A stretch of DNA of 52,270 bases from Candidatus Hermodarchaeota archaeon (GTDB lineage: Archaea; Asgardarchaeota; Lokiarchaeia; Sigyniarchaeales; SOKP01), in the NCBI GenBank assembly GCA_048885525.1, contig JBHLLP010000025.1, positions 1 through 52,270 of the forward strand. Direction: 5' to 3'. The notes under the pieces were generated by a model, which worked only from the letters and a program-made list of their open reading frames with translations, ran no database searches and was not told the origin of the DNA. The position numbers and the translations under genes were made by a program. Shown in pieces: positions 1 to 52,270 of the stretch (positions within the stretch are counted from its first letter, which is position 1; every line of letters starts with the position of its first letter).

Positions 1-68
1 CTAGCACCCTGTTGCTTCATTAATCGGCGAATTGGGCTCCATGCGAAAGAATGTTTCTTTTTAGCCAT
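1..68 (-). CDS. Archaeal histone (HMf/NFYB-like fold), 5' part only; runs off the window start
   Basis: Manual translation MAKKKHSFAWSPIRRLMKQQGA matches the histone helix-1 pattern (xPIxRLMKxxGA). GGAGGA SD lies ~8 nt upstream of the ATG. Not in the ORF track. Confidence 0.85.
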   Translation of the reverse strand, partial: MAKKKHSFAWSPIRRLMKQQGA

Positions 69-269
69 TTTTTATTCCTCCAACTTTTTTAATCAAAATT
101 TTTAAAAATTTAGATTTTTAATTTTTTTTGAAGTTATTAGTAAAGTTTCTTAGATAATATAATATCTGAAGAGTTATTTAAATGTTATGGCAAATCAGAA
201 GACTGAGAAGAGTTAAATAAAAAAAAAATCACGACAAAAAATTTTTATATTAAAAAATTACCCATCATC

Positions 270-640
270 TGTGATCACTCAATGGTTGATCATGATAAAA
301 ATTTGAAATGTTTTTGTTATTATGACCATTATTCAAATATTCAAATTGGTAAAACCAGTTTTTATATTAGTTTGGCTACGATTTAGTGGCGAATTAAGAA
401 AAATACAATTGATAAAAGTGATCCGCAATAAATGTGAATATAATTAATTATGTGATCATAGAATGGTCAACCCGTCAAAAAATATATATTAACTTTTATA
501 GAAACAAAATTATTCCGATATTAATTTTGGCTAAATCTTCTTTATTATAGTTTTTATGGTGATTTAATGGCGAATTAAAAAATTTTTAATTGAAAAAAAT
601 TATCCCCATTGAATTTCATAAGATAAAGTATTTGATCACA
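270..640. repeat. Degenerate ~181-bp tandem duplication (2 copies plus the start of a third), GATC-rich
   Basis: TGTGATCAnnnAATGGT at 270 and 451; GATTTArTGGCGAATTAA at 380 and 561; TGATCA again at 633. Intervening blocks align at the same 181-nt offset. Confidence 0.75.
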
Positions 641-872
641 TCAATTAAGAAATAATCATTTTAAGAAGTAAAAATTAATTATAATCTGGAGATCATAGGG
701 TCAATTGAAATATTAAAAATGATAAGTTTGAAATGGGAATAAACAATTTGGATTTTTAGGGGAAAAAGGTAAAATTTTATAAATTAAAAGAAAAATTTTA
801 ATTAATTCTGATTATTTATATTATCAAAAGATAACTAATTAATTCTATAATTTAGATATTAAGAGGATTAAA

Positions 873-1493
873 ATGGCGGAACAGCAGATAATGATACCCG
901 GTGCGGTTGGAGTGGCAATCAAGTGTAAAGACGGCGTAATACTCGGAAATGATCGTCGAGCCACTTGGGGTTATACTGTTACGAATAAATCGACTCAAAA
1001 AGTGTTTAAAATTACCGATTATATTGGATTAACTTGTTATGGTCTTATAGGGGACTTTCAGATACTTGTTCGGATCTTAAGAGCACAAGCAAATCTCTAT
1101 GATTTAGAGGCAGGTGAGCGTATCTCAACAAGAAGTATGGGTAAAATGGTCTCTAATTATCTTTACTCTCGGAAAATGATGCCCTTATATACGAATTTGG
1201 TGATTGCGGGAATGGATAAAGATGGGCCAAAATTGTATACACTCGACGCACTTGGTTCACTTATGGAAGATGATTATGGAACTGCTGGAACAGGGATGTT
1301 ACTATCAATTGGAATTTTAGAGGCGGAATATAAAAAAGATATGACTGTTACGGTAGGTGAGAAATTAGTGGAAAAAGCTATCAGGAGTTCTATCGCCCGT
1401 GATGCTATGACTGGAAATGGAATAGACATCTTAACTATAACTGCTGAAGGAGCTAAAGAGAAATTTTTTGAGATTAAAGAATTGGGAGAATAA
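873..1493 (+). CDS. psmB: Proteasome subunit beta, lacking catalytic Thr1
   Basis: GVAIKCKDGVILGNDRRAT, KVFKITDYIG, GTAGTG and RDAMTGNGID motifs; GAV in place of GTT. Confidence 0.93.
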   Translation: MAEQQIMIPGAVGVAIKCKDGVILGNDRRATWGYTVTNKSTQKVFKITDYIGLTCYGLIGDFQILVRILRAQANLYDLEAGERISTRSMGKMVSNYLYSRKMMPLYTNLVIAGMDKDGPKLYTLDALGSLMEDDYGTAGTGMLLSIGILEAEYKKDMTVTVGEKLVEKAIRSSIARDAMTGNGIDILTITAEGAKEKFFEIKELGE

Positions 1494-1609
1494 GTCCGTA
1501 AACTCCCTAATTTTATATTTCAGATATTCAATATTTAATCAATAAGAATTTATTTTATGAAAGCTTACTAATTATTAAATATCTAACGCTAATAACGGGT
1601 AAAACTACA

Positions 1610-3661
1610 TTGAATTTCTCTAATAATACGTATAATAATACAAGAAAGATTCTTGGTTTTACTAAAGATGATATTTTAGAGATAAAAAATAAAATTACCC
1701 AAACTAAATTAAAAGAAGCTGAGGAACCAGAAATAAACGAATATTTGAAATCTAAACTCCATCTTTCTTCTGAAATATATGATCAATATGGGAGTTATAT
1801 TGAGGAGCTTAAGAACTTTTCAGAAAAGTATTTGTTAACTCCTGAAACTCAAAATTATTACAACTTAAAAATGGAAATTTTTAATGAGTTAAGAGTTATA
1901 TCAGATAATTTACAGAACCTTAGCTCAAATATTCGTAATATAAAAAGAATTTCAAAAGATATTGTAAGTTTAGATAATTATTTGATAAGAATAGAAGAGC
2001 TACTTAAAGAAAGTACTCGTTTAGGGTCCAAAATACAGGAGTCTATTAAGGAAATTGACACACTTCAAGGAGATAATACAAAACTTTGGTTTGAAATTAA
2101 CAAAATTAAGAATTTAAATTTTAAGTTGAATGAGGTTCCTCCTTTTTTAGAGATTTGGGATGAGATAAAAGAACTGGTTATTTTTATTAATAGTATAAAC
2201 GAAGTCTTTTTGACAAAAAGTAAAAAAGATAAAAAAGAGAGGATTTTAACATTTCATTTTGAAGAAATTTATCAATATTTCAGCTCAAAAGATGGGAGCA
2301 AAATTAATTTTTATTCTGACTTAATTTATCTCCTATATTTAAACGATATATTTGAAATATATCATGGAGAAGAATTTATTAATATTCTTGAGAGGAAAGA
2401 AGTCATACAAAATCTTAAGGATTTCATAAATCCTTTACTTAAGGAATTAATTATAGATAAATTGTATAATATTCTCAATGAAATTGAAGATATAGATTTA
2501 AAAGAAAAAGAATTAAGTTTTAACATAAAAACTCTCAAGGATCAAAAAATTAGTGAATTTTTACCTAAGGTTGTAGATTATTATATTCTGGGTTTGGAAA
2601 AGAATTTTCAAGAAAAAATTCATGATATAATTAAAGCTGAGAGATTTGAAGAAGTAGCTAATTATTATTACCAAAAAATTGACGATTTTTCATTTATACT
2701 TAACGATATTGAAGATTGGGTCTTAAATATTGAGAATCTGCTCATTCCTTATGAAAACATTACTTCTGGGTTAAGAAAAATTTTTTCTAACTTGAATTCT
2801 GAGATATTTCGCAGAAAAAATGAATATCTAAGTTTTATTAAAACTGTCAAAGATGAGGAATTAAGAGTAGAAGTAAGAAAGTTTGTTACAGATAAAATTT
2901 CAGAAGTCAATGATTTAATCAGAGCCTATGAAGATGAAGCTTCACTAATAATTAAGGAAGAATTCCCCCAATTAAAAAGAATTAAAGAGATTTTAAATGA
3001 TTACTATCAAAAAATCCAAAATATTAAAGATAGTGTCTTCAAGAAATTATATTCTATGAAATCAAATGATATTGATATCTATCAAGTTTTTAAGTTTTGG
3101 GAAGAAAGTTTAAATCGTAAAAAACAACAGTTAACATTTCTCATATCTCTTCTTCTAAATAAATTATTTAAGAGCTTTAAAGATTTAATTGAAAAAGAGG
3201 GAATCTTATTTGCAACAATAACCGAAATTACCGAGCAAACTGAAAATTTCGAGGGATTACCTCTTAACTTTGCATTATCTTCCTTTTTAGCTGAGAAGCT
3301 AAGTGAAGAAGAATTAAAAGAAAGAATATCGGAAATAAAATCTAAAATAAATCAATTAAATAATTCCTTAGGTCTATATCAAGTGGAAGTATCAAAATTG
3401 GAAACAATTCTCGCAAATAGAGTTAAGATTAGAAAAGGTATTTCTAAATCTGATGTTCAATGTACAGTTTGCCACAAGTTCATTAATTTTGCTAAAGATA
3501 AAGTAATTACATGTCCTTTTTGTGCAAGTACATATCATTATCTATGTGTTGCATTCTGGCTTTCCAAATATAACTCATGTCCAATGTGTCAAAATCATTT
3601 TCTCGAACCTCATTCAGAACTTTTTGAGAGTGAAGAGGATCACGAATTAGGACGATACTAA
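1610..3661 (+). CDS. Long helical/coiled-coil protein with C-terminal C4HC3 RING finger (putative E3 ligase)
   Basis: C-x2-C-x13-C-x2-C-x4-H-x2-C-x3-W-x6-C-x2-C at the C-terminus; TTG start uncertain. Confidence 0.75.
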   Translation: MNFSNNTYNNTRKILGFTKDDILEIKNKITQTKLKEAEEPEINEYLKSKLHLSSEIYDQYGSYIEELKNFSEKYLLTPETQNYYNLKMEIFNELRVISDNLQNLSSNIRNIKRISKDIVSLDNYLIRIEELLKESTRLGSKIQESIKEIDTLQGDNTKLWFEINKIKNLNFKLNEVPPFLEIWDEIKELVIFINSINEVFLTKSKKDKKERILTFHFEEIYQYFSSKDGSKINFYSDLIYLLYLNDIFEIYHGEEFINILERKEVIQNLKDFINPLLKELIIDKLYNILNEIEDIDLKEKELSFNIKTLKDQKISEFLPKVVDYYILGLEKNFQEKIHDIIKAERFEEVANYYYQKIDDFSFILNDIEDWVLNIENLLIPYENITSGLRKIFSNLNSEIFRRKNEYLSFIKTVKDEELRVEVRKFVTDKISEVNDLIRAYEDEASLIIKEEFPQLKRIKEILNDYYQKIQNIKDSVFKKLYSMKSNDIDIYQVFKFWEESLNRKKQQLTFLISLLLNKLFKSFKDLIEKEGILFATITEITEQTENFEGLPLNFALSSFLAEKLSEEELKERISEIKSKINQLNNSLGLYQVEVSKLETILANRVKIRKGISKSDVQCTVCHKFINFAKDKVITCPFCASTYHYLCVAFWLSKYNSCPMCQNHFLEPHSELFESEEDHELGRY

Positions 3662-3717
3662 AACTCAATTTTATTAAAAATACTAATCTTATTTTATCTT
3701 TAGGAATTATATTAAGA

Positions 3718-4371
3718 TCATATAGCTGGAGGGAAGATAATTATATTCACTATTAGAAATATACCGAAAATTACCATAAAAACTCCACAAATTATTAAAA
3801 CATATTTATAAATTTTAGGATTCAATGATTTTCCACCAAGATACACAAAGATTGATATTGGAATATACCAAATAAAATCACCTAATTCATGTCCTAAAAA
3901 AAATAAAATTAGTCCAAGAGGATTGGCAAAACTTACATGATAGTTTATCAATAACCCTAATCCAATAAAAGCCCACCAAAATTCCCAATATGGGTTAGAT
4001 AGACTCACAACAATCCCTCCTATATAACTATTACCTTTATAGCCCTTAATATTTTCTTGAACTAAATCTGTGGTAAAAGTTGTTTTATATACGTCTCTTA
4101 CTACGAAAATACCGTATATTACAAGAAAAGTTCCGCCTATCATCCCGACGACAGTCAAGAATATTATATCCTGAAAAAAAAAGAATGCTCCTGCTAATAG
4201 TCCAATTATTAAAGAAAATTCAATTGTAGCATGCCCTAAAAGGATAAAAATTGCTGAAATATAACCTCTTTTTTGTTTAATAGATTTATATATAGTGAAT
4301 GTTAATAAAGGCCCAGGGGACAATGCTCCAGTAAGAGCTACTAGGAAGGATACTACAAAAATTTCAATCAT
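3718..4371 (-). CDS. LysE/RhtB family translocator
   Basis: ALSPGPL, GH, and SLSNPYW motifs; about 6 TM segments. Confidence 0.85.
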   Translation of the reverse strand: MIEIFVVSFLVALTGALSPGPLLTFTIYKSIKQKRGYISAIFILLGHATIEFSLIIGLLAGAFFFFQDIIFLTVVGMIGGTFLVIYGIFVVRDVYKTTFTTDLVQENIKGYKGNSYIGGIVVSLSNPYWEFWWAFIGLGLLINYHVSFANPLGLILFFLGHELGDFIWYIPISIFVYLGGKSLNPKIYKYVLIICGVFMVIFGIFLIVNIIIFPPAI

Positions 4372-4440
4372 AATTATAAGAAAATTTTAAATAAATTACA
4401 AAAATAACAGCTGGTTTTTGAGAAAACTCAGAAAAAGTAA

Positions 4441-4905
4441 TTATCCAAACAACTTAAATACGACTGCTAATGTAACTAATACTATTATAAGAATCGGTAT
4501 CGTTAACACCAAAAACCAGAAATAAGCTTTAAAAAAACCTTTTCTAAAAGCCTTTACACCATCTTTCCATTCTTTTTGAGTTTTTTCCTGCCAATTTTTT
4601 ATGTCTTGTTGAATTTTTGATTTACGAGTCTCCCATTGTTCTTTCGTTTCTAAATTACGTTGTTCCATTTCAGTGGTCCATTGCTTTATTTTATTATCCC
4701 AATCTTGCTTTACTTTATTAAAGAACCCATCAACTTTTTCTTTGTTTTCTGCCCAAAATTCTTTATTTTTTTTTGCTTGTTGTTCTAAAGACACTGTAAA
4801 TTTGTTAAATCCATCCTTAGCACCATCAATGAAATTTTTCCAACCTTTTAATAAAGGTTTCTGTTCTTCTTTTTCGGAATCGTTAAAATTATTTTGTTCA
4901 CTCAT
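4441..4905 (-). CDS. Tail-anchored amphipathic helical hypothetical protein
   Basis: Trp/Phe-rich charged helical body followed by a single C-terminal TM. Confidence 0.7.
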   Translation of the reverse strand: MSEQNNFNDSEKEEQKPLLKGWKNFIDGAKDGFNKFTVSLEQQAKKNKEFWAENKEKVDGFFNKVKQDWDNKIKQWTTEMEQRNLETKEQWETRKSKIQQDIKNWQEKTQKEWKDGVKAFRKGFFKAYFWFLVLTIPILIIVLVTLAVVFKLFG

Positions 4906-5022
4906 ATTTTTTTTTTAATTCTTTCTAATATTTAAATTCAGCAAATAAATTTCATTTACTTTTCGAAATTATTTATTCCTAGATAACTTTGTTTATAATT
5001 TTTAAAATGTGTTCTATTAATT

Positions 5023-6399
5023 ATGAAATTTGACATTATTCAAAAAACACCATTATACAGTGTTTTATCAGAAGTAGGGAAAAAAATATTTCTTCCAGAT
5101 GGTATTTTCTATTGGGCAGGAAGAGCAAAAAAGGAAGCTGAATTAATTGGAACTTTAGGAGCTGCTTATGGATTTGAAAAAGATTTTATAGATGGCGGAA
5201 GTTCCGATTGGTTACCATGCTATCTTAAAGAAATTTCAAATTATTCCCGACTTTCTATCAAAGAAATCATACCATATACTTCTATTGGAGGTTTACTTGA
5301 AACAAGAAAAATTTGGAAAGAATGGATAATCAGGAAATCGTTATATAGAGAGGAAGATGAATCTCTTTTATCCAGGTTAGATAAATATATAACAACTCCA
5401 GTAATCACAGGGGGAGTGACAAATGGAATATTTCAAGGATGTGTAATGTTTTTGAATCCAAATGATTATATTATTATGCCAAATAAGAGATGGGGTAATT
5501 ATGATAATATAATTAATAAATTTATTGGGGCAAAAACTCGAACATTTGAATTCTTTAAAAATAGTGAGATGAATATTAATGCGTTGAAAACTGCGATTAA
5601 TGAAGTTGCTGAAATTCAAAATAAAGTTGTTATTTTACTGAATTTTCCAAATAATCCGACTGGATATGTTCCTACAAAAGTAGAAGCTTCCACTCTCGTT
5701 AAGATGCTTAAAGATAGTCAAAGAAATCATAAAAAACCCATAATCATATTAGTTGATGATGCCTATGAACCATATATTTATAAGAATAATGTTTTAAATA
5801 AATCAATTTTCTATGATCTTCACCGATTAGATGAAGATGTAATTCCTGTTAAATTAGACGGAATAACTAAAGAACTCTTGATTTATGGTGGACGTGTTGG
5901 TTTTATCACTCTTGGTATAAAACCATCATGGATAGAAAATGATGAAGAGTTAGAAAAGTTAAAAACTGAGATTAATAATAAACTAGAAGGCTTTATTCGG
6001 GCAACAATATCAAATTGTAATAGTTTTTATCAAGTACTCGTCCATAAACTATTTCAGGAAAATAGTATGGAACATATCATCAATTCACGCGAGTCTGTAA
6101 AAAATTTACTTAAAAATAGGTATGAGTGTATTAATTCTGAGCTTAAAAAAATTTGTAATCCAAATATATCAATTGATCCTAATTCGGGGGGATTTTTTGT
6201 TTTTGTAAATTTAAATCCTGACAAAATTAAAGCAACAGAATTTGCTGATCACTTATTAAAAGAATATAAAGTAGGAATTATACCAATCGAAAAATCGGAT
6301 GAAAATATTAATGGTATACGTATTGCTTATTGTTCTATAGATCTTAACATAATTCCAGAATTAGTAAAAAGAATAAATCTAGCTCTTAATGATTTTTAA
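5023..6399 (+). CDS. PLP-dependent aminotransferase class I/II
   Basis: NFPNNPTG, DDAY, and DGITK...GGRVGF (PLP lysine) motifs. Confidence 0.9.
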   Translation: MKFDIIQKTPLYSVLSEVGKKIFLPDGIFYWAGRAKKEAELIGTLGAAYGFEKDFIDGGSSDWLPCYLKEISNYSRLSIKEIIPYTSIGGLLETRKIWKEWIIRKSLYREEDESLLSRLDKYITTPVITGGVTNGIFQGCVMFLNPNDYIIMPNKRWGNYDNIINKFIGAKTRTFEFFKNSEMNINALKTAINEVAEIQNKVVILLNFPNNPTGYVPTKVEASTLVKMLKDSQRNHKKPIIILVDDAYEPYIYKNNVLNKSIFYDLHRLDEDVIPVKLDGITKELLIYGGRVGFITLGIKPSWIENDEELEKLKTEINNKLEGFIRATISNCNSFYQVLVHKLFQENSMEHIINSRESVKNLLKNRYECINSELKKICNPNISIDPNSGGFFVFVNLNPDKIKATEFADHLLKEYKVGIIPIEKSDENINGIRIAYCSIDLNIIPELVKRINLALNDF

Positions 6400-6509
6400 A
6401 GGAAGTCTAAAGATAAATACATATATATTATCTAAATTTATAAAATAGTTAAAAAAAAGATTTTTTAAAAAAACTATATCGCAAATTAAAAAAAAAAAGG
6501 TTGATATAA

Positions 6510-7517
6510 TTGAAGCTATTTATGATTGACCAAGGAAATTTAAATGAAATCAATAAATTAATCTTTTCAAGCGGCGATGTTTATTTATTAGATGACGAAA
6601 AAACGATTTATATATGGATTGGAAATAAATGCTCAGTAGATGAGAAAACTGCTGGTGCTGCTCAAGCAAGAGCTCTCGATCAGCAACGTGGTGGTGCAGC
6701 GAAGATAATAACAGTAGATCAAGGACAAGAACCAAAGGAATTCCTCAAAGCTATTAATTCCATGGGAGCAATGAAAATTGTGGAGAAAAATTATGCAAAA
6801 ACATTACTTAAAGATGTAACTACGGGAGATTTCGCACAATTCCACGAATGGAAAAATGTTCTTTATCGTGTTTCCTCAGAAGAATTCGAGGATATCAATG
6901 CTATGAAAATGATTCAAGTTCCCTTTAAAAAAGAATCTTTAGCATCAGAAGATTGTTTTGTTGCGGATTTGGGAAACAAAGTTTATATCTGGCAAGGAAA
7001 TGCATGTACTACAACTGAAAAAGTTAAAGCTGGACAATGGGCACGTTCTATAGATGCAGATAGAGCTGGTTTACAACAAGAAACTATTTTTGAAGAGGAT
7101 GATGATGCAGAATTTATAAATGCTTTAGTTCGAGGAGAAGACTATAAAGAATCTGATGCTGTACAACTAAAAGCAGAATCGGTATTAGAAGGAGAAGATG
7201 AGGATGATAGGATTGCGAAAGCTATCAAGCCTGAAATTAAAGCAGAGGTTAAAGATGTTTCTCCAGCAGAGGTTAAAGCTGATATTTCTGAAGTTAAAGC
7301 TTCAGGAGCTGCTCCAGGAATACCTGGAAGAACTGATGCCTCCATTCTAACAGTTGAACATGTTGAGGGGAGAAGAAAGTGCCCTGAATGTGGTAATGAA
7401 AACCCTCTTATGATTCATGAGAGTGTTGATAAAGGAAACATCATATTAGACTACCCACGTATGTATGGGAAAAAATATCGCTGCGGAGAGTGTGGGGTGG
7501 AGTGGCGGGAAAAATAA
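6510..7517 (+). CDS. Two-domain gelsolin-like protein with C-terminal Zn ribbon
   Basis: Two gelsolin repeats (SGDVYLLD...IYIWIG...DEK; SEDCFVAD...VYIWQG...TEK), WH2-like LLKDV linker, C-terminal CPECG...CGECG; TTG start with AGGTTGA SD. Confidence 0.9.
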   Translation: MKLFMIDQGNLNEINKLIFSSGDVYLLDDEKTIYIWIGNKCSVDEKTAGAAQARALDQQRGGAAKIITVDQGQEPKEFLKAINSMGAMKIVEKNYAKTLLKDVTTGDFAQFHEWKNVLYRVSSEEFEDINAMKMIQVPFKKESLASEDCFVADLGNKVYIWQGNACTTTEKVKAGQWARSIDADRAGLQQETIFEEDDDAEFINALVRGEDYKESDAVQLKAESVLEGEDEDDRIAKAIKPEIKAEVKDVSPAEVKADISEVKASGAAPGIPGRTDASILTVEHVEGRRKCPECGNENPLMIHESVDKGNIILDYPRMYGKKYRCGECGVEWREK

Positions 7518-7585
7518 GTTTATAATATTTATTTTTTATTCTTTTTTTAAATTCTTTAAACTATAAGAAAAATTCTTTTTATAAA

Positions 7586-8653
7586 TTAAATTCTTTGAAA
7601 ATCACGCCTCATTAACTTGATCTTCTTTTTTAGTTCTATAATTTCATTTTCTTTTTGTTCAATGTCAGATTCAAGTTTTACTTTCTCATCTTTTAACTGT
7701 TTTAGTTCTTGTGAGTTGTCTTGAAACCTTGCTGCTTCTTGTTTTAGACTTTTAATTTCATCTTGTTTATCATCAAGAATACTACGAAGATTTGCTAATT
7801 CCATTTCAAATTTACCAGTGAGGTTACCAGATTTTTTATGCGCTTCTTCCAATTTTTCTTCAAGACGTCCAATTATTTCCTGATTAGTAATATTCTTCTG
7901 TTTTAACTCTTCAACTTCTATAGCTAATGATTTGTTTCTTTCTATTTTCATTTCAAGGTCCTTTTTAACTAAATTGAATGTTTCAATTTGCTGTTGGAGG
8001 TCATGAATCTTTTGATTCGCTGTTTTTACCTCATTCTCAATATTAAAAATTACTTTTTCTTTTTCTGTTATTATTTCATCTTTTTTCTCTAGAAGTAATT
8101 CAAGTTTTTCAAACTTTGATTTTTGAATAGAATCACTTTCAAGGTATTGTAATTGTTCTTTTAATTCTTTTATCAAAATCTCTTTTTCATTTAATTTATT
8201 TTCTAGATCTTGATTTGTAGTTTGATCTGACTGAATTTGTTCAATTTGTGTTGTTAATTCTTTAATTTTTTCAATTTGATCATTAATTATTTTATTTAGT
8301 TTTGTAGATTGTTCATTGAGAGTTGAATTCAAATTTTCAATTTCATCATTTTTCTCCTCAATCGTTTCATATAATTTTTGAATCGCTTGCCCTTGGACAG
8401 CTTTTTCTTCTGCTTTTTGAGATAATTTTTGAACTTTTTCTTCTAAATTTGTTATCTTGTCATTTTGATCGTTGATCTCACCTATTAATCTTTTATTTTC
8501 TTCCATAAAGAAATTTAATTGTTCTTTTAGGTTATCTTCTGTTTCAATACTTGGCTCTTCTTCCTCTTTTTCTTCTACCCAACCGAGTGTTGAGAGGGCA
8601 TCTATAATTGATTTATCACTATCTTCTTCATGAGGTTCACGTTCATCTGGCAT
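7586..8653 (-). CDS. Long coiled-coil protein with acidic N-terminus
   Basis: About 310 aa of continuous E/K/Q/L heptads; no ATPase motif. Confidence 0.75.
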   Translation of the reverse strand: MPDEREPHEEDSDKSIIDALSTLGWVEEKEEEEPSIETEDNLKEQLNFFMEENKRLIGEINDQNDKITNLEEKVQKLSQKAEEKAVQGQAIQKLYETIEEKNDEIENLNSTLNEQSTKLNKIINDQIEKIKELTTQIEQIQSDQTTNQDLENKLNEKEILIKELKEQLQYLESDSIQKSKFEKLELLLEKKDEIITEKEKVIFNIENEVKTANQKIHDLQQQIETFNLVKKDLEMKIERNKSLAIEVEELKQKNITNQEIIGRLEEKLEEAHKKSGNLTGKFEMELANLRSILDDKQDEIKSLKQEAARFQDNSQELKQLKDEKVKLESDIEQKENEIIELKKKIKLMRRDFQRI

Positions 8654-8719
8654 ATGTTTAAGAACACCTTTTAATCTATTAAATTTTTTTATTATACCTT
8701 CTTGAAATATTAATAATCA

Positions 8720-9193
8720 TTAAACATTAAAAACATATTTTCTATCAAGGAAAAACTTTGTCAAATACCCTATTGATAATGCGATAATGAAGCTAATTTC
8801 TAGTCGTGTATTAAGAAAATTTGTTAATAAAAATTGAATTCCAATATTTTCAATTGTAGTTAAAATAGCAAACCCGAAGTATTTAAAGAATTCTATCGAA
8901 GTTTCTCTTAATTGTGTTTCGGTTTTTTTAAAAACTATAAATTTATCCAGGAAGAATTTGATGACATATGTGATGCCTACGGCAAATATAGAACCAATTA
9001 ATTCTGGGATATTAAAAGGATCAGTTGAACAATATAATACATGAAAAAATTCAATTGAACCAAAATTTTGACAAATGAAAGGAGCAACTGCTAATTGGTT
9101 TAATTTTTGAATTAAATAATTGAGCCCTATCATAGCTACCGCAAAAATAAAATAGAGCGTCATTTGTCTTTTCACATCATTATCCTCGGTCAT
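8720..9193 (-). CDS. GtrA-like membrane protein
   Basis: Four TM segments with duplicated KFFLDK/RxxVF half-repeats. Confidence 0.75.
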   Translation of the reverse strand: MTEDNDVKRQMTLYFIFAVAMIGLNYLIQKLNQLAVAPFICQNFGSIEFFHVLYCSTDPFNIPELIGSIFAVGITYVIKFFLDKFIVFKKTETQLRETSIEFFKYFGFAILTTIENIGIQFLLTNFLNTRLEISFIIALSIGYLTKFFLDRKYVFNV

Positions 9194-9206
9194 AAAACAT
9201 CACACT

Positions 9207-9500
9207 TTAGTCATTATTTAATTTTTCTCCACAACGATAACAAAACTTTGCGATAACTTTTGTTATTTCTCCACCGCAACTAGGACAGTATCTTTTTTCT
9301 AAATATTTATAATTCTGATAAGTAGATGGTTCTTTAATATATTCTTTATTTTTAACTTTACTTTTATTAAATGATCTAAATGAGAAAGGTAAAAAGCATA
9401 TAATTGGAAGAAAGAAAAAGAAATTTAACATAATTGATAAGATTAAGAAAACGAGAAAAAGCCCGAAGAAAATTAGGTTTAAAATAATGTTTCGATTCAT
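9207..9500 (-). CDS. Small membrane-anchored zinc-ribbon protein
   Basis: Hydrophobic N-terminus; CPSCG...FCYRCGEKL. Confidence 0.75.
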   Translation of the reverse strand: MNRNIILNLIFFGLFLVFLILSIMLNFFFFLPIICFLPFSFRSFNKSKVKNKEYIKEPSTYQNYKYLEKRYCPSCGGEITKVIAKFCYRCGEKLNND

Positions 9501-9549
9501 TGTTTTTTTAAATTAAATACTAATAAATAAATTAAATAAATTAAGATGA

Positions 9550-10155
9550 TTATTCTTCAATACGCTGTTTCCAAGAATCTTTACTTTTACTGTCCTCATC
9601 CACTAATTGATTTTGGGAGCTAGAAGATTCAAAGAAAGAAAGACCCATATTTTGCCGTGTTGGTGAAACTATACTCATAATTTCTCTTAAAGAACTCTGT
9701 GTTTTTGTTTCCTTCCCTGTTACTTTTTTATAAAGTTTCTTTACACCATATATTATTAAAGAAAAACCTATTGAAAAAATAAAATAGATTGCAACCCATC
9801 CATTCCCGAAAATTAATATCGGGATTGGTAATAATCCAGATGCATAATCAGCATAAATAAATAGAAGAACTGCAAATATTCCCATAAAAACACTACAACT
9901 AATACACATAGGAAAAAATTGCTTTTTCATCATTAGTTTCATAAATTGAACTGATTCTTGCTGTGTCTGAGCTAATAATTGATAATCCCCTAAAACTTGC
10001 GCGTTTCTTATACGTTCTTGAAGATTCAATGCTTTTTTCCTCAATTCACTCAGATTTTCTTTTCTTAATCCTAATACATAATTAAGACCAATTCTGAGGA
10101 TTGTCATACCAATGGTTATGAACATTATTTGTATTATAATTACTACATTTGACAT
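9550..10155 (-). CDS. DUF106 / TMCO1-EMC3 (Oxa1 superfamily) membrane insertase-like protein
   Basis: TM1, cytosolic coiled hairpin, Met-rich MMKKQFFPM segment, TM2, then GWxxxYFxxS TM3. Confidence 0.75.
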   Translation of the reverse strand: MSNVVIIIQIMFITIGMTILRIGLNYVLGLRKENLSELRKKALNLQERIRNAQVLGDYQLLAQTQQESVQFMKLMMKKQFFPMCISCSVFMGIFAVLLFIYADYASGLLPIPILIFGNGWVAIYFIFSIGFSLIIYGVKKLYKKVTGKETKTQSSLREIMSIVSPTRQNMGLSFFESSSSQNQLVDEDSKSKDSWKQRIEE

Positions 10156-10270
10156 TATACCATCACTATATTAGGAAAAATATATTTAAAATTAAATTTT
10201 TTGAATTCTTTTTTTCTTATATTCAAAAATTTCAATCCTATTAAAAATTAAGAATAAGCAAGAATGTCTA

Positions 10271-11353
10271 TTATCTTAAGCCACCATCTATAAATCCTTT
10301 GACATATTTAGCATAAACTGTTTTCCAACGAGTAGGTATTGATGAGGCTATCGCACAACCTAAGCGGCATTTATCGCAAAAAGGATAATTGTCATGTATT
10401 TTCATTATTTCTTTCACTTCATCAGAATAATAAATCGTAGATACTGGATATTTTAAAGCATCAAACTTTATTAATGGATGAATTTTGCATGGATAACTAA
10501 TAAATCCATCATGACTTATGAATAAATATGCTTCCGCTACATGACAACGTAAAATATTTTGATTATAGCTTGGATAACCCCCAAAGCCTTTCTGAACCAC
10601 TTCAACACTAATAGGATCTGTTAATATATTATGATATTTTTTTCTTAATATCCGAACTTTATTCGCCCATAAAGAAATATCTGGTATCATATCTTGAATG
10701 TTATGGACATGATAACTTTTATTTGGATAATCCCTGATTATATCTTCACAAGGATAAATTTCAAGCGAACAACCTAATTTTTCAGCTAATTGACAAATAT
10801 CATCCATTAGATGAATATTATCTTTCATAACAACAGTACTAATAATAACTTTAATATCTTGTTTATTTGCTAAATGAATAGATTCGATAACCTTATCAAA
10901 TACTTTAATTCCTCGCATTTTATTGTGTAGCTCTGCTATGGGGTAATCCAATGAGATTAAAGCATAATCTAATCCTTCAATTTTATGATCTTTTAATAAT
11001 TTTGGTAATAAATATCCATTTGTAGCTATTCCGTTCATGAAGTTATGGACTATTCCCGTATGATGTATAATTTCTGGCAAATCTTTTCTTAATGTAGGTT
11101 CTCCCCCTGTAAAAGTAAGAGCGAGCACTCCTAGGTTAGCTAATTCATCGATAAGATACATTATTTCCTCCGTGGTCATATCAGTTCCTAAAATGGACTC
11201 TGGTAAAGAATGGATTGAACAAAATGGACATTTCCCATTACATCGTAAAGTTAATTCTATCTGAGCTGAGTAGGGAATTTTGTGATTAGTAAAATTGTTT
11301 AAAACAAAATTCCTAATGTATTGAATCCAAGTTTTAATTCTTCTTCGAGGAAT
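10271..11353 (-). CDS. Radical SAM protein with SPASM/twitch-type C-terminus; N-terminus extended beyond the ORF track, probable ATT start
   Basis: The frame is open 58 codons upstream of the track ATG (11179) and carries ELTLRCNGKCPFC (CxxxCxxC); FTGGEP; C-terminal Cys cluster. Confidence 0.85.
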   Translation of the reverse strand: MPRRRIKTWIQYIRNFVLNNFTNHKIPYSAQIELTLRCNGKCPFCSIHSLPESILGTDMTTEEIMYLIDELANLGVLALTFTGGEPTLRKDLPEIIHHTGIVHNFMNGIATNGYLLPKLLKDHKIEGLDYALISLDYPIAELHNKMRGIKVFDKVIESIHLANKQDIKVIISTVVMKDNIHLMDDICQLAEKLGCSLEIYPCEDIIRDYPNKSYHVHNIQDMIPDISLWANKVRILRKKYHNILTDPISVEVVQKGFGGYPSYNQNILRCHVAEAYLFISHDGFISYPCKIHPLIKFDALKYPVSTIYYSDEVKEIMKIHDNYPFCDKCRLGCAIASSIPTRWKTVYAKYVKGFIDGGLR

Positions 11354-11609
11354 TTAATGCTACACCAAAATTACATTAATAAATCTCTAATTAATAATTT
11401 AAAGTATATTGATATTAAAAATCTAACTTAAAGGAATTATAAAAAATAAAAAAATATTAACTTATAAATATCAAATTATAATTTTTATCTATTGAATTCA
11501 AAAAAAAATATTGTTAATCAATAGAATTATCGTTGATCGAAGGAAAGCAATAAAATTTTTCAGAAATAATAGAAAAAAATTTAAAAAAAAAATTATTGCC
11601 CTATATTCT

Positions 11610-11954
11610 TTAGTATTCATATCCACACTGCTTACATACATATTTTTTTGCGTATATCTTTACACCGCCCATTTGATGCAATACTTGACTTTTATCTTCA
11701 TGTGTGGCAAATGTGGTTCCTCCACACTCAGGACAAATCCTACGTCCCTCAACTGGAGGTTTCTCTTCCATTCGTGCTTCTTGTTCTTGTTTTTCAACAA
11801 TTGCTGAAGGTTTGACCGTTATTGGTACAGGGGTAGATGCTGCCGAAGTCGTTGGTGCCGAAATTGCTGGAGTAGGTTCAGTTTTAAGTAATTTATCTAA
11901 TTTATAATTAATATCCTCAAGTAGCTTCAATACTTTTTGTTCGAATTCTGACAA
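11610..11954 (-). CDS. Small protein: short coiled coil, Pro/Thr/Ser linker, C-terminal Zn ribbon
   Basis: EGRRICPECG...YAKKYVCKQCGYEY; TTG start with AGGAG SD. Confidence 0.8.
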   Translation of the reverse strand: MSEFEQKVLKLLEDINYKLDKLLKTEPTPAISAPTTSAASTPVPITVKPSAIVEKQEQEARMEEKPPVEGRRICPECGGTTFATHEDKSQVLHQMGGVKIYAKKYVCKQCGYEY

Positions 11955-12086
11955 AATAAGTCTCCTTTGAATTTTATTTTTAGAAATTATATCTAATTTT
12001 TTTTAACAATCTAATCTAAGTTAGATTTTATATATTTTAGCAAAATAAGAATAAACCTAAAATCTGCAGAAAAAGAACATTTTTCT

Positions 12087-12527
12087 TTATTCGGGTTTTT
12101 CAAGAAAGTCGAGAATAGATTCTCTAATTTCAACTGCAGGAGCAATAAATTTAGCATTGCTTACATAAGAGATGGCATCAATCCAGCTCCAAGTTGGATT
12201 TTTCTTCAATAACCAAGCACAAATAATTCCTGGACTTCTTGAGATTCCCATAGAACAATGAACTAAAACTTTTCCATGATTACTTACTTGTATATCAATG
12301 AAATTTAAAATTTCTTTTAGGTAATCGTGTGGTATATAAAAATCATCTGGAAATCCTTTATGTAAATAGGCAAAACCTAAATGTACAGGGTTATAGAGAC
12401 TTTCTTCCATTAAATTTACTATAGCAGTAATTCCTATTCTCTTTAGTTTATCAAAATTTAATCTTGGCCAGTAAGCTCCAAAATATAAATACTCTTGAAC
12501 TCGATATACTTGGTCTAAATCTGACAT
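12087..12527 (-). CDS. Dual-specificity protein phosphatase
   Basis: VLVHCSMGISRS (HCx5R) and FPDD acid loop. Confidence 0.92.
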   Translation of the reverse strand: MSDLDQVYRVQEYLYFGAYWPRLNFDKLKRIGITAIVNLMEESLYNPVHLGFAYLHKGFPDDFYIPHDYLKEILNFIDIQVSNHGKVLVHCSMGISRSPGIICAWLLKKNPTWSWIDAISYVSNAKFIAPAVEIRESILDFLEKPE

Positions 12528-12567
12528 TAATGATACAACATGAAATAATTATGTTTTAAATGTTAAA

Positions 12568-12966
12568 TTATTGGTTTTCTATTAAATCTCTACTCGCAAT
12601 AATATTGATATTAAGCTCTAGAATATTTTCTATGAGAATATCTCCCATTTTAATTGGAGCTTTAATTTCAACTCTCGCAATCTCTTTTAAACTATCCTCT
12701 AGTTTATCTTTTGGAATAGGTTTATCTGATCTAACTGGTATCAACGGTAAAAACCCATTTTCTACTCGCATTGTTGTTGTAAGAATCCTTCTCGGAGATA
12801 CAAATTCCTCTCTTGCATATTCCTCCCCTCTCGTACAAGAATGACCTTGAATAATTAACTCTCCATTCACATTCTCAACATGTACAAGACAGCCAGTGGG
12901 ACAAATTATACATCTTATATCTTTAAATCCATCGGGAAGTTCATTTCCTTCAGTTTTTGTTGACAT
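12568..12966 (-). CDS. DUF1667 CxxC protein (GlpA-operon associated)
   Basis: CIICPTGC...CTRGEEYA...PRRILTTT; third gene of the triad. Confidence 0.85.
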   Translation of the reverse strand: MSTKTEGNELPDGFKDIRCIICPTGCLVHVENVNGELIIQGHSCTRGEEYAREEFVSPRRILTTTMRVENGFLPLIPVRSDKPIPKDKLEDSLKEIARVEIKAPIKMGDILIENILELNINIIASRDLIENQ

Positions 12967-12988
12967 TTCTTATTACCTCTCTTTGTAA

Positions 12989-14287
12989 TTAATCCTCTTC
13001 AATTAATACCTCTGGTCGAGGAATTACTTCTACCTCTAAGTTTTTACAATTAGAATCTATTTGTAATTCACCTACGTTTATTTTTAATTCAAGCATTTCA
13101 CTAGGAATTACATATCTCCTCTTCCGTTTAAAAACAATCTTATTATTCTCATCTTTTATTTGAATTAAAACCCTCCGATCTGGTCTCTTGACTCTAAATG
13201 TGAAAATAATATCTTTAGATAGATCGATTCTGTTAATTAAATCAGGTTTTATATAATTTACATTTTCACCAGAAGAACATTTTATTTGATCTTTTTTTTC
13301 CTTCTTTTTACTGTATCTTTCTTTAAAATATTCAATAGCATTTAAACCAGCACGTTTTGCTTCTGCTGTAACGAGATCAACTAAATCATGAACTTGTAAT
13401 ACATTTCCGCAAGCAAAAACTCCTTCAATTGTAGTTTCTAAATTATTATCTATAACAGGTCCTCCCATTTGTGATATCTCTGCCCCCGCTTCCCTAGTAA
13501 GTTCATTTTCAGGTATTAATCCAACTGATAATAATAATGTATCGCATTCAATAAATTTGTCAGAACCTATAACTCTATCAAAATTCCGGTCAACTTTAGA
13601 AATGGTTACTCCCTTAACTCTCTCCTTACCATGGATTTTAGTGACAGTATAACTAGTTATTAATGGTATCCCATAATCTTCTAGACATTGTACTTCATTT
13701 CTTATTAATCCACTTACATAAGGCTGAATTTCTACAACTGCTTTTACTTGACATCCCTCCCAAGTTAAACGTCGTGCCATAATCATTCCTATATCTCCAC
13801 TTCCTAGAATAACATAGGATCTCCCAGGTAGATATCCTTCAATATTAACAAATCTCTGAGCTTGTCCTGCAGTAAATATTCCAGCAGGTCTAAAACCAGG
13901 TATATTAATTGCGCCTCTAGTTCTTTCACGACAACCCATTGCTAAGATTATTGCTTTGGTTTTAATCTCAATAAGCCCTTCTTCTTTGTTTACAGCATAG
14001 ATTGTCTTATTTTTTGTAAATTCAATTACCATCGTATCTAACTTATAAGGAATTTCTAATTCTTTGACCTGGTTTATAAATCTTTGAACATATTCAGGAC
14101 CAGTTAATTCCTCTTTAAATTCATGAAGTCCAAAACCATTATGAATGCATTGAAGAGTAATTCCCCCTAATTCTTTATCTCTTTCTAAAATTAAGACTTT
14201 TAATTCAGCTTTTTTAACAACAATAGCAGCAGCTAAACCGGCTGATCCACCTCCTATTACAGCAACATCTACTTCATATGTTTTCAT
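12989..14287 (-). CDS. NAD(P)/FAD-dependent oxidoreductase (partner of GlpA-like subunit)
   Basis: GGGSAG, QCIHNGFG, MGCRER, GSGDIG, GNVLQVHDLVD; 4-nt overlap with the upstream gene. Confidence 0.88.
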   Translation of the reverse strand: MKTYEVDVAVIGGGSAGLAAAIVVKKAELKVLILERDKELGGITLQCIHNGFGLHEFKEELTGPEYVQRFINQVKELEIPYKLDTMVIEFTKNKTIYAVNKEEGLIEIKTKAIILAMGCRERTRGAINIPGFRPAGIFTAGQAQRFVNIEGYLPGRSYVILGSGDIGMIMARRLTWEGCQVKAVVEIQPYVSGLIRNEVQCLEDYGIPLITSYTVTKIHGKERVKGVTISKVDRNFDRVIGSDKFIECDTLLLSVGLIPENELTREAGAEISQMGGPVIDNNLETTIEGVFACGNVLQVHDLVDLVTAEAKRAGLNAIEYFKERYSKKKEKKDQIKCSSGENVNYIKPDLINRIDLSKDIIFTFRVKRPDRRVLIQIKDENNKIVFKRKRRYVIPSEMLELKINVGELQIDSNCKNLEVEVIPRPEVLIEED

Positions 14288-15756
14288 TTTTTACTCACAC
14301 CTCTTAGAATATCTTTTAAAATGAAATCCTTTGTTTTTCCTACCAAAATATTAGTATCTTCTCCTCTCTTTGTAATTTCTTCATATGATTTATTTAATTC
14401 CCGAGATAAGATTTCAATTATTCTTGGTCTGCAAAATCCACCTTGACATCGTCCCATACCAGGTCTACACCGAAATTTTATTCCATCAATAGTATTAGCT
14501 CCAATTGGAGCGTGAATAGCATTAATTATTTCTTTTTCAGGAATAGTCTCACATCGACATATGATTCTACCCCACGATGGATCCTCTTGAATTTTTTTAT
14601 CAAGTTCTTTTTTTGTAAAGTCTTTAAATCTTTCTGGTTTAGGGCTTATGGGGTTATAATCATCCTTAACTTTTAGTTCTACACCTAATAATTCGAGAAA
14701 TTCAACCACTTTTTCTGCTATCGCAAAAGTTGCTGTTAAACCGGGAGATAAAATCCCAGCGACATTAATAAAGCCATAAACATCCGTATTATCAATTATA
14801 AAATCGTAGGTGTCGGGAACAGCTCTTAAGCCTGCAAAATTTCTAATTGAGCTCCTTGCGGGAATACCTGGAACTAATTTCATTCCACCTTCTAAAATTT
14901 CTTTTAAACCTGCAGTCGTAGTTGATATATCTTCATAATCAGTTAGATTTTGAGCATTAGGCCCTACAAAAGTATTGCCATGTAAGGTAGGGCAAACTAA
15001 TATTCCTTTTGATACTTTAGTGGGAATTGGGAATAAAATTTTGTTTAATTGAATAGCGTTACGATCAAAGAGAATGTACTCGCCCCTTCTTGGCATGATA
15101 CTAAAATAATCTAGACCTAACATTTTAGAGATTCTAGCAGCATATAAACCAGCAGCATTAATAAGATTCCGTGTCTGAAATTCGCCTTTATAAGTTCTTA
15201 CAGTGAAAATGTAATCTTGATGTTTTATTTTAATAACTTCATGATTTCTGAAAAACTTTACACCATTAATGAAAGCATTTTCAGCTAAGGCAAATGTTAA
15301 CTCATATGGACTAGCAAGTCCAGCCGTAGGGGCATGTAAAACGCCAACTAACTCATCAGTCAAATTTGGTTCCATTTCCTTTATTTTCTTCTTATCTAAT
15401 ATTACTTCCAAACCTGGAATACCATCTTCAGTGCCTTTTTTTCTATCTTCTTCCAATTTTTTAATCTGATTATCTTCTAATGCCACTACAAAAGAACCAA
15501 TTCGTTTGAACGGGAAATTTAATTCTTTAGCTGCTTGAGTATATAATTTATTTCCTTTAATGCATAAATGTCGTTTAATATATTCTCTTTGAGAGGCATA
15601 GCCCGCATGTATTACCCCAGAATTAGCTTTTGTGGTTCCAGAAGCTATCTCCGCCTCTTTTTCTAATAAACAGATATTTAAATCATATTTTGAAAGCGTA
15701 CGAGCTATACAGCAACCGGTAACACCGCCTCCAATAATTATAACATCATAAATCAA
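14284..15756 (-). CDS. FAD-dependent glycerol-3-phosphate dehydrogenase-like protein (GlpA/LhgO family) with BFD-like [2Fe-2S] C-terminus
   Basis: IGGGVTG, TKANSGVIHAG, SPGLT, ICRCE...GMGRCQGGFC. Confidence 0.85.
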   Translation of the reverse strand: MIYDVIIIGGGVTGCCIARTLSKYDLNICLLEKEAEIASGTTKANSGVIHAGYASQREYIKRHLCIKGNKLYTQAAKELNFPFKRIGSFVVALEDNQIKKLEEDRKKGTEDGIPGLEVILDKKKIKEMEPNLTDELVGVLHAPTAGLASPYELTFALAENAFINGVKFFRNHEVIKIKHQDYIFTVRTYKGEFQTRNLINAAGLYAARISKMLGLDYFSIMPRRGEYILFDRNAIQLNKILFPIPTKVSKGILVCPTLHGNTFVGPNAQNLTDYEDISTTTAGLKEILEGGMKLVPGIPARSSIRNFAGLRAVPDTYDFIIDNTDVYGFINVAGILSPGLTATFAIAEKVVEFLELLGVELKVKDDYNPISPKPERFKDFTKKELDKKIQEDPSWGRIICRCETIPEKEIINAIHAPIGANTIDGIKFRCRPGMGRCQGGFCRPRIIEILSRELNKSYEEITKRGEDTNILVGKTKDFILKDILRGVSKK

Positions 15757-15935
15757 TGATATAATACCCTTTCTTGTAATAATTATATTAAAAATATTAG
15801 TAATAAATATTAAATTCTAATCTTAAAAAATATAAATATCTTTTAAATTTATTAAGAAGTAATTAAAATTGATTTACTTCTGTAAAATTTATTTAACTGT
15901 TTTTCTGGCTTTTCTAATACTTTCTCGGTATATTT

Positions 15936-16259
15936 CTATAAAATATAAACGAAGAGAAGCCAAGTAAGATTAAAAATTATCGCTAAGATTATTAAAATCT
16001 TTGTTACTGGGTTAAATAATGTATTTTTTAGGGATTTAGTCATCTTTAATTTTAGTTCATTTTCTACAAGATTTTCAACTAATTTAGAATTAGTTCTAGT
16101 ATCGTTTTTCATATGAATTGATCCTAAAAATCCTGGTCTTGATAAATTTTTAATCATATTATCTAAATTATTTGTAGTAAATAGCGGATCTTTATTAATT
16201 AGTGGAAGATCTTCAAATTCTTCTTTTTTAGTTGATTGTTTCTTATCTGTTGGTTTCAT
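15936..16259 (-). CDS. Small tail-anchored hypothetical protein
   Basis: Hydrophilic N-terminus with a single C-terminal TM. Confidence 0.65.
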   Translation of the reverse strand: MKPTDKKQSTKKEEFEDLPLINKDPLFTTNNLDNMIKNLSRPGFLGSIHMKNDTRTNSKLVENLVENELKLKMTKSLKNTLFNPVTKILIILAIIFNLTWLLFVYIL

Positions 16260-16403
16260 TCCTTTTTCCTTTTTATTTTACTTATTTTTCTTTTCATGAT
16301 TAAAAAATCAAATTAGTCTTAAATTTTTTTCGTTTATAGAAATAAATCAATAAGATTTGAAACCTTTTTAGCAGATAAAAAACTTTAGAGATTTTTGAAA
16401 TTT

Positions 16404-16793
16404 TTAGATAACTTCTTCCAAGGAATCAATTATATGTTCCTCAAATTTTGCAAAAAGCTTTACATTTTTACTCCAATTCTTTACGACCTCTTCTGGATAC
16501 ACTTTAAAAAATATTTTTGAAATCTTTTTTAATTCATTCATAACTTTTTTAGTTTTAATGTCATTGGAAGAATTTGCAACAAAAATGAAATGATTTTTTT
16601 TCTCAATCGTGAAGCGAATACTGCTCAGTTCAAAATTTGATATACCCCCTTCAGAAAGACTTTCTGCAAATGTGTTTAATGCGCTCATTAACCCTCCAAA
16701 TAGCTGTGGACATATATTTGGATCAATTACTCGGCTAAATATTGTTAAGCCATCTTTAGTTAAAATCCATAAATCTCTTAATATTTTCCCCAA
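16404..16793 (-). CDS. Stand-alone longin-like domain protein
   Basis: LWILTKDGLTIFSR...LFGGLMSALNTFA...IFVA pattern typical of Asgard longin-fold proteins. Confidence 0.75.
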   Translation of the reverse strand: MGKILRDLWILTKDGLTIFSRVIDPNICPQLFGGLMSALNTFAESLSEGGISNFELSSIRFTIEKKNHFIFVANSSNDIKTKKVMNELKKISKIFFKVYPEEVVKNWSKNVKLFAKFEEHIIDSLEEVI

Positions 16794-16954
16794 AATTTAT
16801 CGCTTCTACAAAATAATTTCCTCTCTGTTAATTAAATATAATATCGTTATTAAAATTTTAAACATTTCAATATAAAATTTAATTCTAAAAGAATAAAATA
16901 TATCTAACGACATTTAATTAAATATTATAAAAACGTAATCTAGACCATTGTAAT

Positions 16955-18688
16955 ATGGACACTCATTATAACAAAATCGCTAAAAATCTATCAAATAAAT
17001 TCAAGGATATTGTTGGAGAAAAATACTTTTTTGATAATTATGAAATTAGATACAGCTATGCTTTCGGCTGTTCAATTTTTAATAAAGATTGGATTCCTGA
17101 TTTAATATTAATTCCTCAAAATACAAAACAAATCTCTGAGATATTAAAATTAGCTAATGAAAATAAAATTCCAATAACTCCTCGAGGTAGTGGAACAAGT
17201 TTATCATCTGGTTCATTAAGTCCTTATGGGGGAATAATATTAGATGTAAGTCGCATGAATAAGATACTTACTATAAATATTGAAAATAATTTTGTTGAAG
17301 TGGAGCCTGGGGTAATTTGTGATGAGTTAAATGAAACTTTAAAAAGCTATGGATACTTTTTTCCTCCCGATCCTGGTTCAAGTTCAGTTGCTACAATAGG
17401 AGGAATGGTTGCTAGTAATGCTGGTGGTATTCAAGCATTCAAATATGGTGTAACAAAAAATTATGTAATGTTATTGGAAGTTGTATTACCAGATGGACAA
17501 ATTATGAATTTAGGGTCAAAAGTCTTAAAATCAGTATCTTCATATAACATAAAAGATTTATTTATTGGCTCTGAAGGTACACTGGGAGTTATTACAAAAA
17601 TAGGCTTACGAATTAGGCCATTACCTAAAGCTAGGAAATTGGGTTTATTCATATTTGAATATATTAATGACTTGACAAATGCGGTTCTAGAACTTAGAAG
17701 AAGTGGTATTGTGCCCAATTTACTAGAATTTATGGATAAACTTGTTTTAAAAGCTGTTACCGAATATTTAGGTGGTGAATTCTTTGATTTTCCACCAGGA
17801 TATGTTTTATTAGCTGAAATAGATGGAAATTCTGAGATAGAAGTAAACGAAGCATTTTCTATTATGTTTGATTTAATCATTCAAAAAAATCCAATATTTC
17901 ATAAAATTGCCATGAATGAAGAGGAAAGAGAGAGGCTAATCCTAGCAAGGAAAGCCAATCTCCCCGCTCTTTCAAGAGTCAGACCAAACACATGCGTTGA
18001 AGATTGTACAATTCAGATTTCTGAATTTTCTGAAGTTATTAAAAAAATTGAAGAAATTCCTAAAAAGATTAATGCCAAAAATCTATTAGTCGCAATTATC
18101 TGCCATATGGAGGGAAATCTGCATCCAACATTTTTATTTAATGAAAATGATGAACAAGATGTAAAAGATTTTGAAAAAGCAATAGATTATTTATATAGAG
18201 AAATAATAATACCTGCTGGTGGAACATTAACAGGTGAACATGGAATAGGAAAAATAAAAACTCCATATCTAGAATTAGAACATGATTCTGAAGTAATTGA
18301 TTTAATGGCACAAATTAAAAAACTCTTTGATCCTAATATGATCTTAAATCCTGGGATTGGAAAAGGAGACTCTCGAAAGTTAATTACTACAAATAAAATA
18401 CGTTCTCTTGAAAATCAAGATGAAAGTATACTGGAATTAAAATGTATGAGATGTGGTTTTTGTATTTCATGTCCATCGAGAATGGAATATAATTTAGAAA
18501 CCTACAGTCCAAGAGGTCGTTTAAACCTTTTAAATGGTTTAGTTCATGGTGATTTAGAGCTAAATGATTTAATAGTAGAGGTTTTACACACTTGTACTTT
18601 ATGTGGACTCTGTCATACTAAATGTCCCGCTGGTGTTAATACAACTGAAATCTTTGAAAAAGCAAGGGAGATTATTCATAAGAAGTGA
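16955..18688 (+). CDS. FAD-linked 2-hydroxyacid (D-lactate/glycolate) dehydrogenase, GlcD-like, fused to a 4Fe-4S dicluster
   Basis: PRGSGTSLS, PDPGS...TIGG, GSEGTLG, GNLHP, GEHGIG; C-terminal CMRCGFC and CTLCGLCHTKCP. Confidence 0.9.
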   Translation: MDTHYNKIAKNLSNKFKDIVGEKYFFDNYEIRYSYAFGCSIFNKDWIPDLILIPQNTKQISEILKLANENKIPITPRGSGTSLSSGSLSPYGGIILDVSRMNKILTINIENNFVEVEPGVICDELNETLKSYGYFFPPDPGSSSVATIGGMVASNAGGIQAFKYGVTKNYVMLLEVVLPDGQIMNLGSKVLKSVSSYNIKDLFIGSEGTLGVITKIGLRIRPLPKARKLGLFIFEYINDLTNAVLELRRSGIVPNLLEFMDKLVLKAVTEYLGGEFFDFPPGYVLLAEIDGNSEIEVNEAFSIMFDLIIQKNPIFHKIAMNEEERERLILARKANLPALSRVRPNTCVEDCTIQISEFSEVIKKIEEIPKKINAKNLLVAIICHMEGNLHPTFLFNENDEQDVKDFEKAIDYLYREIIIPAGGTLTGEHGIGKIKTPYLELEHDSEVIDLMAQIKKLFDPNMILNPGIGKGDSRKLITTNKIRSLENQDESILELKCMRCGFCISCPSRMEYNLETYSPRGRLNLLNGLVHGDLELNDLIVEVLHTCTLCGLCHTKCPAGVNTTEIFEKAREIIHKK

Positions 18689-18779
18689 TCTATTTTTGTA
18701 CATCTAAGTATATTAATATAGTTTATATTCATATTGCATACTATCTTAAAAAGAATAGATTCCCGTCCTAGTATTTTCC

Positions 18780-19755
18780 ATGAGTGAAAAGTTAATTATA
18801 AAGGAGGAAAAACCTGAGGAATTAATTCTTGCAAAACAGCTCCTTGAAGAAGGAAAACTTGATGAGACGGACCAATTAATTAATAATTTTGAGCAAAAAG
18901 GAGGACAAACACTTCATGATATTGTTTATTGCCATCTCCTCAAGTGTGAGCTCTTATATTGACAAGGTTTATATAAAGATGTTGTCAAGCTTGGCGAACA
19001 AACATATGAATAGAGTTTAGGATTAGGAAAAAACTTTCTATCAGTTGATATCTTACTAATAATAGCTAATGCATTAGTTTCTTCAAAAAAACTAGATGAA
19101 GCTATTATTATCATTAATCAGGGAGAAGAACTGCTAAAAGCTTTAACTCAAGAATTATCAGAAGAGTACAAGCAAAGAGAAGTTTATATAGCTTTTCTTA
19201 AAGGATTGTTTTACTTTTACAAAGAGGATGCAGATCAAGCATTAAAGCATTTTGAGCACAGTTTATCATTAAGAGAAGATATTGGCGACAAAAATAAAAT
19301 TTTCGAGACCTTAATGGGAATGACCGTTGTATTTTATAATTTAAAACAAGATTTTGATCAAGCATTAAAAATTGCTGAGCGAAGAGTGAATATTGCCAAG
19401 GAAACTGGCAATAAAAAGCTTTGAAGATCATCTTCTTGGAGGGTTTTTTAGCGCCATTAATTCTTTTATTGGTGAAATGTTTTCTGAAGGACTTGATCGT
19501 GCTAGTTTTGGTGAGCATACACTTCTTAGGAACTCAGTGCCACCCTTTTTCATGTGTTATGTATTTAAAGGTCAATCCTATTCCGCTCTACAGAGAGTAA
19601 GATATTTTATTGATAAAATACAGAACGACGAGCCAGTTTGGCAAACTTTTAATATGTATAATCAAGTTAACAAGGAGATTCAATTAAAGGATCTCCCTTC
19701 CCTTGAACCATTGATAAATAAAATATTTGTTGAAAAAACAATTCCGATAAATTGA
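18780..19755 (+). pseudogene. Disrupted TPR protein with C-terminal longin-like domain
   Basis: One frame from 18780 to 19424 with in-frame TGA (18960) and TAG (19011); TPR-like ALKHFEHSLSLREDIGDK; frame change near 19415 into a FEDHLLGGFFSAINSF longin-like tail. Confidence 0.8.
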
Positions 19756-19947
19756 CTGAAATATACCTGAGAATTATAATTGTTGTAATATTTAAGCCTA
19801 ATCAGATTTCTTATATAATTTCTAGTTTTATTTCGCAACTTTTTCTTTAGTTCGAACTTCGGAGGGAGTTTCGTAATGAAAATTATATAACGAAGTTTAT
19901 CTATATTAAAATTAACAAAAAAACTCAAAAAAAGAGGTTAAAAAAAA

Positions 19948-20019
19948 ATGAAAAAAAACTGTAAAAAACCCTTAGCATTTGAAGGTTATTGGAATCAATT
20001 TCAAAATTTTAATAAATAA
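19948..20019 (+). CDS. Putative 23-aa small peptide MKKNCKKPLAFEGYWNQFQNFNK
   Basis: GAGGT SD upstream, possible TATA at ~19896, long T-tract immediately after the stop. Confidence 0.4.
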   Translation: MKKNCKKPLAFEGYWNQFQNFNK

Positions 20020-20208
20020 TTTTTTTTTCTTATTTTTTCTTATTTTTCTTTTCCTTGAAATATATTCTTTAATTAATTTTCTTAAAATATACATCAAGTT
20101 TAATTATAAATAAAATCTTTATAGATAAAACTGTTTAATTAACCTAGAATTTAATTTATTCCATTAAATGGATCAAAAAAAACCAAAAATTAATGTAACA
20201 GAACAATA

Positions 20209-21513
20209 ATGAAATTAGATTATGGAAAGGAAGGTCTTGAGATAGAACTTGATCCAGATTGGAATCTAACAGTTTTCCAACCCTCAGAGCAGAAACCATA
20301 CAATAATCCAATTGGAAAAATTAGAGAATCAATTAATAAGCCGATAGATAGTTTAACTCTCAAAGAAATTATTAAAAATAAAAAAAATTTAGAAAAAGTG
20401 TGTATTGTCGCAAGCGATGCTACTCGACCAGTTCCTTCACATCTAATTCTTGAAGCATTAGTAACTGAATTAAATGATTGTGGAATTAAAGATAATAAAA
20501 TTTTAATTTTAATAGCCACAGGACTGCATCGTACTTCCCGTGAAGATGAATTAGAACGAATTCTTGGAAATAATCTAATTAAAAGGATTAAGACAATTGA
20601 TCATATAGCAACTGATGAAAATTCAATGATCGATATAGGAAAAACAATTGATAATCATCCGATTTCAATAAATAAATTATATTATGAAGCAGATTTGAAA
20701 ATTCTAACTGGATATGTTGAACCTCATTTCTTTTTTGGTTTTTCAGGCGGTCGAAAGTCAATAATTCCAGGAATTGCAGGAGCAGAAACTCTCCAAAATA
20801 ACCATTCTGCTGAAAATATTGCATCTCCTTATGCTAGGTTTGGGATTTTCAAGGAAAATCCACTCCACAAAAATTCTATTGAAATTTCAAGAAAAGTAGG
20901 AGTAGATTTTATTGTTAATGTATGTATTAACGAACACCATGAAATAGTTCAAGTAGCCTCTGGAAATTTTGAAAAAACTCATGAAAAACTTGTAAATTAT
21001 CAGTTGAAACATATCTTCAGAGAAATAAAAGACCCATTTGATATAGTAATATGTGGAAACGGAGGATATCCCCTTGATCTTAATTTATACCAAGCTGTAA
21101 AAAGTATGGCAATTGGAGAAATGGCGGTAAAAAAAGGGGGATCAATCATATCTGTAAACGAATGTATTGATGGGATTGGAATTGGACAAGAAAAATTTAA
21201 GGAACTAATATTTTCAGGAATATCTCCTCAAATAATCTATGAAAAGATTCTCAATAAAGATATTATTGTTCCTGATCAATGGGAAATCCAAATCCTCGCT
21301 CGTGTTCTTATGAAAGCTGATATATTCATAATATCAACTTTAAATGAAAATGAGATAGGCAATATAGGCTTGAAGTATGCAGAGACTGTTGAAGATGCAA
21401 TTGATATTTGCTTAAAAAGGCATGGAAGGGATGCATCTATTCTTATTTTGCCCAATGGGCCTCAAGTGTTCCCATTGTTGGGTTCAAAAAATAATAATAT
21501 AATAAAGCCCTAA
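20209..21513 (+). CDS. larA: Nickel-pincer-dependent lactate racemase family protein
   Basis: SDATRP, IATGLHR, EPHFFFGFSGGRKS, GGYPLDLNLYQAVK, DQW. Confidence 0.92.
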   Translation: MKLDYGKEGLEIELDPDWNLTVFQPSEQKPYNNPIGKIRESINKPIDSLTLKEIIKNKKNLEKVCIVASDATRPVPSHLILEALVTELNDCGIKDNKILILIATGLHRTSREDELERILGNNLIKRIKTIDHIATDENSMIDIGKTIDNHPISINKLYYEADLKILTGYVEPHFFFGFSGGRKSIIPGIAGAETLQNNHSAENIASPYARFGIFKENPLHKNSIEISRKVGVDFIVNVCINEHHEIVQVASGNFEKTHEKLVNYQLKHIFREIKDPFDIVICGNGGYPLDLNLYQAVKSMAIGEMAVKKGGSIISVNECIDGIGIGQEKFKELIFSGISPQIIYEKILNKDIIVPDQWEIQILARVLMKADIFIISTLNENEIGNIGLKYAETVEDAIDICLKRHGRDASILILPNGPQVFPLLGSKNNNIIKP

Positions 21514-21755
21514 AAAAGCTATTTTCTTAATTACTATATTATATTGTTTTTAAACAGAAATTACACATTTTTTCTCACACTTATATTCTATAAATCCCAC
21601 TAAAATCCCCGTTTTTCGCACGTTCGTGGACAAATCACACTTTTGTATAGTTAAATATTTATATAATGAAGTAACTTAAATAGACATAGTCAATAAAAAA
21701 ATAATTTACAAAAATATAAAGATTATAATTTAAAACAGATATTAATTTAAACCAA

Positions 21756-21797
21756 ACTGATCACTATAATCACAAAAATACGTACTTATTGATCAGT
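21756..21797. promoter_or_regulatory. Inverted repeat ACTGATCA-N26-TGATCAGT upstream of tfb
   Basis: Perfect 8-bp arms, between a putative TATA (TTTATATA, 21658) and the ATG. Confidence 0.4.
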
Positions 21798-21857
21798 AAC
21801 AATATTGATTAATAACCCTGTAGACGTGAAAAGCTTAAACAAAAAAAGTGAAGAGAT

Positions 21858-22787
21858 ATGAGCTATAAAGAGAGACTACGTTCAACGAAAACAGATTCTG
21901 AAAATGTAAGTTGTAAATCAGATGATATTTGTTGTAATAATCCTTGTATTGAGTCAAGAGATGGAGATAATGTTTGCCTTAATTGCGGAATGATTGTAAG
22001 TAGGAATTTAGTCGGGAATGAACGACGTGCGTACACGGTTGAAGAAGTAAATAAGAGAAGACGTACTGAACCAAGGTGGCGGGAATTTGGACCAAGAACT
22101 ATGCTTCCGAACACTAAAATTGATTCTAAAGGAAGACTTATTGGAGCTAAAGGGAAAACATTATTCTCAAGATTATCCAAAATTCAGAATTCGTTAATTT
22201 CAAGTATAGAACGAAATTTCTGGGAAGCTAAACCAAAATTAAAGATGCTTACTTCCAAGATGAATATTCCTGAATATATCAAGGAAACTGCTTGGAAAAT
22301 ATATAGTGTAGTAGCTAAAAAGAAATTAACTATGGGAAGATCGATTGATGGTTTCATTGCTGCTTCTTTATATGCTGCAATTAGAGTGCATGAATTCCCC
22401 AGATTACTTGAAGAAGTATGCGAAGCATCAATGACTCCAAGAAGAACTGTACACCGTTCCTTGGGGATGGTTGTTAAAGAGGTTCTCCCAGAGCTGAATT
22501 TGAAGTATAAACCAATTACTGCGGAACAATTAGTTTTTAGATTCGGTAATGATTTAGGTTTACCAATGGAAACCCAGAAAAATGCTATTAACATGCTTGT
22601 AGAAGCTTCGAAAAATGGATTATTACGAACTGGTAAGGATCCTAAAGGATTAGCAGCAAGTGTTATTTATATGGCAGCAAAAGCTTCGAACTGTAGGAAA
22701 ACACAGGCGGAAGTGAGTGATGTAGCAAAAGTTACTGAGGTTACTTTACGCTCGCGGTCCAAACAGATAAAAAGCAAGCTACAATAA
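21858..22787 (+). CDS. tfb: Transcription initiation factor IIB
   Basis: N-terminal Zn ribbon (VCLNCG), ERRAY B-reader, GRSI and GKDPKGLAA cyclin repeats, TQAEVSDVAKVTEVTLR. Confidence 0.95.
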   Translation: MSYKERLRSTKTDSENVSCKSDDICCNNPCIESRDGDNVCLNCGMIVSRNLVGNERRAYTVEEVNKRRRTEPRWREFGPRTMLPNTKIDSKGRLIGAKGKTLFSRLSKIQNSLISSIERNFWEAKPKLKMLTSKMNIPEYIKETAWKIYSVVAKKKLTMGRSIDGFIAASLYAAIRVHEFPRLLEEVCEASMTPRRTVHRSLGMVVKEVLPELNLKYKPITAEQLVFRFGNDLGLPMETQKNAINMLVEASKNGLLRTGKDPKGLAASVIYMAAKASNCRKTQAEVSDVAKVTEVTLRSRSKQIKSKLQ

Positions 22788-22798
22788 AGATATTGAAC

Positions 22799-22828
22799 AA
22801 TCTCGAGCAAGGAGATTAATTTTTTTTT
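22799..22828 (+). terminator. Hairpin plus T-tract terminator after tfb
   Basis: AATCTC-gagcaag-GAGATT followed by a T9 run. Confidence 0.55.
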
Positions 22829-22993
22829 CCTTTTTTAATTTTTTGTTTGCATAATTTTATTTATATTAAAGATTTTTTTCTGATTTCTAATTATTAATTT
22901 TTAAGTTTTAGAAAATTTAAAAGACAACTGACAACAAAATCTTTATATAATTAGGATTAAAGTATACAATAAAATCAAAAATAGTAAGAAGTA

Positions 22994-24202
22994 ATGGATA
23001 TTATTGAGCTTTTTCTAAGTATTTTAAGTGTTATAATTGGTTATTTTTTAGGCGCAATTTTACCTGCGTTTATTTTTGGTCAGTATAAGGGTATTGATAT
23101 CCGAGAAGAGGGTACGAAAAATCCAGGGACTGCGAACGCATTCAGAGTATTAGGCTTATCTTATGCTATTCCAACTGCATTATATGATACCTTAAAAGGA
23201 TTGTTAGCTATGTTAGTAGCATATAGTTTAAGAGTAAATTTTATATTCTGGCAATTGAGCGGAATTGCAGCTATAATAGGGCATATTTTTCCATTCTATA
23301 TAAATTTTCGAGGTGGTCAGGGCGTGGCAACGGCAACTGGTTTATTACTATTCTATTTGGTTAGTTATATTATGACTAGTCTTGAAATTTTTTATGTAAT
23401 GCTTTATTTAATAATACTAGTTGTAATTTTTGCATATGTTTGTAATATCGGCACTCTTTTATCACTAATTACATTTCCCATACTTGGTTTTGCTGTTTTT
23501 CAGATTTATCCTAATAACCCTTTTAATCTCTTTTTTGTATTAGTTCTTATTCATATTGCTTCAATTGGGCTTTATAAAATCATCAGTGAGAAGAAAATTG
23601 TCATTGAAGATGAAGAATTTAAAGCTTCATGGTGGCGCGTTGCTATAAGGCCAGTAGCAATTCTTTTTGTCCTTCATTATATTGTTAATCCAAAAGTGAC
23701 CGCATTGACACTAATTGGCTCGGTGGCTTTAGTTTTTATACTAGTTGATCTAATGCGATTTATTAATAAGCAGACAAATATACTCCTAACTGAAAAAATC
23801 AGATCAATTTTTAAAAAAGGTGAAATCAGTAAATTTTCCTCTATGACGATATTTTTAATTGCTGGTTTTTTTAGCATAGTATTATTTGAAAAAGTTATAG
23901 CTATAACTGTGTTGATATTTCTTATATTTGGAGATATTTTTGGGAAAATATTTGGATTAGCCTTCGGGAAACATAAGATATTTGATAAAACAGTCGAAGG
24001 AACGCTCGCATATGCTGGTGGAATACTCATCTGTGGATATTTCATATTTAGTCTTTTTGATATACCATTGTTGATATTAATCTGTGGAGGATTCATGGCG
24101 CCTATTACAGAGCTTTTTTCATTTGGAATAGATGATAATTTCTCCGTTCCTTTAGTAACTGGAGTGGTAATGACTGTTGTGAAAATTTTCCTTGGAATTT
24201 AA
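22994..24202 (+). CDS. PlsY-like glycerol-3-phosphate acyltransferase fused to a SEC59/DGK1/VTE5-type (CTP_transf_1) domain
   Basis: N-terminal DIREEGTKNPGTAN, DTLKG, GHIFP...GGQGVAT; C-terminal GD...G...KTVEG...E...DDNFSVP. Confidence 0.85.
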   Translation: MDIIELFLSILSVIIGYFLGAILPAFIFGQYKGIDIREEGTKNPGTANAFRVLGLSYAIPTALYDTLKGLLAMLVAYSLRVNFIFWQLSGIAAIIGHIFPFYINFRGGQGVATATGLLLFYLVSYIMTSLEIFYVMLYLIILVVIFAYVCNIGTLLSLITFPILGFAVFQIYPNNPFNLFFVLVLIHIASIGLYKIISEKKIVIEDEEFKASWWRVAIRPVAILFVLHYIVNPKVTALTLIGSVALVFILVDLMRFINKQTNILLTEKIRSIFKKGEISKFSSMTIFLIAGFFSIVLFEKVIAITVLIFLIFGDIFGKIFGLAFGKHKIFDKTVEGTLAYAGGILICGYFIFSLFDIPLLILICGGFMAPITELFSFGIDDNFSVPLVTGVVMTVVKIFLGI

Positions 24203-24293
24203 CTAAATCTTCAACATAGAACTCTAATAATTTCTTTTTCTTTTTGAGAAAAATAACATTATATAGGAATATTATTATCTTCTCTATAGATTA

Positions 24294-25040
24294 ATGAGCT
24301 ATATAGAAAAGAAATATAAGGAAAAGATCTTCGAAATATTTGAAGAATTACCAACTTTAGAAAACCAATTGATTGAACTATTAGAAAGAAACTCTGTCAA
24401 GGTTGTGGATGAAGTAGCTCAAGTTTGTGCTAAATTTAACAAAAATATTAATCTAATTCTTAAGAAATATTATCCTGAAATAAAAGAGTTGAAGGATAAA
24501 CTCGAGATTAAATCGATATTAAAATTTTATTACGATTTAATCGATAAATTGACAGATTTAGTTCGAAATATTGAAAATTTTCAAAAAATTGATCAGGAAT
24601 ACTATGAGAAACTAATAGAGTTTATAGATGATAAAAAAATTTTAATAAATGGAAAATATAGGGCAATATGTTCGCAAGAATTAACTGCTTTTTATGATCC
24701 AGCATCAAGGGCAAACTTAGAGAAAATAATATCAGAAAAATTCTTGTCGAGAAGTAAGGAGTATTTTACATTTGGTCATTTAGAAGAAGAAGTTAAAAAA
24801 ATTGCTAAAATTGCTGGTGCCACTCAAGTTTCGATAGAAAGCGTTGATGCTTCAATTAAAAAGTACTTAAAATCAGCTAAATCCGTTATAAAGTATTCTG
24901 TATCTAATGAAAATGATCTCAAGACACTGGACAATATAGGAACGGAACTACGACGGTTTTTAATATCAAAAAATTATGATGCAGTAGTAAAGTTAGGGAT
25001 AATTATTACAGATGCACAACTACTTTCAGATAAAATTTAA
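24294..25040 (+). CDS. Hypothetical helical protein
   Basis: 248-aa ORF with no recognised motif. Confidence 0.7.
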   Translation: MSYIEKKYKEKIFEIFEELPTLENQLIELLERNSVKVVDEVAQVCAKFNKNINLILKKYYPEIKELKDKLEIKSILKFYYDLIDKLTDLVRNIENFQKIDQEYYEKLIEFIDDKKILINGKYRAICSQELTAFYDPASRANLEKIISEKFLSRSKEYFTFGHLEEEVKKIAKIAGATQVSIESVDASIKKYLKSAKSVIKYSVSNENDLKTLDNIGTELRRFLISKNYDAVVKLGIIITDAQLLSDKI

Positions 25041-25057
25041 AAAAAAAGTGAGGAATT

Positions 25058-25585
25058 TTATTTAAACGTTAGTATAAATAAAGACCAAGCAGATATAAGA
25101 TCAATATTATGATCTCCTTTAGCTATTATACTTACATCATGGGGACCCGCAGACATAGTTGAATTATAATGTTGCATTACTACAGAAAACCGGATTCCAA
25201 AACCACTTACTAAGTTATATCTCCAAACGCGACGATAAGGAGAATTCCAAATAATACCATCAACTTTAAATCGAAATTCAATGTAAGTATTTGTAATTGA
25301 ACTATCATCAAAAAGTACAAGTCCCTCAAAAGAGAAGTAAACAGTTTCTCCCTCAGTTAAATTAAATTCAATATTTAAATAAGAGTCTGGGGTCCAGGCC
25401 TCACTAGCGGGTATGTAAACTCCTGGACCCTGCTCATAATATTGGTTTGTGCTAGGAATACTAGTGGTTGTAGTAGGAGGTGCCAAAATAAATTTATCTA
25501 CTATAAAATATCCACCAAAACCAAGACTAATAATTAGAGCTATAACACTTAAAGCTCTTCCACTACCGTTTCCCATTTCTGTCAA
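25058..25585 (-). CDS. Membrane-anchored extracellular beta-rich protein
   Basis: N-terminal TM, PPTTTTS linker, beta-strand-rich domain with NxS/T sequons. Confidence 0.7.
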   Translation of the reverse strand: MTEMGNGSGRALSVIALIISLGFGGYFIVDKFILAPPTTTTSIPSTNQYYEQGPGVYIPASEAWTPDSYLNIEFNLTEGETVYFSFEGLVLFDDSSITNTYIEFRFKVDGIIWNSPYRRVWRYNLVSGFGIRFSVVMQHYNSTMSAGPHDVSIIAKGDHNIDLISAWSLFILTFK

Positions 25586-25722
25586 CTCGGATAGTTATTA
25601 AATTAAAATTTATGTATAAATGATATAGCTTTACTTTTTTTTAAATTTTTATATTAAGTTTAAATTTATTGAATTGCAGAAATAATTAATAAAGGTGATT
25701 TAGATCTTAGATTAGTAATGAT

Positions 25723-26901
25723 CTAAGGTTCTAAAGGTGGAAGAGGTGGAACTTCAAAATCATTCCATTTATGTTCCACTGGATAATCCCACCAATGGAC
25801 AGGAATATTTGAATAATTTCCGTATTTCTCGACTCCTCTCTCGAAAGCTTTAATATTTTTTCGAGGCATATTTAAATCCTTAAAGTCAGCATAAAAGTAA
25901 GCACCATATCCCCCATTTTTTGTACCGAGATTCCTGACCATATGCCAAACTTCTCTTTCTATTTGGTCAGGGGTACCTAAAGGATAAAGAGATTGAATAT
26001 TGGCGCATGCCCAGAACATAATTTTCCCCCGATATGGCCTCAAATCAGGGTATCCACTCATTCTAGGACTATCAAGCTCAATTGCATCTAATCCCCAGTC
26101 AATGAAGACTTCTAATAATGGATCTATTTTTCCACAACAGTGCAGGTGAACATCAATCCCAAGCGAATGAGCCTCATCGATTATATATTTATATGATGAT
26201 TCGTAAAGTTTTCTAAAAATTTTTGGGCTAAAGAAGGGACCTTTTTGCTCTCCTAAATCATCTGTTAGCCAAATTCCATCCGGATTTAATCCAAATTTAA
26301 ATGCATTTTTCATACATCTTACATGATAATCAGCTACTATTTCGAAGGCTTTTTGTAATTCTTGAGGGAATTTTTTATGATCAAGTAAATAAGTACTAAA
26401 GCCTCTCATTGCAGATACAACTTGTGAAGGACCATGTAAAGCATACACTAGTGTCAGATACATATTATCACTAAGGTTCTGCTTTGTATTTAAAGCAACT
26501 TCAAACCTAGTTTTATCATCAGCATCAGGAGTATATTTTTCAAAATAAGTATCAAAATCATCCCAATTCAATAAAGAGGGTCTCCCTGGGTGTCCTTGAT
26601 CCATATCATAACCTTTCATGTTCCAAATACAGCCCCATTCATCAATTTCTTCATGTGGGATAGTTCTCCATTTGGTCCCTTCAAATTTTGGATTATTTTT
26701 AGCCCATTCAGGTTTTTCCCAATTGTAAAACCCTCTAACATGAGGAAATAACCCTTCTTCCCCTTCGTTCCAGCCAGGTTTCCAATGTTTAGAATGAGAA
26801 AGAGTTAAAGGTCCAACATCTCCTAATAGACGATCAAAAATAGGCACTTTATCGGGAGTTTTGAAATGGATTGCGGCTCGAACACGTTCTTTTGAATTCA
26901 T
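25723..26901 (-). CDS. Uroporphyrinogen decarboxylase / MtaA-CmuA superfamily protein
   Basis: MNSKERV, DEWG, DDLG...SP, HLHCCG motifs. Confidence 0.85.
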   Translation of the reverse strand: MNSKERVRAAIHFKTPDKVPIFDRLLGDVGPLTLSHSKHWKPGWNEGEEGLFPHVRGFYNWEKPEWAKNNPKFEGTKWRTIPHEEIDEWGCIWNMKGYDMDQGHPGRPSLLNWDDFDTYFEKYTPDADDKTRFEVALNTKQNLSDNMYLTLVYALHGPSQVVSAMRGFSTYLLDHKKFPQELQKAFEIVADYHVRCMKNAFKFGLNPDGIWLTDDLGEQKGPFFSPKIFRKLYESSYKYIIDEAHSLGIDVHLHCCGKIDPLLEVFIDWGLDAIELDSPRMSGYPDLRPYRGKIMFWACANIQSLYPLGTPDQIEREVWHMVRNLGTKNGGYGAYFYADFKDLNMPRKNIKAFERGVEKYGNYSNIPVHWWDYPVEHKWNDFEVPPLPPLEP

Positions 26902-26996
26902 AAAATCTCCCTTATTAGATGTTATGGTGTAGAAAATAATATTACTTTTTATAATAAAGTATATAATTTTTATAATATTATATCTGATGATTTTCT

Positions 26997-28472
26997 ATGG
27001 CTAAAAAGAAAACAGAAGCCCCTATAACTGGTATAACAGTTTCAAAAGAAGAAGATTTTTCTGGTTGGTATACGGAATTAATCAACAAAGCAGAGTTAGC
27101 TGATATTAGATATAATATTAAGGGTTTTGTTGTTTATAGAGAATGGGCTACACTTACAATTAGAAAAATGTATAAAAAGACAGAAGATTTATTAGAAAAG
27201 AAGGGACATCTCCCTTTAACAATGCCTTCTCTCATTCCTGAATCTAACCTTATATTGGAATCTCAACATCTTGATGGCTTTACTCCTGAAGTATTTTGGG
27301 TCACAGAAGCGGGGAGTTCTGGGAAATTGTCGGAACGTTTGGCATTACGCCCCACAAGTGAGACTGCTCTTTACCCAATGTATTCTTTATGGATAAGAAG
27401 TTATAAAGATTTACCATTTAAGAGATATTTATCATGTCAAGTGTGGAGATATGAAGGAAGAATGACAAGACCATTCTTCAGAGCTAGAGAATTTCATTGG
27501 ATTGAATCACATAATGTATTTGCCACAATGGAAGATGCAATGAAACAAGTTAAGGAAGATATGGAAACCACTTATGAAATTCTTCAAGATGAATGTTGTA
27601 TCCCAATAATCTTTTTTCAAAGGCCTGAATGGGATAAATTTCCAGGAGCAGTTCATACCTATGCTGCAGATGCACTAATGGGATCTGGAAAAGTTCTACA
27701 GTTACCTTCCACTCATTTATTAGGCCAAATTTTTTCAAAACCATTTAATGTAAATTTTGTAGATACGGATGGACAAGAGAAATATGGATATCAGACTTGC
27801 TATGGGCCTGCTCAGAGTAGAAACTATGGTGCTATGATCGCATATTTGGGTGATGATAAAGGCTTGGTATTACCATTTGATTTAGCACCAATACATATTA
27901 TAATTATTCCTATAATCTATAAAGGAAAAGAAAAGTTGGTGCTGGAAAAAGCAAATGAAATATATAACATCTTCAAGGATAAATATACGGTTAAAATTGA
28001 TGATTCAGACGAATCAGTGGGAAATAAGTATTATTTTTGGGAACTAAAAGGTGTACCTATTAGAATAGAAATTGGACCACAGGATATAGAAAAACAGCAA
28101 GCAGTTGTAGTTAAAAGACATGATGGTAAGAAGTTCCAGATCAAGGAAGGACAGTTAAGAGAAAAAATTGACAACATTGCTGCAAATTATACCAAAGAAA
28201 TTAAAAAAAAATCGTTAATTGATTTTGAGTCTCAAGTTGAGTGTGTCTATGAAATAGATGCTGCCATTGCAGCTATTAATAATGGAAAAATAGTCTGTTG
28301 TGGATTCTGTTCAATTGACATGGATGCGTATCATTGTGCGGAAGTAGTTGAAAAAGAGATTGGGGGTCTTGTTCGTGGAAAGAGAGTGGATGAAGAAAAG
28401 CATGAGTTTGCAACGTGTTTAGTCTGTGGAAAACCAGCAAGTTGTACGATTTATATTGCTAAAAGCTATTAA
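26997..28472 (+). CDS. proS: Proline--tRNA ligase (archaeal/eukaryotic type)
   Basis: FSGWY, LRPTSET, WRYE...PFFRAREF, HLLGQ.FS, GVPIRIEIGP, terminal AKSY. Confidence 0.97.
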   Translation: MAKKKTEAPITGITVSKEEDFSGWYTELINKAELADIRYNIKGFVVYREWATLTIRKMYKKTEDLLEKKGHLPLTMPSLIPESNLILESQHLDGFTPEVFWVTEAGSSGKLSERLALRPTSETALYPMYSLWIRSYKDLPFKRYLSCQVWRYEGRMTRPFFRAREFHWIESHNVFATMEDAMKQVKEDMETTYEILQDECCIPIIFFQRPEWDKFPGAVHTYAADALMGSGKVLQLPSTHLLGQIFSKPFNVNFVDTDGQEKYGYQTCYGPAQSRNYGAMIAYLGDDKGLVLPFDLAPIHIIIIPIIYKGKEKLVLEKANEIYNIFKDKYTVKIDDSDESVGNKYYFWELKGVPIRIEIGPQDIEKQQAVVVKRHDGKKFQIKEGQLREKIDNIAANYTKEIKKKSLIDFESQVECVYEIDAAIAAINNGKIVCCGFCSIDMDAYHCAEVVEKEIGGLVRGKRVDEEKHEFATCLVCGKPASCTIYIAKSY

Positions 28473-29964
28473 GAAATATTTAAAATTTTTCGTTTTCTTT
28501 TTGGACTATTTTCTTAATTCTTTATCATTTTATTAAATATCATTCTCTTTGTTTTTATTATGGATTGCTAATAAGATATATCAATCCATCCGCTAATGTC
28601 CCTCGCCAACAAATGATATCATGACCACCAGCATATTCTACATATTTAACTGAGTAGCCCTTACTGAGTAAAACATCTCGAAAGTGTTGATTTGAGAAAA
28701 AAAGAGGGGGTTGTCCGTGTAATTTTTCTCTGCTTTCATAAATACCAACTTCTAAATAAAAATCTAAAGGAACTTTCTCTTTTTTCACATATTCCCCAAT
28801 TAAATATTGCCAATTCCAAAAATAAGGATTTAATTTTGGATCCATTTTTTCAGGGTACCAATATGCACCAGATTGAGATAGAACTTTACCAAATTTATAG
28901 GAATACATTAAACCTATGTAAGAAGCTGCTAAAGCACCTATACTGGCACCTCCAACAATTGTTTTTTCTGGTTTATTAGTTATGTTGTAGTTCTTTTGAA
29001 GATATGGGTGTAGTTCCTCTCCTATAAAGAAAGCAAAATCAGGATTAGCATTCAATTCATAACTCCGAGACTCAATATGTTGATAAATGAAAACAGCTAT
29101 AATTGGCGGTAATTTCTTTGAATAAATCAAATTGTCAAGTATAATAGGTGTTGGGATTAGGTTTGGATCATTATACGCAGATCCATCAAATAAAAATAAA
29201 CTAGGATATGGACCAGATGAAGCATTGTAATTTGGGGGAAGATATATTACTATACTAAATTCTTTCTCAAATTTTGTACTTTTCAATTGGAATTTTTCTA
29301 AGGTTCCTTTCGGGATATTATCTTTTTCTTCTATCCACGGCTGTGAAGGGGCATCTGGGAGTTCGAGTATAGCTTGTGTTTGGTTAAACATTGTAATATT
29401 CTTTTTATTCAAAGGGTCACCCTTAAGAACTGGTGTATTGACGTCATTTGTAGGATAGAGAGGAATATTTGCTTTCTGTCTAGAAATTGCATATGTAGTT
29501 CTGGTTTTATTTAGATAGAAAATCGATTTATAGTAAATATTAGTTCCTTGTATGCGTTTGAATATTCCTCTATGCGGAATAACACCTAAACTTCCGCTTA
29601 TCAAGAGAATTTCATCCGTCTCGGTATCTTCTTTGTATAAAAAAGTAACAAGCTTACAATTTGGTTCCTTTTCGACATGTTCAATAATTGGTGTGCCTTT
29701 TTCTTCAATTTCCTTCCAAAATTCATCAATGATATTCTTTTTATTAGCTGTTTTTTCTAAACTTTCTTTTAATTGTAATAATCGTGGGCTAATAATCTCA
29801 TCATTAGGTATAAATATCATGTAATATTGTGTTGTTTCATTATTTATAAACTTCTACTTTAATGTAAAAATAGAATTCGCCTATAAAAAGTTGTATTATG
29901 GTTATCAGATTTAGATTGGTGAAAAACCAGCAAGTTGTATGATTTTATTGCTATAAGTTATTAA
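28426..29964 (+). repeat. Degenerate direct repeat of the proS 3' end (28426-28472 and 29919-29964) flanking the esterase gene
   Basis: gtggaaaaccagcaagttgtacgatttatattgctaaaagctattaa vs gtgaaaaaccagcaagttgtatgattttattgctataagttattaa (4 substitutions, 1 indel). Confidence 0.85.
28558..29820 (-). CDS. Enterochelin esterase (Fes)-family alpha/beta hydrolase
   Basis: FW...GTPIIE N-domain, IYLPP, FDG, GASIG nucleophile, SQSGAYW, GGHD..CW. Confidence 0.88.
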   Translation of the reverse strand: MIFIPNDEIISPRLLQLKESLEKTANKKNIIDEFWKEIEEKGTPIIEHVEKEPNCKLVTFLYKEDTETDEILLISGSLGVIPHRGIFKRIQGTNIYYKSIFYLNKTRTTYAISRQKANIPLYPTNDVNTPVLKGDPLNKKNITMFNQTQAILELPDAPSQPWIEEKDNIPKGTLEKFQLKSTKFEKEFSIVIYLPPNYNASSGPYPSLFLFDGSAYNDPNLIPTPIILDNLIYSKKLPPIIAVFIYQHIESRSYELNANPDFAFFIGEELHPYLQKNYNITNKPEKTIVGGASIGALAASYIGLMYSYKFGKVLSQSGAYWYPEKMDPKLNPYFWNWQYLIGEYVKKEKVPLDFYLEVGIYESREKLHGQPPLFFSNQHFRDVLLSKGYSVKYVEYAGGHDIICWRGTLADGLIYLISNP

Positions 29965-30003
29965 TTGAAACTATAGATTTTTATTCATATAAAATCATTC
30001 TTC

Positions 30004-31422
30004 TTAGCTTAAACTTAAGAATGATTCAAGTTTTTCATCATGAAGTTTTTCAAGTCTTTTTTTCATTTCTTTATATTCTGCTGTGGAGCCATCAATAGGG
30101 AATTGAAGTAATATTAGGATTGCTGCAATTAAAAAAATAGCAGGAATTAACCCGATATTCAATTTAATACCAAACTGGGCTAAGGTTGTTTGAACACCCC
30201 CACTTTGATTATAACCTGTTAAGAATAATACATATCCAGTAAAAGCAGCAGCTACAGATTGAGCTGGTTTTGTAAATAGAGCAGTAGATCCAAAATAAGC
30301 TCCTTCTCTCCTAAGACCTGTCTTAAGCTCGTCTTCATCTACAAGATCTGCCATTAATATTGGTGCAAGGAGAAAAACACCAGAATATCCAATCCCAACT
30401 ATAAATAAGAGAATATTTGAACTCAAAAAATCTGAAATGAATGTTATTATAATTAATCCCCCGATTGCGACAAATGAAAGATAGATTATTGCCTTTTTAC
30501 CCCCATATTTTTTATTAAAAAAGAGACTTATTGGATATCCAATCAAATTTGCTAATATAAATATAAAAATGGGGAGTTGTGAGAGAATATTATCAGTTAC
30601 CTGCAATACATCTTGTACATAAAAACTTACTTGAGAGTATATTGCAGAACTTATATAACCGAGCATAAAACCAAATATTGTATAAATAATAAAACCCTTA
30701 TTTTTGAGAGTATATTTAATTGATTCAAAGAAGTTCATTCTTTCTGTTTCTTTATGCATAAATTCTTTTTTTTCTTTAATCCAAAAAGACATACCGGCTA
30801 GACTAATAAAGCCAATAATTGTAAAAATTATTGTTAACAATTGAAATATAGGAAGATTTTGAGAATATGGATCTTCATTAATAATTAAAAGAAAAGGAAG
30901 TACAAATGTGATTACTTGTCCAGAAAGAGTGCCAATTGCCCAAAAAAGTCCTGTACTTGCTCTTTCTTCGGGAAGAATTGATAATTCTGTAACTAAAGCC
31001 ATTTGCATAATTCCAATGATAGTATAAAACGTGTCATATAATAATAGACTAAATAATAGCCAGAAAAAGTAAACCCATTGAGAACTCATTAATGAGGGAT
31101 CTAAAATAGGAGGAAAAAACATAAGAAAAAATGATATGGAAATTGCTGGTGTTGCAATGATCAACCATGGCTTTCTCCTACCTATTCTTGTTCTTGTGCG
31201 ATCTCCTAAATATCCAATTAAAGGATCATTTATAGCATTCCAAACAATATATAAAATCCACGCAAGTCCCCAAAAGAAAAAATTAATTTCAATAACTCTA
31301 ATATAAAAATTCATTAACCAAGCTGCGAACATTCCTGCACTTAAATTAAAGCCAACACCCCCTATCGCAAATTTTATTTTTGTAGAGCGTTCGATTTTAA
31401 ACTTGTTTTCGATATCACTCAT
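30004..31422 (-). CDS. MFS GPH/MelB-family sugar:cation symporter
   Basis: WNAINDPLIG..GDRTRTRIGRRKPW; ADLVDEDELKTGLRREG. Confidence 0.9.
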   Translation of the reverse strand: MSDIENKFKIERSTKIKFAIGGVGFNLSAGMFAAWLMNFYIRVIEINFFFWGLAWILYIVWNAINDPLIGYLGDRTRTRIGRRKPWLIIATPAISISFFLMFFPPILDPSLMSSQWVYFFWLLFSLLLYDTFYTIIGIMQMALVTELSILPEERASTGLFWAIGTLSGQVITFVLPFLLIINEDPYSQNLPIFQLLTIIFTIIGFISLAGMSFWIKEKKEFMHKETERMNFFESIKYTLKNKGFIIYTIFGFMLGYISSAIYSQVSFYVQDVLQVTDNILSQLPIFIFILANLIGYPISLFFNKKYGGKKAIIYLSFVAIGGLIIITFISDFLSSNILLFIVGIGYSGVFLLAPILMADLVDEDELKTGLRREGAYFGSTALFTKPAQSVAAAFTGYVLFLTGYNQSGGVQTTLAQFGIKLNIGLIPAIFLIAAILILLQFPIDGSTAEYKEMKKRLEKLHDEKLESFLSLS

Positions 31423-31599
31423 AATTTCATCAAATTAGGATAATTTAACTTAATTGAGCATTCTGTATTTTTATGGGAAATTTTAGAATAAATTAAAAGA
31501 TTTGGAAAAAAGGAAATTATGATTGCGAATTCAATTTAATCTTGAAATTTTAAATTATTAAAACTAAAATTAAATTTTATCAAATATTAAATAATTATT

Positions 31600-31776
31600 A
31601 TGGCTTCTAAAGAAAAAGTATTAAATGTCTTTAAAAGTAGCGCTAAACCTTTACGACCCGGTGAAATTGCTGACCAAATTGGTATTGAATCTAAGGAAGT
31701 TTCTAAAATTATAAAAGAATTAAGGGAAGAAGGAAAGGTTTATTCTCCAAAGCGTTGTTATTATGCTTTAAAGTAA
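31600..31776 (+). CDS. Small stand-alone winged-HTH protein (58 aa)
   Basis: Manual translation MASKEKVLNVFKSSAKPLRPGEIADQIGIESKEVSKIIKELREEGKVYSPKRCYYALK; below the ORF-track cutoff. Confidence 0.85.
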   Translation: MASKEKVLNVFKSSAKPLRPGEIADQIGIESKEVSKIIKELREEGKVYSPKRCYYALK

Positions 31777-31861
31777 TTTATTTTATTTCTATTCTTTTTT
31801 GAAAACTTGACTAATTAGCTTTAAATTCTTTGATTTTTAAAAAAAAAGAAAAAATAAATCT

Positions 31862-32026
31862 TCAATGAGAATGATGAAGTGGTGTTGCTTTTTGTTGACT
31901 ATCTTTAATAAATTTAGTTTCAAAATTCATATATCCACAATTTAAGCATTTTACAGTCTTAGGTGGGAAATAACTCATAACTTTAGGCATTTTCATTGAA
32001 GCACAATTAGGACAATAATAATACAT
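31862..32026 (-). CDS. Small zinc-ribbon protein (54 aa) with His-rich tail
   Basis: Manual translation MYYYCPNCASMKMPKVMSYFPPKTVKCLNCGYMNFETKFIKDSQQKATPLHHSH. Confidence 0.75.
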   Translation of the reverse strand: MYYYCPNCASMKMPKVMSYFPPKTVKCLNCGYMNFETKFIKDSQQKATPLHHSH

Positions 32027-32230
32027 TTTTTAGACACTTGGAAATGGTTTATTATTACCTTAATTCTAATTTTTTAAAAATCATTAAAAAGTACGATAAT
32101 TTAATATCAAAATAAATTTAATAAGTTCTTCCTTTATTGAGGCACTTTCTACATTAAGCAAAAATAAATCAAAAAATTTAAGTGATTTAATATCCTTTAA
32201 TTTCTAAAAAATTCAAATTGATGTTTCTTA

Positions 32231-33136
32231 ATGGAGGATTTTGTTAAGCCTCTTTCCGAGGAGTTTAAAGATATTTTTTTTATAGAAGGTAAGAATAATG
32301 CAAAGTATCCTTATTCACATTCTATTTTATTAGGAGATTACCTAATTGATACAGGGATTTCACATGATCGGTTAAGTAAATTAAAGAAGTTATTTCCAAT
32401 TAAAAATATTATTTTAAGTCATTGGCATGAGGACCATATTTCTGGTAATAGTTTATTCAAAGACGTTAAATTTCACTGTCATTTACAAGATAAACATATA
32501 ATTGAGGACATTGAAAAAATGGTTCCTTATTATAATGTTGAAAACACAATAGTTGGAGATGACTTAAGAAAACTTATTAAAGCTTATCGATTGAAAAATA
32601 TTAAAATAGACTACATAATAGAAGATAATCAGATTATAGATATTGGAAACCACCTAAAATTGAAAATTCTTCATACTCCCGGGCACACCGCAGGACATTG
32701 TGCTTTTTATGAACAAAACTCTAAGATAGCGTTCTTTGGTGACATTGATCTTACAAAGTATCCATATTATGGAAATATTGACGCTAATTTGCTTGAGTTT
32801 GAAAACTCCATTGAAAGACTTAAGAATTTGGATATCGAAATTGTAATTACTGGGCATAGAGAAGTAATTAATGGAAAAAACAGAATTAAAGAAGAACTTG
32901 AAAAATTTAAATCAATATTGCGAGCAAGAGATGAAAGAATACTTACACATTTTTCAGAAACAAAAAGCCCAATTAGATCAACAGATTTAAAAAATAAAAA
33001 TATTATATATAGAAAGTACACAATTTTCAAAGATTTTGAACTTATTGCTGAAGTTTTAATGATTCAGAAACATTTTGATAAATTTCTTGAAAATGGATTA
33101 ATCATATCAAAAAATGATGGGTATATCTTGAAATAA
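32231..33136 (+). CDS. MBL-fold metallo-hydrolase
   Basis: SHWHEDH, HTPGHT, GD and TGH motifs. Confidence 0.9.
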   Translation: MEDFVKPLSEEFKDIFFIEGKNNAKYPYSHSILLGDYLIDTGISHDRLSKLKKLFPIKNIILSHWHEDHISGNSLFKDVKFHCHLQDKHIIEDIEKMVPYYNVENTIVGDDLRKLIKAYRLKNIKIDYIIEDNQIIDIGNHLKLKILHTPGHTAGHCAFYEQNSKIAFFGDIDLTKYPYYGNIDANLLEFENSIERLKNLDIEIVITGHREVINGKNRIKEELEKFKSILRARDERILTHFSETKSPIRSTDLKNKNIIYRKYTIFKDFELIAEVLMIQKHFDKFLENGLIISKNDGYILK

Positions 33137-33194
33137 TGATATTAATGATATTTTAAAATTCAGAAAATAATAAAAAAAGTAGGTTTATTAATTT

Positions 33195-33305
33195 TTATTC
33201 AAATAAAACTGATTCTGGAAGTTTATTCATTATTTTTTTAATATCAATTCCCCTCTTTTTTAATTTGCTCAGGACCATCATCCTCAAAAACTTCTCAAAA
33301 TCCAT
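33195..33305 (-). CDS. Putative 36-aa small protein MDFEKFLRMMVLSKLKKRGIDIKKIMNKLPESVLFE
   Basis: Open frame with GAGTGA SD upstream, filling an otherwise empty intergenic gap. Confidence 0.5.
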   Translation of the reverse strand: MDFEKFLRMMVLSKLKKRGIDIKKIMNKLPESVLFE

Positions 33306-33426
33306 ATTAATTATCACTCGATTTTTATAATGAAATCTATTAAAATTTGTACTAATATCTTAAATAGATTTTTATTTAAAATTAAATTTTATAAAATCTT
33401 TTTAAATATTCCATATTTTATTTTGT

Positions 33427-34722
33427 ATGAAACAAGAAGAGCCTTTCCTCTTTCAGGTGTATCCTAACTTAAAGAATAAGGTTCCTTGGATACCTTTACT
33501 TACAAATGTACCATCTCCTGTTGAGAGACTTACAGAATTGGAAAAAGAGTTTGATTTAGAAGGTGGAGAACTCTATATTAAAAGAGATGATAAAAATAAT
33601 CCTATTTACGGCGGAAATAAATTAAGAAAATTTGAATTTATTTTTGGTAAAATATTAAAAAAGAAAAAAAAAGGAGTTGTTACAATTGGAGGAATTGGAA
33701 CGAATCATGGATTAGCGTGTGATATTGTTTGCCATGAATTAAATCCCTCGTTAAAATGCCATCTTTATCTTTTTCATCAACCATTAACTTGGCATGTTCA
33801 ACGTTTATTATTATTATTTGACTATTTTGGCGCGAAACTCCATTTGGGGAAGGGAATGGTTAGTACTTTTGTTAAATTCTTATTTTCCAAACTACTACAT
33901 CCAAAATATTTTTTGATACTTCCTGGAGGATCTCCCTTATTTGGATTAGGAACTTCGCTAGGGACAATTGGATTTGTGAATGCGGCATTTGAGCTAAAAA
34001 GCCAAATTGATCAAACTATAATTCGTGAACCAGATACAATTTTTGTATCAGGAGCAACAGTAGGAACAGCAGCGGGTCTAATAGCTGGATGTAAACTACT
34101 TGGATTAAAATCAAAAGTTCATGTTGTAGCGGTAGGTCCAAGTTTAAACGCGAATCCATCTGCAATTAAAAGGAATGCTAATAAAGCACTAAAATACTTG
34201 AGGAGGAAGGATAAATCAATTCCTAGTATTAAAATAAATGAAGAAAATTTTGTTTTTATTACTGATTATTTAGGATCTGGCTATGGTATTAAAACAATAA
34301 GAGGACAAAATGCTGTCGATAAAGTAGTTGAATTAGAGGGACATAAAAGAGATTTTAAGCTTGACACTACTTATACGGGAAAAACTATGGCTGCCATGTT
34401 AGATTATTTAAAATTAGAAAAAAATAAAAACAAGATTATGCTATTTTGGAATACTTATAATTCTAATGATTTGGATAATTATCTTAAGGAAATTAATTTT
34501 CAATATAAAAAGTTGCCAAAAAAATTTCATAAATTCTACGAAGAAAGTAAATTTCAATGCTGGCAAATCACAGATTGCCCTGAAGATATAAAAAAAAGTT
34601 GTCCTGCTTATTTAAACCATGAATATAGGTTTTGGAAAATTACAGAATGCAAACTTGATCAACAAAAACAAAATAAAGCTTTAGAGGAATTAAGAAATGT
34701 AATAAAATTGGAAGATGCTTAA
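33427..34722 (+). CDS. ACC deaminase / D-cysteine desulfhydrolase family PLP enzyme with Cys-rich C-terminal extension
   Basis: IKRDD...GGNKLRKFE, TNHG, LDTTYTGK; tail CWQITDC...CPAY...FWKITEC. Confidence 0.88.
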   Translation: MKQEEPFLFQVYPNLKNKVPWIPLLTNVPSPVERLTELEKEFDLEGGELYIKRDDKNNPIYGGNKLRKFEFIFGKILKKKKKGVVTIGGIGTNHGLACDIVCHELNPSLKCHLYLFHQPLTWHVQRLLLLFDYFGAKLHLGKGMVSTFVKFLFSKLLHPKYFLILPGGSPLFGLGTSLGTIGFVNAAFELKSQIDQTIIREPDTIFVSGATVGTAAGLIAGCKLLGLKSKVHVVAVGPSLNANPSAIKRNANKALKYLRRKDKSIPSIKINEENFVFITDYLGSGYGIKTIRGQNAVDKVVELEGHKRDFKLDTTYTGKTMAAMLDYLKLEKNKNKIMLFWNTYNSNDLDNYLKEINFQYKKLPKKFHKFYEESKFQCWQITDCPEDIKKSCPAYLNHEYRFWKITECKLDQQKQNKALEELRNVIKLEDA

Positions 34723-34728
34723 TTTTAA

Positions 34729-35718
34729 CTAAATTTTATTTAATCGCTGTAATAAACCGGTGATTAAAATTGGTAGAGCAATGGTAGCATCACACCATAC
34801 ACTCACGTGTTTTGATTCTAAAGAATATTTTCCCCAAGATTTTGCTTCTGAGAACGTACTTCCTGAAAGTCCACCATCATATTCCATAGCTGTATGAACT
34901 CGAATAGAATAATTGTATCCCATATTTGTTATTTTATCAAATTGATCAATCATAGGGAAGATCTGTTGAGCCCAATTTCGGGGAACGCCACCTCCTACAA
35001 TTATGGTTCCATATTCCTTAAAATTTTTTACAATATTTCCAAACTTTCTTACATCTGCTAAGATATCAAATTGGAAATCATAATCATTATAAATCTCATA
35101 CTTTATAAGTTTTAAAGCTAATTCTGAATCTGAAAAAGCTGGTATGAATACTGGTATATTTTTTTTAGCAGCCATCGAGAGAATACAATTAGCTGAGATT
35201 TTGCTGCCAATTTTGTGTAGAAATTCTGAAGGTGTGATATGTATTTTTTTCTGATCAAATACAGATTTGATTATTCCTAATAATTCTTGATCCGCTTTTT
35301 CATAATTATCCTCAGGAAGAAAAATATCATAAATACGATTTATCCTATATTTAAATAAATCATTGTCATCTACATTAGGACTTCCTAAGTAATGTCCAAT
35401 ATTACTTGCTGCATCTACTAAATCATGCGTAATATTTGCCCCCGTGCTAATTAACACGTCAATGAATTCATATTCCATAAGTACTGAAATTAGGTCGCCC
35501 ATACCTGCTGGAACTAAAGCACCACTTAATGTTAAAACTGTCAAGCAATCTTTGTTTGTAACCATTTTTTCTAGAAGATCTAGGGCGAGACCGAGATTTC
35601 TTCCTTGAAAGCCACAATTTCTAAGAGATATTAAAATATCATCAACATTTTTTATTTTTTTTACATCGAAGGGTTGAACCTTTTTTATTAAATAATCTTC
35701 TTTTTGGTGAGTATTCAT
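34729..35718 (-). CDS. dys: Deoxyhypusine synthase
   Basis: GFQG, STGANITHD, RIYD, GGGVPRN, GGLSG...EAKSWGK, DATIALP. Confidence 0.93.
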   Translation of the reverse strand: MNTHQKEDYLIKKVQPFDVKKIKNVDDILISLRNCGFQGRNLGLALDLLEKMVTNKDCLTVLTLSGALVPAGMGDLISVLMEYEFIDVLISTGANITHDLVDAASNIGHYLGSPNVDDNDLFKYRINRIYDIFLPEDNYEKADQELLGIIKSVFDQKKIHITPSEFLHKIGSKISANCILSMAAKKNIPVFIPAFSDSELALKLIKYEIYNDYDFQFDILADVRKFGNIVKNFKEYGTIIVGGGVPRNWAQQIFPMIDQFDKITNMGYNYSIRVHTAMEYDGGLSGSTFSEAKSWGKYSLESKHVSVWCDATIALPILITGLLQRLNKI

Positions 35719-36051
35719 AAATAAAATTAAATGCTTTAAATATAATAAATTAATCTTTTTCGGCTTTTTTAAAGAATCTTGGAAATTTTACTTTCAATTT
35801 ATTTATATGCCTTAATTTGAGGATATTTGAAATAGATCTTTATAATTTTAATTAAATAAGTTATTCATTTCTCAATAATATTCTAATTTAGTTTATTGGA
35901 TGAATATGAAGATATACGTATTAAAGCAGAAGAATACTAACGATTTAGTAATCAAATATATTATTATATCATTAATATTTCAAATAAATTTAAATATAAG
36001 CTTTAATATTAAATCCTTAATTAAGTTTCATAGAGAATTTAGCTTTAAACA

Positions 36052-36600
36052 ATGTCATTAGTCCCAAAGAAGGTATTCTTTGTTAGGGGCAAAGGTTTTC
36101 ATAAATCTAAGCTTGCAGCTTTCGAAGAAGCCCTTAGAGATGCTGGAATTGAAAAGTTTAATTTGGTGAATGTTTCTTCTATTTTACCACCATATTGTAT
36201 TGAAATTAAAGCTGAAGATGGATTAAGACAGCTTCGTCCTGGTCAAATAATATTTGCTGTTATAGCAAGGGCTGATTCTAATGAGTATAACCGGTTAATT
36301 TGTGCATCAATAGGGGTTGCGAAGCCTGCCGATAAGGGTCAATATGGGTATTTAAGCGAACATCATTCTTTTGGGGTCAAACCAGAAAAAGTAGGGGATA
36401 TTGCAGAAGACTTAGCAGCAGAAATGTTAGCAACTACTCTAGGAATTCCTTTTGATCCCGATGCAAATTATGATGAAAAGAGAGAAGTATTTAAGATGGG
36501 AGGCAAAATTGTTGAAACTAAAAGTATTACTGCTTATGCTACTGTTAGAGAGGAAAATGAATGGGCTGCTGTAGTAGCTGCAGCAATTTTTATCGTCTAA
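36052..36600 (+). CDS. pdaD: Pyruvoyl-dependent arginine decarboxylase
   Basis: FEEALRDAGIEKFNLVNVSSILPP (Ser-Ser cleavage site), GYLSEHH. Confidence 0.92.
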   Translation: MSLVPKKVFFVRGKGFHKSKLAAFEEALRDAGIEKFNLVNVSSILPPYCIEIKAEDGLRQLRPGQIIFAVIARADSNEYNRLICASIGVAKPADKGQYGYLSEHHSFGVKPEKVGDIAEDLAAEMLATTLGIPFDPDANYDEKREVFKMGGKIVETKSITAYATVREENEWAAVVAAAIFIV

Positions 36601-38191
36601 CTTCTTTAAAATAATTTAAGTTTATATCTTGAAAGCAAGAATCTATTGATTCAATTTCTTCTAGTTCATTTAGTTGAATTCGATTTTTATCATTAAGATC
36701 CTTAGCTGCCCAGATTAATTTGTTAAATCTCTGGTGGTGATGGTGAAATCTTTGGTTTGCATATTCTTTTGCTTGTTTAGTATAAAGAAGAAAGGGCCAA
36801 TCACTCCCTTCCATTAATAAAAGCTCTCTAGCTGTTTGTTGTAAGATTCTTTTTCCCCAATCATGGGGATTTAGATTTTGTTCCAAAACATTTTCAAACT
36901 CTTTGATTGAACCATTGATATATGGCCATATCCAATTGTGTTCAGGACTCTTCCATACTTGAAAATGACCTCCTTCTCCCCAACTGCTCTCATCCATTTC
37001 AATTACTGAAAAATTTTCTTTAAATTTAGATATATAATCACTAATGTTGATTAATTCTATTTCCCTATGATTATAAATCAGTTCAAATATTTCTTTTAAC
37101 CAAGATATCCCTTCCATCCACCAATGACCATAAAGCTCAAAATCATATGGAGATATGATAATTCCCGTTTGACCAAATTTATCTGAAAATTGCCTCAATT
37201 CTTCAGAAATCAGTGAAACAAAATGATTTGCATGAGATTTAATTATTTCCATTGCTTTTTCAAAATTATAAAGTTGTTTTTCCCCATTTACTAATTCTTT
37301 ACTAGTAATTCTCCAATAATGCAAACCTGATTCATAATCTTTTTTATGAAATTCTCTATAGTATTCATTTCCAGGATATCCGATTTCTGCATCCCATACC
37401 TGTCGATTTGTACTTTTATTTCTGCCAAATACTGAAAGTCCTGATTTTAAAGTATATCCAAAGTTTGTATTTAATCCAATGTCATTTTTATGCTCTAAAA
37501 TCTCAGCATTTAAAATTCCATGAGAATCTACAAAAAAATATTCTATACCTGAATTGTTCAACCAATAATCAATACTCTCCCTAAATTTTCCATTTTTATA
37601 GATTTTTGGTCTATAAGCACATTCAGGAAGCCAGATACCTTTAGGCTCTTTACTAAAATACTTCTTATGAGTTTCAATAGCTAACTGAATTTGAGAAAAA
37701 ATTCCTGATTCTCTCTCAAAGAGCGGTAAAAATCCGTGTGTTGCTCCACATGTGATCAATTCAATCACTCCCTCATCTTGGAGCCATTTAAATGATCCCA
37801 ATAAGTCTCTATAATAATTATGATAAAAAGTGTCTAAAACGTGCTCAAAATTCATTAAATAATATTCAGCAATAACCTTTCTTGTTTGATGGTTTTCAAA
37901 CCTTCGGACATCATTTTTAGCTCTTGATATTAAATTCTCCATATATTCTGTAAATCTCTGTTTCATATATTCATCTGCTAATTGTTCAGCTAATATTGGT
38001 GTAATATTAATAGTAATAGCTGGTTTTATACCACCATCTTTTAATTCCCTTAAAATATTTAACATAGGGATATATGTTTCATTCATAGCTTCCATGAGCC
38101 ATTCTTCTCCTGCAGGCCATGTCCCCGACTTTTTACACCATGGAATATGTCCATGTAGAACTAAACCAAAATATCCAAAAGTCATATTCAA
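36590..38191 (-). CDS. GH57 1,4-alpha-glucan branching enzyme (DUF1957)
   Basis: LHGHIP, ETYIP, THGFLP, WLPECAY, YDFELYGHWW, RELLL...SDWPF; 11-nt 3' overlap with pdaD. Confidence 0.9.
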   Translation of the reverse strand: MNMTFGYFGLVLHGHIPWCKKSGTWPAGEEWLMEAMNETYIPMLNILRELKDGGIKPAITINITPILAEQLADEYMKQRFTEYMENLISRAKNDVRRFENHQTRKVIAEYYLMNFEHVLDTFYHNYYRDLLGSFKWLQDEGVIELITCGATHGFLPLFERESGIFSQIQLAIETHKKYFSKEPKGIWLPECAYRPKIYKNGKFRESIDYWLNNSGIEYFFVDSHGILNAEILEHKNDIGLNTNFGYTLKSGLSVFGRNKSTNRQVWDAEIGYPGNEYYREFHKKDYESGLHYWRITSKELVNGEKQLYNFEKAMEIIKSHANHFVSLISEELRQFSDKFGQTGIIISPYDFELYGHWWMEGISWLKEIFELIYNHREIELINISDYISKFKENFSVIEMDESSWGEGGHFQVWKSPEHNWIWPYINGSIKEFENVLEQNLNPHDWGKRILQQTARELLLMEGSDWPFLLYTKQAKEYANQRFHHHHQRFNKLIWAAKDLNDKNRIQLNELEEIESIDSCFQDINLNYFKEVRR

Positions 38192-38255
38192 GAAAATTAA
38201 TGTTTTAATTATAATTTAGTTTTATATGATTATTATATTCTAATAAAATATTGAT

Positions 38256-39428
38256 ATGACTATGAGTATAAAATTAAAAGCTATTACAGATCCTCCTAGT
38301 AGTGAAGAATTATCAAATCGTTTAAAACAAGTTAGAATTTTAATGGAGGAACAAGATTTGGATTATTATGTTTCATTTAATCCTGTGAATATATACTATT
38401 TAACAAATTTCGCCTTCTATGTCCATGAACGACCTTTTATTCTTATAATTGAAAAAGAAGGAGTACCAAAAATGTTAATTCCTAGATTAGAGAAAGGACA
38501 TTTTGAGTCGAGAGCACGCTGTGAAATTGAGTTTGTTATATATTATGAGTTTCCCGCCCAAACTGGCGAAAATTGGTATGATTATTACCAAAAGGAAATT
38601 CGTTCAAATGCAAAGGTTGGGATAGAATCTGAATTACCAATAGGGATTGCTAAAAAAACTCCTGGAGAGATTGTTATTGCAGATATAATTGATGATGTTC
38701 GAATTAATAAAACCAATTATGAACTAGGGCGAATTTATCATGCGTGTCGAGTAGTAAATAAGGGTCATAAAGTATTGCTTAAGAAATGTCGTCCTGGAGT
38801 ACTTGAATTTTCATTATATAAAGAGATTACTGATGCTATGACTTCCAAAATAGTGCAAGATATACCAAATGCTAACTTTAGAGCAACATAGACTACTGGA
38901 GCGGTTTGGCCTCCAATTATTTCTCATGATCCTCATTTAATACCTCACATATTTGCCCCTATGGAAGAGGGGGGACCTCATGTTTCGATAGTCTCTGCTC
39001 AGGTAGACGGATATGGTGTTGAGATTGAACGAACATTTTTCTTAGGTTATGTACCAGAGAAGGCTAGAAGACCCTTTGAAGTAATGTTCGAAGCAAGAAC
39101 TCTCGCATATAGTATGTTAAAACCGGGAACAATCATGAGTGAAGTAGACAAAAAAGTAAGGGATTTTATAACAGAGAAAGGATATGGTGATTATATAATC
39201 CACCGTACTGGGCATGGTCTTGGAATTACTGGACACGAAGCTCCATTCTTAGCTGAGGGATATGATAGACTAATAGAAAAAAATATGGTAATTAGTGTCG
39301 AGCCAGGCATTTATATACCAGGCTTAGGCGGTTTTCGTCATTCAGATACAGTGTTAATCACAGAATTGGGATATCAAAAATTAACTAAAGCTCCAGAAAC
39401 AATTGAAGAACTTACAATCCCGATTTAA
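38256..39428 (+). pseudogene. M24 (Xaa-Pro peptidase/creatinase-like) hydrolase interrupted by one in-frame TAG
   Basis: Both track ORFs share a frame: ...ANFRAT*TTGAVWPP...; HRTGHGLG, HEAP, SVEPG and RHSDT intact. Confidence 0.8.
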
Positions 39429-39443
39429 TTATTCTTAAAAGAA

Positions 39444-39947
39444 TTACATATATTTTACTACTTTATTTAAAGGTTTTCTAGGTTTTGGATCTGGAATATC
39501 TCCCTTGATATAACCAAAAGGTAAAACAGTTAAAATATGGTCAGTTTCCCTTAATCCTAATAGATTTTTTACTTTTTCTCTATTCATTGTTCCTATCCAA
39601 CAAGTTCCAATCCCTAACGACCAAGCCATTAACATCATTTGCATTGAAACTAACGAAGTATCTATCAAATACCATTTACTACTTGTTTTTGTTTTTCCTA
39701 CAATTGCAATAGCTACTGGTGCTTCTCTAATAAACGTACCATAAAATGCAAATTTTGATATTTTCTCCAAAATTTCTTTTTTTCTTATCACTAAAAACTC
39801 CCATGGTTGGCGATTTGAAGCACTAGGGGTCCATCTTCCAGCTTCTAATATCATTTCTATTTCTTTTTCTGTTACTGGTTTATCTTGAAATGATCTAATG
39901 CTTCTTCTTCCCTTTAAAAATTTTAAAAAAGTTTGTGAATCTATCAT
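39444..39947 (-). CDS. Nitroreductase family protein
   Basis: RRSIRSF, TPSASNRQPW, GIGTCWIG. Confidence 0.93.
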   Translation of the reverse strand: MIDSQTFLKFLKGRRSIRSFQDKPVTEKEIEMILEAGRWTPSASNRQPWEFLVIRKKEILEKISKFAFYGTFIREAPVAIAIVGKTKTSSKWYLIDTSLVSMQMMLMAWSLGIGTCWIGTMNREKVKNLLGLRETDHILTVLPFGYIKGDIPDPKPRKPLNKVVKYM

Positions 39948-40154
39948 TTTTGAATTTATATTGATTATCTTAATACATGCTAATTAAACTACTATTAAAA
40001 ATGCTTTTTTAGTTTATAATCATGATAATCATTTTAATCAGAAATATTTAACTTCAAAAAGTGTTATTCCTAAATTGACAGAGTTCTTTGACTTAAAATT
40101 AGTTATGATTTTGGCTTCTCAAATATTCTCTTAATTTACCATTTTTCAAAGAAC

Positions 40155-41420
40155 TTAAATATCCTGATTGAAATAGTCAGAATCCAAATTTGGATATATT
40201 TTCTTCTTTCTTCCTTCCTTTTCTAATCTAATAAGGTCTAGCTCTTTTAGTTTATTTAAATGATATTGAATCGTTTTATGATCTACTTTAAATTTTTTAG
40301 TAATTAAGTTATTCCATATTCCAGGTCTATCTTCAATCATTTCTAAAATCTCTAAGGTTAATTTACTCTTTTGCAATTTTAAATCCACATTTGAAATTGG
40401 ATTCTTTTGATAATATGGAAAATAAGCGATAAAATTGCCTATCCTCTTTTTTCCTATAATTTTATAAGTCTGAAGAATATCAAGATGCCAGACTAAATTT
40501 CCTGCTGCAAGCCCTGTCTTACGTAATAATTCATTGAAATGTATTCCGGGTTCAGTTAGAATTAATTCTATAATTTTATTTCTATTTTCATTTTCTAAAA
40601 CTTCATCTAATGATAATCGATGAGCACCTTTCTCAATTGGAACAGTTCTTGTCTTTAGATACTGAAAATAATCCTTTTTTGAAATTAAAATTACTAAAGA
40701 AGCAATTCCAATTACAATTACAACAATAGTAATCACTAACCAAGACCAATCCGTCTGTATAATGCCAACTTCAATAAGTGTAATATAATAGTCAGTTTCT
40801 TGCTGAAGGTTTGAAATGTTACTTTCTAAGTATTTTTCAGAACTTGCTTCATCGAGAAATTCAATCGTATTAACTAGTTCCCACGAATCTACACTAGATT
40901 CGAATATGGCTAATGAATATGTTTTATCTGGATCAATATTGTAAAGCTGATTTTTTTTATAACTAATAGTTAAATTGGAAATTGATGTATTCGATCTTAA
41001 CCTAATAATACAGTTATATCCAAATTTAAATTGATAATTAGCTCTCTTAGGTTGTTGTGGAGCTTGATCTATTCCAAAATTCTGTAATTCTGATTTTGAT
41101 GAGATATTTAATGAAATTGGAGCGCTATTATTTATTATAAAATAAGTTTGGCGGAAAGAAATACCGTTTTCATACTCAATATAAAGATGAATGTATGTAT
41201 CTGTAGAAACTTCAAATGTGTTGTTATTCATAAACTCATATGATACTCTTTCTTTTGGTTTAATGGAATCTTCAGTCCATAGACCATCGATTTTTTTTTT
41301 TGTTGCATTAACATCGATGGAAAATAAACTATACTCAAGGAGAAATATTAATAAAATTAGTATAACAACGTAGAAATACCTATTTCTTTTTCCTAATCCT
41401 ATGGTATCCAAAAAAATCAT
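40155..41420 (-). CDS. Membrane-tethered transcription regulator: signal/TM, ectodomain, TM, tandem wHTH
   Basis: C-terminal ENENRNKI...PGIHFNEL...LVWHLDIL and ILEMI...PGI...IQYHLNKLKELDLI. Confidence 0.85.
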   Translation of the reverse strand: MIFLDTIGLGKRNRYFYVVILILLIFLLEYSLFSIDVNATKKKIDGLWTEDSIKPKERVSYEFMNNNTFEVSTDTYIHLYIEYENGISFRQTYFIINNSAPISLNISSKSELQNFGIDQAPQQPKRANYQFKFGYNCIIRLRSNTSISNLTISYKKNQLYNIDPDKTYSLAIFESSVDSWELVNTIEFLDEASSEKYLESNISNLQQETDYYITLIEVGIIQTDWSWLVITIVVIVIGIASLVILISKKDYFQYLKTRTVPIEKGAHRLSLDEVLENENRNKIIELILTEPGIHFNELLRKTGLAAGNLVWHLDILQTYKIIGKKRIGNFIAYFPYYQKNPISNVDLKLQKSKLTLEILEMIEDRPGIWNNLITKKFKVDHKTIQYHLNKLKELDLIRLEKEGRKKKIYPNLDSDYFNQDI

Positions 41421-41475
41421 TCAATTGCTTTTAGTTATTATATAAAATCTAAAAAAAAAAAATTTATGATTATTT

Positions 41476-42180
41476 TTACTTTCTCTTTCTATATACCACT
41501 AAGACAATAGCTATCGCTACTACTCCTATGAAAACAGCTCCAATACCAGCAAAACCCCAAATTGCGACATCAGATTCAGGTACAAGAATCGTCCACTCAG
41601 AGAAGTGGTTAGTTTCGGCAACTAAATATCCTCCTTGTAATTGGGTTGGTACAGCTTCCCATTGTCCTGCAGTTCCATTATAAAAAGCCCATGTTCCTTC
41701 GCGGTTTCTATTAGTTGCTTGCATCTTAAGTTTGGCTTGAACTTTTTCTTGCGCTGAAAAATTTGTTTGAATCTGTATACAAATTCCTTCTTGATATGAT
41801 AAATTGCGATTACGATTTCTTACCTGATGTCTACTTCCGAGTAATAATCCCAATTCTTTCTGTTCTTGTGTACATGTCATATTCATTTCAAGGTCATGCT
41901 CTGCTTCAACTTCAATCTCAAAATGTTTATCTCCAATCTTAGGAGCTTCACTACAATTGATAGCTCCTTGAACTGATATATTTGCCTGAACTGTCAACCT
42001 CGTTTTCATTTGAAATCGCCATGTTAAACTGTGATTTGCTTGTACCTCATATTGATATAACCCGGTATTAGGAACCTCAATCGGAGCCTGTGGAGTAGCT
42101 AATACTGTATTAACATTGAACAATGTGAATAGAAAAGTGAAAGCAAAAATTCCAACTAGTATTTTACTAAAGTTTTCCAT
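41476..42180 (-). CDS. Surface protein with signal peptide, beta-rich ectodomain, HFS motif and C-terminal TM anchor
   Basis: W...W..V...YLVAETNHFSEWTIL followed by TM and YRKRK. Confidence 0.85.
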   Translation of the reverse strand: MENFSKILVGIFAFTFLFTLFNVNTVLATPQAPIEVPNTGLYQYEVQANHSLTWRFQMKTRLTVQANISVQGAINCSEAPKIGDKHFEIEVEAEHDLEMNMTCTQEQKELGLLLGSRHQVRNRNRNLSYQEGICIQIQTNFSAQEKVQAKLKMQATNRNREGTWAFYNGTAGQWEAVPTQLQGGYLVAETNHFSEWTILVPESDVAIWGFAGIGAVFIGVVAIAIVLVVYRKRK

Positions 42181-42226
42181 TCTTTTTTTAACACCTAAAT
42201 TGGTCTAAGTTAATTAAAGTGTATCA

Positions 42227-42255
42227 TATAAAAAGCGTTGAGGAATAATTATTCC
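42227..42255 (-). promoter_or_regulatory. TATA box plus adjacent perfect 14-bp palindrome GGAATAATTATTCC
   Basis: Minus-strand TTTTTATA at 42227-42234; palindrome at 42242-42255; AGGTGT SD before ATG 42180. Confidence 0.6.
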
Positions 42256-42494
42256 CAATAAAAATAATTTGATGTAGCGGAATTGCCTTGAAGTTGTAGA
42301 CAATTATGTAATACAAGACAAAAACTTCTTTAGAATTCGATTAACCTTAATAAAATAAAATTCCTTAAACCTTAAATTTAAATTTTGGAATTTTATAAAT
42401 ATTATTAAACATTTTCAGATTAAAATAATAATAAGGAATTCATCTTAAATTTAGTTTAATTTGAATTCAAATTCATATTAATGGAGAAAAACTT

Positions 42495-44750
42495 ATGTCG
42501 TTAAAAGATTTCACTAAAGAGGTATTCACGCGGTATGGCTTTACCGAGGAACATATTAATATTTATTTGGTCTATTTAAGAGTGCCTCGTGCAACTACTT
42601 CTGAAGTTTACATGACTTTAGTGGATGAACATGAAGATTTACAGTATGAAACTGTATTAGAAATTACTAATTGGTTAGTTGAGAAAGGTTTTCTTAAGAG
42701 AGTTGAAGGGATTATAGATAGATATATCCCACTTCAACCATTTTTCGAATTATTTACCAGCGAATCAGAGAATTTTAGAACTGAAATTGCTAAAATTAAA
42801 GATACTATATTAGCTGATCAATCTGATCGATTTGAGAAACTTGAAGCGATTCAAGATAAAAGTATAGGAGAGGTACAAAACGCTGTTGATACTCAAATTA
42901 AAGCTTTTTTTGAGGATTCTGATTCGAAAAATAATACAAAAAAAAATCGGATAGAGAGTGCTACAATACGTTTTAAAGAAACAACCAAGGCATTAGAAGG
43001 CAATATCCATTCAATAATGGACAAATTAAATTCAAGTCTAAATAATATTTCGGAAACAATTGTTGGAAAAAATGAGGCTGAAATTAACAAAACAAAAGAT
43101 GATCTTACATCATTGATTTCAAAATTATTACTTGATTTTTCAACTAGAGTTGAAAATTTAGAAAAAGAATTAAAGATGGAGTTAGATGAACACGTTGAGA
43201 GGCATAAAAATGTAGCAAACCAACTTAAACCGAAAATGGAACAAATTCTAGAGAAATACTTGGAACGAATGGATAAAGTAATTGCGGATTTAAAAGCAAA
43301 AATTTCCAATTTGTTAAAAGAACACACTAATCATGTTAAAAACACCACAGATACGCTCCAAACTAGTTTAAAAGCTATTGTTGATGACAGACATAGAACC
43401 TTAACCAATCAGACAAATGAATTTAAGAGTATGACTTTAACCTTAATAGATAATTTACTTGAACATGCAAATAGATTTACTGACTTTAGCGAGGATATGG
43501 CTAAAAAAGGATTTTTCTGGATGGGTAAAAAGAAAAAATACAAAGCTCGACATAAAACCACAATTGAAAATGTTTTAAAATTTACTGAACCCATGAAACC
43601 CGATTTCATAAAAACTTGTGATGATTATATAGTGGATACACGAGGAACTACAGATCAAATTAAATCAGATGTAACAGATATTATGGTAAAAGAACATGAC
43701 GGATTAGCCACAGAAACTAATGATCTTGACTTTAAAGCTCAAGAGACAGTAGATGCACAATTGGAAACTTTAGCGACGGATCTAGCTGGAGAAGTTGATG
43801 ATACATTACAAAGTGGTGTAAAAGATTGTTCTGATACGAGAATAAAACTTAAAGATTCCTTAGAAAACTCACTTAAAACACATCATAGACAATATGATGA
43901 TGCAATAAACACTCATAAAGAATATTCGTTAAAACATTATACTGATTATGATCTTGAAACTAAAAGGATAAACGCAGATTGGACGAGAGATGTGGATATA
44001 AATTTCGATAATGGTAAAAGAGATTGTTCAGATAAAATAGATAGTGAAATTAAATTATGGGATGCCGAAGCGAAAGATATGAATACAAACTTAACAGATA
44101 TGCTCTCGGATCATAAATCTAAATATGAACAAAATGCTAAAACTCTCCAAAATAGTTTATCAAATACCACAAGAGATACCATCCAAAACGTAAAAGATGC
44201 AATTGCAGACTTTACGCTACAGTTTATGAATTCTATTGATGATTCTACTGAACTCGCTGAAAATAATGAAGGCAAATTAAATGATATTTCTAATGCCTCA
44301 AGTTCAATTCCAGAAATATCTAAGGTTACAACTTGGCCAGTGGTTGGTAAAGATGCTATGATTGCTGCAATTAAAGATGCAGTATATCGAGTAAAATCTT
44401 CAATTATAATTGTGACTCCATACGTAGTTCCCGATATCCTACAAGTTGTTTCAGAATACGCATTTCAGAAGAAAGCTGCTCGTTTCATGCTCACAAGTCA
44501 TTGGGACTTACAGCAGTACAGCGGAATTATAGGAAAAATGAAGCAGCTTGGTAATATACAATTTAGACAACTTCAAACCGCAGGAGAATTTTTCGCAGTT
44601 ACTCGAGATGCTGAGGAAGTAATTCTTGCTCCCGCTACAACTAAAGAAGCAGACATGATTGCTGTTGTTTCGAACCAAGAAGGATATTCTCGACTTTATA
44701 GTCAATTTATTGGTCCGATATTCCAAGCGAATTCTCGCCCAATAAAGTGA
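42495..44750 (+). CDS. TrmB-like regulator/chromatin protein with a ~520-aa helical insertion
   Basis: N-terminal wHTH (GFTEEHINIYL...LVEKGFL...YIPLQP); C-terminal TrmB effector/PLD-like fold (W.VVG...SSIIIVTP...RDAEEVILAP). Confidence 0.75.
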   Translation: MSLKDFTKEVFTRYGFTEEHINIYLVYLRVPRATTSEVYMTLVDEHEDLQYETVLEITNWLVEKGFLKRVEGIIDRYIPLQPFFELFTSESENFRTEIAKIKDTILADQSDRFEKLEAIQDKSIGEVQNAVDTQIKAFFEDSDSKNNTKKNRIESATIRFKETTKALEGNIHSIMDKLNSSLNNISETIVGKNEAEINKTKDDLTSLISKLLLDFSTRVENLEKELKMELDEHVERHKNVANQLKPKMEQILEKYLERMDKVIADLKAKISNLLKEHTNHVKNTTDTLQTSLKAIVDDRHRTLTNQTNEFKSMTLTLIDNLLEHANRFTDFSEDMAKKGFFWMGKKKKYKARHKTTIENVLKFTEPMKPDFIKTCDDYIVDTRGTTDQIKSDVTDIMVKEHDGLATETNDLDFKAQETVDAQLETLATDLAGEVDDTLQSGVKDCSDTRIKLKDSLENSLKTHHRQYDDAINTHKEYSLKHYTDYDLETKRINADWTRDVDINFDNGKRDCSDKIDSEIKLWDAEAKDMNTNLTDMLSDHKSKYEQNAKTLQNSLSNTTRDTIQNVKDAIADFTLQFMNSIDDSTELAENNEGKLNDISNASSSIPEISKVTTWPVVGKDAMIAAIKDAVYRVKSSIIIVTPYVVPDILQVVSEYAFQKKAARFMLTSHWDLQQYSGIIGKMKQLGNIQFRQLQTAGEFFAVTRDAEEVILAPATTKEADMIAVVSNQEGYSRLYSQFIGPIFQANSRPIK

Positions 44751-44772
44751 TTCTAGCAGATATAGCTAACCA

Positions 44773-44838
44773 TTTACCGAGAGTGGTAAAATACCAATTA
44801 AAATAATCAAAAATTTTGTTATTTATTTTTATTTTTTT
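44773..44838 (+). terminator. Hairpin TTTACC-gagagt-GGTAAA followed by a T-rich tract
   Basis: 6-bp stem 22 nt after the stop; T-runs at 44813-44838. Confidence 0.4.
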
Positions 44839-45013
44839 ATTAGAATTTCTTTCTTAAAATATTATATTATAAAAGAAAGTCTTTAAGATCTTTGCAGATG
44901 TCTGCCTTTATTTCATTTTGAAGCTTCTTTGAAGACTATAACAAGTAAGAAATTTATTTATATTATTGAAATATAACATAACTCAAGAATACCAATTAAA
45001 TAATCTTTTTATA

Positions 45014-45628
45014 ATGTATAAATTCAAAGTGATTGTAGCCGGAGACAAAAATGTAGGTAAAAGTTCATTGATAACAAGATTCTGTGACAACGTATTCTAT
45101 GAGGATTTGAAGGAGACGATTGGTGTTGGTTTTAAAAGGAAAAAGGTAGTTATTAAAGAAGATTCCACGGAAATTGCTCTAGAATTAAATATCTGGGATT
45201 TTGCAGGAGAAGAAAAATATCGTAAGTTGTTCCCTGCTTATGCATATGGTGCCTCAGCCGCATTATTCCTATTTGATATTACTAATATAAAATCTTTATA
45301 TGATATAGATAATTGGATAAAAGTTGTGGAAGAAAATGCATCTAACGATGTTGTAAAAATAAATATTGCAACAAAGATTGACTTAAAAGATGAAAGAGAA
45401 GTATCTAAAGAAGAAGCGATAGAATTCTTTGAAAAATATACCCCAGGTAAAAAAATTATTGAAACCTCTTCAAAAACTGGTGAAAATGTAGAAAAAGCAT
45501 TTATCTACGTTGCTAAGGAATTAATCGATAAAAGTCTTCAAAAATGTAAAGCTTGTGGTGTATTTTTTAGTAAAAAATTAAATTATTGTCAATATTGTGG
45601 GGAAAGAATAGAATCAGAAAGAATATAA
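45014..45628 (+). CDS. Rab-like small GTPase with C-terminal zinc ribbon
   Basis: G1 GDKNVGKSS, G2 TIGV, G3 WDFAGEE, G4 TKID, G5 TSSKTG; CKACG...CQYCG; ATG at 45014 preferred over the track TTG at 44966. Confidence 0.92.
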   Translation: MYKFKVIVAGDKNVGKSSLITRFCDNVFYEDLKETIGVGFKRKKVVIKEDSTEIALELNIWDFAGEEKYRKLFPAYAYGASAALFLFDITNIKSLYDIDNWIKVVEENASNDVVKINIATKIDLKDEREVSKEEAIEFFEKYTPGKKIIETSSKTGENVEKAFIYVAKELIDKSLQKCKACGVFFSKKLNYCQYCGERIESERI

Positions 45629-46117
45629 TTAAATTAAATAGAAGAACTCAAGATATAATTCTTATCAAAATAGATTTCTTTTCTCAATTTTCACTTCCCA
45701 GTATAATTTTAAATAAATTGCTGAATATAAGTTGTTATATACAAAGTAAAATGGCAAGAACAACATAAAATTCTCATAAACATCTTTTCAATTAGCATTA
45801 TTAAAACTGATAAACATAATATTCAACCCAATATCATTTTATTTTTAAGCATATTCTTTTGATATCGCAATCCTATTGGATTCAATAATTTTTTTTGCTT
45901 TTGCGTTTTATTTTGAATAGAGTAATTTTTGATTTTTTTCTCTTCTATTTTTAAGCATTATTAAATATACGATTATAATTTCATACATTTTGTGGATTTA
46001 CTCCCATTTTATTAGAAATAAGATAGAATACCCATAAAATATTAAATATTTAGAGAATGTCATACTATTTTCAATTAGTTAAATCTCTAATTAATTAATT
46101 ATGTTTAAAAAAATGCA

Positions 46118-47368
46118 ATGAAAGATATATCTGAAAAAAGAGTCGAACTAATGGCTCCATTAAAGAATTACAAATCTTTGAATGCTGTATTAGGTATAAC
46201 AGATGCGGTGTATTTTGGAGTAGAAGCCTTTAACATGAGAATGTATAGTGACAATTTTAAACTAGAAGAATTAAATAATATTGTAAAGACGTGTCATGAT
46301 AATAATGTTCATGCTTATCTTACTACAAATGTAGTAATTTATGAAAATGAATTCTCTCTTTTAGAAAAGATATTAGACAAAGCAGTAGAAGCAGAAATTG
46401 ACGCTGTAATCATTCATGATATTGGGGCTATTCAGTTAGCAAAAGAAAGAGGATTAAATTTTCATATTTCCACTCAGGCTAATGTTTCTAATTCCCGAAC
46501 AGCAATATTTTATGAATCTTTAGGCGCACAAAGATTAATTCTAGCAAGGGAACTATTACTCGACCAGATTAAAGAAATTAAAAAGCGACTTATTAAAACT
46601 GAAGTTGAAACTTTCGTTCATGGGGCACAATGCACTTCAATTTCTGGCAGGTGTTATTTTTCTGCTGAAATTTGCCAATCCCAGGATTATTCAGCAAACA
46701 GAGGGAAATGTATTCAACCATGTAGAAGAAAATGGCGTGTCTATGATGAACAAAACAATGAGTTGCTATATGATGGCGTTTTCTTTATTAACGCAAAAGA
46801 TCTTTGTATGATTGAACATATTCCAAAATTAATTGAAGCAAACATAGATGCCTTTAAGATTGAAGGGCGAATGAGGGATCCAATCTACATTGAAGAAACA
46901 ACATCGTGTTACAGTGAAGCTATTGATGCTTATTATGAAAATTCTTTCACAAAGGAAAAAGTTAAAAAATGGCTAAAACGTTTAAATAAAGTTTATAATC
47001 GAGGTTTTTCTACAGGATTTTATTTTGGATTACCAAAAGGCAGTGAAATACAAAGAGAATTTGATGGAAATATCTCAAATTATAAAAAAGTTGAGATAGG
47101 AAAGATTTTGAATTATTTTCCTGAAAAAAAAGCTGCAAAGATTCTCCTAACATCAGGAAAATTAAAAATAAAAGATGAAATTTTCATTATTGGTACACAT
47201 ACAGACACATATTTAAGACAAGAAATTAACTCAATTCAAATTAAACAAAAGAAAAATCTAACTGAAACTCCTTATGTTTCTTCAAAAAAAGAGCGAATAG
47301 CAATAGGGGTTAAAGTTAATAATCCAGTTAAGAAAAATGATAAAGTTTTCAAATTAGAAACCCTCTGA
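46118..47368 (+). CDS. U32 family protein (TrhP/RlhA-like RNA hydroxylation)
   Basis: ELMAP, HISTQAN, FVHGAQC..SGRC, NRGKCIQPCR, KIEGR. Confidence 0.9.
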   Translation: MKDISEKRVELMAPLKNYKSLNAVLGITDAVYFGVEAFNMRMYSDNFKLEELNNIVKTCHDNNVHAYLTTNVVIYENEFSLLEKILDKAVEAEIDAVIIHDIGAIQLAKERGLNFHISTQANVSNSRTAIFYESLGAQRLILARELLLDQIKEIKKRLIKTEVETFVHGAQCTSISGRCYFSAEICQSQDYSANRGKCIQPCRRKWRVYDEQNNELLYDGVFFINAKDLCMIEHIPKLIEANIDAFKIEGRMRDPIYIEETTSCYSEAIDAYYENSFTKEKVKKWLKRLNKVYNRGFSTGFYFGLPKGSEIQREFDGNISNYKKVEIGKILNYFPEKKAAKILLTSGKLKIKDEIFIIGTHTDTYLRQEINSIQIKQKKNLTETPYVSSKKERIAIGVKVNNPVKKNDKVFKLETL

Positions 47369-47459
47369 AGGAATTACTATGTTCAAAAAGTAAAATTAAA
47401 GAATTTAACTAAAACGAGATACAAAAAAAATTAAGTAAAACTTCCTAAACCAAGAAAAC

Positions 47460-48758
47460 TTAATCCCATGTGGCTTTTTTTACAGACTCATCATCATCTT
47501 CACTATGAATTCTTTTCAAGTTTATATCTTGATATCCAGGAAGGACGCCTAGCATTCTTCTCATAGCAAATTCAACATCTTTAGCGCTAGCTATAAATCT
47601 GCCTACTATCAAAATATCTGATCCCTGTTCTAATGCATATGCCGCGGTACTTGGTTCAATACCTCCAGCCACAGCAACTAATACTCTATCCCTTCCAGAA
47701 GCTTTCTTTTGACCAGCATATAATTCTTTAATTTTAGGTACTAATCCCCAACGAGCTTTTTGAGCAGCGTCAGGAGATTTATCTCCTTCTATGGATTGTT
47801 CAACGTCAATTGCCCTATGAATTATTACGACATCCGGAGTTTGTCTTAATGAACTTAACTTCTCAATTGGATTTTGAACTTCCATCGTATCGACAAATGC
47901 ATGGATACCAAGACGTTGTGCCTCCAAAATAAATTTATCAAGTGAAGCAGAAGAAGCTAAGCCACTTGCTACAACTCCATCAGCAGTAGCATCAAAAGCA
48001 AAATCCACCTCTAATTTTCCTACATCTAAAGTCTTTAAATCAGCTACAATAAATTTATCTTTTGCTAATTCTCGTATCTTTTTAATCGATTCTACACCAT
48101 ATTTCTTAAGAAATGGAGTACCTACTTCGAGCAATATTCGATCACTTTTAGGTAATTCTTTAACAACCTTCATTTGCTTTTCTAAGGCTGGATGGTCTAG
48201 TGCTACCTGAATATATGGAGGACGCCAAAGTCGGGGAACCCTTATTCCCGCAACAGGGTGCTTAGCTCTATCTTTATCATAAAATATTTTTTCAATTGGG
48301 GGATATCCTCTTAAAGCTCTCTGAATTGCTAATTTTGTAGCTCCATAATTATATTGATAAATTTTGCGATAATCATTAGCGTTTGGATGAATATAAACAC
48401 TTGCAATTATTAACCAATCATCTATTTTATTCATTGGAATAATTCCTTCTTCAACAGCATCTGCGATTCCTTTAGCAACAGCAGCTTGAGCAGGCCCAAA
48501 AATTTTACTTGCATCACCCATTTTAGCAAGAGTTACTTTAGGGACTATAAGACTTACTGGTTTTGCTAATAAATTTGGACGTATTCCTGCGAGTAAACCT
48601 CCGTGACCCTTAGAGGGTGTACTGAGTGCATTAGCAAATGAAACTCCCACAGGTCCATCTTTAGATCCAATTATTAAATCTATATGTGCTAAATCATCCC
48701 CTTCCCCAACTAATGCTTCTCCAACATAGTATTCAACTGCTTTTGGCATAAACTTCAC
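47460..48758 (-). CDS. fae-hps: Bifunctional formaldehyde-activating enzyme / 3-hexulose-6-phosphate synthase
   Basis: GEALVG...AHIDL...FGPAQAAVA...YNYGATK (Fae), then QVALD...EVGTP...DLKTLD...VAGG (HPS). Confidence 0.93.
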   Translation of the reverse strand: MKFMPKAVEYYVGEALVGEGDDLAHIDLIIGSKDGPVGVSFANALSTPSKGHGGLLAGIRPNLLAKPVSLIVPKVTLAKMGDASKIFGPAQAAVAKGIADAVEEGIIPMNKIDDWLIIASVYIHPNANDYRKIYQYNYGATKLAIQRALRGYPPIEKIFYDKDRAKHPVAGIRVPRLWRPPYIQVALDHPALEKQMKVVKELPKSDRILLEVGTPFLKKYGVESIKKIRELAKDKFIVADLKTLDVGKLEVDFAFDATADGVVASGLASSASLDKFILEAQRLGIHAFVDTMEVQNPIEKLSSLRQTPDVVIIHRAIDVEQSIEGDKSPDAAQKARWGLVPKIKELYAGQKKASGRDRVLVAVAGGIEPSTAAYALEQGSDILIVGRFIASAKDVEFAMRRMLGVLPGYQDINLKRIHSEDDDESVKKATWD

Positions 48759-48961
48759 AATAAATTTTTATTTTATACTCAAATTTTTGTATAATTTGTA
48801 GATATTTTTTATTTATAATAGTGTGTTTTATAGATAACATAAAAAATTGCTTATCTACATTATTCTAGAGTTAATACTTTATTAATAAAATTATCCTTGA
48901 ATGGAATTTATATTAGATTGAATTAAGGATGTTTTCTAGTTGAAAAAAGTAAGAGGTAGGA

Positions 48962-50329
48962 CTAACTATATATTTGACGAACTATTTTCCACATTCCTAA
49001 ATTGAGATATTCTTTTCTTAACCTTAGATAGTACATCAAGTAAAACTTTAATACCCATCTCTCCAAGTTTTCTTTATGTTTTATGATTTGTATTCCCGAA
49101 GTATAATTAGAATAATTGAAATCCATGATTAAATCTTCTTTTACATATTGTTCATAAATTTTTGTCCCTGGTAGAGGGATTAAAATTCTGAAAGCTGCTA
49201 TTGTAGGTTCCATCTTTTTGGCAAACTGTATTGTTGCGTTCAAATCAGACTTTGTTTCTTGAATATATCCTAACATAAAGGCTCCAGTAAAATAAATTCC
49301 CTTTCTCTTTAATCTCTCAGCAGCTTTTAAAGCATCCATTTTCTTTATTTGCTTCTTGTATGATTTTAGAGTTTTTTCAGAACCTGACTCAACACCTAAA
49401 AATAAATGCAGACAGCCAGATTTTTTCAATAAATCCAATAATTCTTCACTAATATTAGCGATAGTGTCAACTCTTGCATTTGAATCCCAGTAAATTTTAA
49501 TTCCTTCATCAATGATCTTGCTGCAAATTTCTTCTATTCTTTTGATAGACACCATAAAGTTATCATCAACAAAAAAAATTATCGGTCTCTTGCCTTCTGG
49601 ACCACTAACTTTCTTCACATTGGGATTTCTTTTTAGTATTTCTTTTATTTCTTCAAGAATATTTGTTGCAGATCTATATCTCCATTTTAATCCATCTTTG
49701 CCAGGAACTTGGCAAAAAGAACATCCAAAAGGACATCCCCTCGAAGTCATAATAGTAAAAGCATGAGTTCGATATTTATCTATTGGTACTAAATGTCGTG
49801 CTGGAAAAGGTAATTTATTTAAATTTGAGATAAACTCCCGAGATTCATTCTTAATGATTTTTCCGTCTTTCTTGTAACTAATCCCCTTGATATTTTCAAG
49901 ATTCCCATTTTCCTTAATAGTTTTCACTATTTCTATAAGAGTTTCTTCACCTTCTCCTCTCACAACAATATCAAACTTAGATTCATTTAATATTTCCTCA
50001 TCGGCAAATGTGGCATGAGGCCCTCCAATAACCAAGGGAATGTTAAAGCAAGATTTGATTAATCTAGCCAACCTATAAGCTTCATAAATAGATGCAGTAA
50101 TAGATGTAATACCTATAATTATTGGATTTTTATCTTTAATTATTTGTATGATAGTTTTATTTTTTAATAGTTTTAGATTGAGATCAAGAATTTCAACCTT
50201 AAATCCTACCTTTTCCAGATATGAAGCTAATGACAATAAACTAAGTACTGGAAACTTTATTTTATCTCTATAAGAACCTATCGTAATTCTTTTTTTCTGA
50301 TGAGGATTTATTAATATTATATCTATCAT
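48962..50329 (-). CDS. B12-binding radical SAM protein (class B)
   Basis: GGPHAT, GEGE, TSRGCPFGCSFC, DDNF, GVESG. Confidence 0.92.
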   Translation of the reverse strand: MIDIILINPHQKKRITIGSYRDKIKFPVLSLLSLASYLEKVGFKVEILDLNLKLLKNKTIIQIIKDKNPIIIGITSITASIYEAYRLARLIKSCFNIPLVIGGPHATFADEEILNESKFDIVVRGEGEETLIEIVKTIKENGNLENIKGISYKKDGKIIKNESREFISNLNKLPFPARHLVPIDKYRTHAFTIMTSRGCPFGCSFCQVPGKDGLKWRYRSATNILEEIKEILKRNPNVKKVSGPEGKRPIIFFVDDNFMVSIKRIEEICSKIIDEGIKIYWDSNARVDTIANISEELLDLLKKSGCLHLFLGVESGSEKTLKSYKKQIKKMDALKAAERLKRKGIYFTGAFMLGYIQETKSDLNATIQFAKKMEPTIAAFRILIPLPGTKIYEQYVKEDLIMDFNYSNYTSGIQIIKHKENLERWVLKFYLMYYLRLRKEYLNLGMWKIVRQIYS

Positions 50330-50447
50330 ATTTTATTGGAATAGGGATTCATTTTCTAAACTATTAAAATTTTAATAATATTCACTTCTGTAAGGTGATA
50401 TTTTGTATGAAATAAAAGAGTTAGCAAACGATTAATAAATGATAATG

Positions 50448-52270
50448 TTACCTCGTACTTTGTATAAATTGCTTTTCTTTCTCGTGGATTTTTTGCCACT
50501 TTTTACGTTCTGAACGTAGTTTAAAAAGATCAATATCTTTGTAGATTAAACCTTCTTCTTTAGGAGGTATAGTCCTTTCGATTCTTTCTTTTTCTGGAGT
50601 ATATATTAGCGAATTGCCATATTCTCCAATATTAGCAAAGAAGCAATAACCATAGATAGATCTACGAGCATCAAAATGAGCTGCTTTAAAATCTGCAGTA
50701 ACAGGTGTGAAGGCGGGGTTAAAAATAAGGTCCACTGGAGGTTCAAAATTCTTTAATTCTACTCTCAGATCCATATCGAGAAAATCTCGACATATAACAA
50801 TCGCAATCCTTCCATACTCTGTGTTGCAAATTGTAACATTTCTAGGCAATCTCCCAGATTCAATACCTTCTTTGAATCTGGAACCCTTGAAATTAATCAT
50901 TGCGGGAATATTTTTCTCCTGTTCCCATAAAATACCTTCAGGATTTATAACCAAACTAAGATTTTTTTTCGTTGCATGATCGTGATAAGAGCCTGGAATA
51001 ATATACATATTATATTTTTTTGCGAGATTTGAGATATCTTCAAGTATTTTGTCATAGCTTAAATCGATCGCCATTTCTGGAAAGACTAAAACATTAACTT
51101 CATTGTCATGAGCGTTCTTTATCATCTCTGTAACTTTACTACTTACAATATCAACTTTATCTTTTCGAAGGTTTAGGAGACCATTATCTTCTGTGTAAAA
51201 TTCACCTAACAGATCACCTGCATGTGATACTCCTATTTGAGCAATACCAACTCTGAATTCTTTTTTCTGTATTTCAGGTTGTTGCTTTAGCAAGTCTTTA
51301 TAGATTAATTTGTATTTTTCTCTAGATACTTCCCTTATTTCAGCTTTTACTATTTCATCACTAAATTCACGTACGTCACTAATTCTTGGCGATTGGCTAG
51401 ATTCAATGGGACATGCTGGAGCAATTAAACCCATAGTGCTTTTTGTTATGGAAGGTTCGCTAATAGTGTTTAAGGCAGATACAATTATTTTTTCTTCTTT
51501 TATCACCAATTCTAATTGTTCTAATATTTCTATTTCTTTATTGTTATAACCTGACTTACCAAAAAGGTTTGCAGCAGACTTAAGAATTTCTGAGCCGATT
51601 TTAAGAAGGTTCTTTTTTTTTTCCAGATTCATCTCTTCATCTGCTTGTATTAGATGCCAAGCTGCATCAAAATAAGTTGAGGTTGCTAAAGCCCAGTCAG
51701 CTTCGTTAATAAAACCTCCTTTCTTATAAGAAGATGCGGTTTTTCTAAGTATTACTTTAATTTTCGGATATAACTCGGCTTTTATCGAAGTTTTTGTTGA
51801 TTCATCAAATCTACAACCAAGCTCTAGGGCCTCGCAAAATGCAGAATTACTTGAGGATAATATCTTTAACTTATTATTACTAAAAAAACTACTTGCTTTT
51901 TCGAATAAGTGAGCTGCTTCTGCAAATTTATTAGAATCTTTATTATTTTCAGCAAATTCCATACTTTCCCATGCTTTACAAAGATGATAAATTGCTTCTA
52001 ATTCTCTTCGCTCTCGTTCGAGTTTAAACATATCACAAATGGCTTTAAGCTGAGATGCAGCAGAAGAAAATTCCTCGGCAGCTAGAAAGTGTTCTCCCTT
52101 CTTTCCTAGAATTCTTGCTTTTTCAACATTCATTCTGGCATTACAATAATTAATTCTTACTTTTGCTACGTTTTTAAGCTTGTTAATTCTTTCATTTTCT
52201 AATTTATCCTTAGATTGTTTTAAAACTTCTTCTAGTACATTTGAAGCCTCATTAAAATGTTTGCTACTAG
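50448..52270 (-). CDS. Helical-repeat (TPR/SNAP-like) protein with C-terminal carbon-nitrogen hydrolase domain; 5' end lies beyond the window
   Basis: Frame open to the window end; VFPE, EKNIP and ICRD give the E-K-C triad; AAxxFxxA helical repeats. Confidence 0.8.
   Translation of the reverse strand, partial: SSKHFNEASNVLEEVLKQSKDKLENERINKLKNVAKVRINYCNARMNVEKARILGKKGEHFLAAEEFSSAASQLKAICDMFKLERERRELEAIYHLCKAWESMEFAENNKDSNKFAEAAHLFEKASSFFSNNKLKILSSSNSAFCEALELGCRFDESTKTSIKAELYPKIKVILRKTASSYKKGGFINEADWALATSTYFDAAWHLIQADEEMNLEKKKNLLKIGSEILKSAANLFGKSGYNNKEIEILEQLELVIKEEKIIVSALNTISEPSITKSTMGLIAPACPIESSQSPRISDVREFSDEIVKAEIREVSREKYKLIYKDLLKQQPEIQKKEFRVGIAQIGVSHAGDLLGEFYTEDNGLLNLRKDKVDIVSSKVTEMIKNAHDNEVNVLVFPEMAIDLSYDKILEDISNLAKKYNMYIIPGSYHDHATKKNLSLVINPEGILWEQEKNIPAMINFKGSRFKEGIESGRLPRNVTICNTEYGRIAIVICRDFLDMDLRVELKNFEPPVDLIFNPAFTPVTADFKAAHFDARRSIYGYCFFANIGEYGNSLIYTPEKERIERTIPPKEEGLIYKDIDLFKLRSERKKWQKIHEKEKQFIQSTR

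Follow-up and report, generated by a model that had tools for sequence, protein, structure and literature searches.

The gene at positions 42495-44750 of the window, i.e., the whole stretch of 52,270 nucleotides analysed here, encodes what looks like a fixed-length strut of Asgard archaea that is apparently undescribed. The two domains of a TrmB/TrmBL2-type protein stand at its ends, separated by two long helices of matched length, which meet at a strongly conserved basic-aromatic segment. We consider it about an even call that this is a structural protein derived from TrmBL2, with a rod, a head and a docking apex, rather than a sugar-sensing regulator. No published description of the family was found in the literature on TrmB coiled coils, archaeal hendecads and Asgard winged-helix tethers. 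The features of the gene and its surroundings are as follows.

42483..42486, + strand: putative Shine-Dalgarno-like GGAG, 8 nt before the ATG (read from the sequence)
42495..44750, + strand: rod-protein gene, 751 aa (list of open reading frames and translation; stop codon at 44748-44750)
42495..42743, + strand: TrmB-type winged helix-turn-helix (wHTH) head, aa 1-83 (family profile, AlphaFold2 (AF2) secondary structure)
42744..43508, + strand: arm 1, aa 84-338, a continuous helix of 255 residues (AF2; hendecad register)
43503..43544, + strand: basic-aromatic motif KKGFFWMGKKKKYK, aa 337-350 (AF2 break, conservation, charge, hydrophobicity)
43530..44303, + strand: arm 2, aa 346-603, a continuous helix of 258 residues (AF2; charge; matched insertions; repeat)
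44328..44747, + strand: PLD-like alpha/beta domain of the TrmB/TrmBL2 type without HKD motif, aa 612-751 (AF2, Foldseek, VIA-align)
44832..44838, + strand: putative archaeal terminator, seven consecutive T residues within a T-rich tract ~85 nt past the stop codon (read from the sequence)

The length of exactly 751 aa is found, without any indel, in 118 of the 120 closest homologues, and such strictness points to a structural constraint. The protein is as well conserved as the enzymes encoded next to it (73% sequence identity, compared with 65% and 80% for these neighbors). The family is common across the Asgard archaea, with a match in 153 of the 301 phylum genomes surveyed; in the source genome's own family it is near-universal and mostly single-copy (62 of 68 genomes, mostly with one match each). 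All named matches to the family are from Asgard archaea.

The N-terminal domain is a winged helix of the TrmB type, with the recognition helix at aa 51-63 and the wing at aa 67-79 according to the AF2 secondary structure. The Pfam family TrmB (PF01978) matches aa 13-82 weakly (E 0.019; 15.3 bits vs. a cut-off of 25.6), and this cut-off is exceeded by the distant relatives P0155, P0171, and P0150. With a profile built from the N-terminal parts of the family members, the best PDB sequences were TrmB (3qph, E 5.8e-10) and TrmBL2 (5bpd, E 1.8e-9), and in the family-profile alignment the beginning of arm 1 (P82-F-F-E-L-F) is aligned with the beginning of the TrmB linker helix. Tyr50 and Asp51 are the conserved DNA-recognition residues in the recognition helix of TrmB (PMC4158304, Table 1), and Tyr50 was reported to be key for DNA binding (PMC4158304). 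In the rod protein, the family-profile alignment to TrmB places Leu55 and Glu56 at these positions. Its recognition helix (YETVLEITNW) is acidic, the family consensus is acidic at the equivalents of Tyr50 and Asp51, and the net charge of the wHTH domain is -5, with a range of -12 to +1 in the family. The loss of the Tyr is not decisive and lowers the probability of DNA binding without excluding it, since MreA binds DNA although it lacks this residue (PMC4158304).

The C-terminal domain was modeled with high confidence (AF2 model of aa 603-751, pLDDT 95.5). PDB sequence searches with the whole protein and with a profile of this domain gave no significant match, and the identity of the domain came from the fold search alone. 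In Foldseek, the best match of the domain model was the sugar-binding domain of TrmB (2f5t, E 4.8e-10), with TrmBL2 chains at ~1e-8; proteins of the PLD superfamily ranked after these, and Nuc, Zucchini, and FAM83 were among the fold matches. When the full-length model was used, this domain dominated the matches, which were uninformative about the rod. VIA-align superimposed 131 residues on residues 110-242 of 2f5t (Z 18.3, rmsd 1.8 Å). The conserved motifs of the domain are GN(I/V)xxR and RDxEE, with residues N687, R704, D705, and E708, and no conserved His or Lys is present at the position of the catalytic HxKxxxxD (HKD) motif. These four residues of the pseudo-active site are retained even where the domain occurs alone or fused to TPR repeats. 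The barrel subdomain that binds sugar in TrmB is also absent, as the chain ends at aa 751, right after the PLD-like subdomain, and the match to 2f5t is restricted to residues 110-242.

Between these domains, the full-length AF2 model has two helices over aa 84-603 with a single break at aa 339-345 (43509-43529), where the pLDDT drops below 50. Each arm of ~255 aa corresponds to ~38 nm. Thus, the domain layout read previously from the sequence alone, i.e., an N-terminal wHTH and a C-terminal effector/PLD-like domain with ~520 aa of helix in between and arms of ~35-40 nm, was confirmed. Hydrophobic residues recur in the rod with a period of 3.65-3.67 residues, which corresponds to 11/3 (hendecad) and not to a heptad, and the period was 3.63-3.68 in all family members tested. 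When arm 1 is written in rows of 11 residues, positions 1, 2, 5, 6, and 9 are hydrophobic; the core seam is narrow and consists of positions 1, 5, and 9, with 2 and 6 added in some rows. Arm 2 is strongly acidic (net charge -24 over aa 354-603) and contains a weak internal repeat of 66 aa. A hydrophobic membrane segment is absent from the protein. As a long natural hendecad coiled coil, the rod may be useful for studies on straight coiled coils.

The motif KKGFFWMGKKKKYK sits in the middle of the rod, since the midpoint of the helical stretch of aa 84-603 lies at residue 343.5. This position holds in the family: in rods of 520, 524, 612, 626, 648, 736, and 824 aa, the end of the motif lies 0-1 residues short of the midpoint. 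The motif is almost invariant in 118 homologues, of which 117 and 118 have conserved Gly339 and Gly344, respectively, and the mean entropy of the tip region (aa 325-360) is 0.29, the lowest of the protein, with values of 0.5-0.7 elsewhere. Hence, the location of the break motif at the arithmetic midpoint, as noted in the sequence-only reading, was borne out, and so was its conservation, which that reading had named as a check. Relatives tolerate an indel of 4 residues at the break point. In chemical terms, the apex is the most positive window of 21 aa (+9), and the tip carries a charge of +8 in an otherwise acidic protein (net charge -27 over its full length). It is also the top window for interfacial hydrophobicity. 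Judged from this chemistry, the apex is a candidate for membrane binding and may insert at a lipid surface. The strongly aromatic-basic tip is limited to the Lokiarchaeial subfamily plus those relatives that are nearer to it, and was not seen in distant family members from the Heimdall, Jord, Hod, and Atabey groups. Should a membrane role exist, it may be peculiar to this subfamily.

The evidence that the two arms run back along each other comes from relatives with longer rods. In five of these, arms 1 and 2 have gained equal numbers of residues (44/44, 62/62, 106/106, 51/51, and 150/150, according to two alignment methods), and the insertion sites correspond to aa ~163-171 in arm 1 and aa ~502-512 in arm 2. 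Read from these alignments, the matched insertions mean that the arms must pair antiparallel. The geometry of the fold-back was read through structural matches to the AF2 model. The helical hairpin 4ke2 aligns across the break (VIA-align; 196 aa, rmsd 3.4 Å, model residues 242-438), the chemoreceptor hairpin 2ch7 aligns over 308 aa with model residues 180-501, and proteins consisting of a wHTH plus a helix align over model residues 2-600, from which it follows that the head adjoins the end of arm 2. Two further measures were less clear-cut. The mirror symmetry of the conservation profile has a local maximum at center 341 (r 0.50), to be compared with 0.66 at the unrelated center 285 and a spread of 0.34 over all centers. 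Gly/Pro density, which proved too noisy for locating the break, placed it near the middle of the rod (0.47-0.49) in five distant relatives and at other positions in many more.

The matched insertions and the midpoint rule are predicted equally well if two chains exchange their arms. In such a domain-swapped antiparallel homodimer, each chain would form a helix of ~520 residues, arm 1 would lie on arm 2 of the partner in a rod of ~76 nm, and each end would carry a mixed head composed of the wHTH of one chain and the PLD-like domain of the other. The FFWM cluster would be buried at the dyad, so that no membrane would be needed to account for the conserved hydrophobic residues, and the rod would bridge two distant DNA or protein sites. 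A precedent exists in TrmB itself, where two monomers pack their linker helices against each other in antiparallel fashion (Phe81/Ile91' and Phe84/Leu88') in a dimer described as domain-swapped (PMC4158304). The AF2 hairpin says nothing on this arrangement, since in a run on a monomer the chain can only fold back or stay extended. A complex prediction with two copies of aa 200-485, which addressed dimerization of hairpins, gave no call in either direction (score 0.29, mark 0.42). The conserved Gly339 and Gly344, at exactly the place where the AF2 confidence is low, and the indel tolerated at the break argue against the swapped arrangement, as does the crowding expected if two lysine collars of +8 met at the dyad. 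Moreover, the long rods of SMC, Rad50 and chemoreceptors fold back within a single chain. We consider the swapped dimer unlikely, and an intrachain hairpin is the most likely arrangement. Of the antiparallel hairpin that had been claimed earlier, the antiparallel pairing stands, although it fits a hairpin and a swapped dimer alike, and the AF2 model shows the two helices, the single break and the fold-back matches.

On the preferred reading, the short amphipathic linker helix of TrmB would have become two length-matched hendecad helices of ~255 residues, and the antiparallel arms, most likely as a one-chain hairpin, would form a straight rod of ~38 nm. A 'head' at one end would unite the winged helix with the PLD-like domain, and the conserved aromatic cluster, with its flanking Gly residues and lysine collar, would be at the opposite end. 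Since the body is acidic and the apex strongly basic, the rod should stand end-on to an anionic surface, for which the inner face of the membrane is the likeliest candidate and nucleic acid a less likely one. The ligand of the head, either DNA or a protein partner, would thereby be held at a fixed distance from that surface.

A more specific proposal, that of the sequence-only reading, is a tether between chromosome and membrane, in which the winged helix would bind DNA as TrmBL2 does and the apex would insert in the membrane, keeping the DNA ~38 nm away. It agrees with the homology of the head to TrmBL2, which is a chromatin protein (PMC4158304), with an apex that is both the most basic and the most interfacially hydrophobic segment, and with antiparallel arms, as a hairpin needs, and a model that folds back. 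The 'chromosome' end of the proposal, however, fared badly: the acidic recognition helix, Leu55 in place of Tyr50 and the negative net charge of the wHTH domain all speak against it, and we regard the tether as unlikely.

That the protein is a molecular ruler of ~38 nm, with its apex in the cell membrane and its TrmBL2-derived head holding chromatin or a protein complex beneath, we consider quite unlikely, although the consequences would be considerable. Among known prokaryotes, Asgard archaea are the nearest relatives of eukaryotes, and to our knowledge little is known about the internal organization of their cells. If the ruler were real, it would be a prokaryotic counterpart of the tethers between membrane and chromatin of eukaryotes, in the lineage nearest to them, and binding of the apex to the membrane and of the head to chromatin or a complex would create a defined spacing inside Asgard cells. 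A length that is fixed to the residue, together with the growth of both arms in equal steps in relatives, is a pattern that fits a ruler or strut. As a structural protein, the rod protein would also show clearly how the scaffold of a transcription factor can be put to structural use.

Alternatively, the protein could be a one-component transcription regulator, with the hairpin as a sensory or transmitting module like that of chemoreceptors and the divergent upstream genes as its target. Apart from the TrmB-family ancestry, this would be consistent with a 14-bp palindrome (42242-42255) in the upstream region shared with these divergent genes and with the conservation of the upstream gene pair in close relatives. 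However, the pair is not kept in a relative with 45% identity, the recognition Tyr and the sugar-binding barrel are absent, the recognition helix is acidic, and the constancy of length bespeaks a structural constraint, which makes a regulator very improbable. Further gene context yields no functional hint, as the gene is predicted to be monocistronic and no conserved functional partner was found among the neighboring genes compared across relatives; the T run, together with downstream genes that are not conserved neighbors, suggests a transcript of this single gene. A functional link to the Ras-like GTPase encoded downstream was rejected, since this neighbor is not conserved. Finally, a lipid-surface coat, in which the amphipathic repeats of 11 residues would spread flat over a membrane or the surface of a lipid body, like those of apolipoproteins, perilipins and alpha-synuclein, would account for the 11/3 periodicity along the whole rod and for a weak Pfam match to Apolipoprotein A1/A4/E (PF01442, E 2e-7), but is hardly credible given a score far under the cut-off (31.2 bits vs. 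90), the narrow hydrophobic seam, the strongly acidic arms, and the equal insertions in both arms, which independently lipid-binding helices do not need.

Comparison with known systems places the protein closest to TrmB, with resemblances to several unrelated rods. The apolipoprotein match and one to ZorA result from the shared repeat character of long helices, and both identities were rejected. For ZorA, only the tail part of the models matches, and it does so in the repetitive rod (PADLOC E 1.7e-9; NCBIfam E 4e-5, 22 bits vs. a cut-off of 190), and the MotA/ExbB membrane domain is absent.

Membrane-targeting motifs comprise the C-terminal amphipathic helices of MinD and FtsA and the effector domain of MARCKS, and Noc tethers DNA to the membrane. 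The apex shares with these a cluster of aromatic or hydrophobic residues flanked by lysines, and the form that the motif takes in relatives, KRGSAWKALFLGKHK, looks like a short amphipathic helix enclosed by two glycines. In contrast to the motifs of MinD, FtsA, and MARCKS, that of the rod protein is internal, at the apex of the putative hairpin, and not terminal, and it is not homologous to them.

With SMC and Rad50, the protein shares a long antiparallel coiled coil, in its case most likely folded back within one chain, that rejoins the N- and C-terminal parts of the head, as well as a special apex (the hinge in SMC, the hook in Rad50), and the cohesin arm 7ogt aligns loosely with the model in VIA-align. 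The head, however, is derived from TrmB, and there is no ATPase head, zinc hook or hinge domain. Pfam and NCBIfam revealed no ATPase family, and the motif scan revealed neither GxxxxGK[ST] (Walker A) nor Walker B, in agreement with the earlier judgment that the protein is not an SMC. The segment GFFWMGKK fits GxxxxGK, but a P-loop was rejected because the next residue is K in place of S/T and relatives do not retain the pattern.

Equal insertions in both arms are the hallmark of the length classes of chemoreceptors (MCP). The rod protein evolves in the same manner and has in common with the MCP hairpin 2ch7 a long antiparallel helical hairpin. Nevertheless, its repeat is hendecad where that of MCP is heptad, its tip is aromatic-basic instead of kinase-docking, Pfam gave no match to the MCP signaling domain, and a transmembrane part is absent.

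The order of winged helix and PLD-like domain is the same as in TrmBL2 (5bpd, 5box, 5bpi, and 5bqt) and TrmB (3qph and 2f5t), and TrmBL2, like the rod protein, is devoid of the sugar-binding barrel subdomain of TrmB (PMC4158304). Unlike in TrmB, the recognition helix is acidic and has Leu at the position of Tyr50. A further difference lies in between the domains, where the single short linker helix of TrmB and TrmBL2 corresponds to ~520 hendecad residues in two matched arms, in a protein of 751 aa as compared with the 264 aa of TrmBL2.

The rod protein consists of a head, formed by an N-terminal wHTH (aa 1-83) and a C-terminal PLD-like domain (aa 612-751), and of two intervening arms that meet at a tip around aa 337-350. 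It is encoded by:

42495-44750, + strand, rod gene, ORF of 751 aa

An AlphaFold2 model built on an alignment of 30 sequences (mean pLDDT 78) contains two continuous helices (aa 84-338 and aa 346-603), and the sole break, aa 339-345, has a pLDDT below 50. With a rise of 0.15 nm per residue, an arm would measure ~38 nm. The hydrophobic periodicity of 3.65-3.67 residues corresponds to 11/3; its coherent power is very high across all 520 rod residues, and a period of 3.63-3.68 was found in every family member tested. In 11-residue rows, hydrophobic residues occupy positions 1, 5, and 9, and in some rows also 2 and 6; the register is stutter-free over aa 97-335. This periodicity identifies the rod as a hendecad rather than heptad coiled coil, which is expected to be nearly straight.

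Evidence for how the arms are arranged comes from relatives with 37-55% identity, the rods of which comprise 524, 612, 626, 648, 736, and 824 residues. Without exception, the conserved motif [KR][KR]G..[FW]KAL[FL].GKHK ends 0-1 residues short of the arithmetic midpoint, so that the midpoint position noted in the sequence-only reading holds across the length range. Compared with the rod protein, the extra residues in arm 1 and arm 2 are +44/+44, +62/+62, +106/+106, +51/+51, and +150/+150, on which multiple and independent pairwise alignments agreed. The increments per arm are 11n (44) or 11n+7 (51, 62, 106, 150). They are inserted at ~aa 163-171 in arm 1 and ~502-512 in arm 2, sites roughly mirrored about the tip (e.g., 171 and 512 center on 341.5). 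Since antiparallel pairing demands equal growth, an antiparallel arrangement of the arms is well supported, as had been proposed from the sequence. Solved helical hairpins match the model across the break, including the 4ke2 antifreeze hairpin (196 aa aligned, rmsd 3.4 Å, model 242-438) and the 2ch7 chemoreceptor hairpin (308 aa aligned, model 180-501); the hairpin geometry is thus read from structural matches, not from coordinates. Proteins combining a wHTH with helices cover model residues 2-600, which places the head close to where arm 2 ends.

A domain-swapped antiparallel dimer, in which arm 1 of one chain pairs with arm 2 of another, would make the same contacts as a one-chain hairpin and fits the equal insertions just as well. 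It is retained as a real, if rather unlikely, rival because the linker helices of TrmB themselves pair antiparallel between monomers (PMC4158304). Gly339 and Gly344 are conserved in 117 and 118 of 118 sequences, respectively, a 4-residue indel is tolerated at the break, and the AlphaFold2 confidence is low there, all of which favors a turn.

Weak internal repeats are present in arm 1 (aa 208-330, offsets 44 and 62) and arm 2 (aa 399-541, offset 66, with [KR]DCSD[TK] at aa 443-448 and 509-514). As the offsets 44 and 62 equal the sizes of insertion modules in relatives, they suggest that rods may grow by duplication of multi-hendecad blocks. The 11 residues at aa 141-151 (DSDSKNNTKKN) include no hydrophobic one. 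This polar stretch lies close to the relatives' arm 1 insertion site and overlaps the second most positive segment of the protein (+5, aa 145-165); its arm 2 counterpart is a polar gap at aa 505-514, at the other insertion site.

Among the 120 top-ranking homologues, which are 72-100% identical, 118 are exactly 751 residues long, and these 118 sequences were compared gap-free. Their mean column entropy is 0.29 at aa 325-360, against 0.59 in the wHTH, 0.65 and 0.70 in the arms, and 0.51 in the C-terminal domain, and the lowest-entropy 15-residue stretch, aa 317-331, immediately precedes the tip. The midpoint motif is thus well conserved. In comparison with one related genome, identity was 73% for the rod protein, between the values for two neighboring genes, nitroreductase (65%) and Fae-HPS (80%). 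Matches at E <= 1e-10 occur in 153 of 301 sampled genomes of the phylum; within the family to which the window belongs, 62 of 68 genomes have a match, mostly one per genome. The window stems from a Lokiarchaeial Asgard archaeon, and the named homologues all belong to Promethearchaeota, Lokiarchaeota, or other Asgard lineages and span the Loki, Thor, Heimdall, Hod, Jord, Atabey, Baldr, and Sigyn groups.

The net charge of the protein is -27, distributed as -5 (wHTH), -9 (arm 1), +8 (tip), -24 (arm 2), and +3 (C-terminal domain). The most positive segment is aa 335-355 (+9), as it is in several relatives, and the aromatic cluster FFWM with its lysine collar has the highest interfacial hydrophobicity in the protein. 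Together, these properties would make the apex the one obvious site for binding an anionic surface, which could be a membrane or a nucleic acid. Repulsion between such a surface and the acidic body would favor an end-on orientation. The midpoint break of distant family members usually has 1-2 hydrophobic and 2-3 basic residues and does not stand out; the strong apex motif is a trait of this subfamily.

Both ends of the protein turned out to be the halves of TrmB/TrmBL2, as initially recognized. The C-terminal 149 residues (pLDDT 95.5) matched the TrmB sugar-binding domain 2f5t best in Foldseek (E 4.8e-10), followed by TrmBL2 chains, full-length TrmB, and the PLD-superfamily members Nuc, Zucchini, FAM83, and F13. 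VIA-align superimposed 131 residues on residues 110-242 of 2f5t, the PLD-like first subdomain (Z 18.3, rmsd 1.8 Å). The domain has no HKD motif. N687, R704, D705, and E708 are conserved among 40 diverse copies, and remain so in stand-alone (140-230 aa) and TPR-fused copies, which suggests a conserved binding site where the PLD active site once was. In the Asgard metagenome proteins P0145, P0146, P0173, P0189, and P0196, the domain is joined to TPR arrays, some with zinc ribbons or helix-hairpin-helix. Four further TrmB-type copies in other architectures are encoded in the same genome:

L007, contig C7, 68216-68599, in a protein of 270 aa
L008, contig C10, 40338-40745, in a protein of 650 aa
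L009, contig C5, 54352-54771, in a protein of 735 aa
L010, contig C7, 105791-106192, in a protein of 669 aa

The domain lies mid-protein in three of these, and a clear TrmB wHTH was found only in the 650-aa protein.

The wHTH of the rod protein matches PF01978 weakly (E 0.019), and distant relatives pass the cut-off. A profile of 21 family N-termini found TrmB (3qph, E 5.8e-10) and TrmBL2 (5bpd, E 1.8e-9) as best PDB sequences, with the alignment covering residues 1-93. The TrmB-type wHTH thus stands, but its assignment as the chromosome-binding end is in doubt. Tyr50 and Asp51 of TrmB, the DNA-binding residues of the family (PMC4158304), align with Leu55 and Glu56, and the recognition helix YETVLEITNW is acidic, as in the family consensus, so that DNA binding by the head seems doubtful. 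The wing and N-terminus still carry basic residues, and MreA binds DNA although it lacks the Tyr (PMC4158304).

In the window (G+C ~30%), the ATG of the rod gene is preceded by GGAG at 8 nt, and its stop codon is followed by a T-rich tract including a run of seven Ts. The flanking genes are unrelated to the rod protein:

40155-41420, - strand, HTH_HVO_0163 protein, 421 aa, divergent from the rod gene
41476-42180, - strand, 234-aa protein without Pfam family, divergent from the rod gene
42242-42255, 14-bp palindrome GGAATAATTATTCC, in the intergenic region common to the divergent pair and the rod gene
44966-45628, + strand, Ras-family small GTPase (Pfam Ras, E 3e-40), directly downstream

Close relatives (L003-L005) likewise have the upstream pair beside the rod gene; in the 45% relative (L001), this arrangement is not retained. 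The wider synteny (M24 peptidase, nitroreductase, Fae-HPS) is retained in relatives; the GTPase gene and a U32 peptidase gene, also downstream in the window, are not, and an SBBP-repeat protein or Fae-HPS gene takes the place of the GTPase. The rod gene looks monocistronic and without conserved partner. The Xaa-Pro/M24 peptidase gene (38256-39428, + strand) contains one in-frame TAG (38889-38891), past which the frame is intact with 63% identity to an unbroken 388-aa homologue. As the homologue has Glu at this position, a single GAG-to-TAG change would suffice; the TAG could stem from a nonsense mutation or from an error in the assembly, and no hint of recoding was seen at it.

The sequence-only observation is confirmed. 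The more secure conclusion is that the protein is a fold-back hendecad rod of fixed length that derives from TrmBL2 and bears a conserved basic-aromatic apex; no published description of this family was found in the literature searched. Tethering of the chromosome to the membrane is one way in which such a rod could be read. Equal growth of both arms is a known signature of chemoreceptor hairpins, and the relatives of the rod protein share it. Like TrmBL2 (PMC4158304), the rod protein lacks the barrel subdomain with which TrmB binds sugar.
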